This document shows positions 1 through 64,000 of a stretch of 64,000 bases of DNA, one piece after another. The stretch comes from Candidatus Kaiserbacteria bacterium. GTDB taxonomy: Bacteria; Patescibacteriota; Minisyncoccia; Phycocordibacterales; UBA918. The notes beneath the pieces were generated by a model that worked only from the letters and a program-made list of their open reading frames with translations, made no database searches and was not told the origin of the DNA. Made by a program: the position numbers and the translations under genes. Every line of letters begins with the position of its first letter. Within the stretch, counting starts at the first letter, position 1. The DNA is taken from the NCBI GenBank assembly GCA_019634005.1, contig JAHQWD010000002.1, forward strand, positions 128,747-192,746, given 5' to 3'.

Positions 1-47
1 TTACAGCAACTATCTTTGACGCTGACGGAACAACGCTTGATGCAAGG

Positions 48-2300
48 ATGGCCGGTGAGCCGTCTGTTGGCACCCGAGACACTCTCGTACTCAAGATCCT
101 TGGAAGTATCATCCTTCTCATTATATTGATTCTTGCCATCTATTTTGTATCCGGACGGAAAGGAAAGAAAGCGGTGGTAACAAGTACGCTCTTCCTCGGT
201 GTACTCTTCGCGGGAGGAATGATCGGCGTTGAATCTGTAGAAGCAAAAACATGGAGTGGAAGTAAAACAGGAACTTCATGTAATTATCGTGTTGAAGGAT
301 CCATCAATAAATCAACATATGATGTTGATGATACGATTCGAGCCACTGGTTCATCTATGGTGTGGTGCACAGGAAATGGTGCGCATGGTGGCGGACTTGT
401 CTCAACAAACATTTCTACGTCTGGAGACTCTGCGACCGCAGCATCTGGGGGACAAACAGTAACCCTTAATGCACCCAACTCAAATGGAAGTTATTCGGTA
501 CGTTTTAGAGACGGTGCATACAATAAAGGAGGAAACCTCAGTTACACTGTAACAGGTGCAACACCACCAGCGCCAACTGCGAACCTCTCTGCATCACCTA
601 CATCTATTACAAAAGGGGACAATACTCGTCTGACGTGGAGTTCAACAAATGCCAATGGGTGTTCCGGAAGTGGTAGCGGATTTAGTACCGGCAATAGAAC
701 CTCTGGGGGAGATAATGCTTCACCAACATCAGATACACGTTACACCGTCACGTGTACTGGAGGGGGTGGTTCAGATAGTGACTCTGTTGATGTAAGTGTC
801 TCAGAACCAACACCAACCGCATCAATCTCTGCTTCTCCTCGAACCGTTGTTCGTGGTGCTCAGACACGACTTACCTGGAGTTCATCAAATGCAGAATACT
901 GTACCGGCGTTCGTTTTGGTACCGGTCGTCGAACGTCTGGATCTACCTACGTGACGGTTAATAGTGATACAGACTATGGAATCCGCTGTTACAACAGTGA
1001 TGGGGATCTGAAGATTGCAGTTGTGAGTGTAAGTGTCACCGATCCTGCACCATCCGTCTCACTCTCTGTCTCACCAAGCAATATTACCGAAGGAGGATCT
1101 GCAACCGTGACCTGGTCTTCAACAAATGCCTCCTCATGTTCCGGAAGTGGTAGCGGATTCTCAACAGGGAACAGAACATCAGGCTCAGATGGAGTCTCCC
1201 CAAGTTCAACAACGACATATTCTATTACCTGTACGGGGCCCGGAGGTAATGATAGTGACACTGCTCGACTGACAGTAAATGCACCAGCGCCGTCAGTGAA
1301 CCTCTCTGCGTCACCAAGCAGTATTACTCGGGGGAATAGTTCGACCCTTACTTGGAGCAGTAGCAACACTTCAACATGTGCAGGAAGTGGTAGTGGCTTC
1401 AGTACCGGTGGAAATACCTCTGGCTCAGACAGCGTTTCTCCAAGTTCAACAACGACATATTCTATTACCTGTACTGGAGAAGGGGGAAGCGACTCTGACA
1501 CACAACAGGTCACGGTAAATGCACAATCACCAAGTGCAAGTATTTCCATTTCACCAAGTAGTATTACCGAAGGAGGATCTGCAACCGTGACCTGGTCTTC
1601 AACAAATGCCTCCTCATGTTCTGGTAACGGGAGCGGATTCTCAACAGGTGGTTCTACCTCAGGAAGCGACTCTGTTTCTCCTTCGAGCACTACAACGTAT
1701 ACGGTCACCTGTACAGGTGCAGGTGGAAGCGACTCTGACAGCGATACATTGACCGTGAACACACCGGCACCAAGCGCTTCTCTTGAGGTTCGGAATGTGA
1801 CACAAGGAGGAGGTTGGACTGGAAGCAATATCATCATTCTCCCAGGTGATCAGGTATATCTACGATGGGATAGTGATGACGCCACAAGTTGTAACGGAAG
1901 CAACTTCAGCACTGGTGGAGACACTGATGGAACACAAACATCAGTTTCAGAACCATCTGCCGGGAATCAAACGGTGTTCTCAGTCTCTTGTAGCGGATCA
2001 GGTGGTTCAGATAGTGACTCACTTCGAGTCACCGCTCAGGCGACCGACCCATCTCTTTCTGCTGACAGCACCAACGTACGGGAAGGGGAAACAATCACAT
2101 TCTCGTATGACATGGAGGGAAATGACCCAAGTCAATGTACACTTACGGGACCGGGCATCTCATATCTTGCTGGTTCATTCTCTAATCAGACAGGAACAGT
2201 GGAAACAACAGTGTCTGGAGACTCTACATTTATCTTGGATTGTGACGGTGGTTCCGCAGAAGTATCCATCGATATCATTCCTATTTCCTTCGATTCCTAA
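48..2300 (+). CDS. Giant cell-surface protein, paralog A. N-terminal 2-TM hairpin followed by about 7 tandem ~90-aa Ig-like repeats (LSASPSSIT..TLTWSS.NA..C.GSGSGFSTG..TSGSD.VSPSSTTTY.ITCTG.GGSDSD) and a conserved C-terminal module ending PISFDS. Likely 5'-partial, because the frame is open to nt 3.
   Basis: 750-aa ORF. Repeat periodicity and paired Cys are visible in the translation. The C-terminal ~200 aa are highly similar to the C-terminus of ORF 6125..9160. There is no in-frame stop upstream back to the window start. Confidence 0.6.
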   Translation: MAGEPSVGTRDTLVLKILGSIILLIILILAIYFVSGRKGKKAVVTSTLFLGVLFAGGMIGVESVEAKTWSGSKTGTSCNYRVEGSINKSTYDVDDTIRATGSSMVWCTGNGAHGGGLVSTNISTSGDSATAASGGQTVTLNAPNSNGSYSVRFRDGAYNKGGNLSYTVTGATPPAPTANLSASPTSITKGDNTRLTWSSTNANGCSGSGSGFSTGNRTSGGDNASPTSDTRYTVTCTGGGGSDSDSVDVSVSEPTPTASISASPRTVVRGAQTRLTWSSSNAEYCTGVRFGTGRRTSGSTYVTVNSDTDYGIRCYNSDGDLKIAVVSVSVTDPAPSVSLSVSPSNITEGGSATVTWSSTNASSCSGSGSGFSTGNRTSGSDGVSPSSTTTYSITCTGPGGNDSDTARLTVNAPAPSVNLSASPSSITRGNSSTLTWSSSNTSTCAGSGSGFSTGGNTSGSDSVSPSSTTTYSITCTGEGGSDSDTQQVTVNAQSPSASISISPSSITEGGSATVTWSSTNASSCSGNGSGFSTGGSTSGSDSVSPSSTTTYTVTCTGAGGSDSDSDTLTVNTPAPSASLEVRNVTQGGGWTGSNIIILPGDQVYLRWDSDDATSCNGSNFSTGGDTDGTQTSVSEPSAGNQTVFSVSCSGSGGSDSDSLRVTAQATDPSLSADSTNVREGETITFSYDMEGNDPSQCTLTGPGISYLAGSFSNQTGTVETTVSGDSTFILDCDGGSAEVSIDIIPISFDS
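1071..1648 (+). repeat. Near-identical ~100-bp direct DNA repeats inside the surface-protein gene (1071-1168 vs 1551-1648). Also a 35-bp exact repeat at 1201-1235 vs 1441-1475.
   Basis: There is a 59-nt exact match at 1082-1140 and 1562-1620 (tattaccgaaggaggatctgcaaccgtgacctggtcttcaacaaatgcctcctcatgtt). Confidence 0.7.
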
Positions 2301-2317
2301 TTCCTCAAAGTGGTCAG

Positions 2318-2346
2318 AAAACAGCGCAAGTATGCGCTTTTTTTGA
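2318..2346 (+). terminator. Rho-independent terminator after surface-protein gene A
   Basis: Hairpin agcgcaagtatgcgct followed by a T7 run. Confidence 0.5.
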
Positions 2347-2367
2347 TGTTAAGAACTCCTCGGAAAC

Positions 2368-2396
2368 TTGATCTATTCGCCATAATATGGTATTAT
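2368..2396 (+). promoter_or_regulatory. Sigma70-like promoter for the RTX gene: TTGATC, 17 nt spacer, TATTAT.
   Basis: Hexamers at 2368-2373 and 2391-2396. An aaaggagg SD precedes the ATG at 2466. Confidence 0.4.
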
Positions 2397-2465
2397 TGCG
2401 ATGGGTTTAGAGTACTTCGACAGCCGCTTGCACGCGGATAATATTGATGTAAAAGAAAGGAGGCA

Positions 2466-4619
2466 GTGATGCCTACGACACTAAGTCAGTTAGATCTGGC
2501 ACCTCTTCCGGTTCCGGGCACCCCGCCGGCTGTCGTAAATGACTCGACAGCGGGCTATCAAAACGTGTTTGCCATTGCGCAAATGCTGGATGAAAACGGA
2601 AACCCCGATGGCACGATTCGTGTCATCTGGTACGATGGCGAACAAGCTAAAAGCCTGCAAAAACTCTACAATGCTGACGGCTCCGTCGCGCAAGAAGAAA
2701 CAGAGTTCCTTGCGGACTCAGTTTCCGGCGTGAGCTGGCCAAACATTGTGGCGTTGAAGGGTGGAAGTTTTATCGTCAACTGGACCGAAACCCTTCCGAA
2801 TATCACTGACGGACAAGGTAATTTCGTTGCCGAGGATCATGATATCCTCGCGCAACGATTTAACCCTGACGGCACCCCTGCATGGGAGCAGGCTGTTACG
2901 GTCAACGATACGACCTACAGCAGTCAGGTATTTTCCCACGGGACGCTTCTGCAGAACGGCACGGTCGTTATTACGGAGCATTCCTATGACGAGAAAACCG
3001 ACAGCAACGAAACAGTCCATGTCTACGGACGTGTGCTGGATCCAGTTACCGGTGAACTTGGTAACGAGTTCCTGTTTGACGAGGGCATCGGTGAGGGCGG
3101 TCGTTTCGTTGAGCCCTATGTCCACCCGCTTGCGGACGGTGGTTTCATCGTCGCAGCAAAAGGGTATGTCTATGACGAAGGCGAGGGTGAGGCACTCTTT
3201 GTGCGCGCTTACAACGCTGACGGCACCTCTCGGGGTGCGGCGGTTGCCATCGACGACGGCACGTCGTTTGATGGCGATTTCTTGCAGTGGGCGACACTGA
3301 AAAGTGGCCTGATTGTTGCTGCATGGCGCAGTGACGACGGCACCACCTTCTCGTACCGCCTACTCCAAGCAGACGGTGTAACTCCGGGAAGTGATGTGAT
3401 CACCTACCCAACCGTTGAATGGGCCGGTGCAGGTCAGCCGAGCGTCTCGGCTCTTGCAGATGGTGGCTTCATCATCAGTCTGCGAGGATTCACCCATCTG
3501 CTGGACACTACGGCAGACGTGTTCGTCCAGCGGTTTGATGCTGTTGGCAATACACTGGGGGACCTCGTGCAGGTCAACGACACTCCCATTGAGGGGAACT
3601 TCGTGTATCCGGTGGCGTTTGCGGACGGTAACTTTGCCATCTTCTACAGCGCTGGTAATGGTGATGTCTTTGGGAACCAAGAGACGGATATATACAACCG
3701 TTTCTTTGTCTCTCCAGACAACCTGATCCAAGGGTCAGACGATGCAGAACTGCATCGTGGTACTCCTGGGAGGGACCAGGTCAATGCTCTCGGCGGTAAC
3801 GATACCGTCTGGGCTGGATCTGGCGACCAGGGTGCTGATACGCTTCATGGCGGCGAAGGGAACGACATCCTCGGCGGCGGTGCTGGCGATGATGTGATCC
3901 AAGGCGGTGCTGGCGATGATGTGCTCTTTGGCGGTGTCGGCGACGATTCCCTCTATGGGGGTGCTGTCAATGCCGGGGGAGTCCTTGCTGGAAACGGCTC
4001 AAACGAGATTTGGGCTGGATCCGGTGATGACTTGATCAACGGCGAAAATGGTAATGATCGTCTTGGTGGCGGTCACGGCAATGACACCATCAATGGCCTC
4101 GGCGGCGATGATCTCATCTACTCCGGTTCTACGGGGAATGAGGTTATCAATGCTGGCAATGGCAACGACGTGGCCTTTGGTGGTACCGGTGATGACATGG
4201 TCAACGGCGGTAATGGTCGTGACGAACTCTATGGCGGGTCTGGTACCGACACCGTCATTGGTGGTTTCGGTCATGACACGCTGTATGGTGGTGCTGGTGA
4301 TGATCTCATCAAAGCTGGTCCAGGAAACGATGTTTTGAACGGAAGCCTGGACGGTGATGACACCCTTGTTGGCGGCGATGGGGACGATACGTTTGTCTTT
4401 AATCTCGCCAATACGGGGGAGGATCGTATCACCGACTTTGATGTCGATGGAGACGCTCTCCGCTTTGTCGGTGAGGGGCTCCAGTCGGTAAGTGATGTGG
4501 TCAATGCTGCGACAGAAGTCGATGGCGGCGTTCTCATCACGACACCGGGCGGTGAGGTTTTCATCGATGGACTCTCACTCACCGACCTTTCCGACACATC
4601 AATGGAGTTTGGTCTTTAG
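2466..4619 (+). CDS. Secreted RTX-type protein. The N-terminal region is beta-propeller-like. The C-terminal half carries many hemolysin-type Ca-binding nonapeptide repeats (GGAGDDVIQGGAGDDVLFGG...).
   Basis: 717-aa ORF. There are more than 15 GG.G.D.. repeats in residues ~440-640. A strong SD is present. Confidence 0.7.
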   Translation: MMPTTLSQLDLAPLPVPGTPPAVVNDSTAGYQNVFAIAQMLDENGNPDGTIRVIWYDGEQAKSLQKLYNADGSVAQEETEFLADSVSGVSWPNIVALKGGSFIVNWTETLPNITDGQGNFVAEDHDILAQRFNPDGTPAWEQAVTVNDTTYSSQVFSHGTLLQNGTVVITEHSYDEKTDSNETVHVYGRVLDPVTGELGNEFLFDEGIGEGGRFVEPYVHPLADGGFIVAAKGYVYDEGEGEALFVRAYNADGTSRGAAVAIDDGTSFDGDFLQWATLKSGLIVAAWRSDDGTTFSYRLLQADGVTPGSDVITYPTVEWAGAGQPSVSALADGGFIISLRGFTHLLDTTADVFVQRFDAVGNTLGDLVQVNDTPIEGNFVYPVAFADGNFAIFYSAGNGDVFGNQETDIYNRFFVSPDNLIQGSDDAELHRGTPGRDQVNALGGNDTVWAGSGDQGADTLHGGEGNDILGGGAGDDVIQGGAGDDVLFGGVGDDSLYGGAVNAGGVLAGNGSNEIWAGSGDDLINGENGNDRLGGGHGNDTINGLGGDDLIYSGSTGNEVINAGNGNDVAFGGTGDDMVNGGNGRDELYGGSGTDTVIGGFGHDTLYGGAGDDLIKAGPGNDVLNGSLDGDDTLVGGDGDDTFVFNLANTGEDRITDFDVDGDALRFVGEGLQSVSDVVNAATEVDGGVLITTPGGEVFIDGLSLTDLSDTSMEFGL

Positions 4620-4636
4620 GGCTTTCTCAAGCCCCC

Positions 4637-4669
4637 TGTCCCCGGCACACTGTGCCGGGGGCTTTTTTT
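4637..4669 (+). terminator. Rho-independent terminator
   Basis: Hairpin ccccggcacactgtgccgggg followed by gcttttttt. Confidence 0.65.
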
Positions 4670-4739
4670 GTGCGGTGGAGATACAAGTACACATCAACCT
4701 CTGTCTTGCTGGTTTTGACAGCATTAGAATATCTTCCTC

Positions 4740-4870
4740 GTGACGGTATCTCCTACAACTACAAGGGCATTGAGCCCGATGTGGACGTGGGGGATACTCG
4801 ACACGACGACAATGAAACGGCAACAGAACGTGACGCCCAATTTATGGTTGCAGTTCGCTCTTTTAAGTAG
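4740..4870 (+). pseudogene. Remnant of an S41-peptidase C-terminus (…NYKGIEPDVDVGDTRHDDNETATERDAQF…).
   Basis: It matches the C-terminal ~35 aa of the downstream S41-like ORF (HKKIKDTREVWGDTTNFERDAQFRFAF) and the S41 GIEPD motif. It is short and lacks a plausible start. Confidence 0.35.
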
Positions 4871-5006
4871 TTCCTTGCTTTGGGTCTGTGCTTCGGCGCA
4901 GACCCATTCCCAGCCCTATAAGCCAGATACTTGATTTTTTATGTAAAGTATGGTACTATGAAATCAGTATTGAGTACCATGAAAACTGCATATTGGAGGA
5001 AAACCA

Positions 5007-5996
5007 ATGTATATCCGAATCAGTGCATGTGCACTACTTATTGCGGCAGCAGCTTTCGCTCCCGCATATGCTGGGTCACTTCCCAGTGAAATGGAGGCGG
5101 TGGTGATGAAAGAAGCAGCCTTCAACATCCGGAAAGGTCGGTGTCTTCAAACATATCGTGACCTAGTTGCTCAGAAGGAAATTGTCACACAGCCCACGAT
5201 GGGTCGGTGTGACGCTGGCTTTCTGGAGTACCTGACCGATGCAGAGTACACGTCTTTGTACGCAACTCCGCTTTTCAATCAGAGCGCTCCCAGCAACGTT
5301 TCGTTCCGACTGATCCATGGCACCACGAACACCGTCGGCTACATCCAAGCAAAAAAGGCTGTCAACAACGCAACAGGTGATGCCATCCTGGACGCTCTTC
5401 GCGTCACCAAAGAACAGACGAACTCCGCCATCATTGACACCAGAAACAACAAAGGCGGCTCCATCGTACCGTTCTTGCAGGTGGTGGTGGGTTTTGCCGA
5501 CTCCAAAGACGACGTTATCTATACGGAAACAAATCCGAAAAAAGACGATGTCGTTTGGACTGCCGGTGAAATCGTAGCACGTGTGGAAGCAGCAGGCTTC
5601 ACAACAGCCGATATCGGCGAGTTTGCCGATATGGAGGTGACGTTCCTTGTGAACGGTGCAAGCGTATCGGCAGCGGAAGATATTCCTGCCGCCGCACGCG
5701 AACTGAGCAACAACGTGTACGTTGTCGGCTCGAAAACCTACGGAAAAGGGTCGCTCCAGAAGCTCTTCGAGCTCTCGGACGGATCCAGAATGCGTGTTAC
5801 CACAGCCTTTGTTCTCTTCGGAGAGGAGCGGCGGAAGTTGAATCACAAGGGTGTGCGGCTTCACAAAAAAATCAAGGACACGCGGGAAGTCTGGGGGGAT
5901 ACAACAAATTTTGAGCGTGATGCTCAGTTCCGATTCGCGTTCCAGCGCTATGCTGGTGAGCCGGTCGAGGCGAACACAATCGTCGCCGCAAACTAA
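5007..5996 (+). CDS. S41-family (C-terminal processing / tail-specific) peptidase-like protein with a signal peptide and no PDZ domain
   Basis: NNKGGSIVPF, GASVSAAEDI and TYGKGSLQKL resemble the S41 catalytic Ser/Lys motifs. An N-terminal signal peptide and a ggagga SD are present. Confidence 0.55.
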   Translation: MYIRISACALLIAAAAFAPAYAGSLPSEMEAVVMKEAAFNIRKGRCLQTYRDLVAQKEIVTQPTMGRCDAGFLEYLTDAEYTSLYATPLFNQSAPSNVSFRLIHGTTNTVGYIQAKKAVNNATGDAILDALRVTKEQTNSAIIDTRNNKGGSIVPFLQVVVGFADSKDDVIYTETNPKKDDVVWTAGEIVARVEAAGFTTADIGEFADMEVTFLVNGASVSAAEDIPAAARELSNNVYVVGSKTYGKGSLQKLFELSDGSRMRVTTAFVLFGEERRKLNHKGVRLHKKIKDTREVWGDTTNFERDAQFRFAFQRYAGEPVEANTIVAAN

Positions 5997-6124
5997 CGTT
6001 GCATTCCTCCATGCGGTTTACTTAAGGCCCAGCGCAATGCGTTGGGCTTTTCTTTTTGCCTGTGGGTAATGAAAAGAGGTTTTTAATATTTTAGTACTAT
6101 ACTTTAAATACTAGTACTAACAGG

Positions 6125-9100
6125 TTGTCAAACCGTATATACTCTATGCACTATACAAAATATATCTTTAGTCTCACCCTCCTTTTCTTTGCTGTTACTT
6201 CAGTGTACGCACAAGAGGAGGAGTTTGAGGGCATACTTATCGCCGATGTGGGAGTACAAAATGCTTCTGTGGTGTATCAAGAGGGGCATACGCTTGATGT
6301 TTTCTTCGAGTTAGTTAACGGTGAAGCAGTGCAGCCAAATATTCGCTATGCAGTGCAGGTCGTAGAAGCGACCGAAGAAGGGGATCGGATATGGGGAGAA
6401 TACACACCAGATGATGTTATCTCGCTCGCATCGAATGAACGCCTCCACAGAAATATTACTTATACAGCGCCTGCATGGCTTGATGGTATCTATGAGGTAA
6501 GGGTTATTGTAGAGAACACCGCAGGACTTCCTTTAGGCTCCGCGTTTCTTGGTGAGGTTATGTTCTCGGGAACGGGGCAGTATGTGGAGATAGACCCAGA
6601 TTCTTGTGATGTCCTCTATGATTACGAGACACCAGTGTCCCTCACCTGTCTTGCAACGAATTATTTTGACACGACACTCGATGTATCACCGCTTTCCGAG
6701 GTGTATCGAAAGACAACACGCGGGGAAGGGGTTGGGATGTTTTGGGATGAAGCAGTGCGCTATACTTTTGGCGCGGGAGAGACGAAAGAAGTAGAATTTG
6801 TGTTTGCACCACAGCCAGGATATGGAACATACGCAGCACATGCACTTCTTGTAGGCGCACAAGGTGCAGACGTTTCAAATAGAGTGCCGTATACATATAG
6901 TACGTATGCATCACCTGCGCAGATAGAGAATATTACCGCAAATGCATCGGGATATGATGAAGATGATGAGGCGGTTATTACTGTTGCGTATGCTGCTGAC
7001 GAGACAGTATTCTTTACACTTGAACTTACCGATGAAGATGGTCGTCTGTGTAGCGAACCAATTACCGATGTTCGGTTGGCATATACAGAGTCTGTGTATA
7101 CAGCGCGCACTATCATTGATCGTTCCTGTGAACATCCGACAGCATCAGTCTTCTTGACCGCAGGTACTGGCGACGTCGTTGACGCGAGTACAATCTATCT
7201 CTCTGGATTACAGGAAGAAACGGGGAGGCTCTCTTTTAGAGATTATATGATCATACTTGCCGTCATTGTTATACTTATTCTTGCATATATGCTCTATCGT
7301 CACACACACAAGGCACGTAATACAGAGACCCTGACCCTCAGTGTTCTGTTTGTAGTGCTTGCATTTGGATTCACTACCCATTTTGCCGAGGCAGGATCTT
7401 GGAGTAGTGGCTCTTCTATCAGTGGGTGTCGAAATAGCCTGCAGGGGAACATTAACAAAAGCACCTATGAACCAGGTGAGGCAATCAGAGTCTCAATGAG
7501 AACATCGGTATCCTGTAATTCGTCCGCGACCGTGAATGGTGTCCCAATTGGTTCTGTAGGAAGTCTTAAGACAAAAATGTATACAAACACGTCTGGATCG
7601 AGTGATTCTCGAACGGGCATCAATGGTAATGGATACGGAGGAAGACTTGCGAATGGTTGTTGTTGGGGAACCACACTCACTGCTCCAGGTAGAGCAGGAA
7701 GTTACAATACAAACTTTAGATCTGTTAACTATACTCAAGAGGGAACAGGGTATTCTTCAGGACGTGGTCCTGCTCCTCGGCGGTATGTAAGTCATGGAAG
7801 TATTCGGGGAAGTGAGAGGTATCGAGTAGTTGCTACGACTCCTCCTGCGCCGACCGCGTCACTTACGGCAAGTCCTTCATCTATAGAGCGGGGAGATGAG
7901 ACAACGTTGCAGTCACGATGTACAAATAGCACGAGTGCTTCGATAAGTCGTGGTGTTGGCTCAGTTTCCTCATCGACTGATAATACCGATGTTTCTCCTA
8001 CACAGAGAACGACCTATACGCTTACCTGTAGTGGTCCTGGAGGAAGTGACAATGACAGCACAACAGTTATTGTGACCGAACCTCCCGTGCCCGCTCCAAC
8101 TGCGTCACTTACGGCGAGTCCTTCATCGATTCAGGAAGGGAATAGCACCCGCCTTATTGCTCGATGTACCAATAGTAATGCGTCATCAATTAACAATGGT
8201 GTGGGAAGCCTCTCTGCGACAGGGGGGAGACCAGTTGTCTCACCTAACTCTCCGACGACGTATAGGCTCACTTGTTTTGGAGAAGAGACCGACGCAGTTG
8301 CGACCACGCGAGTCCGCGTAACTGCGACACCTCCACCTCCACCAGCAGCACCACATGCATCAATCTCTGCTTCCCCACGAAGAATCCAAGAGGGAGAGAG
8401 TACGCGGGTCCACTGGAGTTCTTCAAACGCGGTGGAGTGTCGTAGTACATCAAGTCCACTTACCACAGGAGGTGATACAGAGGGGACTCAGAACATAACC
8501 CTCAACAGAGCACAGACAAAGACCTTCAGTATCGTTTGTGAAAATAGCGCTGGTGACACAGACAGTGCCTCAACACAAGTCACTGTTGAAGAACCGAGCG
8601 AACCAAGTGGCCCAGGATCAAGTCCTTCGCCAACGGCGACACTTGAAGTGCGCAATACTACTGGAGGAGGAGGTTGGACGTCGTCAAATATCACCATTCT
8701 TCCAGGAGACCAGATTGCGTTGCGGTGGGATTCTACCAATGCAAGTGCTTGTAGCGGAAGCAATTTCAACACAGGCAGAGCGGATGACGGAACAACAACG
8801 AGTGTAAACGAACCAACCGGGGGTAATCGTACGACGTATGCGGTGACGTGTACGGGTTCTGGCGGAAGTGACTCCGATTCACTTCGTGTTACCGCACAGG
8901 GTCTCGAGCCAGATCTATCCATTTCAGATGAGGATGTACGTCAGGGGGAATCAGTGACACTTACGTACAATATGCAAGGCAACGATCCTTCTCAGTGTTC
9001 CCTTGTTGGCCCAGGCGTCTCCTACATTGCAGGATCCTTTAGTCAACAGTCAGGATCCATTGCAATCACGATTTCTGGAGACTCGACGTTTACCCTGACC

Positions 9101-9160
9101 TGTCCAGGAGGATTTGCAGAGGCGACCGTAGAACTCATTCCAGTCATCTTTGATTCCTAG
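6125..9160 (+). CDS. Giant cell-surface protein, paralog B. Signal peptide, then a ~370-aa N-terminal domain, then an internal 2-TM hairpin, then Ig-like two-Cys tandem repeats and the conserved C-terminal module (ends PVIFDS).
   Basis: 1011-aa ORF. Residues ~375-1011 parallel ORF 48..2300, including its TM hairpin and the INKSTY segment. The last ~180 aa are about 60% identical. Confidence 0.6.
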   Translation: MSNRIYSMHYTKYIFSLTLLFFAVTSVYAQEEEFEGILIADVGVQNASVVYQEGHTLDVFFELVNGEAVQPNIRYAVQVVEATEEGDRIWGEYTPDDVISLASNERLHRNITYTAPAWLDGIYEVRVIVENTAGLPLGSAFLGEVMFSGTGQYVEIDPDSCDVLYDYETPVSLTCLATNYFDTTLDVSPLSEVYRKTTRGEGVGMFWDEAVRYTFGAGETKEVEFVFAPQPGYGTYAAHALLVGAQGADVSNRVPYTYSTYASPAQIENITANASGYDEDDEAVITVAYAADETVFFTLELTDEDGRLCSEPITDVRLAYTESVYTARTIIDRSCEHPTASVFLTAGTGDVVDASTIYLSGLQEETGRLSFRDYMIILAVIVILILAYMLYRHTHKARNTETLTLSVLFVVLAFGFTTHFAEAGSWSSGSSISGCRNSLQGNINKSTYEPGEAIRVSMRTSVSCNSSATVNGVPIGSVGSLKTKMYTNTSGSSDSRTGINGNGYGGRLANGCCWGTTLTAPGRAGSYNTNFRSVNYTQEGTGYSSGRGPAPRRYVSHGSIRGSERYRVVATTPPAPTASLTASPSSIERGDETTLQSRCTNSTSASISRGVGSVSSSTDNTDVSPTQRTTYTLTCSGPGGSDNDSTTVIVTEPPVPAPTASLTASPSSIQEGNSTRLIARCTNSNASSINNGVGSLSATGGRPVVSPNSPTTYRLTCFGEETDAVATTRVRVTATPPPPPAAPHASISASPRRIQEGESTRVHWSSSNAVECRSTSSPLTTGGDTEGTQNITLNRAQTKTFSIVCENSAGDTDSASTQVTVEEPSEPSGPGSSPSPTATLEVRNTTGGGGWTSSNITILPGDQIALRWDSTNASACSGSNFNTGRADDGTTTSVNEPTGGNRTTYAVTCTGSGGSDSDSLRVTAQGLEPDLSISDEDVRQGESVTLTYNMQGNDPSQCSLVGPGVSYIAGSFSQQSGSIAITISGDSTFTLTCPGGFAEATVELIPVIFDS

Positions 9161-9223
9161 GCTTCTTTGTTGCGTTTTTGGGCCACATACGGTATAGTGG
9201 CGGCTCAAATACATATATTCATT

Positions 9224-9487
9224 ATGCCAATTACAACAGGAGCAGCAAAAACACACCGAGCATCGCTACGAAAGCGTGTGTTTAACACTCGTCGCAAGAA
9301 TACGATGGGGGATGTCGTAAAGAAGATGCGCAAACTTGTTGCTGCAGGGAGTGTAAAAGAGGCGCAAGAACTTATGCCAACAGCCCAGAAGGCAATTGAT
9401 AAGGCAGCAAAGCGGGGAGTGATTAAAGAAAATACTGCCGCGCGCAAGAAATCCCGTCTCTCAGCGCTTGTAAAGAAAGCTTCATAA
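9224..9487 (+). CDS. rpsT: 30S ribosomal protein S20
   Basis: MPITTGAAKTHRASLRKRVFNTRRKN…AARKKSRL matches the S20 family. Start taken at the internal ATG 9224 of ORF 9167..9487. Confidence 0.85.
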   Translation: MPITTGAAKTHRASLRKRVFNTRRKNTMGDVVKKMRKLVAAGSVKEAQELMPTAQKAIDKAAKRGVIKENTAARKKSRLSALVKKAS

Positions 9488-9496
9488 AGAAATAAT

Positions 9497-9520
9497 CGGC
9501 CTCGAAGGGCCGATTTCTCA
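9497..9520 (+). terminator. Rho-independent terminator after rpsT
   Basis: Hairpin cggccctcgaagggccg followed by atttct. Confidence 0.55.
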
Positions 9521-9542
9521 TTCTCTTTTCTTGTCCTTGGTC

Positions 9543-9884
9543 CTATTTTCCCGCAAGTGCATAGAGGAGTCTCCGACTATTATCGATGTGTCGAAGGATC
9601 TTTCGATGGGTTTCGATACTCCTCTTGCGGAGTTCTGGGATTGAGGATATTTGGGACACGTAGCCTTCGGATGTTTTCAGCTCCTCTCTCAAAACAATTC
9701 CGTTTTGAAGAATCGCCGCAACCAGCCCGTGGCAGAACATATCCGCTGTCTCTGCACAGGCCGTTGCCTCAAACTCCAGGGCGTCTGTCTCGAGTTTTTC
9801 GAGAAGCTGCTCATACTTCGAGTATTCTACAGCTTGTACTGGAGTACAGCAGATAAAGAACATGATACTTACTATGACTTTCAT
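9543..9884 (-). CDS. Hypothetical secreted protein with a signal peptide
   Basis: 113-aa ORF with an N-terminal hydrophobic signal (MKVIVSIMFFICCTPVQA). Confidence 0.4.
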   Translation of the reverse strand: MKVIVSIMFFICCTPVQAVEYSKYEQLLEKLETDALEFEATACAETADMFCHGLVAAILQNGIVLREELKTSEGYVSQISSIPELRKRSIETHRKILRHIDNSRRLLYALAGK

Positions 9885-9973
9885 TTATATCACCTCCTTC
9901 CATAGTAGTTGATCCCAGTCTGCCATATATATTTTTAAATGCAAAGAGACGCCCGGTAAGGCATCTCTTCGTT

Positions 9974-10048
9974 TGGTGCTCTCGCCAGGAGTCGAACCTG
10001 GAGCACTGGTACCGCAAACCAGTATTTTATCCATTAAACTACGAGAGC
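9974..10048 (-). tRNA. tRNA-Arg (anticodon GCG), 75 nt, CCA encoded
   Basis: Manual fold: acceptor GCTCTCG/CGAGAGC, anticodon stem CTGGT/ACCAG, loop TTGCGGT, T-loop TTCGACT. Confidence 0.7.
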
Positions 10049-10067
10049 GTAGTGAGGACAGCATACC

Positions 10068-10544
10068 TCAAAAACCAAAAAATTCCAGTATCTGATGAGA
10101 CAGCGGTTCTTCAAGTTCTTCTTCAGGAAGACGAAGAGAAATAACGTCCTCAATCTCGTCTATATATTCTTCTGGAATAGGGAGGATAAGGAGTGGAGCA
10201 AACGTCTTTCGGTTTCGAAGAAGTAATTGCGGACCGTGTCGGTTCTCTACATCAAGTGCGTATCCTGCAAGTGTTGCGTATGGATAGAGATCTCCGTCGA
10301 TACGGACACCGCGAGCTGTTATTGCAAAGGGAATAGTGTGTGGATCGCGAAGCGCATGAGTAACAAGCGCCACTGCACCGAAGATGATAACAAGGCCAAA
10401 TAGAATGTTTCCAAAAATAAAAGCCGCCGCCGCGCTCGCGATGGTAAGGAGTCCGACAACCCAAAACCAATCGGTGGTCTTTTCAATATGAGCGTGCTCT
10501 GGCGCTTCCCATGTAATGGATTGGATAACCTCTTCTGTTGCCAT
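10068..10544 (-). CDS. Hypothetical membrane protein, last gene of the zur-znu operon
   Basis: 158-aa ORF with two TM helices. It is co-directional with and tightly spaced to znuB. Confidence 0.45.
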   Translation of the reverse strand: MATEEVIQSITWEAPEHAHIEKTTDWFWVVGLLTIASAAAAFIFGNILFGLVIIFGAVALVTHALRDPHTIPFAITARGVRIDGDLYPYATLAGYALDVENRHGPQLLLRNRKTFAPLLILPIPEEYIDEIEDVISLRLPEEELEEPLSHQILEFFGF

Positions 10545-10568
10545 ATAGAAGATTGTAGCACGGAGAAC

Positions 10569-11366
10569 TTATCGTCGTGCAAAGAGGGTCGTTAACAAAA
10601 AGAGGAAGAGTGCAACAAGGACGATAACTCCTCCAGTTGCGAGATCGAAATAGAATGAAAGAAGCATACCTGAGGTAACAGAAAAGAGGGATACAAACTC
10701 TGCGTAGAGTAGTGTGCGTAAAAAACTCTGCTTTAGTTGGAGTGCGGCAAGTACAGGTATGACAATGAGTGCGGAGATAAGAAGGATCCCCACTACAGGA
10801 ATAGCAAGAGAGATAGTGACTGCCGCAAGGATAATGAGGACGGTATTTAGTAGTCCAACAGGGATGCCAGAGACACGAGCATATTCCTCGTCAAACGCTA
10901 TCGCGATTAGTTCTTTGTAGAAAATGAGTACGAGCACCGCTACGACAACGGCGAGAACGGCAATGACGTAGATGTCAGTTTGGGTCACGGTTACAATACT
11001 CCCAAAGAGATAGTTAAAAAGGTTTGAGGTAAACCCTTTTCCAAGAGAAAGCAGTACGGTCGCGATGGCAAGACTCCCTGAGAGAAAGAGTGCAAGTGCA
11101 GATTCTCCGTAGAGACGTTTTGTTGCACGAAGTCGTTCAAGGCCAAGTGACGACAATACCGTGACACCAAGTGCGGTGAAGAAAGGATTCATGTTTGCAA
11201 GAAGACCCACAGCGATACCCGCAAGAGAGGCGTGTGCGAGCGTGTCGGCAATAAGGGAATACCGACGAAGTACGAGAAAGATGCCGATAAGGGGTGCAAT
11301 GAAACCGACAATGAGTCCTGCCTCAAATCCACGAACGATAAAACTATAGGTGAAGATCTCAAACAT
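10569..11366 (-). CDS. znuB: Metal (Zn/Mn) ABC transporter permease, ABC-3 family
   Basis: 265 aa, 8 TM. It shares the N-terminal ABC-3 permease pattern and sits in an operon with the ATPase and SBP. Confidence 0.8.
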   Translation of the reverse strand: MFEIFTYSFIVRGFEAGLIVGFIAPLIGIFLVLRRYSLIADTLAHASLAGIAVGLLANMNPFFTALGVTVLSSLGLERLRATKRLYGESALALFLSGSLAIATVLLSLGKGFTSNLFNYLFGSIVTVTQTDIYVIAVLAVVVAVLVLIFYKELIAIAFDEEYARVSGIPVGLLNTVLIILAAVTISLAIPVVGILLISALIVIPVLAALQLKQSFLRTLLYAEFVSLFSVTSGMLLSFYFDLATGGVIVLVALFLFLLTTLFARR

Positions 11367-11369
11367 AGA

Positions 11370-12089
11370 TTAATGGTGATGTGCTTGTATGCCGTATTCT
11401 TCTGGCGTTTCATGAAAGAAGACGGTGCAATCGACGCAAGCAATATGCATCGCTTCATGGGCAACAGACTCAAGATCATGAGTAACCAACACCACAGTCA
11501 ATTCCAACTCCTCGTTTAGTTTCTTGATTAGTGCATAGAACTCTTCTCGAATCTCCTGTTCTACTCCCACGGTTGGCTCATCGAGGAAGAGTACTTCTGG
11601 ACGACCAGCAAGGGCTCGGGCGATAAAGACACGTTGTTGCTGTCCACCAGAAAGCGATCCAATTTGCCGATCACGATACGCTTCCATATCAACAGCAGCA
11701 AGCGCATCGGTGACTGCGGCCATATCTCGCTCATCGGTTGTGCGAAAGAGTCCACGCCCATGTCGCCCCATCAGCACAACTTCTTCGACTGTAGCAGGGA
11801 AGGAGGGGTCGAACGAAGTTGCTTTTTGTGGCACATACCCAATACGGGCATGTTCTGTAAACTTCCGAATATCTTGTCCAAAAAGACGAACGGTACCGTT
11901 CGTTGGTTTCATCAAGCCTAAAATAATTTTCAGGAGTGTTGTTTTTCCAGAACCATTGCGTCCTACGATAGCAAGGTAGTCTCCTTTGTGGATTGAGAAA
12001 GAGACATCATGAAGCACCTCATATTCTCCGTAGGAGAATGAGATATTTTCAAGTTCAATAATATTTTCCGAGTGATCAACTGCAGGCAT
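11370..12089 (-). CDS. znuC: Metal ABC transporter ATP-binding protein
   Basis: Walker A GRNGSGKTT, signature LSGGQQQRV, Walker B LFLDEP. The ATG at 12089 lies 2 nt after the znuA stop. The track ORF begins at an upstream GTG at 12104. Confidence 0.8.
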   Translation of the reverse strand: MPAVDHSENIIELENISFSYGEYEVLHDVSFSIHKGDYLAIVGRNGSGKTTLLKIILGLMKPTNGTVRLFGQDIRKFTEHARIGYVPQKATSFDPSFPATVEEVVLMGRHGRGLFRTTDERDMAAVTDALAAVDMEAYRDRQIGSLSGGQQQRVFIARALAGRPEVLFLDEPTVGVEQEIREEFYALIKKLNEELELTVVLVTHDLESVAHEAMHIACVDCTVFFHETPEEYGIQAHHH

Positions 12090-12091
12090 GC

Positions 12092-13096
12092 CTATAGTGT
12101 ACACCCAAGGGCCTCAGTGAGACTATCGAGGTTTGCGTACATCACTGTAAAATATGTTTCACCATGATCCTGCTCTTCCGCAGTGAGTCCTCCGAGTGGA
12201 TTGAGCACCAATGTCTCTGCACCGATTTCTTGTGCAAGTGTTTCTGCGAGACGAGGGGATACCAGTGTCTCAAAGAATACGTGAGTTACCCCATGCTCTT
12301 CTGCAAATGTACTGATCTCTGCAAGGTCTGCAGCCGATGGTTCCGCTTCTGGCGAGAGACCGCTAATAGGAAGTTGTTCGAGTTCGTATGCTTCTGCTAG
12401 ATACCAGAAGGCGTCATGTGAGGTTACGATAGTCCGTGAGGTACATACAGAGAGTGCATTGCGGTAGTCTGCATCAAGCGTCTGCAGTTTTGCGATAAGT
12501 GCACTGGCATTTTCTCGATAGATAGACTCATGCGCAGGATCAGCCAGTACGAACCCTTTCACAATTTCTTCCACCATGAGCATTGCTTTCTCTGGAGAAA
12601 GCCAGACGTGCGGATCAAGTCCTTCGTGGTGATGTTCTTCCTCCTCATGCTCGTCTTCATGATCGTGATCCTCATGTTCATCATGATCTTCTTCGTGCTC
12701 GTGCATTTCGTCTTCGTGATGTTCCTCCTCCTCAAATTCCCGAGTCATGAAGTCTTCACCTGCAAGTACGATGACAATCTCGTCAGCAGAAAGATTTTCG
12801 AGTACATCATGTTCCCATGGCTCAAAGCCACCGCCGTTAAGAATCAATACATCGCTCTTCTCCATAGTAATGATGTCCCGTGGAGTAGGTTCATATTCAT
12901 GTGGTTCTGCTCCCGCAGGAACAACATTGTGTATATCTGCATATTCGCCACCAATCTCAGAGGCAAAGAAATAGAGGGGATAAAAACTAGTGACCACAGA
13001 AAGTTCGTCGGTATGTTCGGTAGGAGTATCCATATACGACGCTACCCCAAAACCGATAACAAGCACGACAACAAGAAATATAAGTATGTTTTTCAT
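12092..13096 (-). CDS. znuA: Metal ABC transporter substrate-binding protein with a His/Glu/Asp-rich flexible loop (ZnuA-like)
   Basis: 334 aa. The loop HHEDEMHEHEEDHDEHEDHDHEDEHEEEEHHHEG is typical of ZnuA. An N-terminal signal is present. Confidence 0.8.
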   Translation of the reverse strand: MKNILIFLVVVLVIGFGVASYMDTPTEHTDELSVVTSFYPLYFFASEIGGEYADIHNVVPAGAEPHEYEPTPRDIITMEKSDVLILNGGGFEPWEHDVLENLSADEIVIVLAGEDFMTREFEEEEHHEDEMHEHEEDHDEHEDHDHEDEHEEEEHHHEGLDPHVWLSPEKAMLMVEEIVKGFVLADPAHESIYRENASALIAKLQTLDADYRNALSVCTSRTIVTSHDAFWYLAEAYELEQLPISGLSPEAEPSAADLAEISTFAEEHGVTHVFFETLVSPRLAETLAQEIGAETLVLNPLGGLTAEEQDHGETYFTVMYANLDSLTEALGCTL

Positions 13097-13099
13097 AGA

Positions 13100-13507
13100 T
13101 TAACTACATGATTTACAAAGCCCGAAGAACTCCAGGGAGTGCCCAGTAATGGATGCGAACCCTCGTGCCTCTTTGAGTGCATCGCGAGAGAGTAACTCCT
13201 CGTGACATGAGGATACATCTGCAATTTTATGGCACGAGGTGCAGACAACATGATGATGTCCGTGACCATCAGGGGCAAGTTCATAGGAGATACTTCCCGT
13301 TCCAAGATTCACTTCCTTCACGATTCCTGCTCCTTTTGCTGCATCAATGATGCGGTATACCGTCACAGGATCAACAACGGCACCCAGTTTTTCTGCAATC
13401 TCTGAGATAGAGATAGGCACACGTTGTTGCTCGAGAAATGAAAGGACTGCAATACGTGACTTTGTCGCGCGAAGTCCAGAGTCTCTAAGAAGGGAAACAA
13501 TATCCAT
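13100..13507 (-). CDS. zur: Fur-family metalloregulator, likely Zur
   Basis: DNA-binding helix region, HHHVVCTSCH and C-terminal CKSC metal sites. Start taken at the ATG 13507 (MDIVSLLRDSGLRATK). A start at 13621 would place the operator palindrome inside the CDS. Confidence 0.7.
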   Translation of the reverse strand: MDIVSLLRDSGLRATKSRIAVLSFLEQQRVPISISEIAEKLGAVVDPVTVYRIIDAAKGAGIVKEVNLGTGSISYELAPDGHGHHHVVCTSCHKIADVSSCHEELLSRDALKEARGFASITGHSLEFFGLCKSCS

Positions 13508-13515
13508 AATCGGAG

Positions 13516-13552
13516 TGTATAGTACCTGCAAAAAAATTGCAAGTACTATACA
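13516..13552. promoter_or_regulatory. 16-5-16 inverted repeat (TGTATAGTACCTGCAA aaaaa TTGCAAGTACTATACA, 1 mismatch). Candidate Zur/Fur-type operator in the divergent promoter region.
   Basis: Seen directly. It is immediately upstream of the zur start and within the 120-bp gap to the divergent thioredoxin-like gene. Confidence 0.5.
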
Positions 13553-13629
13553 CAGGGTAATGTTAAGTCTGCTTGACATGTCCGAAGTGAACGCTATCAT
13601 AGAGTCATTAGTGATAAGCACATATATCT

Positions 13630-14217
13630 ATGAAAGGTTTTGGAACAGTGGGGTGGATTATTCTTGTGGCAGTTATCCTTGGAGGAGGATACGCACTTAC
13701 TATGAACTCTAGTGAAGAGAAGATGGAGTCCATGGAGCATGATTCTATGATGGAGGAGGACGCTATGATGTCTGAAGAAGACAGCATGATGATGGAGAAA
13801 GAAGACGCAATGATGGAAGATGGTTCCATGATGATGGCAAAGTACGAAGGAGCGGTGCTTGCGGGAGGAGAGTCACCACTTCTTGATTTTGTGCAGTCAG
13901 ACTATGAGAAAGCACTCGCAAGTGACAAATTGGTGGTGCTGTATTTCTACGCAACATGGTGTCCATTTTGTAGGGAAGAGGCGGGAAATGCACTCGAGCC
14001 AGCATTCAGCGAACTTGAAGGGGATGATGTCATTGGCTTCCGCGTGAACTATAATGATGGAGATACGGATGAGTACGAAAAAGCACTGGCACGAGAGCAT
14101 GGGATTGCATACCAGCACACAAAAGTCTTTATTAAAAATGGTGAGCGTATCCTCAAAGCACCCGATACCTGGGATAAAGAGCGGTATCACACTGAGATAA
14201 CAAACGCACTCAAGTAA
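13630..14217 (+). CDS. Membrane-anchored thioredoxin-like protein (WCPFC) with an N-terminal Met/Glu/Asp-rich low-complexity segment
   Basis: TM helix, (M/E/D)-rich ~45 aa, then a thioredoxin fold motif LVVLYFYATWCPFCREE. Confidence 0.6.
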   Translation: MKGFGTVGWIILVAVILGGGYALTMNSSEEKMESMEHDSMMEEDAMMSEEDSMMMEKEDAMMEDGSMMMAKYEGAVLAGGESPLLDFVQSDYEKALASDKLVVLYFYATWCPFCREEAGNALEPAFSELEGDDVIGFRVNYNDGDTDEYEKALAREHGIAYQHTKVFIKNGERILKAPDTWDKERYHTEITNALK

Positions 14218-14219
14218 CT

Positions 14220-14924
14220 ATGACCACAAGTCTTATCATTGGAGCATTCATCGGCGGGCTGGTTTCCTTCCTTGCCCCCTGCGTGCTCCCACTCATTCCA
14301 GGATTCCTTGCGTACCTTGCGGGGAGCAACACTGACGCAACGGGGAGGGGGCAGCGAGAGATATTCATCAACAGTGTCTTCTTTGTCCTTGGGTTCTCTA
14401 TAGTCTTTGCACTCCTTGGGGTACTTCTCAACACCATCCTTGAGAGTATTGCATACGATGTGCAGATATGGCTGTCTCGTATTGGGGGTGCACTCATTAT
14501 CTTCTTTGGGCTCTACCTCGTGGGACTAATCCGCATTCCATTCCTCGAGCGAGAGCATAAGATGAGCGTTAAGACAAAGTTCTCTTCACGGTATCTTACG
14601 TCACTTCTCTTTGGATTTGCGTTTGCAGCAGGCTGGACACCGTGTGTCGGTCCTGCGCTTGGAGTGATTCTTGGGCTTGCAGCAACGCAGCCAGGAAGTG
14701 CATTTCTCCTTCTCTTCACCTATTCCCTTGGACTCGGTATCCCATTCCTTATTGTTGGTGCGTTTACGGGTAAGGCGACAGCGTTTATTACTCGTCACGC
14801 ACGTGCACTCAAAATCGTGAACATCATATTTGGCGCAATTCTCCTTGCACTCGGTGTCCTCATCTTTACAAACAAACTCGCACTTATTGCGAACTTCGAG
14901 TTCCTTAATAACTTCCTTATCTAA
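14220..14924 (+). CDS. ccdA: Cytochrome c-type biogenesis / thiol-disulfide transporter CcdA (DsbD family)
   Basis: 6-TM protein with the two conserved Cys motifs LAPCVLPLIPGF and GWTPCVGPALG. Confidence 0.75.
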   Translation: MTTSLIIGAFIGGLVSFLAPCVLPLIPGFLAYLAGSNTDATGRGQREIFINSVFFVLGFSIVFALLGVLLNTILESIAYDVQIWLSRIGGALIIFFGLYLVGLIRIPFLEREHKMSVKTKFSSRYLTSLLFGFAFAAGWTPCVGPALGVILGLAATQPGSAFLLLFTYSLGLGIPFLIVGAFTGKATAFITRHARALKIVNIIFGAILLALGVLIFTNKLALIANFEFLNNFLI

Positions 14925-14926
14925 CT

Positions 14927-16006
14927 ATGCGACCGTATATTCTTGTAGCAGTACTGATTCTGATTGGTGGAGCAATCTGGTTTCTTGAAAGCCAGAGTTC
15001 TGACAGAACATCACTCGCGGATGTCGTGTCACTGACACCACGGACGCTCGATTCTGAAGAAAAGGCGAAGATATATCCAACAGCAAAGGAGATCACCTCT
15101 CCTGATGGCTTCATCAATACCGATGAAATCGCTATTGGAGACCTGATTGGAAAGAAGGTTATTCTTGTAGATTTCTGGACGTACAGTTGTATCAACTGTC
15201 AGCGGACATTCCCGTATCTCAATAGTTGGTATGAGAAGTACAAAGATCAAGGACTTGAAATTGTGGGTATTCACACACCAGAGTTTGAGTTTGAAAAGAA
15301 GTACGAGAATGTGCTTGCGGCAACTGAGCGGTTCGACATTAATTTCCCCGTGGTGCTTGATAACGACTTTTCTACCTGGACTGCATACCAGAATCGGTAC
15401 TGGCCTCGGAAGTACCTGATCGACATAGATGGGTACATCGTCTATGACCATATCGGGGAGGGGGCATATGAAGAAACTGAGAAGAAGATTCAGGAATTAT
15501 TGAAGGAGCGCATGGAAGTGCTCGGAGAGGAAGGAGAAATTGTTGGAGATCTCACCGAAGAAGTCACCAAAGCATCTCGTCCAGACAGTCCAGAAATATA
15601 TTTCGGTGCGTGGCGGAATGAGCATTTCGGAAGTGGACCCCAAAATGCAGTTGGGTCTCAGTCTTTCTATGCACCGGAGGAAGTGAAGTTAAATACACTC
15701 TACTTTGATGGTGTCTGGAGTATTACGGAAGAATATTCGGAAAATGTCACTGCTGGTGGGAAGATTATCTTCCGCTTTAAGGCGAGTGAAGTGAACTTCG
15801 TTGCGGGTGCAGAGACTCCTGTGCGTGCGAAGGTGCTCGTTGATGGTGTTCCTGCAAATGGGCGCGACGTAGATGGGGAGGGGTATATCACGGTGGATGA
15901 GGAACAACTCTACAATCTCGTGTCTTCCGAGGAGAAAGAAGAACATACGATAGAAATTATTCCAGAGAGTCCAGGATTACAGGCGTTTACGTTTACCTTT
16001 GGGTAG
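14927..16006 (+). CDS. TlpA/ResA-like thiol-disulfide oxidoreductase, membrane-anchored, with an extra C-terminal domain
   Basis: FWTYSCINCQRTFPYL aligns to the ResA WASWCEPCKKEFPYM motif. An N-terminal TM is present. Confidence 0.6.
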   Translation: MRPYILVAVLILIGGAIWFLESQSSDRTSLADVVSLTPRTLDSEEKAKIYPTAKEITSPDGFINTDEIAIGDLIGKKVILVDFWTYSCINCQRTFPYLNSWYEKYKDQGLEIVGIHTPEFEFEKKYENVLAATERFDINFPVVLDNDFSTWTAYQNRYWPRKYLIDIDGYIVYDHIGEGAYEETEKKIQELLKERMEVLGEEGEIVGDLTEEVTKASRPDSPEIYFGAWRNEHFGSGPQNAVGSQSFYAPEEVKLNTLYFDGVWSITEEYSENVTAGGKIIFRFKASEVNFVAGAETPVRAKVLVDGVPANGRDVDGEGYITVDEEQLYNLVSSEEKEEHTIEIIPESPGLQAFTFTFG

Positions 16007-16048
16007 AGAGATGTATACTAGACCTGTATTGATAAGCATATATTTTCT

Positions 16049-16375
16049 ATGAAAAAATATTTAGCAGTCTTCGTTGCACCACCTGAGGCGTATGACAAGA
16101 TGAAGTCAATGTCTCCCGAAGATTCTAAAGCGGAGATGGATCAATGGAATGTGTGGATGGAAGCACATAAGGAACATGTTGTTGATCCAGGAGCACCAGT
16201 TGGATCTGCAAAGCGAGTCAATAGTGAAGGTGTTACTGACATGCGGAACACTATCGGTGGCTACATGATTGTTCAAGCAGAGACGCATGAGGAAGCGGCA
16301 CGTATCTTTGAGGATAGTCCAAGTCATGGAATGGAGGACGGAGCGATTGATGTGATGGAGATTGTAGAGATGTAA
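16049..16375 (+). CDS. Conserved hypothetical ~108-aa protein, paralog of 26028..26354
   Basis: About 50% identity to the minus-strand ORF 26028..26354 over full length. Confidence 0.45.
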   Translation: MKKYLAVFVAPPEAYDKMKSMSPEDSKAEMDQWNVWMEAHKEHVVDPGAPVGSAKRVNSEGVTDMRNTIGGYMIVQAETHEEAARIFEDSPSHGMEDGAIDVMEIVEM

Positions 16376-16385
16376 AACAAAAAAC

Positions 16386-16410
16386 GCCCAAGTAAGGGCG
16401 TTTTTTGTTT
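16386..16410. terminator. Bidirectional rho-independent terminator
   Basis: cgcccaagtaagggcg flanked by an A-run and a T-run. It serves the + gene and the convergent minus-strand tRNA. Confidence 0.6.
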
Positions 16411-16413
16411 TTG

Positions 16414-16496
16414 CGGAGGAGGTGGGACTCGAACCCACAAGCGGTTTCCCGCGACGGTTTTCAAGACCGCTCCGATACCATTCCGGGCACTCCTCC
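16414..16496 (-). tRNA. tRNA-Ser (anticodon TGA), type II with a long variable arm. CCA not encoded.
   Basis: Manual fold: acceptor GGAGGAG/CTCCTCC, anticodon loop CTTGAAA, T-loop TTCGAGT. Overall similar to E. coli tRNA-Ser. Confidence 0.75.
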
Positions 16497-16521
16497 AAGG
16501 CTCACATACTACACTAATTCA

Positions 16522-16977
16522 TCATTTTTTTAAATAGTGTTCTTTCGCATGGCAGTTTGGGCATAAGAGTTCTAAATTGGAAAGAGAATTGTGGTCTCGG
16601 TTCCTATCTATGTGGTGGACTATCAGTATCTCTAAAAGGTCATAATTACAGCGTTCGCATTGTGCTCCTCGTTCTTTTACGATTCGAGCCTTCAAAGAAC
16701 GTTGGGTCTTTACGTTATCTTTAAGGCGTCCCGTTTTATATGAGATTCCAGCACGGTTTTTATTTGCGCACCGTCTACTGCACGTTTTCTTGTTTGCACT
16801 TGCGAGTATTGGTTTCTTACAGATGAGACAGGGGTGTTCTTTTCTCTGAGACTTTCCATAACAAGTCTGGCTGCAAAAAAGACCACGTGTACTTCTTTTT
16901 ATTTCTGCTGGACGACGATAGATCTCTTTTCCACAAACGGTGCACGTAGTATTAGGTTTTCTTCTATGCTCAGACAC
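16522..16977 (-). CDS. HNH endonuclease with zinc-ribbon motifs
   Basis: Several CxxC pairs, plus an HNH core ILIVHHIDRNRDHN…LLCPNCH. Confidence 0.65.
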   Translation of the reverse strand: MSEHRRKPNTTCTVCGKEIYRRPAEIKRSTRGLFCSQTCYGKSQRKEHPCLICKKPILASANKKTCSRRCANKNRAGISYKTGRLKDNVKTQRSLKARIVKERGAQCERCNYDLLEILIVHHIDRNRDHNSLSNLELLCPNCHAKEHYLKK

Positions 16978-17018
16978 TAACCCATTATACCAGAAGGAAA
17001 ATATGCTATGCTTTCTCC

Positions 17019-17393
17019 ATGCGATACATGGGTATAGATTATGGAAGAAAACGTGTTGGCATAGCGCTTTCTAACGAAAATGGAGACATGGGATTTCCGT
17101 ACCAAGTGTTTCCAAATGACGAGCGCCTGCTTCAAGAAATAGAGTCACTCGTTAAAGAGCGTGAGGTAGGGGAAATTGTCATTGGACTCTCTGAAGGGAA
17201 TCCAATTCAAGAATCCATTGATGAGTTCGTACAGGATCTTACGCTTCACATCGGTATTCCCGTACATCTAGAGCCAGAGCAGTATTCCACGCAGGAGTCC
17301 GTGCGGTACCAGAAGAAAGGGGAAATGACCGATGCCAGTGCTGCTGCTGTTATTTTAAATAGTTTTTTAACCAGAAAGAAACATACATCATGA
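17019..17393 (+). CDS. ruvX: Holliday-junction resolvase-like YqgF/RuvX
   Basis: MGIDYGRKRVGIALS matches the YqgF N-terminal motif. C-terminal DASAAAVIL is conserved. Confidence 0.75.
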   Translation: MRYMGIDYGRKRVGIALSNENGDMGFPYQVFPNDERLLQEIESLVKEREVGEIVIGLSEGNPIQESIDEFVQDLTLHIGIPVHLEPEQYSTQESVRYQKKGEMTDASAAAVILNSFLTRKKHTS

Positions 17394-17716
17394 TTTCATA
17401 CGACGATTTTGCAAAGTTAGACATACGTATTGGTACTATTACCAATGTTGAGATTGTGGAGGACGCAGATAAACTTTTGAGACTCACGGTAGATACTGGG
17501 GAGGAAGGATCACGGCAAATTGTATCGGGCATTCGTACCTTTTTTGAAGACCCAGAGGTATTAGTAGGGAAGCAGTGTCCATTTCTTATTAATCTCGAGC
17601 CACGAACCATTCGAGGGCTTGAGAGCCAAGGGATGATTCTTGCTGGTGGAGACGGAGAAACATTTACACTTCTTCATCCACACAAAGAAGTTCCGGCAGG
17701 AACAGAGATTTCGTAA
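17390..17716 (+). CDS. Stand-alone tRNA-binding protein (Trbp111/CsaA, EMAP-like OB fold)
   Basis: DFAKLDIRIGTI…ADKLL.L.VD.GEE.RQIVSGI…GMIL matches the MetRS C-terminal tRNA-binding domain family. It overlaps ruvX by 4 nt (ATGA). Confidence 0.75.
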   Translation: MISYDDFAKLDIRIGTITNVEIVEDADKLLRLTVDTGEEGSRQIVSGIRTFFEDPEVLVGKQCPFLINLEPRTIRGLESQGMILAGGDGETFTLLHPHKEVPAGTEIS

Positions 17717-17718
17717 CT

Positions 17719-18288
17719 ATGGAAGAAAAATCACGCATTAGAAAAATACTGGAGAGTAAACATGTAGAGAAGGCGCTCGGACTCTTTTCTTTTGCAGAGT
17801 CCTCATTTCTTCCCGTGTTTGCAGACCCAGTGCTGATTGCAGTCGTTATTGCAAAACCGCTTCAGTGGATGCGACTCGCGTTTATTACAACCGTCACGTC
17901 GGTACTGGGGGGAGTGTTTGGGTACCTTATCGGCTACGTTTTTTTTGACACCATAGGGCAGGGACTCATCGCAACCTATGGTCTTGAAGAGGTTTTTGCG
18001 AAGACACAAAATATTTTTGATGGAAATGTGATCGTGTTTACCCTCATTGGAGCACTGACACCGCTTCCGTATAAATTAGTGGCAATTACAGGAGGACTTC
18101 TGAAGATAAACATGCTTCTTTTTATTCTCGCTTCTATTGCTGGTCGTGCGTTTCGTTTCTATGTTGTTGCATACGTTACGAAGACATTTGGGGAACAGGT
18201 ACTGCAGAAATTAACATGGCGTTTTTCTTTAGGGGCGACAGCGCTTCTCATTGGACTTACGGCGTACGCGGTACTATTGGTGGTCTAA
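17719..18288 (+). CDS. DedA/YqaA-family small membrane protein
   Basis: 189 aa with 4-5 TM. Assigned by general family resemblance only. Confidence 0.45.
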   Translation: MEEKSRIRKILESKHVEKALGLFSFAESSFLPVFADPVLIAVVIAKPLQWMRLAFITTVTSVLGGVFGYLIGYVFFDTIGQGLIATYGLEEVFAKTQNIFDGNVIVFTLIGALTPLPYKLVAITGGLLKINMLLFILASIAGRAFRFYVVAYVTKTFGEQVLQKLTWRFSLGATALLIGLTAYAVLLVV

Positions 18289-18315
18289 CTACGTAAAATG
18301 TGGTTTTATAGGGAT

Positions 18316-18387
18316 GCCCCTATAGTTTAATGGATAGAACAGGAGACTTCTAAGCTCTTGGTGTGGGTTCGATTCCTGCTGGGGGCG
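18316..18387 (+). tRNA. tRNA-Arg (anticodon TCT). CCA not encoded.
   Basis: Manual fold: acceptor GCCCCTA/TGGGGGC, anticodon loop CTTCTAA, T-loop TTCGATT. One mismatch closes the anticodon stem. Confidence 0.6.
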
Positions 18388-18397
18388 CAGCGAATAT

Positions 18398-19267
18398 GTG
18401 CTACACTTTGCACATATGCAGGACATACTTTCATACATTACACCGTGGGTTATGGATCACGGACTGAGCATTATCGTTATCATTGTCGCTATTTTTATTG
18501 CACAAGTCTCTCTTGATGTTGTTATTACACGGGTTATTCAAAAACTTGTCGTTGCAGATAAGTTTTCTTCTCGGGAGTCTGAACGGAAACGAGAAGAAAC
18601 GCTTTCTCGCATTCTCATTGTCACCATGCGTGTGGTGCTCTGGATTGTGGGAGTACTCATGGTGCTTCAGGAGGTGGGTATTGAGGTTGGTCCAATGATT
18701 GCAGCGGCTGGAATTATCGGACTCGCGTTTGGTTTTGGAGGGCAGTACCTCATTAAAGACCTTATTAGTGGACTCTTCATCATCTTGGAAAATCAGTACC
18801 GTATTGGAGACGCCGTTTGTCTTGGTGATACCTGCGGAACGGTAGAAGATATCACGATGCGTATGACGACCCTTCGAGATCTCGACGGTATTGTGCACCA
18901 TGTACCACATGGAGAAATTACCTTGGTATCGAATAAATCAAAGCAGTTCTCTCGCGTGAATCTTGATATTGGTGTTGCATACAATGCAGACCTTGAGAAG
19001 GTAATTGGGGTCATTAACGATGTTGGTGCAGAGTTGGCTAAGGACGAAGAGTGGGGGAAAGACATTCTCGAGGCACCACACTTCCTTCGTGTGGAGGATT
19101 TCGGAGATTCTGCTGTGGTGCTTAAGATCTTGGGAGACACAAAGCCAAGTCGACAGTTTGCGGTTATGGGAGAGCTCCGAAAGCGTATTAAAATCGCCTT
19201 TGATAAGGCGGGTATAGAGATCCCATTCCCACAACGCGTCGTGTACCACGTACAAGAAAAAGAATAG
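18398..19267 (+). CDS. mscS: Small-conductance mechanosensitive channel MscS family
   Basis: 3 N-terminal TM, then LIKDLISGLFIILENQYRIGD…HVPHGEI matching the MscS beta-domain. Confidence 0.75.
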   Translation: MLHFAHMQDILSYITPWVMDHGLSIIVIIVAIFIAQVSLDVVITRVIQKLVVADKFSSRESERKREETLSRILIVTMRVVLWIVGVLMVLQEVGIEVGPMIAAAGIIGLAFGFGGQYLIKDLISGLFIILENQYRIGDAVCLGDTCGTVEDITMRMTTLRDLDGIVHHVPHGEITLVSNKSKQFSRVNLDIGVAYNADLEKVIGVINDVGAELAKDEEWGKDILEAPHFLRVEDFGDSAVVLKILGDTKPSRQFAVMGELRKRIKIAFDKAGIEIPFPQRVVYHVQEKE

Positions 19268-19270
19268 ACC

Positions 19271-20488
19271 ATGCTAAAGATTTTACAGCCATCATCAGTA
19301 TCGACAGGAGTACAGGGGGTCACTATCGCAACCGCAATCAGGTGGTTTGGGTGGGCGTTTGTTGACCCACTCATTCCCGTATTCCTCTTCATGTTCAGTG
19401 AGTCCTTTTTACAAACAGGGCTTCTGGCATCTATTTACAGCGTAGTCTTTCTCATTTCGGTACCGATTGTGAGTTTCATCTCTGACCACATCAGAGCAAA
19501 GTATGTGATTCTCGCAGGACTTGCTATCTATCCGCTTATCGCCCTCTCATATTATTTTGCAGGTGTATACGGCATGGCTGCATTCATCGCAATTGCACGA
19601 GCACTCAACGGTATCTCCTATGCGCTTGATGCGACTGGACGTGCGACCTACGTACGGCGGCATACAGATAAACAGCAGGTGGGTACCGCGTTTGGGTTCT
19701 TTCAGATTTTTACTGAGGGATGGCGGACGCTTGCGATGCTCTTGAGTATTGTCGTGATTAAGTACGTTGAAATACATGAACTTTTCCTCTTCATCATTCC
19801 AACGACACTCATTGCAATGTTCATTGTGTCCCGTATTGAAGATAGTCCGTGTGATTATCAGCATAAAGCGGATTGGGCGTCCTGTATTCACGGGAGCACC
19901 TACATGCGATTCATTCAGGAGGTGATGATCTGGAAAAACGCACTCAAGAAACTCGCTCTTGTCTCGTTTGTCTTCAATGCACTGACCGCCGCGATTGCAC
20001 TTTTCGTACCAATCTTTCTCTATGCAGATGGTGTGTCGCTTGAACGCATTATCATCTTCTCCATCATCGCGAACATTCCATTCTTGTTTGGGTACCACGC
20101 AGGAAAGATCGCGGATACGTACGGTACGCGCCTGCTCTCCCCGCTGTCATTTGTACTTGCGCTTCTCATGGGAGCGCTTGCATTCGTGCACACATACGAA
20201 TGGTATCTCGTTGTCGTGTTCATCTTTAATATGTGTATTTCTCTCGGACTCATCATCATTGATGCGGAGATGACACGGTGCGGAGACGATCGAAAGTATG
20301 GGGCACTCTCGGGTGCAATCCTTGAGGTTGCAGAGTTGGCATCGGTCATTAGTCCAATTGCGGTCGGTTTTTCTATCACAATGATCGGGCAGGGGAATAC
20401 ACTTTTGGGACTTGGGGTGGTGATGGTCATCGTCGCCCTTCTTGGGGTTAGAGGCCTTACATGCAAACAGCCAACCATTGTTTCTTAG
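19271..20488 (+). CDS. MFS transporter
   Basis: 405 aa with about 12 TM helices. Confidence 0.55.
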   Translation: MLKILQPSSVSTGVQGVTIATAIRWFGWAFVDPLIPVFLFMFSESFLQTGLLASIYSVVFLISVPIVSFISDHIRAKYVILAGLAIYPLIALSYYFAGVYGMAAFIAIARALNGISYALDATGRATYVRRHTDKQQVGTAFGFFQIFTEGWRTLAMLLSIVVIKYVEIHELFLFIIPTTLIAMFIVSRIEDSPCDYQHKADWASCIHGSTYMRFIQEVMIWKNALKKLALVSFVFNALTAAIALFVPIFLYADGVSLERIIIFSIIANIPFLFGYHAGKIADTYGTRLLSPLSFVLALLMGALAFVHTYEWYLVVVFIFNMCISLGLIIIDAEMTRCGDDRKYGALSGAILEVAELASVISPIAVGFSITMIGQGNTLLGLGVVMVIVALLGVRGLTCKQPTIVS

Positions 20489-20514
20489 AAGTCTGCAATG
20501 ATAGAATAAACGCA

Positions 20515-21699
20515 ATGGAAATTGAACGCATTTATGTTGGAGGATGGTTTCAAAGGACAACACTCCATCTCTCAGAACTCTACGATTTTCTCAGTGAGGC
20601 GTCATCACCCCTTGAGCTTGATACAAAGAAATTACAAGCCTTGAATGACACACTCGATATAGCATCGGTGGAAATGAAGGTAGGTAGTCTTCAGTATATT
20701 CTTGTTCAAACATCTGAAGGTATCGTCTACCGTATCTATGAGGATGGCCTCATAGTACTCAGTAGAGACCATGCAGGAGTTGAGAGACTTAAGGAGGATA
20801 TTGCTTCCCTTACACAATATTACGAAGAAAAACTCTCTCCTGCTTTCAGTTACCTTTTCAGTCTTGGAGCACCGGTGCCAAAGGAGTTGGCGAACATCAA
20901 AACAGTCTATCCATATTTTGTTGTGCTTAAGCAAGCAAAACACGAGGATATGCTTGCGCTATTGGAGTCATTTGAACAGGAGAAATATTTTGAGATCAAC
21001 CATAAAAACTACGATATATTTCGGGGGAACAAACTCTATCTTATAAATAATAAAAAAGAATCAATAGAACATATTGGTCGTTTTGTTGAAGAACAGATCT
21101 TTATTCGAGAATTCAAAGGGCAGATGCACCGATATCTCAATCTCCATCGCATTATCTGGGAGCGCATTGAGAACATTAAAGAGCGTGGTGAGGTGCACGG
21201 GAGGGACATTGGCGCACTTCGGAATAAAATTGAAGGATATGCAAAAACCATTAATTTGATTGATGCACGTATCAATCAAATGGGAGCTTACATTGGGACT
21301 CGGGCGTCCATTGTAAAATCAGATAAGGAGTTGGAGAATTTCTTGAGTGTTCTAGAGTATAAGTACGAAACGCTCGATGACACACTTGCGTATGTTAAAG
21401 AAATCTGGGCTATGACCAAGAACTATGTGGTATCAGCAGTTGATCTCTTCTCAGGTCTACAGGCTCAAGCGACCCAGAAATCTGTTGAGAATCTCACTGT
21501 CGTGACTTCTATGGGTGTTGGTGCAACACTTATCGGCCTTTTCACCACTGATCAAGTACCAGATGTAACAATCTTCGGTGTCGGGTATTTCTTTGCACTT
21601 GCGGCAATCGGATATATTGCAAGTAAATCTATCAAATGGTTCTACGCACGAAAGAAATACACTATCTCCTACACAGATTACGATAAGAACATTACGTAA
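20515..21699 (+). CDS. Hypothetical protein: large cytoplasmic helical domain plus C-terminal 2-TM hairpin (CorA-like topology, no GMN motif)
   Basis: The ORF runs 20461..21699. Start chosen at the first ATG not overlapping the upstream MFS gene. Confidence 0.4.
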   Translation: MEIERIYVGGWFQRTTLHLSELYDFLSEASSPLELDTKKLQALNDTLDIASVEMKVGSLQYILVQTSEGIVYRIYEDGLIVLSRDHAGVERLKEDIASLTQYYEEKLSPAFSYLFSLGAPVPKELANIKTVYPYFVVLKQAKHEDMLALLESFEQEKYFEINHKNYDIFRGNKLYLINNKKESIEHIGRFVEEQIFIREFKGQMHRYLNLHRIIWERIENIKERGEVHGRDIGALRNKIEGYAKTINLIDARINQMGAYIGTRASIVKSDKELENFLSVLEYKYETLDDTLAYVKEIWAMTKNYVVSAVDLFSGLQAQATQKSVENLTVVTSMGVGATLIGLFTTDQVPDVTIFGVGYFFALAAIGYIASKSIKWFYARKKYTISYTDYDKNIT

Positions 21700-21706
21700 T
21701 CCCGCA

Positions 21707-21901
21707 CTATTTCTTGAGAAGCTCAAGAGCGGCAGAGCATATAAAAATACTTTGGAGAATGATGAAGATGGTATCTCCAATAGAAATGCTGTAGATGAGT
21801 AGTGAGATTCCTCCAATGATAAAGAGGATGTTTTGTTTTTTCTCAGTAAGCCAGAGAGCGAGAGAAATGAGAAGGAGGCCGATGATGCCAAAGGTGATCA
21901 T
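21707..21901 (-). CDS. Possible small 2-TM membrane protein
   Basis: 64-aa hydrophobic ORF abutting the NUDIX gene stop. Weak evidence. Confidence 0.2.
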   Translation of the reverse strand: MITFGIIGLLLISLALWLTEKKQNILFIIGGISLLIYSISIGDTIFIILQSIFICSAALELLKK

Positions 21902-22305
21902 ATGCAGTCAGTGCGGTATTTTCTATAAAAGATGGCGGTATCAGGACACAATTTGTTTTCTTCAAGGAGTGCATCCACTTCATCTTTGCTCATCCATCCG
22001 CACCATTGCCATTCAGTCTCTGCAACAGACGGCTCTTGGTTTGTTTGTATCTCAAAAGCATAGACTGGGTACGATTCGTCTCCATTCGTGTACTCAAAGT
22101 GAAAGAATTGCTTTAATTCTCCAGTAAGTCCAGTTTCTTCCTGGAGTTCCCGAGCAGCGCCTTCTTCTGGGGTTTCTCCATCTTCGATGTGTCCACCTGC
22201 ACCAAGACCATAGTAGTCAGGGAAGGTTTTTTTATCAGAACGTCGTTGGTGTACATAAAAGTCACCTGCATTGTTCCGAACGATAATCGTTGCAATCCGC
22301 TTCAT
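21898..22305 (-). CDS. NUDIX hydrolase
   Basis: Nudix box GGHIEDGETPEEGAARELQEETGL. Confidence 0.7.
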   Translation of the reverse strand: MKRIATIIVRNNAGDFYVHQRRSDKKTFPDYYGLGAGGHIEDGETPEEGAARELQEETGLTGELKQFFHFEYTNGDESYPVYAFEIQTNQEPSVAETEWQWCGWMSKDEVDALLEENKLCPDTAIFYRKYRTDCI

Positions 22306-22326
22306 ATTGAGACTATATCATGTATC

Positions 22327-23190
22327 ATGGACGACATGGAAACATACAAGGACATTGTTGTTATATATCACGCGGAGTGTCGCGATGGCTTCGGCGCAGC
22401 GTATGCTGCGTGGAAGAAATTTGGTGATACTGCGTCATATATTCCCCGAAGGACACAAACTGAGGTGCCCGAAGGGCTTATAGATAAAGAGATATACATC
22501 GTCGACTACAGTTACGACAAAGAAACATTACGGAAACTTGTTGATGAGAATACGTCTGTTGTTGTGATAGATCATCATGAAAGTGCAAGAAGTGCGGTAG
22601 AGTCTTTCCCGCAGAATGTCTTTGATAATGATCACTCAGGAGCGGTACTTACATGGCAGTATTTTCATCCAGATACTCCAGTACCGGAGATGCTTCTTTA
22701 CGTTGAAGATCATGACCTCTGGCGGTTTGCACTTCCAGAACACCGAGAGTTCAACATCGCACTAGGAGAATACGAACGAACGTTCACTGTTTGGGACGAG
22801 CTTAATGAGTCTCTTAAAGAAGAGAATGCTCGCATTAATTTTATTGCCAAGGGGTCACTTCTCGCAAAGTTTGAAGACAAGTTGGTAGCGAGAATTATGG
22901 AGTATAAGGAGCGTGTACTTTTTGAAGGACACGAGGTGTGGGCGATTAATGCATCACGTACCTATAGATCAATTCTCGGGAACCAGCTTGCAGAACTTAA
23001 TGAGTCAGAAGGAGGGACTGCACTCGGTATTGTGTACTACCGATATGGTGGAAGAGTACACATTTCTCTCCGAAGTATTGGAGATGTCGATGTTGCATCG
23101 ATTGCGGGAAAATATGGCGGAGGAGGACACAAAAATGCAGCGAGTATTAAAGTAGATTCGTTTGAAGAACTACCGTTTACATTTGTATAA
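22327..23190 (+). CDS. DHH/DHHA1 phosphoesterase (NrnA-like nanoRNase / pAp phosphatase)
   Basis: DHH motif VVIDHHE and DHHA1 GGGHKNAAS. Start taken at the ATG 22327 inside ORF 22189..23190. Confidence 0.7.
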   Translation: MDDMETYKDIVVIYHAECRDGFGAAYAAWKKFGDTASYIPRRTQTEVPEGLIDKEIYIVDYSYDKETLRKLVDENTSVVVIDHHESARSAVESFPQNVFDNDHSGAVLTWQYFHPDTPVPEMLLYVEDHDLWRFALPEHREFNIALGEYERTFTVWDELNESLKEENARINFIAKGSLLAKFEDKLVARIMEYKERVLFEGHEVWAINASRTYRSILGNQLAELNESEGGTALGIVYYRYGGRVHISLRSIGDVDVASIAGKYGGGGHKNAASIKVDSFEELPFTFV

Positions 23191-23193
23191 CAA

Positions 23194-23219
23194 AACCCGC
23201 CGTATGGCGGGTTTTGTTT
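23194..23219 (+). terminator. Rho-independent terminator
   Basis: aacccgccgtatggcgggtt followed by ttgtttt. Confidence 0.6.
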
Positions 23220-23295
23220 TGGTGGGCGATGAGGGACTTGAACCCCCGACCTTTTCGGTGTAAACGAACTGCTCTACCAACTGAGCTAATCGCCC
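23220..23295 (-). tRNA. tRNA-Val (anticodon TAC), 76 nt, CCA encoded
   Basis: Manual fold: acceptor GGGCGAT/ATCGCCC, D-arm GCTCAGTTGGTAGAGC, anticodon loop TTTACAC, T-loop TTCAAGT. Confidence 0.8.
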
Positions 23296-23361
23296 GTATT
23301 CAGGTACGCACTATACTACCGCGTTTTTCAATAATTTCAATATCTAGGATATACTCACCGT

Positions 23362-23637
23362 ATGTTCAGCGAGATCCAAGCAAAGGTGTCGGGAAAGGTG
23401 CAAGGTGTTGGCTACCGAGATTTTGTGGTGGGACATGCAAAAGAATACGGTGTCTTTGGCTGGATTCGTAATAATGCAGATGGTACGGTAGAACTATTAG
23501 CACAAGGAGAGCCAGATATTTTGAAAGAATTAGTAACACACCTCAATACAGGCTCCTCTCTTGCGAAGGTTGATTCTGTGGCAGTCGACTGGAAGACACC
23601 AAAGAAACATTTTGAAGATTTTGAAGTATGGAAATAG
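23362..23637 (+). CDS. acyP: Acylphosphatase
   Basis: VSGKVQGVGYRDF and GWIRNNADGTVE are acylphosphatase signatures. Confidence 0.75.
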   Translation: MFSEIQAKVSGKVQGVGYRDFVVGHAKEYGVFGWIRNNADGTVELLAQGEPDILKELVTHLNTGSSLAKVDSVAVDWKTPKKHFEDFEVWK

Positions 23638-24356
23638 ACGTACTCTTTGAGAATAACGATGTCGTAGTCATCAACAAACCAGTTGGTGTATTAGTGCACC
23701 CCGATGGACATGCAAAAGAAGACACTGTCGTGGATTGGTTCGTAGAGCAGTACCCAGATGCTAAGGAGGTGGGGGAGCCACAGACACTTACCAATGGAGA
23801 CGTGATAGATCGTCCAGGAGTGGTGCATCGGCTCGATCGAGAAACGTCTGGGGTCATGATTCTCGCAAAGACAGATGAAGCATTTACGCATCTCAAGAAG
23901 CAATTTCATGATAGAAGAACACGAAAAGAGTATCGAGCGTTTGTGTATGGTTCAATGAAAGAGCTTCACGGTACTATTGAGCGTCCCATTGGACGAAGTG
24001 TAAAAGATTTTAGACTTCGCTCTGCAGAGCGTGGTGCACGGGGAACGCTCCGTAAAGCTATTACAGATTGGGAACTTCTGACACAAAATGCAGGATACGC
24101 ATATCTTCGTGTATTGCCAAAAACAGGGCGTACGCATCAGATTCGTGTGCATTTGAAGGCGATTGGGCGACCAATTGTAGGGGATGCACTGTATGCAAAT
24201 CAGGCACAACTCGATTCACCAGATCTTGGACTGGGAAGATTGGCGCTTCATGCATATAAACTGACCATAGAGCTCCCAAATGGAGAAGAACATACATTTA
24301 CGGCGCCACTTCCACAATCTTTCGAGACGGCGAAGGAGCGTATTGCGGTGGCATAG
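23628..24356 (+). CDS. RluA-family pseudouridine synthase
   Basis: HRLDRETSGVMILAK is the catalytic Asp motif. Confidence 0.75.
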   Translation: MEIDVLFENNDVVVINKPVGVLVHPDGHAKEDTVVDWFVEQYPDAKEVGEPQTLTNGDVIDRPGVVHRLDRETSGVMILAKTDEAFTHLKKQFHDRRTRKEYRAFVYGSMKELHGTIERPIGRSVKDFRLRSAERGARGTLRKAITDWELLTQNAGYAYLRVLPKTGRTHQIRVHLKAIGRPIVGDALYANQAQLDSPDLGLGRLALHAYKLTIELPNGEEHTFTAPLPQSFETAKERIAVA

Positions 24357-24402
24357 GGAGTATGGTAGAGTACGGCACGCTTAGAAGCGCTATTTTTTAA
24401 TT

Positions 24403-24984
24403 ATGAACACAGTATTAGACGCAGTACAAGTTTCACCAGTAAACATGGAGGAGCGAAAGAATCTCGGAATTCGTCCGGGAGACACTGTACGTATTCACCA
24501 GAAGATTCAGGACAAGGATAAAACACGTATCCAGGTCTTTGAAGGTGTGGTACTTGCACGGAAGCATGGCTCAGAGGCAGGAGCAACCTTCACTGTCCGT
24601 AAGGTGGTAGATGGTATTGGAGTTGAGAAAATCTTCCCACTCTACTCTCCGCTTATCGACAAAATTGAGATCGTGAAGCGATCTAAGGTTCGCCGCGCGA
24701 AACTTTACTACATCCGTGAGAAGGTGGCACGTGAGATCAAGCGACAGATGCGTCGTATGCGTCTCATGGATCTTGCAACCAAGTCTGAGGCAGAGGCAGC
24801 AGCAGAGAAGGAAGCAGAGGCTGCAGAGCTAGCTCGTAAGGCTGAGGAAGCAGAAGCAAAGAAAGCCGAGGAAGCAGCAAAGGCTGCTGAGGAGGCAAAG
24901 CAGGAAGAGACCACGGAAGAAGCTCCAGTAGAGGAGACAAAAGAAGAAGAGACTCCGAAGGAGGAAGAGAAGAAAGAGGAGTAA
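24403..24984 (+). CDS. rplS: 50S ribosomal protein L19 with a ~75-aa Ala/Glu/Lys-rich C-terminal extension
   Basis: The first ~115 aa match L19 (IQVFEGVVLARKHG…). Then comes a low-complexity AEAAAEKEAEAA…KEEE tail. Confidence 0.85.
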   Translation: MNTVLDAVQVSPVNMEERKNLGIRPGDTVRIHQKIQDKDKTRIQVFEGVVLARKHGSEAGATFTVRKVVDGIGVEKIFPLYSPLIDKIEIVKRSKVRRAKLYYIREKVAREIKRQMRRMRLMDLATKSEAEAAAEKEAEAAELARKAEEAEAKKAEEAAKAAEEAKQEETTEEAPVEETKEEETPKEEEKKEE

Positions 24985-24991
24985 ACAAAAA

Positions 24992-25018
24992 ACCACCCAC
25001 GAGGTGGTTTTTTGTTTA
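24992..25018 (+). terminator. Rho-independent terminator after rplS
   Basis: ccacccacgaggtgg followed by ttttttg. Confidence 0.6.
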
Positions 25019-25731
25019 TAAATAGCAATCCTGATTTGGTATGGAGTGATATACTGTCGGGAGTGGGTAAGCGTGGACCAAAACCTAAAAACAATATAGA
25101 TACAACGTGGCGACCAGAGTTGGCATATGTTGTTGGCCTTTTGGCTGCGGACGGATGCATGTCTCCCGCAGGGCATCTTATAGACTTAACATCTAAGGAC
25201 AGGGAACAGTTAGAGAATTTTTCAAAGTGCGTTGGTATTACAAATAAGATAGGTCGTAAGCGGTCAGGGTATAACGATGGGGGAGTATATTTACGCGTCC
25301 AGTTTAAAAGTGTTCGATTCTATGAGTTTTTGGGATCCGTGGGTTTAACCCCAAATAAATCTCATACAATTGGTTCGCTCGCTATTCCCGATGAATACTT
25401 TTGGGATTTTCTACGTGGTCTCTATGATGGAGATGGTTCATCAAACGCATATTGGGATCCAAGGTGGAAGTCTAGTTATATGTTTTATACGAATTTTGTA
25501 TCAGCAAGCCCTAATTTTATAGTCTGGCTTCGGGAAGAGATTGAAAAGAGGATTAGTATGTCTGGATCCATGACAGGACCAAGCACGTGCAGAGTTATTC
25601 AGTTGAAATATGCAAAAGATGCTTCACGTGAAATTTTAAGGGGCATGTACTACGCAGAGAACGTTACTTGTTTGTCCAGAAAGAAGTTGAAAGTAGAGAA
25701 AATTCTTGCTACAGTTGGCGAGCGTCTTTGA
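25012..25731 (+). CDS. Free-standing double-motif LAGLIDADG homing endonuclease
   Basis: Motif 1 VVGLLAADGC and motif 2 LRGLYDGDGS are about 100 aa apart. There is no in-frame ATG at the 5' end (TTG start); start uncertain. Confidence 0.6.
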   Translation: MFINSNPDLVWSDILSGVGKRGPKPKNNIDTTWRPELAYVVGLLAADGCMSPAGHLIDLTSKDREQLENFSKCVGITNKIGRKRSGYNDGGVYLRVQFKSVRFYEFLGSVGLTPNKSHTIGSLAIPDEYFWDFLRGLYDGDGSSNAYWDPRWKSSYMFYTNFVSASPNFIVWLREEIEKRISMSGSMTGPSTCRVIQLKYAKDASREILRGMYYAENVTCLSRKKLKVEKILATVGERL

Positions 25732-25737
25732 CGAAAT

Positions 25738-25820
25738 GCCCAGGTGGCGGAACTTGGTATACGCGTACGCTTGAGGGGCGTATGAGGCAACTCATGCAGG
25801 TTCGATTCCTGTCCTGGGCA
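25738..25820 (+). tRNA. tRNA-Leu (anticodon GAG), type II
   Basis: Manual fold: acceptor GCCCAGG/CCTGGGC, anticodon stem TACGC/GCGTA, loop TTGAGGG, variable arm GAGG-CAA-CTCA, T-loop TTCGATT. Confidence 0.75.
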
Positions 25821-25893
25821 CAGAAAAGCACTCGAAAGAGTGTTTTTTACGTCTCGACTTTTCTTTATAAAAAAGATAGTATGTCGGGCACAT

Positions 25894-25967
25894 GGCGGCT
25901 ATCGTATAACGGTTTATTACTCCGGTTTGTGGTACCGGCAATTCGGGTTCGATTCCCGATAGCCGCC
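25894..25967 (+). tRNA. tRNA-His (anticodon GTG) with encoded G-1 pairing to discriminator C73
   Basis: Manual fold: G-1 + GCGGCTA/TAGCCGC + C73. Anticodon stem CCGGT/ACCGG, loop TTGTGGT, T-arm TCGGG-TTCGATT-CCCGA. Confidence 0.75.
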
Positions 25968-25984
25968 CAGCGACATAGAAAAAA

Positions 25985-26011
25985 CCTCTTCCCTCGTGGA
26001 AGAGGTTTTTT
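25985..26011. terminator. Bidirectional rho-independent terminator
   Basis: cctcttccctcgtggaagagg flanked by A- and T-runs. It lies between the tRNA-His gene and a convergent gene. Confidence 0.6.
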
Positions 26012-26027
26012 CATATCAGAACAAGAT

Positions 26028-26354
26028 TTACATCTTTGTCATCTCCACCACTTCAATATACGCACCTGGTACATTCAAATGTGGGCAATCTGTGAAGATA
26101 GCACACGCAGCTTCGTGATCTTCAGCCTGAACGATGGAGTATCCTCCAACTTCATTGCGAACATCCGACACCTCGCCTTTTGTTACTCGTTTGTTACTAC
26201 CGACCGGATTACCAAGATCAACAAAACTATCCTTATGCGCCTCCATCCAAGGAGTCCATGCTTGCTTCTCACTTTGTTGGTCTGCTTCAGACATGTTTTT
26301 GAAGGCATCAAAACCTTCGGCTGGCAAATTGTATAGAGCTAGAAATTTTTTCAT
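26028..26354 (-). CDS. Conserved hypothetical ~108-aa protein, paralog of 16049..16375
   Basis: About 50% identity along the full length (MKK.LA.....PE..D..K.MS...........W..WMEAHK…GGY.IVQAE.HE.A..IF…). Confidence 0.45.
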   Translation of the reverse strand: MKKFLALYNLPAEGFDAFKNMSEADQQSEKQAWTPWMEAHKDSFVDLGNPVGSNKRVTKGEVSDVRNEVGGYSIVQAEDHEAACAIFTDCPHLNVPGAYIEVVEMTKM

Positions 26355-26366
26355 AGTGATTTTACA

Positions 26367-26768
26367 TTATTTATTTTTATAAAGCATGCCAAAGGCAATA
26401 CCTACAAGCGTGAAGTGCACCAAGGCAAAACTGCCTGCTACCAGAAACCACGTACTGTATGAAGTAACGGTATGTTTGGCTACTTCGGCAATAACCGAAC
26501 CGCTGGCAAAAAAGAGTCCCATCAACCACGCATAGTGCAAGGCTCCTTTCATAGTGCCATCAGCAAATGATGTTTTGGGAAACAGCCAAGCGAGAATCAC
26601 GCCCTGAATTACCATCGACAACAAGCCGAGCGCAACGACTGGCTCCTCAGAATTGGAGTAGAGCGCCAAATCGAGATACACTTGTTTGAACAAAACCATG
26701 TGCCAAATCATTGCCACCGGAAAGGTAACAACTACGTAGGCCAAGGTTCCTTTAATTAGGTTATTCAT
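26367..26768 (-). CDS. Hypothetical 4-TM membrane protein
   Basis: 133-aa hydrophobic ORF in an operon with the HxlR-type regulator. Confidence 0.4.
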   Translation of the reverse strand: MNNLIKGTLAYVVVTFPVAMIWHMVLFKQVYLDLALYSNSEEPVVALGLLSMVIQGVILAWLFPKTSFADGTMKGALHYAWLMGLFFASGSVIAEVAKHTVTSYSTWFLVAGSFALVHFTLVGIAFGMLYKNK

Positions 26769-26770
26769 AA

Positions 26771-27205
26771 TTATTTTGGTTTTACTGATCCGCCATCTTT
26801 ATATGCCTTGATGGCATTTTTGATAAATGCTGCTTTGTCTCGTTTTATCATCTGCACGTACGCTTTTGGCAGCACAGTATCTGCGTCGTGCTTGCCACTC
26901 CAGAGAATGATTTCGACCAAAATAGGTAATAAATCAAATCCTTTTTCAGTGAGATCGTAACGGTACTTTGAACCACGACCTTGATTGGGGGACTTGCTAA
27001 TAATCCCTTCTCGCTCAAGCAGCATGATGCGGTCAGTTAAGATATTGGTGGAAATCTGTTCGTCTGACTCGGCAAACTCGGTAAAAGTTCGCTTACCTTC
27101 AAACACCAAATCGCGCACCACTAGTAATGTCCACCTATCACCAAAGATTTCCAATGCATAATTGATTGGGCAGACTGAGCGTCTTTGTTCTGGTTTTTTA
27201 GGCAT
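26771..27205 (-). CDS. HxlR-family winged-helix transcriptional regulator
   Basis: CPINYALEIFGDRWTLLVVRDL matches the HxlR (DUF24) N-terminus. Confidence 0.7.
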   Translation of the reverse strand: MPKKPEQRRSVCPINYALEIFGDRWTLLVVRDLVFEGKRTFTEFAESDEQISTNILTDRIMLLEREGIISKSPNQGRGSKYRYDLTEKGFDLLPILVEIILWSGKHDADTVLPKAYVQMIKRDKAAFIKNAIKAYKDGGSVKPK

Positions 27206-27289
27206 AAGCGTATGGTACGTTATTTACTTGCATTTTGCAAGTAAATGTATATACTAGCAAATGTTACGAAGCATAAACATGCCTAACAT

Positions 27290-27601
27290 ATGTCCAGCAA
27301 TACAAATAAAAATATAATTTCTCTAGTACAATTTATTCCTAAAAAAGGAGTGGGTGAAGAAGAGATGTTGGCTGCAGTCGATGCCGCTCAAGAAACTTTC
27401 TTTGCTTTACAGCCAGGGGTTATCGACCATAAAGTACTGCGAACAGACGGTTTGTGGTTCGATATGATTCTGTGGGACTCACTTGAAGCCAATACAGAAT
27501 CAAACAAATCATTTTCTGAACATGAAGCTGGCAAAAAACTGCATGAATTAGCTGATATCAAACAGGTAGATCGTCCAGTTGTTAAACGAGCGTATTGCTA
27601 A
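27290..27601 (+). CDS. Hypothetical small protein (possibly ABM/Dabb-like)
   Basis: 103-aa ORF, divergent from the HxlR regulator. Confidence 0.3.
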   Translation: MSSNTNKNIISLVQFIPKKGVGEEEMLAAVDAAQETFFALQPGVIDHKVLRTDGLWFDMILWDSLEANTESNKSFSEHEAGKKLHELADIKQVDRPVVKRAYC

Positions 27602-27615
27602 ACTATACATAGAAT

Positions 27616-28041
27616 ATGTTCTCACAAAATTACACTCAAAAAATACACGTTACCGCCAATCCACCAACTTCCTTTAAAGCCGTCACGGAAAACGTCGGCG
27701 ACTGGTGGGGTGACGTCGAAGGTAAGCTAACAAAATTGGATGACGAGTTTACCGTTTCATTTGATGAAACCTATTGGACGTTCCGAGCAACTGAGTTTTC
27801 TCCTAACACTACATTGGTATGGGAGTGCGTTAAGGCGCACCATGTGCATGGTGATCTGTCAGGTATTGAGAAAGAGTGGGAAGGAACACGTGTGATTTGG
27901 AATTTTACGGAAACGAACAACGGTACTGAAATACAAATGACCCATGAAGGTCTGCAGCCTGCACTGGTGTGTTATGACGTATGCAAAGAGGGTTGGGATC
28001 ATTTCTTCCTCAAGAGTTTGAAAGAATACTTGGATGAATGA
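27616..28041 (+). CDS. SRPBCC (Bet v1 / AHSA1-like) family protein
   Basis: Size and W-rich pattern. Weak family-level call. Confidence 0.4.
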   Translation: MFSQNYTQKIHVTANPPTSFKAVTENVGDWWGDVEGKLTKLDDEFTVSFDETYWTFRATEFSPNTTLVWECVKAHHVHGDLSGIEKEWEGTRVIWNFTETNNGTEIQMTHEGLQPALVCYDVCKEGWDHFFLKSLKEYLDE

Positions 28042-28225
28042 CAATCGCTAAATCCAAATGGAGTTATCGTGTAAAAAACGCTTCTTTATGTTCGACAGGG
28101 ATTAAATGGGGGTACATGTAACGACACGTCACTTTTTTCCTCAAACACAGTTCGAACATCCTCCACGACGTCGCCCCGAAAACAAAAACCTGCAACTGCA
28201 GGTCTTTGTTGTTATACTAGTTTTA

Positions 28226-28360
28226 ATGATCAGGGTGCTATTTTTTGATAACGATGGAGTTCTAGCTCATACAGAGGAATTATTTTTTGAAATAAATAGC
28301 AAGGTATTCGCTGATATGGATATAGAATATTCACGTAAGGATTTTGAGCATCTTCTTTAA
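28226..28360 (+). pseudogene. Truncated N-terminal fragment of a HAD-family hydrolase (beta-phosphoglucomutase-like)
   Basis: MIRVLFFDNDGVLAHTEELFFEIN… carries HAD motif I (DxDGV) and then stops after 44 aa. Confidence 0.35.
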
Positions 28361-28432
28361 CAGAACTGCCAGATTTACTTAAAGAGTTGTCATAACAATA
28401 TTCCATTCAGAATCAAGTATACTAATTTATAT

Positions 28433-29590
28433 ATGGAAGCATTCTATTCATTTTTCCTCGTTGTCTTTTCAGGAGTCTTCTTCTCAATGCTTTCGATACG
28501 AACCCATATCCCATGGGCAGTTATGCTTATTCTCGGTGGGATCCTTGCTGGTCCTAGTTTTTTAGACGTGATGTCAGTAAATCCTACGATAGATTTTATT
28601 GGGCAGATTGGTTTGATATTCCTTATGTTCATGGCAGGACTCGAGACGAAGTTCTCTCAACTGCAGGAGTTCAAAGGGAACCTCGTCTTTCTAGCATTTA
28701 TAAATGGATTTGTTCCATTTCTCGTCGGTGCTACGGTGGTCTGGTTTCTTGGATACGGGCTCATGGCGTCACTTATTGTAGGAATCATTTTCATTTCTTC
28801 ATCTGTGGCGGTTGTTATTCCATCACTGGAAGTCTCTGGAGTGCTGAATACCAAACTGGGGCAATCGGTGGTCATCACGACACTGCTGCAGGACATCACC
28901 AGTCTGACACTGCTCTCACTGCTACTTCAGTCGGTAGATCCAATTACTGAAGTGCCACTCTATATATTCTATCCAGTGCTGTTGGGTGTGCTTATCTCAC
29001 TTCGTTTAGTTATTCCAAAGTTACGTAGGTGGGTGATTAAGATGGCGACTGGTTCACCCGATCTTTTTCAACTTGAGTTTCGGTCAACATTCCTTGTACT
29101 TATTGGAACTGTGATTGCATTTGAAGTGCTTGGTCTACATCCCATTGTTGCTGGTTTCTTCTCAGGATTAGTGCTCGCTGACTCAATTAAGAGCAAGGTA
29201 CTGAAAGAGAAAATCCAGACCATTAGTTACGGTATCTTCATCCCAACATTTTTTATTGTTGTTGGTCTTGAAACAGACCTCAATGTTCTCAAGGATACGA
29301 GTGGTGTTCTTTTGAGCATTGTCCTGATCGTATTCTCGTTAGTTGTTTCAAAATATATGAGTGGGTATGTTGCAGCCAAGATGGTTGGGTTTAATAGCAT
29401 TGAGTCTGGATTCTTTGCTGCGACGTCACTTCCGCAACTTTCTACCACACTCGCAACCGCATTTGTCGCGTTTAGTCTTGGGCTTATTGATCAGACGCTT
29501 CTCGCTGCACTTGTTATTTTGAGTATTGTTACGGTACTCTTGAGTCCTATTCTCATACGGGCGTACTCTGCTCGTTTGGAGAAAAAATAA
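28433..29590 (+). CDS. Cation:proton antiporter (CPA / Na+/H+ exchanger family)
   Basis: 385 aa with about 11-12 TM. Architecture typical of the Na_H_exchanger family. Confidence 0.55.
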   Translation: MEAFYSFFLVVFSGVFFSMLSIRTHIPWAVMLILGGILAGPSFLDVMSVNPTIDFIGQIGLIFLMFMAGLETKFSQLQEFKGNLVFLAFINGFVPFLVGATVVWFLGYGLMASLIVGIIFISSSVAVVIPSLEVSGVLNTKLGQSVVITTLLQDITSLTLLSLLLQSVDPITEVPLYIFYPVLLGVLISLRLVIPKLRRWVIKMATGSPDLFQLEFRSTFLVLIGTVIAFEVLGLHPIVAGFFSGLVLADSIKSKVLKEKIQTISYGIFIPTFFIVVGLETDLNVLKDTSGVLLSIVLIVFSLVVSKYMSGYVAAKMVGFNSIESGFFAATSLPQLSTTLATAFVAFSLGLIDQTLLAALVILSIVTVLLSPILIRAYSARLEKK

Positions 29591-29705
29591 TGTATAGTTT
29601 TTGATACAATACACCCATGGATCGGTCAGACATTATTCTTTTTGTAACCCTTAGCTTTCTCTTGGGGATTGGCTTCGGATACTATTTCACCCCCATACTA
29701 TTTCT

Positions 29706-30086
29706 ATGAAAAAGTTTTTTGAAGAATTCAAGACATTCGCAATGCGTGGGAATGTGGTTGATATGGCGGTCGGTATCGTCATCGGTGCTGCGTTTGGGAA
29801 GATAGTTTCTTCTTTGGTAGAGAACATCATTACGCCGCTCGCAAGCGTTCTCACTGGCGGTGTGAATTTTGCAGACCTCTCTACCTCTATTGGAGACACA
29901 GTGTTTCCTTACGGCGCATTCATTCAGTCGGTTGTAGACTTTGTTATCATTGCGTTCGCAATCTTTGTTGCTATTAAAGTAATGAACAGACTTCAGGACG
30001 AGGAAGAGGGGCCAAAAAAGAAGAAAAAAGAGTCTGAAGAAGTGAAATTGCTCCGCGAAATTAGGGACTCTCTGCAAAAAGAATAG
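29706..30086 (+). CDS. mscL: Large-conductance mechanosensitive channel
   Basis: [27 protein letters not shown] is the MscL TM1 signature. A charged C-terminal helix follows. Confidence 0.85.
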
Positions 30087-30103
30087 TCACGAAACATTCT
30101 TAA

Positions 30104-30135
30104 AACCGCCGCAAGTCTTGCGACGGTTTTTTATC
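30104..30135 (+). terminator. Rho-independent terminator after mscL
   Basis: accgccgcaagtcttgcgacggt followed by tttttat. Confidence 0.5.
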
Positions 30136-30420
30136 TGTGGCTATCCACAGACTAGAAGGGAATAGGGAGATAAATTCACCTTTATTTTAAAGCATAAATT
30201 ATAAAGTACAGCGTACGGATGATAATTTTGCGTATTGCGGGAAGTGGAGTTAAAATAGACGTATCACACGCCCTTGCTCTTCGTGTGTTAGAGAGATCTT
30301 TCAATGTTTTGAAAGATCATGGGGGCACACTCACTGAGATGGAAACCTTCACTCATGTCGATACAACATGAGGCTCTCAGTGTCACCCTCGTTTTACCAA
30401 CACAACTAAACCGATAGACT

Positions 30421-33255
30421 ATGATTACTGAGATTACCAAGCGCAACGGCACCACGGTTCCATTTGATGAGAAAAAAATCACTGTGGTGATGAAAAAAGC
30501 ATTTGCGGCAGAAAGTGTTTCTGTCACTGATGAACTTTTACAGCAAATGACCGACCGCGTGGTCGCAAAACTTGTTATTCGCTGCGAGGATGAGAAGCAA
30601 CAGCCGACAGTAGAGCAGGTGCAGGATCTTGTGGAAGAGACATTGATGGAGCGGGGGTACTTCGACGTTGCGAAGGCCTTTATTTTGTATCGGTTTAAAC
30701 AAACAGAGGAACGTAAACAGGAGGTGGTTAAGGAGATTGAGGAGAATCGTCTCATGATCGAGCGAACTGATGGTTCAACCGAGCAGTTCTCTCGTGAGAA
30801 GATGCATGAGTACATCTCTCGATTCATTGAAGGATATGAGAAAGAGATTGATGTCGAGGGCATTGTGTCGCAGGTAGAGCGAGAAGTCTATGACGGTATC
30901 AAGACTGCCGAGATGGCAAAGGTAGTGACGCTCATTCTCCGTGCACGCATCGAAGAAGATCCTGCGTACTCCTATGTAGCAGCACGTCAGCTTAATGACC
31001 GCGTCTGTACACAGGCAGTGGGCACCACGATCGGTGTTGGAAAGAGCGAGTACCAAGCGCAGTATCGGTCTGCATTCATCAAGAACATGAAGCACGGCGT
31101 AGAGGAGAAAAAGATTGATTCAAAAATGTTGGAGTTCAATCTAGAACTTCTTGCAGAGAAGATGGAGCCGTCGCGGGACGATCTCTTCAAGTATCTTGGT
31201 ATCGAGACACTTCACGATCGATATTTCATTAAGCGAAATGACGGTACGGTCATGGAAACACCACAAATGATGTGGATGCGTGTGGCGATGGGACTCTGTC
31301 TGAACGAAGAAAAAAAGGAAGACAAGGCGCTCGAGTTCTATAATATGATGTCGACACTTCGATTTGTGCCATCAACACCAACACTCTTCCATTCTGGAAC
31401 ACCACATCCACAACTTTCGTCATGTTATCTCAACGTTGTTGAGGATGATCTCAACCACATCTTCAAAGTGTTTGGAGATAACGCACAGCTTTCTAAGTGG
31501 GCGGGAGGTATCGGAACTGCGTGGACAAAACTGCGTGGTACAGGAGCACTGATTAAGAAAGCACACATCAGTTCACAGGGTGTGGTGCCATTCCTGAAGA
31601 TTGCGAACGATGTAACGGTTGCGATCAACCGTTCAGGACGCCGTCGTGGCGCAACTGCAGTGTACATGGAGAACTGGCACTACGATTTTCTTGACTTCCT
31701 CGAGCTTCGTAAAAACACAGGAGACGAGCGCCGCCGAACACACGACATCAACACGGCAGCATGGATCTCAGATCTCTTTATGAAGCGTGTGAAAGAAAAT
31801 GGCACATGGACACTTTTCTCTCCAGACGAAGCGATAGATCTTACCGAGACATACGGAAAGAAGTTTGAAGAACTCTACACCAAGTATGAGGACATGGCAG
31901 CACGCGGGGAAATTAAACTTCACAAGACAATGCCTGCTGTAGATCTCTGGAAGAAGATGCTCGGCATGCTCTTTGAGACAGGGCATCCGTGGATCACGTT
32001 CAAGGATCCATCAAACATCCGTTCGCCACAGGATCATGTAGGAGTTGTGCACAATTCTAACCTTTGTACAGAGATTACACTCAATACGTCTGAAGAAGAG
32101 ACTGCGGTGTGTAACCTTGGGTCAGTAAACTATAAAGAACATGTCGTGAATGGTCGCTTTGACGAAGCAAAGGTGCGTGAGACGGTAACGACTGCGATGC
32201 GCATGCTTGATAACGTGATCGACCTCAACTTCTACCCAACGAAGGAGGCGAAGAACTCCAATATGAAGCATCGTCCAGTAGGGCTTGGAATCATGGGGTT
32301 CCAAGATGCGCTCTACATGCTTGATATTCCGTTTGCGTCAGAGAAGTGTGTGGAATTCGCAGATTCATCAATGGAGATGATCTCACACGCGGCAATTCTC
32401 GCATCAAGCGAGCTCGCACGAGAGCGAGGTGCGTACGAGAGTTTTGCGGGATCGAAGTGGGATCGAGGATTGCTTCCCGTTGATACTATCGCGCTTCTCG
32501 AGGAAGAGCGTGGTATGAAGACAGACGCGACCCGTACAGAGCGTCTCGACTGGAGTGCAGTCCGAGAATCTGTTCAGAAGCACGGTATGCGAAACAGTAA
32601 CTGTATGGCAATTGCGCCGACCGCGACTATCTCTAACATCGCGGGATCTATCCCAGGAAACGAGCCAATCTACAAAAATATTTACGTGAAGAGTAATATT
32701 TCTGGAGACTTCATCGTGGTAAATACGTATCTTGTGGACGCACTGAAACAGCGCGGACTTTGGAACAAGGATATGCTCGACATCCTCAAGTACAACGATG
32801 GAAGTGTGCAGGATATAGATCTTATCCCACAGGATATTAAAGACATGTACAAAGAGACTTTCGAGATTGATATGAAGTGGCTCGTACGTGCTGCGGTTGC
32901 TCGTGGTAAGTGGATCGATCAGTCACAGTCTCTCAATATCTTCTATTCAGGAACCAGTGGTAAGGAGATCAGCGACCTCTACCTCTACGCGTGGGAGGCA
33001 GGAGTGAAGACGACCTACTACCTCCGTTCACTTGGAGCATCACAGGTAGAGAAGGCGACTGTCGGACAGAGTGGAAGTCAGACACGAAAGAAGAAGGAGG
33101 GAGGCATGACTCCAGCAGACGCGCAGGCTGAGTCAGGCACTCCATCTCCAATGAGTCAGGAGGAGATCGAAAGCGCAAAAGTTGCGATACAGAAGAAATC
33201 TGGGGGCGTGAACCTTCACGTTGCAGAGGATTCCATCTGTGAATCATGTGAGTAA
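30421..33255 (+). CDS. Ribonucleotide reductase large (alpha) subunit with an N-terminal ATP-cone. Class I/II-type catalytic core and a C-terminal CxxC tail.
   Basis: ATP-cone (ITKRNG..VPFD), SNLCTEI, VCNLGSVN and C-terminal CESCE. No small-subunit gene is adjacent, so the class (nrdA vs nrdJ) is unresolved. Confidence 0.85.
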   Translation: MITEITKRNGTTVPFDEKKITVVMKKAFAAESVSVTDELLQQMTDRVVAKLVIRCEDEKQQPTVEQVQDLVEETLMERGYFDVAKAFILYRFKQTEERKQEVVKEIEENRLMIERTDGSTEQFSREKMHEYISRFIEGYEKEIDVEGIVSQVEREVYDGIKTAEMAKVVTLILRARIEEDPAYSYVAARQLNDRVCTQAVGTTIGVGKSEYQAQYRSAFIKNMKHGVEEKKIDSKMLEFNLELLAEKMEPSRDDLFKYLGIETLHDRYFIKRNDGTVMETPQMMWMRVAMGLCLNEEKKEDKALEFYNMMSTLRFVPSTPTLFHSGTPHPQLSSCYLNVVEDDLNHIFKVFGDNAQLSKWAGGIGTAWTKLRGTGALIKKAHISSQGVVPFLKIANDVTVAINRSGRRRGATAVYMENWHYDFLDFLELRKNTGDERRRTHDINTAAWISDLFMKRVKENGTWTLFSPDEAIDLTETYGKKFEELYTKYEDMAARGEIKLHKTMPAVDLWKKMLGMLFETGHPWITFKDPSNIRSPQDHVGVVHNSNLCTEITLNTSEEETAVCNLGSVNYKEHVVNGRFDEAKVRETVTTAMRMLDNVIDLNFYPTKEAKNSNMKHRPVGLGIMGFQDALYMLDIPFASEKCVEFADSSMEMISHAAILASSELARERGAYESFAGSKWDRGLLPVDTIALLEEERGMKTDATRTERLDWSAVRESVQKHGMRNSNCMAIAPTATISNIAGSIPGNEPIYKNIYVKSNISGDFIVVNTYLVDALKQRGLWNKDMLDILKYNDGSVQDIDLIPQDIKDMYKETFEIDMKWLVRAAVARGKWIDQSQSLNIFYSGTSGKEISDLYLYAWEAGVKTTYYLRSLGASQVEKATVGQSGSQTRKKKEGGMTPADAQAESGTPSPMSQEEIESAKVAIQKKSGGVNLHVAEDSICESCE

Positions 33256-33269
33256 CTTCATTTTCTAAA

Positions 33270-33298
33270 AAACTGCTCCTTTTACGGAGCAGTTTTTT
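33270..33298 (+). terminator. Rho-independent terminator
   Basis: ctgctccttttacggagcag followed by ttttttag. Confidence 0.65.
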
Positions 33299-33315
33299 AG
33301 TGTACGCTTTCTAAT

Positions 33316-34224
33316 ATGAGGAATACATTCTCTTTCATAGCATTGGTACTCATTATCGCTCTTGGGTACTTTTTTCTTTCTCCTGCACCATGTGGTATTC
33401 CACTTTCATACCGTATTGGAACAATTGATGAAAACTTTGCACTGACAGAGAGTCAGGCTCGTGCAGCGCTCGCTGATGCTGAGGCAGTATGGGAAGAAGG
33501 TGTGGGGAAAGATCTCTTCGTCTATGATTCCGAAGCATTCTTTACCGTGAACTTTGTCTATGATGAGCGACAGGCAGTTACAGACGAAGAACGAGAACTA
33601 CGACATGAATTGGATACCCAGAAAAATCTCAACGACAGTATCAAAGGAGAGTATGATGCGTACGCTGCAGAGTATGAAACTCTCAAGGCAGAATATGAAA
33701 AACGACAACAGAAATACGCACGGGAACTAAAGGCATACAATGAGACCGTTGCAGAATGGAATGAAAAAGGTGGTGCACCAGAGGAAGTGTATGATCAATT
33801 AAATGAAGAACAGGAGCGTCTCACAAGAGAGGGGGAGGCAATAAACAAAATGGTTGATGAGCTCAATGTGCTCGTAGAGAAATTGAATGAGTTGGGAACG
33901 CAAGGAGATTTGCTGGTAGACTCATATAATGAGATTGTTGATGATTACAACGATCGGTTTAATACTGAGCGGGAGTTTACCCAGGGAGACTATCAGGGAG
34001 ATTTCATCAATATTTACGAGTACGAAAGTCCCGAGGAATTACGCATTGTTCTTGCACATGAGTTAGGACATGCACTTTCACTCGATCACGTAGAAGGTTC
34101 GCAATCCATTATGTATTTCTTTATGGGTGAACAGAGTCTCTCAAAAGGACTCACGGTAGAGGATGTAGAAGCCTTTGAGGCAACATGTTCGCCAAAATGG
34201 TATCATAGACAGCGTTACTACTAG
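33316..34224 (+). CDS. Membrane-anchored protein with a coiled-coil region and a C-terminal metzincin-type zinc-protease motif
   Basis: N-terminal TM. Central heptad-rich region. HELGHALSLDH (HExxHxxxxxH spacing) followed by a Met-turn SIMYFF. Confidence 0.5.
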   Translation: MRNTFSFIALVLIIALGYFFLSPAPCGIPLSYRIGTIDENFALTESQARAALADAEAVWEEGVGKDLFVYDSEAFFTVNFVYDERQAVTDEERELRHELDTQKNLNDSIKGEYDAYAAEYETLKAEYEKRQQKYARELKAYNETVAEWNEKGGAPEEVYDQLNEEQERLTREGEAINKMVDELNVLVEKLNELGTQGDLLVDSYNEIVDDYNDRFNTEREFTQGDYQGDFINIYEYESPEELRIVLAHELGHALSLDHVEGSQSIMYFFMGEQSLSKGLTVEDVEAFEATCSPKWYHRQRYY

Positions 34225-34241
34225 AACAAGAATATATTTAT

Positions 34242-35015
34242 ATGTTTTCATTACCATACATGCGTGTGCTCACACCCTTGTTTGCACTCGCTGCAATCGT
34301 CGCACTCTTTGCATACGCACATCTGACGCTCCGTGAAGCGGAGTATGCAATGAGCGGGCCAACAGTCGTTTCTGTAACAGGAGAGGGTGAGGCAGTAGCA
34401 GTGCCAGACATTGCAGAGTTTACCTTTGGTGTGCTCGCAGAGGGTGCTGATGCGGCAGAAGCACAGGACAAATCTGCAGAAGCGATCAATGCAATCCTTG
34501 GGTACCTTGAGGATGAAGGAGTCGAGGAGGGAGATATTAAAACTGAATACTATAATCTCAATCCAAAATACGAATGGATCGCAGAGACGGAGCTCTCAGA
34601 GCGAAATCGTGTACTTGTTGGCTACGAGGTAAGTCAGACAGTTTCAGTGAAAGTACGCGATACTGATGAGGCGGGAGAACTTATCTCTGGTGTGGGAGAC
34701 CGCGGAGCAACAAATGTATCGTCCGTACAGTTTACGACTGAAGACGACGAGACACTCCGTGCAGAGGCACGTGCAAACGCTATTGCTGATGCTCGGGAAA
34801 AAGCAGAAGTGCTCGCGGATGATCTCGATGTGCGTATTGTACGTATGACTGGATTCTGGGAGGAGCAGAGTTACGCATACGGCCTCGGAGGAGCAGAGCG
34901 CTCATTTATGGCCATGGACTCTATGGCAGTGATGGAAGAGAAGGCGGTACCAAATCTTCCAGTGGGAGAGAATAAAACAACCGTTCGGGTTAACATCAGC
35001 TACGAAGTACGGTAG
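34242..35015 (+). CDS. SIMPL-domain (DUF541) periplasmic/immunogenic protein
   Basis: Signal/TM, then VVSVTGEGEA…GYEVSQTVSVKVRD matching the SIMPL family. Confidence 0.6.
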   Translation: MFSLPYMRVLTPLFALAAIVALFAYAHLTLREAEYAMSGPTVVSVTGEGEAVAVPDIAEFTFGVLAEGADAAEAQDKSAEAINAILGYLEDEGVEEGDIKTEYYNLNPKYEWIAETELSERNRVLVGYEVSQTVSVKVRDTDEAGELISGVGDRGATNVSSVQFTTEDDETLRAEARANAIADAREKAEVLADDLDVRIVRMTGFWEEQSYAYGLGGAERSFMAMDSMAVMEEKAVPNLPVGENKTTVRVNISYEVR

Positions 35016-35216
35016 TATAGTTTTCTTCCCGAAACCACGGACTTTGTGGGCGGTTGAAAACTAGATGACCACAATGCGTTTACTCATTGTGGTGAGTAGG
35101 GGAGAGGCGCTTCAATTCTGAAGCGCCTTTTCTATTACTTTACAATCTCAACCAGTATGGTAATATGGCTCTACATCGCCCCGAGGGGCGTTTTAATTTT
35201 GGATAATTTTCTAAAT

Positions 35217-35396
35217 ATGAGTCGATTCATCAACTATATCAATGATACAAGAGCAGAACTCAAACACGTGTCATGGCCAACAGGAAAACAGTCAGTAACT
35301 GCAACTATTCTTGTGGTACTTATCTCCATCTTCGTGGCCATCTTTACTGGCGCGCTTGATTATCTCTTTGCGCAAGTGCTCACCCTCTTTATCTAA
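35217..35396 (+). CDS. secE: Preprotein translocase subunit SecE
   Basis: 59 aa, single TM, immediately upstream of nusG. Start at the internal ATG of ORF 35157..35396. Confidence 0.7.
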   Translation: MSRFINYINDTRAELKHVSWPTGKQSVTATILVVLISIFVAIFTGALDYLFAQVLTLFI

Positions 35397-35414
35397 CTAA
35401 CGTCTTAACTATAT

Positions 35415-35960
35415 ATGGCAAAGCAACATACAGACGGAATGCGTCACTGGTACGCAATTCACACATACTCTGGATATGAGAACGCGGTAGCACGTAATCT
35501 CAAGCAACGTATCGACTCACTTGGTATGCAGGACAAGATTTTTGATGTCGTGGTGCCAACCGAAAAGAAGATTCGCGTGAAAGGAGGGAAGCGTGTGACT
35601 GAAGAGGAGCGTGTGTACCCAGGGTATGTCCTTGTGGACATGATCGTAACTGACGAATCATGGTACGTAGTGCGTAATACACCACGTGTAACTGGATTCG
35701 TGGGAAGTGGGACACAGCCTGTACCACTTTCACAAGAAGAGCTTGATTCACTCATGAATCGTATGCATGCAGAAACACCGAAGCATAAGGTGGATCTTGC
35801 AATTGACGACATCGTTATGATCGTTGATGGTCCGTTTAAGGAGCTTGAAGGGAAGGTTGGCGAAGTAGATGAAGAACACGGAAAGGTGAAGGTACTGGTC
35901 TCAATGTTTGGTCGAGAGACACCTGTAGAATTGGACTTCCTTCAGGTAAAGAAGGTCTAA
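35415..35960 (+). CDS. nusG: Transcription termination/antitermination factor NusG
   Basis: NGN domain (WYAIHTYSGYE) and a C-terminal KOW motif. Confidence 0.85.
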   Translation: MAKQHTDGMRHWYAIHTYSGYENAVARNLKQRIDSLGMQDKIFDVVVPTEKKIRVKGGKRVTEEERVYPGYVLVDMIVTDESWYVVRNTPRVTGFVGSGTQPVPLSQEELDSLMNRMHAETPKHKVDLAIDDIVMIVDGPFKELEGKVGEVDEEHGKVKVLVSMFGRETPVELDFLQVKKV

Positions 35961-36036
35961 CCTTGCGAAGGATCGCGGTATCGTGTAGTATTCCCGCACT
36001 GTTACGCGAGCTTCACACATAGCAATTACAGCAAAT

Positions 36037-36462
36037 ATGGCAAAAGAATTACTCAACAAAATTAAGGTACAGGCAGTTGGTGGAAAGGCAACACCAGCGC
36101 CTCCTCTTGGACCAATCCTTGGTCAGGCAGGTATTAATATCGGAGAGTTCGTTAACCAGTTTAACGAGCAGACTCGTGACCGCATGGGAGAGGTGGTGCC
36201 AGTAGAGATCAGTATTTACGAAGATCGAAGCTTTGACTTCATCGTAAAGACGTCTCCAGCATCACGCCTTATCCTTAAGAAAATTGGAAAGCCGAAAGGA
36301 TCTGGAAAGAACCTTGTCTCAAAGGCTGGTGAAATCACCAAGGCACAGATCAAGGAGATCGCAGAAGAGAAAATGCAGGATCTTTCTGCAAACGACATCG
36401 ACGCTGCGATGAAAATCATCGAAGGAACCTGTCGTTCAATGGGCGTTCACGTAGTGGACTAG
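36037..36462 (+). CDS. rplK: 50S ribosomal protein L11
   Basis: MAKELLNKIKVQAVGGKATPAPPLGPILGQAGINI is the canonical L11 N-terminus. Confidence 0.9.
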   Translation: MAKELLNKIKVQAVGGKATPAPPLGPILGQAGINIGEFVNQFNEQTRDRMGEVVPVEISIYEDRSFDFIVKTSPASRLILKKIGKPKGSGKNLVSKAGEITKAQIKEIAEEKMQDLSANDIDAAMKIIEGTCRSMGVHVVD

Positions 36463-36476
36463 CCATAACCTCTCAC

Positions 36477-36507
36477 AAAACCCCGCATATGCGGGGTTTT
36501 GTGTTTT
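36477..36507 (+). terminator. Rho-independent terminator directly after rplK
   Basis: Perfect palindrome ccccgcatatgcgggg followed by ttttgtgttttt. Confidence 0.65.
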
Positions 36508-36570
36508 TCAATATATGTGGTATAAAAGTCGCTGGTTTGGAGTAGAGAAACAAAAACAGGAGTTCTTTTA

Positions 36571-37230
36571 ATGGAAGATATTACGGTCAAGGAGAATGAG
36601 TGGGGAGACCTGTGTTCATGTGTTGAAGTTGAGGCACGAAAAGGTAGAGGGAAAAAACGAGTGAAACAGGTCGTTTTGATTCTCCGACTCGATCCTTGCG
36701 GGGACCAGGTTGGCCTGTACCATTCCGGCGATGCCAGCTGTGGTAAGTATACGTTGCCGCAGGGATGTGTCATTCAGAAGGACTACAAAAAAGCACGTGA
36801 TCCAAGGATCCCAGCTGATATCCTTCGTCTTGCCACTGAGCGTGTGCTTAGACAGAAGCTTGACGTTTCTGTTACAGAGATGTATTACCTTGCCTCGTTT
36901 CGGTGTGAAAAACCAGATCGTGTCGTGAGCGACAATATCGAAGTGGTGGATTATCACGTGATGATCACTATTGCTCGAGAACACAAGACGAGTCCTCAGA
37001 AGGAAGGGAGCAAACACCAGTGGCTCCACGTATCGCATCTCGAGAGCATCTTCGGTAACGATGTCGACCATCAGTTCATGAGCAAACAGAAGAAGGATAT
37101 GATTCTTTCTGCTCTGAAACGGTTTGCAGCGAAAAGCGATGAGCTCCTTGACTGTGTGCATCCGAGACTTCGGCACGCGTCTTGGATAAGGCGCTTCAGG
37201 GAGCTGAACGATTCCGTGAAGGCAGCGTAG
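36571..37230 (+). CDS. Hypothetical protein with a degenerate Nudix-like N-terminal region (GKYTLPQG) and several Cys. No intact Nudix box.
   Basis: 219-aa ORF. The GxWxxPGG-like segment lacks REx2EE. Weak evidence. Confidence 0.3.
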   Translation: MEDITVKENEWGDLCSCVEVEARKGRGKKRVKQVVLILRLDPCGDQVGLYHSGDASCGKYTLPQGCVIQKDYKKARDPRIPADILRLATERVLRQKLDVSVTEMYYLASFRCEKPDRVVSDNIEVVDYHVMITIAREHKTSPQKEGSKHQWLHVSHLESIFGNDVDHQFMSKQKKDMILSALKRFAAKSDELLDCVHPRLRHASWIRRFRELNDSVKAA

Positions 37231-37254
37231 CTACGAATCTTCCTCTTTAAAACA

Positions 37255-37284
37255 CCGGCGGGACGTATTCCGCCGGTTTTTGCT
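37255..37284 (+). terminator. Rho-independent terminator
   Basis: ccggcgggacgtattccgccgg followed by tttttg. Confidence 0.55.
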
Positions 37285-37340
37285 TGCAAAAATATTCTTT
37301 GTATAGTTAGATTCATACAGTTTGTGATAAGGAGATTAAA

Positions 37341-37742
37341 ATGAAAGTCTATGTTGGTATGGGGCTCACAAATGCCCCGAAAGCATTCCGAGACATCTTT
37401 AATGGTGAATTCAAGGATATGCTCCGTGCCGTTCCCGATGTTAAGGTTCTCGATTTCATTGGCCTTGAAAATGGTACTGAGGAGGATGTGTACCTCCATG
37501 ACCGTAAGTGTACTGAGGAAGCAGACCTTTGCATCTTCATTTGCGACCATCCTTCAATTGGTCTCGGCATGGAGATTGCATTCCGTCTTTTCGCTCGGCG
37601 TCCGATGAAATGCTTTGTGCGCTCAGACGTCAAGATCACTCGCATGGTGACTGGTATGTGTAAGGTTGAAGGGGTTGTGTTGCACCGATATGTAACTCCT
37701 AAGGACATTATTCGCACATGTTTTCCTGCCGAAACTGTGTGA
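37341..37742 (+). CDS. Nucleoside 2-deoxyribosyltransferase-like (NDT/LOG-like Rossmann) protein
   Basis: MKVYVGMGL N-terminus and EADLCIFICDHPSIGLGMEIAF parallel the NDT pattern aDavva.ldg.D.GTafEiGya. Confidence 0.4.
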   Translation: MKVYVGMGLTNAPKAFRDIFNGEFKDMLRAVPDVKVLDFIGLENGTEEDVYLHDRKCTEEADLCIFICDHPSIGLGMEIAFRLFARRPMKCFVRSDVKITRMVTGMCKVEGVVLHRYVTPKDIIRTCFPAETV

Positions 37743-37756
37743 AGAAGATGATGATC

Positions 37757-38236
37757 CTACTTCTCCAAAGTGAACCACTCATAAGAGAGACCGTCTTGGT
37801 CTCTCTTTTCTTTTTTAATAACATTTGTGAATGTATCATACTCTGGGAAAAAGGTATCTGCCTCAGGATCCTCAGCATCAATGATTGTGAGATAGAGTCT
37901 GTCAGTATAGGGAAGTGCCATCTCGTAAATCTGTGCACCACCGAAGATAAATATCTCATCAGCACCTTCAGATTCCTTTGCTTTTTCAAGGGCTTCTTCC
38001 AGAGAGGTTGTCACAATACACCCTTCAGCTTCATATGAAGGATCTCTCGTGACAACGATATTGGTTCGGTTGGGAAGAGGGCGTCCAATGGACTCATAGG
38101 TCTTCCTTCCCATAACGATCGGGTGTCCAGTAGTCAGATCTTTTACCCGCTTTAAATCATCAGAAATACGCCAAATGAGGTCTCCATTCTTTCCTAATTC
38201 CCGATTCTTACCAATTGCAGCAATAATGCCAATCAT
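37757..38236 (-). CDS. folA: Dihydrofolate reductase
   Basis: MIGIIAAIGKNRELGKNGDLIW…VMGRKTYESIG are canonical DHFR motifs. Confidence 0.9.
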   Translation of the reverse strand: MIGIIAAIGKNRELGKNGDLIWRISDDLKRVKDLTTGHPIVMGRKTYESIGRPLPNRTNIVVTRDPSYEAEGCIVTTSLEEALEKAKESEGADEIFIFGGAQIYEMALPYTDRLYLTIIDAEDPEADTFFPEYDTFTNVIKKEKRDQDGLSYEWFTLEK

Positions 38237-38301
38237 GCGGGAATTATGCCATAGATAGGCACGTGTGTCTTTTTGTGCAACTGGAGTGAGAGCGGTATAC
38301 T

Positions 38302-38982
38302 ATGCTCACTATGGCACACTACGAAGTAGAGATAAAAAGTTTGTTGGGCTCAAAAGAGAATGCAGAAGCGCTGAAAACACAGATGTGTGAGAAAGATCCT
38401 GCGTGTAACTTGGTCTCACAGAATAAGCAACTCAACCACTATTTCGAGGGAGGAGATATCAATACACTCTATGAAAAGGTTGAACATCTGTTTAATGAAG
38501 AAGATAAAGAAAAGCTCAAGCACGTCATTGAAGCAGGGAAGAGCTACTCTATCCGCTCACGACAGAAGGACGAGAACATCTATCTGGTCGTGAAGGCGTC
38601 TGTTGACGAAGGAAGTAGTGCAAATACGGTTTCTCGTTTGGAGTTTGAAGAGGAGGTGAACATTTCCCTCGATGAACTCGACAAACTACTCCTTGATGCA
38701 AGCTTCACGTATCAGGCAAAGTGGTCTCGTGAACGTGAGGAATATGAGTACAAGGGAGTGAACGTGTGTCTTGATAAGAATGCGGGGTATGGATATCTTG
38801 CAGAGTTTGAGAAGGTCTTCGATGACGAAGATGTGAACGAGGCACGCAAGGAACTTGATGTGCTTATGGCTGAACTTGGGGTAGTGGAGTTACCGCAAGA
38901 TCGTCTCGAGCGCATGTTCGCACACTATAATGCGAATTGGGAGGATTATTACGGGACGGATAAGACATTTACCATAGACTAG
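38302..38982 (+). CDS. CYTH-domain protein (triphosphate tunnel metalloenzyme / CyaB-like)
   Basis: YEVEIKSLL matches the CYTH ExExK signature. Acidic residues lie later in the beta-strands. Confidence 0.5.
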   Translation: MLTMAHYEVEIKSLLGSKENAEALKTQMCEKDPACNLVSQNKQLNHYFEGGDINTLYEKVEHLFNEEDKEKLKHVIEAGKSYSIRSRQKDENIYLVVKASVDEGSSANTVSRLEFEEEVNISLDELDKLLLDASFTYQAKWSREREEYEYKGVNVCLDKNAGYGYLAEFEKVFDDEDVNEARKELDVLMAELGVVELPQDRLERMFAHYNANWEDYYGTDKTFTID

Positions 38983-38983
38983 T

Positions 38984-39553
38984 ATGTTTCTTTCAGACAA
39001 AGACATTTTAGCGGAAGTAAAAGAAGGGAATATTACCCTAGAGCCTTTTAGTAAAAAACAGCTACAGCCTGCAACGTATGATATTCGTCTTGGTAACACG
39101 TTCATCGTAAACGATGTGCACTCTACAAAAGCAATTGATCCTGCAAAGGGAGTGTATCCGCAGACACAGACTATCGAGGTGGCTGACGGAAAGGAGTTCG
39201 TACTCCATCCAGGGGTAAGTATCCTTGGGTACTCTAAAGAGAAGTTTGGATCGGATCAGTACCTCATTGAGGTGAATGGAAAATCTAGTCTTGCACGCAT
39301 TGGACTTATCGTGCACAACTCTGCGAGCATTGTGAATCCAGGGCACTATCTCAACATCGCACTTGAGCTCTGTAATCTCAACAATGTTCCGATCGTACTT
39401 CGTCCTGGGATGCAGATTGCACAATTGTCATTCTCGACACTCTCCTCACACACAAAGCAGAACTATCGACAAACGGGGCGCTACAGTAAGAATAACTTTG
39501 CGTCATACGTACCACCAAAAGCAAAGAAAAAGGTAGCTAAGAAGAAAAAATAA
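38984..39553 (+). CDS. dcd: dCTP deaminase with a Lys-rich C-terminal tail
   Basis: MFLSDKDIL…PATYDIRLG matches the Dcd/dUTPase fold. Tail KAKKKVAKKKK. Confidence 0.8.
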   Translation: MFLSDKDILAEVKEGNITLEPFSKKQLQPATYDIRLGNTFIVNDVHSTKAIDPAKGVYPQTQTIEVADGKEFVLHPGVSILGYSKEKFGSDQYLIEVNGKSSLARIGLIVHNSASIVNPGHYLNIALELCNLNNVPIVLRPGMQIAQLSFSTLSSHTKQNYRQTGRYSKNNFASYVPPKAKKKVAKKKK

Positions 39554-39554
39554 T

Positions 39555-40574
39555 ATGAGCGATACACGACATCCAGAATATCAATATCTCGATCTCTGCC
39601 AGGACATCCTCGATAATGGTGCGGATAAGGAATTGTTCTTCAATGATGTCGTACTTAAAGAATACGAAGAAAAAGGGGAGAAACCTCCATTCATTCGTTC
39701 AGTGTTTGGACGACAGATCCGTTTTGATCTGTCTGATGGTTTCCCGCTCCTTACAACTAAGAAGACATTCTGGCGCGGTATCACCACAGAACTACTCTGG
39801 TTCCTCTCAGGAAGTTCCAACCTCAAGCCACTGGTGGATATGAACAACCATATCTGGGACGAGTGGGCATGGAAGATGTATCACATGTGGGCAGAAGAAC
39901 ATGCTCCTGAAGAAGATATGACACAAGAAGAGTTCATTGCAAAAATCCAAGAGCTCCCTGAAGAAGATCCATTCGTACAAAAGTGGGGAGACCTTATTAC
40001 GATCTATGGCCGCATGTGGCGACGGTGGCCAGCGAAAGATGGACGCGAAATAGATCAGCTTGGGTGGGTTATTGAAGGATTGAAAACAAAACCAGATCGA
40101 AAGTCGTATGTAGTCTCTGCGTGGAATCCAGATTTCATTTACGCGATGGCGTCAGAGGGGCAGAAGTCTCATGTGCCACCGTTCTGTCACACCATGTTCC
40201 AGTTCCAGGTTGCAAATGGGAAGTTAAATCTTGGTCTCTATCAGCGTTCGGCAGACCTTTTCCTCGGAGTGCCGTTTAATATTGCAAGTTACGCACTGCT
40301 TCTTAAGATGGTGTCACAGGTTGTCGGTATCCCACCAGGAGAGTTTGTGCATTCATTTGGAGATGTCCATATTTATTCAAATCACTTTGATCAGGTGAAA
40401 GAGCAGCTCTCACGAGAACCACTTCCATTCCCTGAAGTAAAGCTCAATCCAGACGTTAAGAATATCGACGACTTTACCCTTGAGGATATTACACTCGAGA
40501 ACTATGAGTCACACCCTCCACTTCGAGCTGAAATTGCAAACATTGGTGGTTTTGAAGAGAAGAAGAAATCATAA
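39555..40574 (+). CDS. thyA: Thymidylate synthase (ThyA, long form with insertions)
   Basis: R.FG.QIRFDL…FPLLTTKK…W.ELLWFL and catalytic CHT(M)FQF. Confidence 0.9.
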   Translation: MSDTRHPEYQYLDLCQDILDNGADKELFFNDVVLKEYEEKGEKPPFIRSVFGRQIRFDLSDGFPLLTTKKTFWRGITTELLWFLSGSSNLKPLVDMNNHIWDEWAWKMYHMWAEEHAPEEDMTQEEFIAKIQELPEEDPFVQKWGDLITIYGRMWRRWPAKDGREIDQLGWVIEGLKTKPDRKSYVVSAWNPDFIYAMASEGQKSHVPPFCHTMFQFQVANGKLNLGLYQRSADLFLGVPFNIASYALLLKMVSQVVGIPPGEFVHSFGDVHIYSNHFDQVKEQLSREPLPFPEVKLNPDVKNIDDFTLEDITLENYESHPPLRAEIANIGGFEEKKKS

Positions 40575-40642
40575 TGGTATACTGTGCGTATGATCTAACG
40601 TAGTAAAAGCAGCATATTACCCAACCACTAACTGTTTTAACT

Positions 40643-41905
40643 ATGTACGACTACATCAAAAACCAAGATACCGATATCTTCTCTGCACTCGAAGGAGAAG
40701 AAAAGCGCGAAGCTGAAGGCATAGAGCTGATTCCAAGTGAAAACTATGTCTCTCGTGCAGTGCGTGAGGCAAACGGTTCTGTCTTTACAAACAAATATTC
40801 TGAAGGATACCCAGGAAAGCGGTACTACGGAGGACAAGATTATACAGACGAAGTAGAGCGCATTGCTATAGAGCGCGCGAAGGAACTCTTTAACTGTAAG
40901 TTTGCGAACGTGCAGCCACTCTCTGGCGCACCTGCGAATGTCGCCATGTATTTTGCACTTATGGAGCCAGGAGATACGGTGCTTGGTATGGATCTCTCAC
41001 ACGGTGGACACCTGACACATGGACATCCAACCACATGGATTAACAAGATCTTCAATTTTGTTCGATACAAGATGAAGGATACTGAAACAGGGGAGATAGA
41101 CTATGAAGCACTCCGTGAGGTGGCGCTCAGAGAAAAACCAAAGATTATTCTTGCAGGGTTCTCTGCATATAGTCGGGAGCTGGATTACGCAAAGTTTGTA
41201 GAAATTGCAAAAGAAGTTGGTGCGTACACAGTGGCAGACATGGCGCATGTTGCAGGACTGATTGCAGGAGGAGTCCTCCGTAATCCATTTGAAGATGGAT
41301 TTGATGTCATTACCACCACCACACACAAAACACTTCGTGGTCCTCGCGGCGGTATGATCCTGACTCGAGAGAATGAAGAAATTGCAAAAAAAATAGACAA
41401 GGCAGTCTTTCCTGGACTTCAAGGAGGGCCGCATATGAATGTTATTGCCGCGAAGGCGGTTGCATTTGGTGAGGCACTGACACCAGCATTTAAGGAGTAT
41501 GCAACGCAAGTGCTTAAAAATGCAAAAGCCATGGAAGCGGTCTTTAAGAAAGAGAACATCCGCATGCTTGGCGGGGGAACGGACAATCACCTGATTCTTG
41601 CTGATGTGTTCGGATCGCTTGGTGTCACTGGACAAGAGGCGGAGACAGTCTTGGATGCTGTAGGCATTACACTTAACAAGAACATGATCGCAGATGAGTC
41701 ACGCACTGCGATGGATCCATCAGGGATCCGCTTCGGAACACCTGCAATGACCACACGTGGTATGAAAGAGGAAGAGGCAACACGTATTGCAGAGATTATG
41801 ATTGCAGCGATGCGAGAAAAAGATAATGAAGAGAGGCTGTCTGTGTTGAAAGAAGAAGTGAAGAAATTGTGCCTCACGTTTCCTGTACCAGAATCCTTTG
41901 TCTAA
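40643..41905 (+). CDS. glyA: Serine hydroxymethyltransferase
   Basis: Active-site TTTTHKTLRGPRGG and SHGGHLTHG. Confidence 0.9.
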   Translation: MYDYIKNQDTDIFSALEGEEKREAEGIELIPSENYVSRAVREANGSVFTNKYSEGYPGKRYYGGQDYTDEVERIAIERAKELFNCKFANVQPLSGAPANVAMYFALMEPGDTVLGMDLSHGGHLTHGHPTTWINKIFNFVRYKMKDTETGEIDYEALREVALREKPKIILAGFSAYSRELDYAKFVEIAKEVGAYTVADMAHVAGLIAGGVLRNPFEDGFDVITTTTHKTLRGPRGGMILTRENEEIAKKIDKAVFPGLQGGPHMNVIAAKAVAFGEALTPAFKEYATQVLKNAKAMEAVFKKENIRMLGGGTDNHLILADVFGSLGVTGQEAETVLDAVGITLNKNMIADESRTAMDPSGIRFGTPAMTTRGMKEEEATRIAEIMIAAMREKDNEERLSVLKEEVKKLCLTFPVPESFV

Positions 41906-41946
41906 AGGTCTGAGATGGGGTATAGTGCGCATGGAAGGAGTCAAAA

Positions 41947-42117
41947 ATGCAAAATTCAAAAAAGTTACCTGAGGAGTCATACCCGATTCGCTCGGGAGAT
42001 GGTTTGTATTACCGAGCGGATCTAACAGAGGGACACCCACAACAAGTCCCTCAGAGAACACTTCCTCGTCGAGTGGCGAGAGTTTCAAAAGAAGGAGAAA
42101 AGCATGGCTGAGGAGAA
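41947..42117 (+). CDS. Possible 56-aa small protein, translationally coupled to the downstream YHS-like gene
   Basis: aaggag SD 8 nt upstream. The stop overlaps the next start (ATGGCTGA). Not in the provided ORF track (below 60 aa). Confidence 0.25.
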
Positions 42118-42340
42118 TTGTGCCTCTTGCGGAGTTTCTATCCCGCTCTATGGGATCGGTCATCCATTCGTTATTCCTCCTGTAGATAGAGGGCGCATGA
42201 GATTCTTCTGTTCTTCGGCGCATATGGAAGCATTCCAAAAAGAACAACAGGAGATTGACCCGTGCACTGGTTGGCCAAAAGATCTGACCCAAGTGTCGGT
42301 TCGGGATGAAGATGGGCATCGTCGTTTTTGTCCATTGTGA
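42104..42340 (+). CDS. Small YHS/TRASH-like metal-binding domain protein
   Basis: CASCG…(22)…FFCSSAHMEAF fits the TRASH/YHS C-x2-C…FCS-x2-H/C pattern. Confidence 0.4.
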   Translation: MAEENCASCGVSIPLYGIGHPFVIPPVDRGRMRFFCSSAHMEAFQKEQQEIDPCTGWPKDLTQVSVRDEDGHRRFCPL

Positions 42341-42391
42341 TCGACAGTGTTATACAGACACTGAATATTTTGTCATGAGTACATAGAAATG

Positions 42392-42418
42392 GGCCGCTCT
42401 GCAGGGCGGCCTTTTCAT
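42392..42418 (+). terminator. Rho-independent terminator
   Basis: ggccgctctgcagggcggcc followed by ttttc. Confidence 0.5.
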
Positions 42419-42440
42419 ATGGTGGTACAATACCAACACA

Positions 42441-43523
42441 ATGTTCCAAAACTTTCAAAAGCTCATTCGAAAACATAAGAAACACTGGCTTACTATTGCT
42501 TTTGTGCTGGGATTTGTGGTGGACAACATCACACTCAATCGGGTTGATCAGTTGTTTGATAACTTTGTACTGACATCGTATGTACTTCTCGCTATGGGGA
42601 GTCTCCTCCTTCTTTATGCTGGTGCAGCAGAAAAGCTTCCAGAGAGAATGGCGCTTAAAGCACGAGACTATGCACCACTTGTTGCACAATATGCATTTGG
42701 AGGTCTCTTCTCAGGCATGCTCATCTTCTATGGACGTGCGGGATCCTGGTATGAAAGTTGGCCGTTCCTTCTTGTTATCCTAGCAGTGATCTTTGGAAAC
42801 GAGATGATTCGAGAGCGTTCGCAGCGATTGATCTTCAACCTCTCCGTCCTTTTCATCGGCATGTTTTCATATATTGTCCTTTTGATACCAGTGATACTCG
42901 GGAAGATGGGAGCACTTATCTTCATAGGAAGTGGTTTCCTCGCACTTATTATCATGTACTGGTATGTAAAGACGCTTCGGAGAATTGTCCCAAAGTTTAT
43001 TGCACTCCATCAACGAGCGATCGTATTTTCGATTGGATTCATATTTGCACTTTTTAATATCCTCTACTTCACCAATGTTATTCCGCCGATACCACTTTCA
43101 CTCAAAGAAATCGGTATTTATCACAGTGTGGTGAAGTTTGAAACAGGAGAGTATCGACTGACATATCAAGAACCACCGTGGTGGGCATTCCTGAGAGATT
43201 CTGACACGGAGTTCCATATAGATGACGGTGGAAATATATTCTGTTTTGCTGCAGTTTTTGCACCAACGCGTCTTTCTACTGAAATCTACCATCAATGGCA
43301 GTATTATAATCCGAAGACAGAAGAGTGGGAGGATTACTCAAGACTCTCGTACTCTATTGCGGGAGGAAGAGATGGTGGTTTCCGTGGGTATACGCTGATC
43401 AGCAACTATCAGGAGGGGAAGTGGCGTTGTGTCGTGGAGACTGGTCGAGGACAGGTACTCGGAAGTACAGTCTTTGACGTTGTGCCAGGAGTGTCTTCGA
43501 ACCTCGTGACAAGAGTGGAATAA
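42441..43523 (+). CDS. Hypothetical membrane protein: N-terminal polytopic domain (~6 TM) plus C-terminal soluble domain
   Basis: 360-aa ORF with TM helices in the first ~200 aa. Confidence 0.45.
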   Translation: MFQNFQKLIRKHKKHWLTIAFVLGFVVDNITLNRVDQLFDNFVLTSYVLLAMGSLLLLYAGAAEKLPERMALKARDYAPLVAQYAFGGLFSGMLIFYGRAGSWYESWPFLLVILAVIFGNEMIRERSQRLIFNLSVLFIGMFSYIVLLIPVILGKMGALIFIGSGFLALIIMYWYVKTLRRIVPKFIALHQRAIVFSIGFIFALFNILYFTNVIPPIPLSLKEIGIYHSVVKFETGEYRLTYQEPPWWAFLRDSDTEFHIDDGGNIFCFAAVFAPTRLSTEIYHQWQYYNPKTEEWEDYSRLSYSIAGGRDGGFRGYTLISNYQEGKWRCVVETGRGQVLGSTVFDVVPGVSSNLVTRVE

Positions 43524-43537
43524 TTCGCTACATTTCT

Positions 43538-45220
43538 TTGTATATGGACGACGTACTACGAACTGCAATTACTGACACACTGAAAGACCTCGAATTAGAC
43601 GAGGTGGATTTCTCTGTGGAGCATCCAGCGGAGGTCTCTCACGGAGACTATTCCTCGAATGTGGCCATGGTGCTTGCAAAGCACGTGGGGGAAGCACCAC
43701 GCGAAGTGGCAGAACAGATTGTTGAGAAACTCGATGGCGCTATTGAGCATGTCGATCGTATTGAGATTGCAGGGCCTGGGTTCATTAACTTCTTCCTCAC
43801 ACGAGACTTTTTTGTTCAAGAACTTGGACATGTTTCAGAGAAAGAGTGGGGACGTACTGATGATCTGAAGGATGAGGTCATTATGTTTGAATACACCAGT
43901 CCCAATCTATTCAAACCACTCCATATTGGAAATTTGGTAGGAAATATCATTGGGGAATCTGTTACAAGACTCCTTGAAAATGCAGGCGCTGATGTAAAGC
44001 GTATCAATTATCCCTCTGATATTGGGCTTACTGTTGCAAAGGGCGTATGGGGACTTAAGAAAACAGGAGGTAATCCAGACACCATTGCAGATCTCGGAGA
44101 AGCATATAAAAAGGGGAATGAAGCGTATGAAAATGACTCTACAGCAAAAGAAGAAATAGAGGCGGTCAATAGAGCGCTCTATGCAGAGGATGATGAGAGA
44201 CTCAATGAGCTCCGAGAGCGAGGTATTACAACATCAAGAACACATTTGAAAGAACTACTCCGTACACTTGGTACGTCATTTGATCTCGTTGTCTTCGAGA
44301 GTGAGGCGAGCCCAGTAGGAAAGAAAACAGTAGAGGACCATGTTGCCGATGGTATTTTCGAAGAGAGTGATGGGGCGATTGTCTTTAAAGGAGAACGACA
44401 TGGACTGCATACACGTGTCTTTCTGAACTCTCAAGGACTGCCGACATATGAAGCGAAAGATGTCGGGAACTTCATCCTCAAGCAGCGTGCGTACCCAGAG
44501 TGGACACAGTCTATTGTGGTAACAGGGCAAGAACAGCGGGAATATTTTAAGGTTATTATCGCGGCCGTTCGAGAACTTTTCCCTGAAGCAGAGGATAAGG
44601 CGCTCGAGCATATCCCAACTGGTTTCCTTACTCTGACCACAGGTAAGATGTCTTCGCGAAAAGGAAATGTACTTACGGGAGAATCTCTCATTGCAGAAGT
44701 ACGAAAAGAAGCGGAGAAGCGTGCAAAAGAAAGCCGTGCAGAGGATGTCGAGGTACTTTCGGAACAGATTGCAGTTGCGGCACTAAAGTATCAGATTCTT
44801 CGTCAGAAGATTGGATCTGATATTGTTTTTGATAAAGAACGTGCGCTCTCTTTTGAAGGAGATTCTGGACCGTATCTCCAATACACACATGCACGTATTG
44901 GATCCGTACTTGAGAAAGCAAAAGAAGTTGGTGTAGAAGCCTCACTACAGCATGCACCTGAGACCCCATATGCACTCGAGCACATCCTGTACCAGTACCC
45001 AGAGGTGGTAAGAGAAGCAACAGGAGAAAAAGAGCCGCACAGAATCGTAGGATATCTTACAGAGCTCGCGGGAGCATTTAACACCTTCTACGCACAGGAG
45101 AAGATCGCAGATGCGTCCGATGAATACGCATCATACAAAGTGGCACTAGCGGAGGCGGTGAAGGTGACTCTAAAGAACGGATTGCATCTTCTGGGAATTG
45201 AGGCGCCAGAGCGGATGTAG
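43538..45220 (+). CDS. argS: Arginine--tRNA ligase
   Basis: HIGH-type PLHIGNLVGN and KMSSRKG motifs. 560 aa. Confidence 0.9.
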   Translation: MYMDDVLRTAITDTLKDLELDEVDFSVEHPAEVSHGDYSSNVAMVLAKHVGEAPREVAEQIVEKLDGAIEHVDRIEIAGPGFINFFLTRDFFVQELGHVSEKEWGRTDDLKDEVIMFEYTSPNLFKPLHIGNLVGNIIGESVTRLLENAGADVKRINYPSDIGLTVAKGVWGLKKTGGNPDTIADLGEAYKKGNEAYENDSTAKEEIEAVNRALYAEDDERLNELRERGITTSRTHLKELLRTLGTSFDLVVFESEASPVGKKTVEDHVADGIFEESDGAIVFKGERHGLHTRVFLNSQGLPTYEAKDVGNFILKQRAYPEWTQSIVVTGQEQREYFKVIIAAVRELFPEAEDKALEHIPTGFLTLTTGKMSSRKGNVLTGESLIAEVRKEAEKRAKESRAEDVEVLSEQIAVAALKYQILRQKIGSDIVFDKERALSFEGDSGPYLQYTHARIGSVLEKAKEVGVEASLQHAPETPYALEHILYQYPEVVREATGEKEPHRIVGYLTELAGAFNTFYAQEKIADASDEYASYKVALAEAVKVTLKNGLHLLGIEAPERM

Positions 45221-45263
45221 GTGTACACAAGGTGGTATACCAGAGTGGTATGTCCATGCTACG

Positions 45264-45572
45264 ATGGCGTACATGAATGTTCTTGTCATCGAAAGTGTTG
45301 TGGATTTTATAGAGTCTCTTGATCGAAAGACACAGACCAAGACGTATCGAATGATCAGACTGCTTCGAGAGTATGGGCATCATATTGGAATGCCGCACAG
45401 CAAACCACTTCGCGATGGTGTTTTTGAGTTACGGGCTCGAGGTAGAAAAGAAATTCGTCTACTTTACGGCTATCGGGGTAATGGAGCCTTGGTTGTATGT
45501 GGATTCATTAAAAAAACACAGAGTGTGCCAAATTCTGAAATAGAAAAGGCGATACAGGTACTCAAGAAGTAG
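45264..45572 (+). CDS. higB: Type II toxin, RelE/ParE superfamily (HigB / Gp49-like)
   Basis: About 100 aa with the Gp49-like pattern (…LREYGHHIGMPHSKPL…FELR…LYG…). Start at the internal ATG of ORF 45198..45572. Confidence 0.6.
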   Translation: MAYMNVLVIESVVDFIESLDRKTQTKTYRMIRLLREYGHHIGMPHSKPLRDGVFELRARGRKEIRLLYGYRGNGALVVCGFIKKTQSVPNSEIEKAIQVLKK

Positions 45573-45613
45573 TGGTTGTAGATATCACATATATGTGATA
45601 TGATGACTTTGTT

Positions 45614-45901
45614 ATGAAAAAGGAGAAATTAATCCCCCTCGAACAACTGGAGAAAAAGTGGTTCAAAGATCCAGAGTTTAAACGTGAGTATGATGCTCTT
45701 GAGCCAGAGTTTGCGCTTATCAAGTCAATTATTGATAAGCGTCTTGAAGCAGGTCTTTCACAGAAAGAACTTGCTGAGAAGATTGGTACACGTCAGTCTG
45801 CAATCTCCCGACTTGAAGGAGGAGAAGGGAATCCAAGTTTCAAGACACTCCGCAAGGTTGCCGAGGCACTTGGCGCGCAGGTGTTTGTGACATTGCGGTA
45901 G
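45614..45901 (+). CDS. higA: XRE-family HTH antitoxin (HigA-like)
   Basis: HTH LSQKELAEKIGTRQSAISRLE. Toxin-first gene order. Confidence 0.7.
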   Translation: MKKEKLIPLEQLEKKWFKDPEFKREYDALEPEFALIKSIIDKRLEAGLSQKELAEKIGTRQSAISRLEGGEGNPSFKTLRKVAEALGAQVFVTLR

Positions 45902-45981
45902 CCTCTTTCCTCTTTTGTGCTACGATACATCTACGTGTCTGATATACACGTAGATTATTATGTCTGATACACATAGAACAT

Positions 45982-48900
45982 ATGAATACACAAAACGAAA
46001 AAACAGAGGTTGCGCTTCGTGAGGAGGAAATCCTTGCATTCTGGCAGGAGCACGACATTTTTAAAAAATCTTTAGAGAAAGACTCGCCAGAGGGAGACTA
46101 TACATTTTATGATGGACCACCGTTTGCAACGGGGCTTCCACACTATGGACATCTTCTTGCAGGAACGCTCAAAGACGCTATTCCTCGATTCTGGACAATG
46201 AACGGGTATCGGGTGCGTCGAAAGTGGGGATGGGACTGTCACGGACTTCCGCTTGAAAACCTCATTGAGAAGAAACTGGGACTCGGTACGAAACGAGACA
46301 TTGAAGAGTATGGCGTACAGAAGTTCAATGAGGCTGCACGTGATGCGGTCATGGAGTATGCAGATGATTGGCGTAGAATTGTCCCGCGCATGGGGCGCTT
46401 CGTCGATATGGATGACGATTACCGAACCATGGACGCGTCATATACCGAGAGCGTCTGGTGGTCCTTTAGTGAACTCCATAAAAAGGGATTGGTGTATGAA
46501 GGTTTCAAGTCTATGCATCTCTGTCCACGGTGTGGGACAACACTTTCTAACTTTGAGGTGAACCAAGGGTATAAGGATATTAAGGACATATCTGTATATG
46601 TAAAGATGCACCTCAAGTCGGGACAAAAGTATGGTCCTTCATATGAGACAAAAGACTCTGCATACATTGTGGTATGGACAACGACTCCATGGACGCTTCC
46701 AGGAAATGTTGCTGTTGCAGTGCATAAAGATGCTGTTTACGTCGCAGTGCGAGTTGATGGGATTAAAGAACTTCTTATCATTGCAAAAGATAACCTTGAG
46801 CAAGTGCTCAGTGGACATGAGGTTGAGATTGTTCATGATGACATCAAGGGGTCTGACCTAGTTGGTCTTGAGTATACGCCACCATTTGATTATCTAAAAC
46901 AGAAAATTGATAAAACCGAAAACGCATGGAAGGTGTGGCATGCTGATTATGTGGAATTAGGTGAAGAAGGAACTGGAGCAGTACACATCGCACCAGCCTA
47001 TGGTGAGGACGATATGCTTCTGGCGCAGGATAACGACATTCCGATCGTACACCATGTTGGTGAGGATGGGCGCTTTCTTGATTTTGTCACAGATTTTGCA
47101 GGAACACTGGTGAAGCCAAAGGATGACGAAGCGACAGAGATATCTCATCTCGATACCGATATTGAGATTGTACGTGCACTCGCAAAGAGTGGGCATCTCT
47201 TCCGAAAAGAGAATGTGACCCACAGTTATCCGCATTGTTGGCGGTGTGATACGCCGTTGCTTAATTACGGAACTACATCATGGTTTGTGAAAGTGACGGA
47301 TCTCAAGGATGATCTTATCGCAGAGAATAACGAGGTGGTATGGGTGCCAGAACATGTTGGGAAGAACCGCTTTGGAAAATGGCTGGAGAACGCACGAGAC
47401 TGGGCAATCAGTCGCCAAAGGTACTGGGGAGCGCCGCTTCCGATCTGGAAGAATCCAGAGACCAAGGAACACAAAGTATTTGGGTCTCTCGAAGAGTTGC
47501 AGGAGTATGTACCAAAATCTGGGAACACCTTCTTTATCACCCGCCATGGAGAAAGTGAGTTCAACACCAAAGGAATCTTAAGCGCGGTGAATAACGGAGA
47601 TACAAATGGTGTGACCGAGAAAGGAAAAGAACAGATTGATACTCTCGCGGAGGGTCTGAAGGAGGTGGACTATATCTATCACTCCCCACTGAATCGTACG
47701 ACCCTTACTGCGCAACTGGTAGCAGAAAAACTTGGCGTTGCGAAGGAACGTCTCATTGTCGACGAACGGCTGCGAGAGATGGAGTTTGGAGCGTTTGAAG
47801 GGAAGACTCCAGATGAATACCATGCGTTCTTCGGAGACGGGGTTGGACATCTCACAAAAAATCCTGAAGGCGGAGAATCATGGGGAGATGTAAAACGTCG
47901 TGTTGGAGATTTCTTGTATGACATCAATACAAAACATGAGAACCAACGGATACTCATTGTCTCTCACAACGGGACACTCCAGATGCTCCAGGCGGTTGCG
48001 CAGGGAGATGAGAAGGAGACACTCGGTACCTATATAGAAGAGGATCACTACGATATGAAGAATGCGGAACTCCGTGAACTTCCATTTACACCAATGCCGC
48101 ACAATGACGATTACGAACTGGATTTCCATCGCCCGTATATTGATGACATCGACCTCTTTGAAGATGGGGTACGACTAGAACGTGTACCAGATGTATTCGA
48201 CTGTTGGTATGAGTCTGGCTCTATGTCATACGCACAACAGCACTATCCATTTGAAAACACCGACGTCTTTGAACCAAAAGAGGGGAGAGGATATCCTGCA
48301 GAGTTTATCGCAGAGAGTATTGACCAGACACGTGGATGGTTTTACTCCATGCTTGTTCTCGGCACGGCGCTCTTTGGAAAGAGCCCATACAAACATGTAG
48401 TGACCAACGGATTGGTGCTCGCAGAAGATGGAAAGAAAATGAGTAAGTCACTCCAAAACTATCCAGATCCCGTTGATCTTGTCGAGCGACTCGGTGCTGA
48501 TACGATGCGTTTTTATCTCCTTTCTTCTCCGATTATTCGAGGAGAAGATCTCAACTTCTCAGAGAAAGGAGTACAGGAATTAGAGCGGAAGAATATCGGA
48601 CGACTCCACAATGTGCTTGCGATGTACCAAATGTACGCAGATGGCACCACTGCAAAAGATGACTCAACACACGTCCTTGATCGGTGGATCATCTCTCGCC
48701 TCAATGAGTTAATTGCTGACGTAACCAATGGTTTCAAGAACTACGAACTTGATAAGGCAACACGCCCGATCACCGACTTCATTGATGATCTCTCAGTCTG
48801 GTATCTCCGAAGATCTCGTGATCGTATTAAAGGAGAGGACAAAGAGCAGACACTTGCGACACTTCGTCATGTCTTGAAGACCCTTGCACTTGTCATGGCG

Positions 48901-49497
48901 CCATCTATGCCATTCTATGCAGAGTATCTCTGGCGAGAAGTAAAAGAGGATTCTGATGCAGAGAGTGCGCACCTTGCGGATTGGCCTCTGGGAGGGGACG
49001 TTGATGCTGACATCAACGCAGGTATGGAGTTCATCCGCACACAGGCAAACGAAGGACTCCGTTTGCGGTCAGAGAAGGGAATTAATGTGCGACAGCCGCT
49101 TGCAACCTTTACCGTTGCTTCTCCAGAAATACCGCGTGCATGGGAGCAGTTACAGGATATTCTTGCAGAAGAACTTAATGTAAAAGCAGTGCTCCATGAA
49201 GAAGGAAAAGATTCCTGCGATTTTGATTGGAGCATCACTCCTGCATTGAAACTTGAGGGAGATGCACGAGAGTTTATGCGTACCGTGCAAGGTATGCGTA
49301 AGCAGGCAGATCTTGAGCCACAGGATCGCATCAAACTCATCGTGCAAACTTCAGACGGGGGAGAGGAGGTACTCAAAGTACACGACGAGGATATTAGAAA
49401 CGTCGTAGGTGCAGAAGAGATCACACTTGGTGATGCAGAAGGTGAGGAAATTACGTTTGGAGAACACTCTGCAACGGTACAAATGGTAACGGTATAG
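45982..49497 (+). CDS. ileS: Isoleucine--tRNA ligase carrying an in-frame ~220-aa histidine-phosphatase (PGAM-like) domain insertion
   Basis: HIGH (PHYGHLL), CP1 editing (TTPWTLPGN), KMSKS, and DVFDCWYESGS. Between ISRQRYWGAPLPIW and DVFDCWYESGS (~47494..48171) the sequence encodes FFITRHGESEFN … IVSHNG (RHG and His-2 motifs). Confidence 0.9.
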   Translation: MNTQNEKTEVALREEEILAFWQEHDIFKKSLEKDSPEGDYTFYDGPPFATGLPHYGHLLAGTLKDAIPRFWTMNGYRVRRKWGWDCHGLPLENLIEKKLGLGTKRDIEEYGVQKFNEAARDAVMEYADDWRRIVPRMGRFVDMDDDYRTMDASYTESVWWSFSELHKKGLVYEGFKSMHLCPRCGTTLSNFEVNQGYKDIKDISVYVKMHLKSGQKYGPSYETKDSAYIVVWTTTPWTLPGNVAVAVHKDAVYVAVRVDGIKELLIIAKDNLEQVLSGHEVEIVHDDIKGSDLVGLEYTPPFDYLKQKIDKTENAWKVWHADYVELGEEGTGAVHIAPAYGEDDMLLAQDNDIPIVHHVGEDGRFLDFVTDFAGTLVKPKDDEATEISHLDTDIEIVRALAKSGHLFRKENVTHSYPHCWRCDTPLLNYGTTSWFVKVTDLKDDLIAENNEVVWVPEHVGKNRFGKWLENARDWAISRQRYWGAPLPIWKNPETKEHKVFGSLEELQEYVPKSGNTFFITRHGESEFNTKGILSAVNNGDTNGVTEKGKEQIDTLAEGLKEVDYIYHSPLNRTTLTAQLVAEKLGVAKERLIVDERLREMEFGAFEGKTPDEYHAFFGDGVGHLTKNPEGGESWGDVKRRVGDFLYDINTKHENQRILIVSHNGTLQMLQAVAQGDEKETLGTYIEEDHYDMKNAELRELPFTPMPHNDDYELDFHRPYIDDIDLFEDGVRLERVPDVFDCWYESGSMSYAQQHYPFENTDVFEPKEGRGYPAEFIAESIDQTRGWFYSMLVLGTALFGKSPYKHVVTNGLVLAEDGKKMSKSLQNYPDPVDLVERLGADTMRFYLLSSPIIRGEDLNFSEKGVQELERKNIGRLHNVLAMYQMYADGTTAKDDSTHVLDRWIISRLNELIADVTNGFKNYELDKATRPITDFIDDLSVWYLRRSRDRIKGEDKEQTLATLRHVLKTLALVMAPSMPFYAEYLWREVKEDSDAESAHLADWPLGGDVDADINAGMEFIRTQANEGLRLRSEKGINVRQPLATFTVASPEIPRAWEQLQDILAEELNVKAVLHEEGKDSCDFDWSITPALKLEGDAREFMRTVQGMRKQADLEPQDRIKLIVQTSDGGEEVLKVHDEDIRNVVGAEEITLGDAEGEEITFGEHSATVQMVTV

Positions 49498-49499
49498 AC

Positions 49500-50066
49500 A
49501 TGGCGTATCATCTCTACAACACGGAAGCATTGGTCTGTGGTTCGAGAGACAGTAATACATCAGATCGTGCATATATTCTCTTTACCCGTGAAGCGGGAAT
49601 GATCTGGGCACAAACGAAGAGTGTGCGTGAGGAGCGTTCAAAGCATCGCTATGCGCTCCAGGATTTCTCTGTGATCCGCGTGTCACTTGTCCATGGAAAA
49701 GCGGGATGGCGCATTGTGGGGACGGAGCCATCCACCAATCTCTACTATGACGCCAAGGAGCGGGATGTACGTATCTTGCTTCGCAACGTGGTGCGATTAC
49801 TCCGCCGAGTCATTCGAGGGGAAGAGGCGACACCAGAACTCTACGATGATCTCCTCCATACTCTAAAAGCAGTACCCAAAGATGTTGCCGCATCTGAGAT
49901 GGAGACGGTACTGACGCTTCGTGTCCTACATGCGCTGGGATATATTGCTCCACAAGAGGTGTATCAGAACCTTCTTGAAGACAACGCGTATGAGACAAGG
50001 ACTCCAGAAGGTCTTCGGAAGGCATCGCAGGTAATTGAGGGTGCGCTTACCGCCAGCCATCTCTAA
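49500..50066 (+). CDS. recO: DNA repair protein RecO-like (short form)
   Basis: N-terminal OB-fold pattern YILFTREAGMIWAQTKSVREERSKHRYALQDFSV resembles RecO. Confidence 0.5.
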   Translation: MAYHLYNTEALVCGSRDSNTSDRAYILFTREAGMIWAQTKSVREERSKHRYALQDFSVIRVSLVHGKAGWRIVGTEPSTNLYYDAKERDVRILLRNVVRLLRRVIRGEEATPELYDDLLHTLKAVPKDVAASEMETVLTLRVLHALGYIAPQEVYQNLLEDNAYETRTPEGLRKASQVIEGALTASHL

Positions 50067-50087
50067 CAGGATGGTATACTTAGAATC

Positions 50088-51935
50088 ATGGCACAGGGTA
50101 AGGATGAAAATAAGATGGACGTGCTTCGTGACCGTCTCTATGCACGTGATGGAGACGGACAGGTTCGACGTACACAACTCAAGAGCACAAGGCCTGCGAG
50201 TGTGCCAAAAAACTGGGAACGCTCCCAGCAATCCTTACAAGACTCTCTTAAAGAAGAAGAAACACAGACTATGCCAAAAAAGAAAAAAGGGTATCGAATG
50301 AAACTGCTTGTTGCAGGCGGTGTTTTCTTTGGGATAGCGCTCTTACTCTCACTCATTTTCCTTTTCCTAGGGAACAACACAATCTCTGGAGAGAACATCT
50401 CTCTTGAAGTTTCAGGACCGTTCGCCATCGGTGGAGCAGAGACCGTAGATATGCGGGTTATTCTTGAGAACAACAATGCAGTACCAATTGAGTCTGCAAC
50501 GCTTATCATAGAGTACCCTGTTGGCACACAAAAAGCAGATGGATCAGGACAGGAACTTTTCACTGAACGGAAGTCCCTTGATGTTATCGGATCAGGGCAG
50601 TTAGTTTCTGAGGAGTTTAGTGCCACACTCTTTGGTGAGGAGAATGCAGAGAAAGTGGTGAACGTCTCGGTAGAGTATCGCGTGCGTGGCTCTAATGCAG
50701 TCTTTTATAAAGAAGCGGAACCACTCCGCATGAAGATCAGCTCATCACCAATTGTGCTCTCTCTTAAGGCGCCACGAGAACGTACCTCAGGACAAGATAT
50801 AGAGTTAGAGTTTATTGTTGCCTCAAATAGTGAGGAGACACTCAATGATATTCTCATCAGTGCTACATACCCATTTGGATTTGAATACGAAGATGCAGAT
50901 CCTCGTCCAGATTCTGGAGACAATATCTGGCGTATCGACTCTTTGAGTCCAGAGGAACGAGAGACCTTTACGGTACGAGGGGTACTTACTGGATTACAGA
51001 ACGAAGATCGTGTATTTACCTTCTCTGCGGGAGTGGGTACAGAACGTGATCCATTCACCCTCGCGTCCGTGTATGCGGTTGCAGACCATGAGGTGAAGAT
51101 TGATGCACCATCACTCAATGTGGATGTCGACATCAATGGAAGTAACAGTGAGTCGGTCATTATTCAAGAAGGGCAGAGCGCAACTGTGCGTGTCGATGTA
51201 CTCAATACGCTTGATACCACTTTGAATAATGTGACAGTGGATGTGGTGCTTGGAGGAAACATTCTTGATAGCATCGACATTGGGCTTACGGATGGTTTCT
51301 TTGATTCAAAGAACAACACGCTCTCCTTTGATCGCGGAAGTGTCTCTGCATTTCGTGGCATTCCATCGGGTGCACGAAGGAGTGTGTCATTTACCATCGT
51401 GCCTGATGAGGAGATTGGGAAGACATCGGAGATTACCCTTGATATCACAGTGCGGGGGAGCGAATCTACCAGTTCCAATGAGTCTGACCTACTGTACCAG
51501 ACGACAAAGCGTACGATCCAGTTAAGTTCTCGTGCATCACTCAGTGGAGAAGCTCGCTTTATCGGAGGGAGTGCAATACCGGAGGTTGGTGAGGAAACAC
51601 AGTATGCAGTAGATCTTCTGCTTCAAAATGGAAGCAACCAGCTTATCGACGGAACCGTCACTGCGGTACTTGGAGAGAATGTGACATTGAATAATGCAGG
51701 TGGTGCACTTTCGTATGATGCGGGTACGCGGACGGTTACATGGACAGTTGGTTCTGTCGGGGTGCGGGGAAGTGAGCGCACAACGCTCTCACTCTCTATT
51801 ACGCCAGACGCGGGAGATCGAGGGTCGACACCGATACTTCTTGAAACCCAGCGATTTAAGGCAACAAATAAGTTTACTGGTCTTACCGTACGGGCGGAGC
51901 ACACAGCACTTGCAGTACCGCGGGCAGTAGAGTAA
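50088..51935 (+). CDS. Hypothetical membrane-anchored protein: ~80-aa cytoplasmic N-tail, one TM, large beta-rich extracytoplasmic domain
   Basis: 615-aa ORF with a TM at residues ~85-105. No recognised catalytic motif. Confidence 0.45.
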   Translation: MAQGKDENKMDVLRDRLYARDGDGQVRRTQLKSTRPASVPKNWERSQQSLQDSLKEEETQTMPKKKKGYRMKLLVAGGVFFGIALLLSLIFLFLGNNTISGENISLEVSGPFAIGGAETVDMRVILENNNAVPIESATLIIEYPVGTQKADGSGQELFTERKSLDVIGSGQLVSEEFSATLFGEENAEKVVNVSVEYRVRGSNAVFYKEAEPLRMKISSSPIVLSLKAPRERTSGQDIELEFIVASNSEETLNDILISATYPFGFEYEDADPRPDSGDNIWRIDSLSPEERETFTVRGVLTGLQNEDRVFTFSAGVGTERDPFTLASVYAVADHEVKIDAPSLNVDVDINGSNSESVIIQEGQSATVRVDVLNTLDTTLNNVTVDVVLGGNILDSIDIGLTDGFFDSKNNTLSFDRGSVSAFRGIPSGARRSVSFTIVPDEEIGKTSEITLDITVRGSESTSSNESDLLYQTTKRTIQLSSRASLSGEARFIGGSAIPEVGEETQYAVDLLLQNGSNQLIDGTVTAVLGENVTLNNAGGALSYDAGTRTVTWTVGSVGVRGSERTTLSLSITPDAGDRGSTPILLETQRFKATNKFTGLTVRAEHTALAVPRAVE

Positions 51936-51948
51936 CCTGAGAGTCACT

Positions 51949-53316
51949 ATGGCAGAAAAAGAGATGGAGAACATCATATCACTTGCAAAAAGACGGGGTT
52001 TTGTATTCCAAGGGTCTGATATTTATGGCGGAATGGCTGGAATGTATGATTTCGGTCCATATGGTGTCGAACTATTAAATAACCTGAAGCGTGCGTGGTG
52101 GAAAGAGCATGTGCAGAGGCGTGAAGATTTTGTTGGATTAGATTCTTCAATCTTCAAAGACCCCCGAGTATGGGAGGCGTCAGGACATACCAGCGGTTTC
52201 TCTGACCCACTCTCGGAGTGTAAAAACTGTAATACACGTATTCGGGTAGATAAGGAACTTGAGAAAATTGGAGTGGCTGCGGATGAGAAGATGTCCGAGG
52301 AGGAAATCAACGCACTCTTCGAGGAACATAAAGACAAAATCAAGTGTCCGTCATGTGGCAAGAAAGATTTCTCTCTTGCACGTGCGTTTAACCTACTCGT
52401 GAAGACCAACATGGGGAACTTTGCTGGTGAGGATGCCGAGGTGGTCTATCTTCCTGGAGAAGCGAGTCAGGGTATCTATCTCAACTTTAAGAATATTGTT
52501 GATTCTACGCGTGCGAAAGTACCATTTGGTATTGCGCAGATCGGTAAGGCTTTTCGAAATGAGATTTCTCCACGTAATTTCCTTTTCCGCACACGAGAGT
52601 TGGAGCAGGCAGATACACAATACTTTGTACGTCCGAATGAAAATAAAGAAAAGTATGAAGAGATTAAAAGGGATCGCTTCAACTGGTATGTGAAGATGGG
52701 TATTCGCGAGGAGAATCTCCGCTGGAAGCAACATGACAATCTTGTGTTCTATGCCTCTGATGCCTGGGATATTGAGTACAACTTCCCATCGTATGGTTTT
52801 GATGAGCTAGAAGGTATTCATGATCGGACAGACTATGACCTCTCACAACACTCCAAGTTCTCGGGGGTAGATCTCTCATATGTGGATCCGCAGACAGGAG
52901 AAAAATACATCCCGTGGATTCTTGAGACATCTGTTGGTTTGGGGCGTATGTTCCTTGCGTTTCTTTCTGATGCGTACACAGAAGATGAGATCGGGGGCGA
53001 GAAGCGAACAGTGCTCAAACTCTCAAAAGAATTGGCGCCAATTAAAGTTGCGGTATTTCCACTGCTCAAAAACAAGCCAGACCTTGTTGCAAAGGCGCGG
53101 GAAGTGTTCGATATGCTCAAGGAGGACATGATGTGTGAGTTTGATGACAACGGAAACATCGGGAAACGATATCGTAGGCAAGATGAGATTGGTACACCAC
53201 ACTGTGTCACCATAGACTTTGACACGCTTGAAGACGATACCGTGACCGTTCGGGATCGTGATACAGGAGAGCAGGAGCGAGTAAAAATCACAGAACTTGT
53301 GAATCATTTACGCTAA
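51949..53316 (+). CDS. glyQS: Glycine--tRNA ligase (alpha2 dimeric type)
   Basis: GFVFQGSDIYGGMAGMYDFGPYGVEL and class II motifs. 455 aa. Confidence 0.85.
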   Translation: MAEKEMENIISLAKRRGFVFQGSDIYGGMAGMYDFGPYGVELLNNLKRAWWKEHVQRREDFVGLDSSIFKDPRVWEASGHTSGFSDPLSECKNCNTRIRVDKELEKIGVAADEKMSEEEINALFEEHKDKIKCPSCGKKDFSLARAFNLLVKTNMGNFAGEDAEVVYLPGEASQGIYLNFKNIVDSTRAKVPFGIAQIGKAFRNEISPRNFLFRTRELEQADTQYFVRPNENKEKYEEIKRDRFNWYVKMGIREENLRWKQHDNLVFYASDAWDIEYNFPSYGFDELEGIHDRTDYDLSQHSKFSGVDLSYVDPQTGEKYIPWILETSVGLGRMFLAFLSDAYTEDEIGGEKRTVLKLSKELAPIKVAVFPLLKNKPDLVAKAREVFDMLKEDMMCEFDDNGNIGKRYRRQDEIGTPHCVTIDFDTLEDDTVTVRDRDTGEQERVKITELVNHLR

Positions 53317-53318
53317 CT

Positions 53319-64000: not shown

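Follow-up and report, generated by a model that had tools for sequence, protein, structure and literature searches.

In the window analysed here (the whole stretch of 64,000 nucleotides from Candidatus Kaiserbacteria bacterium, Parcubacteria superphylum, CPR), the ribosomal protein gene rplK is followed by a terminator and two uncharacterised genes, ORF1 and ORF2, where rplA would be expected. This raises the question of whether the interval 36463-37742 is a small island with a role in defence against phages or nucleotide signalling, as the original prediction suggested, or a regular part of the genome. We consider it probable that the interval is the junction of two housekeeping units, with ORF1, a pseudo-Nudix protein, and ORF2, a DNPH1/MilB-type N-glycosidase, lying in a neighbourhood of dNTP metabolism.

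The layout of genes and terminators first described for this interval was confirmed. An intact secE-nusG-rplK unit ends with rplK, the product of which shares 47% identity with E. coli L11, and ORF1, a second terminator, ORF2, the convergent folA and the dTMP genes follow (Table 1). In both ORF1 and ORF2 a Shine-Dalgarno sequence (AGGAG) precedes the ATG by 8-9 nt, and the N-termini of the two proteins agree with those of their homologues. Syntenic homologues of the ribonucleotide reductase (RNR) carry the Pfam ATP-cone, Ribonuc_red_lgN and lgC domains, and the position of this gene is kept in related loci. The CYTH gene is syntenic in two relatives, L001 and L008, whose glyA counterparts are 86-88% identical to the gene found here. 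An Rfam scan of the 64-kb window at the gathering threshold returned tRNAs only.

Table 1. Features in and around the rplK-folA interval (positions are those of the window).
Feature	Position	Strand	Basis or remark
Ribonucleotide reductase large subunit	30421..33255	+	ORF listing; upstream end of conserved nucleotide-metabolism neighbourhood
secE	35157..35396	+	Pfam SecE, 4.4e-16
nusG	35415..35960	+	Pfam NusG, 1.3e-29, and KOW
rplK (uL11)	36037..36462	+	Pfam Ribosomal_L11_N, 2.1e-25; Ribosomal_L11, 7.6e-24
Intrinsic terminator 3' of rplK	36474..36503	+	13-bp stem, 8 GC pairs, then TTTTT
Putative promoter 5' of ORF1, extended -10-like TGGTATAAA	36518..36526	+	read from the sequence by eye
ORF1 (Nudix-fold, 219 aa)	36571..37230	+	contains GKYTLPQG
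Intrinsic terminator 3' of ORF1	37254..37277	+	10-bp stem, 7 GC pairs, then TTTTT
ORF2 (DNPH1/Rcl- and MilB-like candidate, 133 aa)	37341..37742	+	contains EADLCIFICDHPSIGLGMEIAF
folA (dihydrofolate reductase)	37757..38236	-	Pfam DHFR_1, 1.9e-51; convergent with ORF2
Hairpin terminator common to ORF2 and folA	37783..37807	.	11-bp stem, then T-run
CYTH-domain (triphosphate tunnel) protein	38302..38982	+	Pfam CYTH, 4.7e-10
dcd (dCTP deaminase-like)	38984..39553	+	Pfam DCD, 3.8e-36
thyA (thymidylate synthase, long form)	39555..40574	+	NCBIfam TIGR03284, 6e-106, 354 bits against a cutoff of 108
glyA (serine hydroxymethyltransferase)	40643..41905	+	ORF listing; syntenic homologues carry Pfam SHMT

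The hairpin downstream of rplK has a folding energy of -23.6 kcal/mol (z = -7.5), and L001 and L008 both carry a hairpin at the equivalent site, built from other stem bases. That downstream of ORF1 (-18.6 kcal/mol, z = -3.1) has a counterpart at 6668-6692 in L008. The hairpin common to ORF2 and folA overlaps the 3' end of folA, with -15.7 kcal/mol on the plus strand, -16.2 on the minus strand and z = -5.3, and has counterparts in L008 (7227-7251) and L001 (10731-10751). Over the region, 7 sites combining a hairpin with a T-run were observed, compared with 3.0 +/- 1.8 in shuffled sequences. The GGTAT core of the -10-like element upstream of ORF1 is conserved in L001 and L008; a consensus promoter scan did not call this element and the promoter is therefore listed as putative only. 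ORF1 and ORF2 would be two monocistronic members of the deoxynucleotide/thymidylate neighbourhood.

As originally noted, rplA is not found next to rplK. Searches by tblastn with E. coli query sequences detected no rplA, L10 or L7/L12 in the 64-kb window, which is part of a 215-kb contig; the L11 query, used as a positive control, found rplK at 9e-38. E. coli L1 gave no match by phmmer or tblastn in the window or in 24 related loci, and rplA follows rplK in none of about 17 syntenic Patescibacteria genomes. A subgroup of Parcubacteria is indeed reported to lack L1 (PMC5220378, PMC7304191), and the group appears there as “OD1-L1” with reference to Brown et al. 2015, and loss of L1 as a lineage trait is also described in bioRxiv 10.1101/2022.01.07.475337. 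At the level of the locus, the Kaiserbacteria sequence and its approximately 17 syntenic relatives resemble the OD1-L1 group. The lack of rplA would then be a lineage trait already recorded for a group of Parcubacteria, and it tells us nothing further about the ribosome. The secE-nusG-rplK transcription unit would stop at its conserved intrinsic terminator because rplK is not followed by rplA, either in this locus or in the relatives examined.

The slot occupied by ORF1 and ORF2 is a recurrent one. Comparison with the 24 related loci revealed the gene order RNR-M10-SIMPL-secE-nusG-rplK-[Nudix-like]-[ORF2 family]-folA/thyA or thyX/dcd/tmk/dUTPase/glyA in about 17 independent Patescibacteria contigs. 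Further genes found in relatives are tmk, dUTPase, MazG, dCMP deaminase and a CofE-like folate glutamate ligase. In one locus (L018), in which folA and thyA were not detected, the ORF2-family gene still lies beside dcd and ThyX. The neighbours in all loci compared are housekeeping dNTP/thymidylate genes. The RNR gene upstream and folA, CYTH, dcd, thyA and glyA downstream would form the right-hand unit of the junction, a lineage-conserved deoxynucleotide/thymidylate neighbourhood. The pair of genes thus recurs, as had been asked of it, but the pairing is not obligate, since ORF1-family and ORF2-family genes are each found without the other. Each of the two proteins is thus an uncharacterised member of a known superfamily, in an ordinary, lineage-conserved neighbourhood that probably serves deoxynucleotide salvage or sanitation.

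Two readings that make the slot itself unusual have to be weighed against this synteny. According to one, ORF1 and ORF2 together make up a small genomic island that encodes a module for phage defence or for the processing of nucleotide signals. Some defence systems contain Nudix and NDT/SLOG-like folds, terminators bracket each of the two genes, and their rates of evolution exceed those of the adjacent genes. However, the GC content of the ORF1/ORF2 region (0.45-0.49) is the same as that of its flanks (window, 0.46), the slot is maintained by vertical synteny among housekeeping genes, and the immediate surroundings of the pair showed no integrase, repeats or tRNA, so that an island acquired by horizontal transfer was rejected on grounds of flat composition and conserved synteny. 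A defence system was likewise rejected: PADLOC returned no match at E <= 1 for either protein, no homologue of the ORF2 family was found in IMG/VR viral contigs, there is no similarity to LOG, SLOG or TIR, and each of the two genes also occurs without the other. As ORF1 and ORF2 lie in a conserved DNA-precursor neighbourhood, we do not regard them as a mobile island or as a defence system, and consider such a module very improbable. The notion that these are salvage enzymes, offered originally as the alternative, fits the data and is supported by the dNTP neighbourhood. Even less credence can be given to the idea that uL1 has been replaced in this lineage by ORF1, or survives as ORF1 in very divergent form, at the former site of rplA. 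ORF1 does lie directly downstream of rplK in genomes without rplA at this position, is roughly the size of L1 and basic (pI 8.9), and has lost its enzymatic motif, as would be compatible with such a role. Yet its fold is that of a Nudix protein, on which ground a divergent uL1 was rejected, and L1 is absent among its structural matches. Canonical catalytic Nudix enzymes are found among family members in the same slot, and the family was not detected after rplK in L002, L004, L018 and L024, all of which lack rplA there. Moreover, ORF1 is a transcription unit of its own, insulated by terminators, and evolves approximately 10 times faster than rplK, unlike a core ribosomal protein. The interval is better read as the junction of two housekeeping units, and the nature of the two proteins can be considered on that basis.

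ORF1 alone has no match in Pfam, NCBIfam or PADLOC, and none to the NUDIX HMM even at E <= 1. In an alignment of its family, 24 of the 43 members match Pfam NUDIX PF00293 (best 7.9e-16); homology of ORF1 to NUDIX is thus transitive only, as these relatives and not ORF1 itself match the profile. The AF2 model (pLDDT 86) has the alpha/beta/alpha sandwich fold of Nudix proteins, and the best 50 Foldseek matches in the PDB are all Nudix, with a target-normalised TM-score of up to 0.79 (MutT). Like Nudix hydrolases (PF00293; MutT, RppH, NudB, NUDT12), ORF1 has an LPQG element, which corresponds to the loop preceding the Nudix helix. In contrast to these enzymes, its Nudix box is destroyed: LPQG is followed by an insert of about 12 aa, located inside the G-x5-E segment of the consensus GX5EX7REUXEEXGU, and then by ADILRLATERVLRQKLDV, with ERVLRQKL(D) where REUxEExG(U) is expected. 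The RE and EE positions are R-V and Q-K, and the metal-binding helix has no acidic residue, since the REUxEE positions read R-V-L-R-Q-K. The claim that ORF1 derives from a Nudix protein and has lost the catalytic REx2EE is therefore upheld. ORF1 also differs in having an additional helical stretch of about 65 aa at the C-terminus, which bears the family motif MSxxK.

Within the family, ORF1, P0002, P0041 and P0035-38 have lost the Nudix box, and P0042 (REIHEETG), P0046, P0048, P0065, L015 and L023 retain it intact. ORF1 would have descended from a CPR-specific subfamily of Nudix hydrolases that occupies the same slot and in which several relatives keep REx2EE, the metal-binding glutamates having been lost in ORF1 and its closest relatives. 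With these glutamates gone, ORF1 is most likely no longer a pyrophosphohydrolase. Its dN is 0.46-0.68, about 10 times that of nusG and rplK (0.03-0.06), and well under dS (at least 1). As dS is saturated (>1, and undefined for some genes), values of dN/dS are rough and only dN ratios can be used. Because the gene is still under purifying selection, the protein has probably been kept as a nucleotide-binding or regulatory pseudoenzyme.

ORF2 itself falls below every Pfam and NCBIfam threshold, but 23 of the 32 members of its family match PF05014 weakly, so that here, as for ORF1, the expected profile match is seen for the family and not for the single protein. The AF2 model (pLDDT 93) has an NDT-type Rossmann-like fold. 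Foldseek ranks DNPH1, BcmB, Rcl and MilB highest, at TM-scores of 0.65-0.8 and E-values of about 1e-6 to 1e-5, and the family profile finds Rcl (2.6e-7), DNPH1 (1.3e-6), MilB (7.6e-6) and NDT (3.3e-3) in the PDB. ORF2 had been described as NDT/LOG-like. Of this, the NDT superfamily stands, whereas identity with LOG, SLOG or TIR proteins was rejected: none was found by Pfam for ORF2 or its 32 relatives (LOG, PF03641), among 23 PDB profile matches or among the best 50 Foldseek matches. On sequence and modelled structure, the nearest relatives of ORF2 are the DNPH1/MilB monophosphate N-glycosidases, with true NDT transferases and LOG more distant.

DNPH1 is a 2'-deoxynucleoside 5'-phosphate N-hydrolase and 5-hydroxymethyl-dUMP N-hydrolase for which the roles of the catalytic and phosphate-binding residues have been described (PMC10483697). 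Five residues, D54, S72, G74, G76 and E78, are invariant in the 32 sequences of the ORF2 family, and Y4 and T100 are nearly so. An alignment of ORF2 with DNPH1 by hhalign pairs D54 with D80, S72 with S98, G74 with G100, E78 with E104 and T100 with S128. E78 and D54 are aligned with the Glu nucleophile and the Asp general acid of DNPH1, and the contacts to the 5'-phosphate (Ser98, Gly100, Ser128') are matched by S72, G74 and T100, the last a conservative change from Ser to Thr. The two proteins share the PS-x-G-x-G-x-E motif with the Glu nucleophile, a Ser/Thr-x-Met motif from the second subunit and a similar size of about 130-150 aa. In DNPH1 a Tyr on strand beta-1, Tyr24, partners the Glu and favours 2'-deoxy substrates; Y4 lies on beta-1 of ORF2 and would be its equivalent by position, as the profile alignments cover residues 46-121 only. 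ORF2 differs from DNPH1/Rcl in having an identity of only about 15-18%, a longer phosphate loop after beta-1 (GMGLTxAPxxFR, compared with GSIRGG), and a bacterial (CPR) origin with genetic ties to folA, thyA or thyX, and dcd.

ORF2 shares the fold and motif of MilB, BcmB and BlsM, which are CMP and hydroxymethyl-CMP N-glycosidases, at the subfamily level, and its conserved pair F16-R17 after a Pro recalls the P-F-R motif of MilB, although the spacing is AP-xx-FR rather than G-G-P-F-R. At the position that selects between ribo- and deoxyribonucleotides, ORF2 would have Tyr, not Phe, if the placement on beta-1 is correct; a change of Phe17 to Tyr in MilB switches its preference from CMP to dCMP (PMC4081090). 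Linkage of such N-glycosidases with ThyA homologues (MilA, BcmA) has precedent (PMC4081090), but the thyA near ORF2, in contrast to the MilB/BcmB clusters, scores as a bona fide thymidylate synthase and not as an antibiotic-cluster hydroxymethylase. As the loop after beta-1 is unlike both that of DNPH1 and that of MilB (GGPFR), the substrate of ORF2 could be something else.

The assignments of both proteins have competitors. ORF2 might be a true nucleoside 2-deoxyribosyltransferase, swapping bases between deoxynucleosides for salvage without hydrolysis of NMPs; it belongs to the same superfamily, one JGI homologue carries that very name, and the weak PF05014 matches and the presence of NDT structures among the PDB profile matches point the same way. 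DNPH1/Rcl and MilB, however, score 3-4 orders of magnitude better and fill the best 50 Foldseek ranks, and the residues with which DNPH1 holds a 5'-phosphate have counterparts in S72 and G74, both invariant, and in T100, which is nearly so; this makes transferase activity unlikely. A similarly doubtful proposal is that ORF1 is still an active Nudix-type hydrolase with non-canonical catalytic residues, acting with ORF2 in a sanitation route from dNTP to dNMP and on to base and deoxyribose 5-phosphate. Catalytic members of its family adjoin ORF2-family genes in the same slot in L015 and L023, the ORF1 gene is still constrained, and Q64, H129, W151, M170 and K174 are conserved family-wide outside the Nudix box, so that ORF1 might retain activity via residues such as Q64, H129, W151 and K174. 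Against this stand the metal-binding helix devoid of acidic residues, the insert that breaks the G-x5-E segment and the failure of ORF1 to match the NUDIX HMM.

For the preferred assignment, a pseudo-Nudix ORF1 next to a DNPH1/MilB-type ORF2, we infer the following mechanism. ORF2 would act as a dimeric N-glycosidase and bind a pyrimidine 2'-deoxynucleoside 5'-monophosphate via Ser72, Gly74 and, from the partner subunit, Thr100'. Glu78, positioned by Tyr4, would attack C1', with Asp54 as the general acid, and deoxyribose 5-phosphate and the free base would be released. A cell that scavenges nucleotides may use such an enzyme alongside the dTMP pathway, either to remove dNMPs that are unwanted or modified or to recycle them.

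A broader proposal, which we put forward as speculative and rather unlikely, is that the ORF2 family comprises CPR-wide dNMP N-glycosidases at the thymidylate cluster that clear modified pyrimidine nucleotides with ORF1 as a partner. If so, this would be a previously unrecognised DNPH1/MilB-like family hard-wired to the thymidylate cluster, with targets such as 5-hydroxymethyl-dUMP or -dCMP derivatives in a pool scavenged from host or phage DNA, and the fast-evolving Nudix or pseudo-Nudix ORF1 would deliver or sense the substrate of ORF2. Such a system would correspond, in bacteria, to the human DCTD-DNPH1 axis of pool sanitation, and might also restrict phages with hypermodified bases.

Nothing at this locus points to a new kind of system. 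The analysis gives a superfamily-level assignment to two “hypothetical proteins” that go unrecognised by Pfam, NCBIfam and PADLOC models, and the Nudix family of ORF1 provides a clean example of an enzyme that has probably become a pseudoenzyme while keeping its position in the genome. Parcubacteria depend on scavenged nucleotides, and a DNPH1-like dNMP N-glycosidase next to thyA or thyX would therefore be a concrete and testable candidate for pool sanitation or deoxyribose recycling.

The locus downstream of rplK marks where the secE-nusG-rplK operon meets a conserved neighbourhood of deoxynucleotide and thymidylate genes, and is neither a genomic island nor a defence module. Its genes are as originally predicted; after folA come genes for a CYTH protein, then dcd, thyA and glyA. 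Identical public proteins from a Candidatus Kaiserbacteria bacterium, encoded on a 215-kb contig, carry the NCBI locus tags KTR10_01245 and KTR10_01250. AGGAG ribosome-binding sites precede ORF1 and ORF2, and the region holds 7 terminator-like sites, compared with 3.0 +/- 1.8 in shuffles. The rplK terminator, a GGTAT promoter-like element and the ORF1 ribosome-binding site are retained in two relatives (L001 and L008), and L008 also has terminators after ORF1 and after ORF2.

Features of the window and of related Patescibacteria loci (L numbers)
Feature	Locus	Position	Strand	Remarks
Cys-rich ORF	window	16522-16977	-	151 aa, adjoins tRNA-Ser
LAGLIDADG-like ORF	window	25012-25731	+	239 aa, 'GLLAADGC' motif, between rplS and tRNA-Leu
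M10-like metallopeptidase	window	33316-34224		coiled-coil middle region
secE	window	35157-35396
nusG	window	35415-35960
rplK	window	36037-36462		both L11 Pfam domains
Terminator	window	36474-36503		hairpin + T-run, -23.6 kcal/mol, z = -7.5
ORF1	window	36571-37230	+	219 aa
Terminator	window	37254-37277		hairpin + T-run, -18.6 kcal/mol, z = -3.1
ORF2	window	37341-37742	+	133 aa
folA	window	37757-38236	-	convergent
Terminator	window	37783-37807		hairpin + T-run, -15.7 kcal/mol, z = -5.3
thyA	window	39555-40574		339 aa, long form
RNR small subunit	L002	1076-2389		N-terminal ATP-cone
RNR small subunit	L004	1-1159		N-terminal ATP-cone
Split nusG, rplK	L002/L012	6281-7899		JAWKSR010000004.1
CofE-like gene	L003	7289-7999		PF01996
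CofE-like gene	L004	7109-7957		PF01996
CofE-like gene	L006	3554-4264		PF01996
HicA toxin gene and partner	L016	6846-7407		between nusG and rplK
ThyX gene	L018	11651-13012	-	PF02511, 1.2e-13

Related contigs were gathered via homologues and a scan of GTDB species representatives, and were annotated with local profiles. A common gene order runs through about 17 independent genomes of Patescibacteria: RNR (ribonucleotide reductase), M10 peptidase, SIMPL, secE, nusG, rplK, followed by the slot for the ORF1 family, a CofE-like ligase in some, and the ORF2 family, then folA, a dcd/thyA/dCMP deaminase/tmk/dUTPase/MazG group and glyA. This conserved slot, together with a GC content (0.45-0.49) the same as that of the flanks (46% for the window), rejects the island first proposed. 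The supposed pairing holds in part: both families occupy the slot in the window, L003, L006, L008, L013, L015, L016, L017 and L023, and lie ~4 kb apart in L021, with no rplK detected nearby; each also occurs alone, the ORF2 family in L002, L004, L014, L018 and L024, the ORF1 family in L001 and L010. In the locus of L018, a Paceibacteria genome, the ORF2-family gene adjoins dcd (bifunctional-type) and ThyX is present, with neither folA nor thyA detected, and thus it is dUMP/dTMP metabolism, and not folate itself, to which the family is linked.

Several other genes vary. The CofE-like gene, found between rplK and the ORF2-family gene in relatives, is absent from the window; the best NCBIfam match of the L003 copy is TIGR04132, 'putative folate metabolism gamma-glutamate ligase', which at 1.6e-53 falls short of the cutoff. 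The window thyA is 93% identical to that of L008, 44% to that of L001 and 30% to that of L003; in the latter two, otherwise syntenic, it lies on the opposite strand, which suggests that thyA was replaced within a conserved neighbourhood. The M10-like metallopeptidase lies upstream of secE in all relatives and evolves fast (dN 0.30-0.40 against L001 and L008). Some relatives have an ATP-cone on the RNR small subunit; the window instead encodes one RNR of large-subunit type (944 aa), itself bearing an ATP-cone. One relative carries a HicA toxin gene with a NikA-like (ribbon-helix-helix) partner. In L002/L012 the nusG and rplK matches are split over different reading frames, a sign of frameshifts or of mistakes in the assembly of this MAG. 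The 239-aa and 151-aa ORFs of the window may be free-standing homing-endonuclease-like genes.

ORF1 by itself had no match in Pfam, NCBIfam or PADLOC. A word-indexed search returned one relative (P0002, 51% identity), and a small alignment including the syntenic genes of two relatives recruited six further proteins, one matching Pfam NUDIX; HMMER, run over the full set of 1.84 billion representatives, yielded 69 proteins of ~190-200 aa (E <= 1e-3). Pfam NUDIX is passed by 24 of 43 aligned members (best 7.9e-16), and the AlphaFold model built from that alignment (pLDDT 86) has only Nudix proteins, including NUDT12, MutT, RppH and MTH1, among its top 50 PDB matches. Together these argue that ORF1 is, as modelled, a Nudix-fold protein and not a hidden uL1; that it substitutes for L1 is strongly disfavoured. 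With E. coli queries, rplA, rplJ and rplL were undetectable in the window, where the L11 control found rplK at 9e-38, and L1, L10 and L12 were undetectable in any of the ~17 syntenic loci. In the window as in the related genomes, rplK is the last gene of the operon, there being no rplA behind it; lack of L1 is an established trait of a Parcubacteria subgroup (PMC5220378, PMC7304191, bioRxiv 10.1101/2022.01.07.475337). Many family members have a canonical Nudix box (e.g., P0042, QGGVEPGEGLAEAAVREIHEETG). That of ORF1 reads ERVLRQKLD, bearing out the predicted loss of REx2EE, and follows a ~12-aa insertion; both features are common to P0002 and P0041, and P0035-38 show degeneracy of other kinds. 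Of all genes in the neighbourhood ORF1 evolves fastest, with 51% and 35% identity to its orthologues in two relatives, compared with 93-95% for rplK, nusG and dcd (thyA, 93% against L008), and dN of 0.46-0.68 compared with 0.03-0.06 for rplK and nusG. Its dN is far lower than the saturated dS (at least 1), which argues for a gene under constraint, with no decay. Such constraint might be expected of a residually active hydrolase, a reading that the degraded box makes unlikely; the likeliest reading of ORF1 is as a Nudix pseudoenzyme, which would have arisen in place from an active Nudix of the kind still filling the slot in relatives.

ORF2 has ~32 close relatives of 130-143 aa, with invariant residues including D54, S72, G74, G76 and E78, and near-invariant Y4 and T100. 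Against solved structures the family profile matched Rcl (2.6e-7), DNPH1 (1.3e-6), MilB, a CMP/hydroxymethyl-CMP hydrolase (7.6e-6), the CMP N-glycosidase BcmB (3.7e-3) and a nucleoside 2-deoxyribosyltransferase (3.3e-3); DNPH1, BcmB, Rcl and MilB fill the top 50 structural matches of its AlphaFold model (pLDDT 93). By hhalign, D54, S72, G74, E78, T100 and M102 pair with D80, S98, G100, E104, S128 and M130 of human DNPH1 (query identical to 8os9 over the aligned segment), in which D80 is the general acid, E104 the nucleophile, and S98, S128 and G100 hold the 5'-phosphate (PMC10483697). In MilB, replacing a Phe of strand beta-1 by Tyr turns a preference for CMP into one for dCMP (PMC4081090); judged by its place on beta-1, a Tyr of ORF2 would occupy the corresponding position. 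ORF2 is therefore read as a candidate DNPH1/MilB-type deoxynucleoside 5'-monophosphate N-glycosidase, for which we infer the substrate and a dimeric active site. A true transferase would accord with the weak PF05014 matches of 23 of 32 members scanned singly (PF15891, 5/32), the part of the NDT/LOG-like assignment that stood (LOG, SLOG and TIR, 0/32), but is improbable given the DNPH1-type profile, fold and residues. The anti-phage module also suggested for the pair is strongly disfavoured: PADLOC matched neither gene, and viral contigs held no ORF2-family relatives.

As an N-glycosidase, ORF2 would most likely hydrolyse a pyrimidine dNMP to base and deoxyribose 5-phosphate, and so serve to sanitise the pool or to recycle nucleotides in an organism that scavenges them; ThyA-like genes are often genetically linked with MilB homologues (PMC4081090). 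Each of the two proteins adds a new, uncharacterised member to a known superfamily. Two families labelled 'hypothetical' thereby gain annotations, and the idea of a DNPH1-like sanitiser in CPR bacteria becomes a hypothesis that can be tested.
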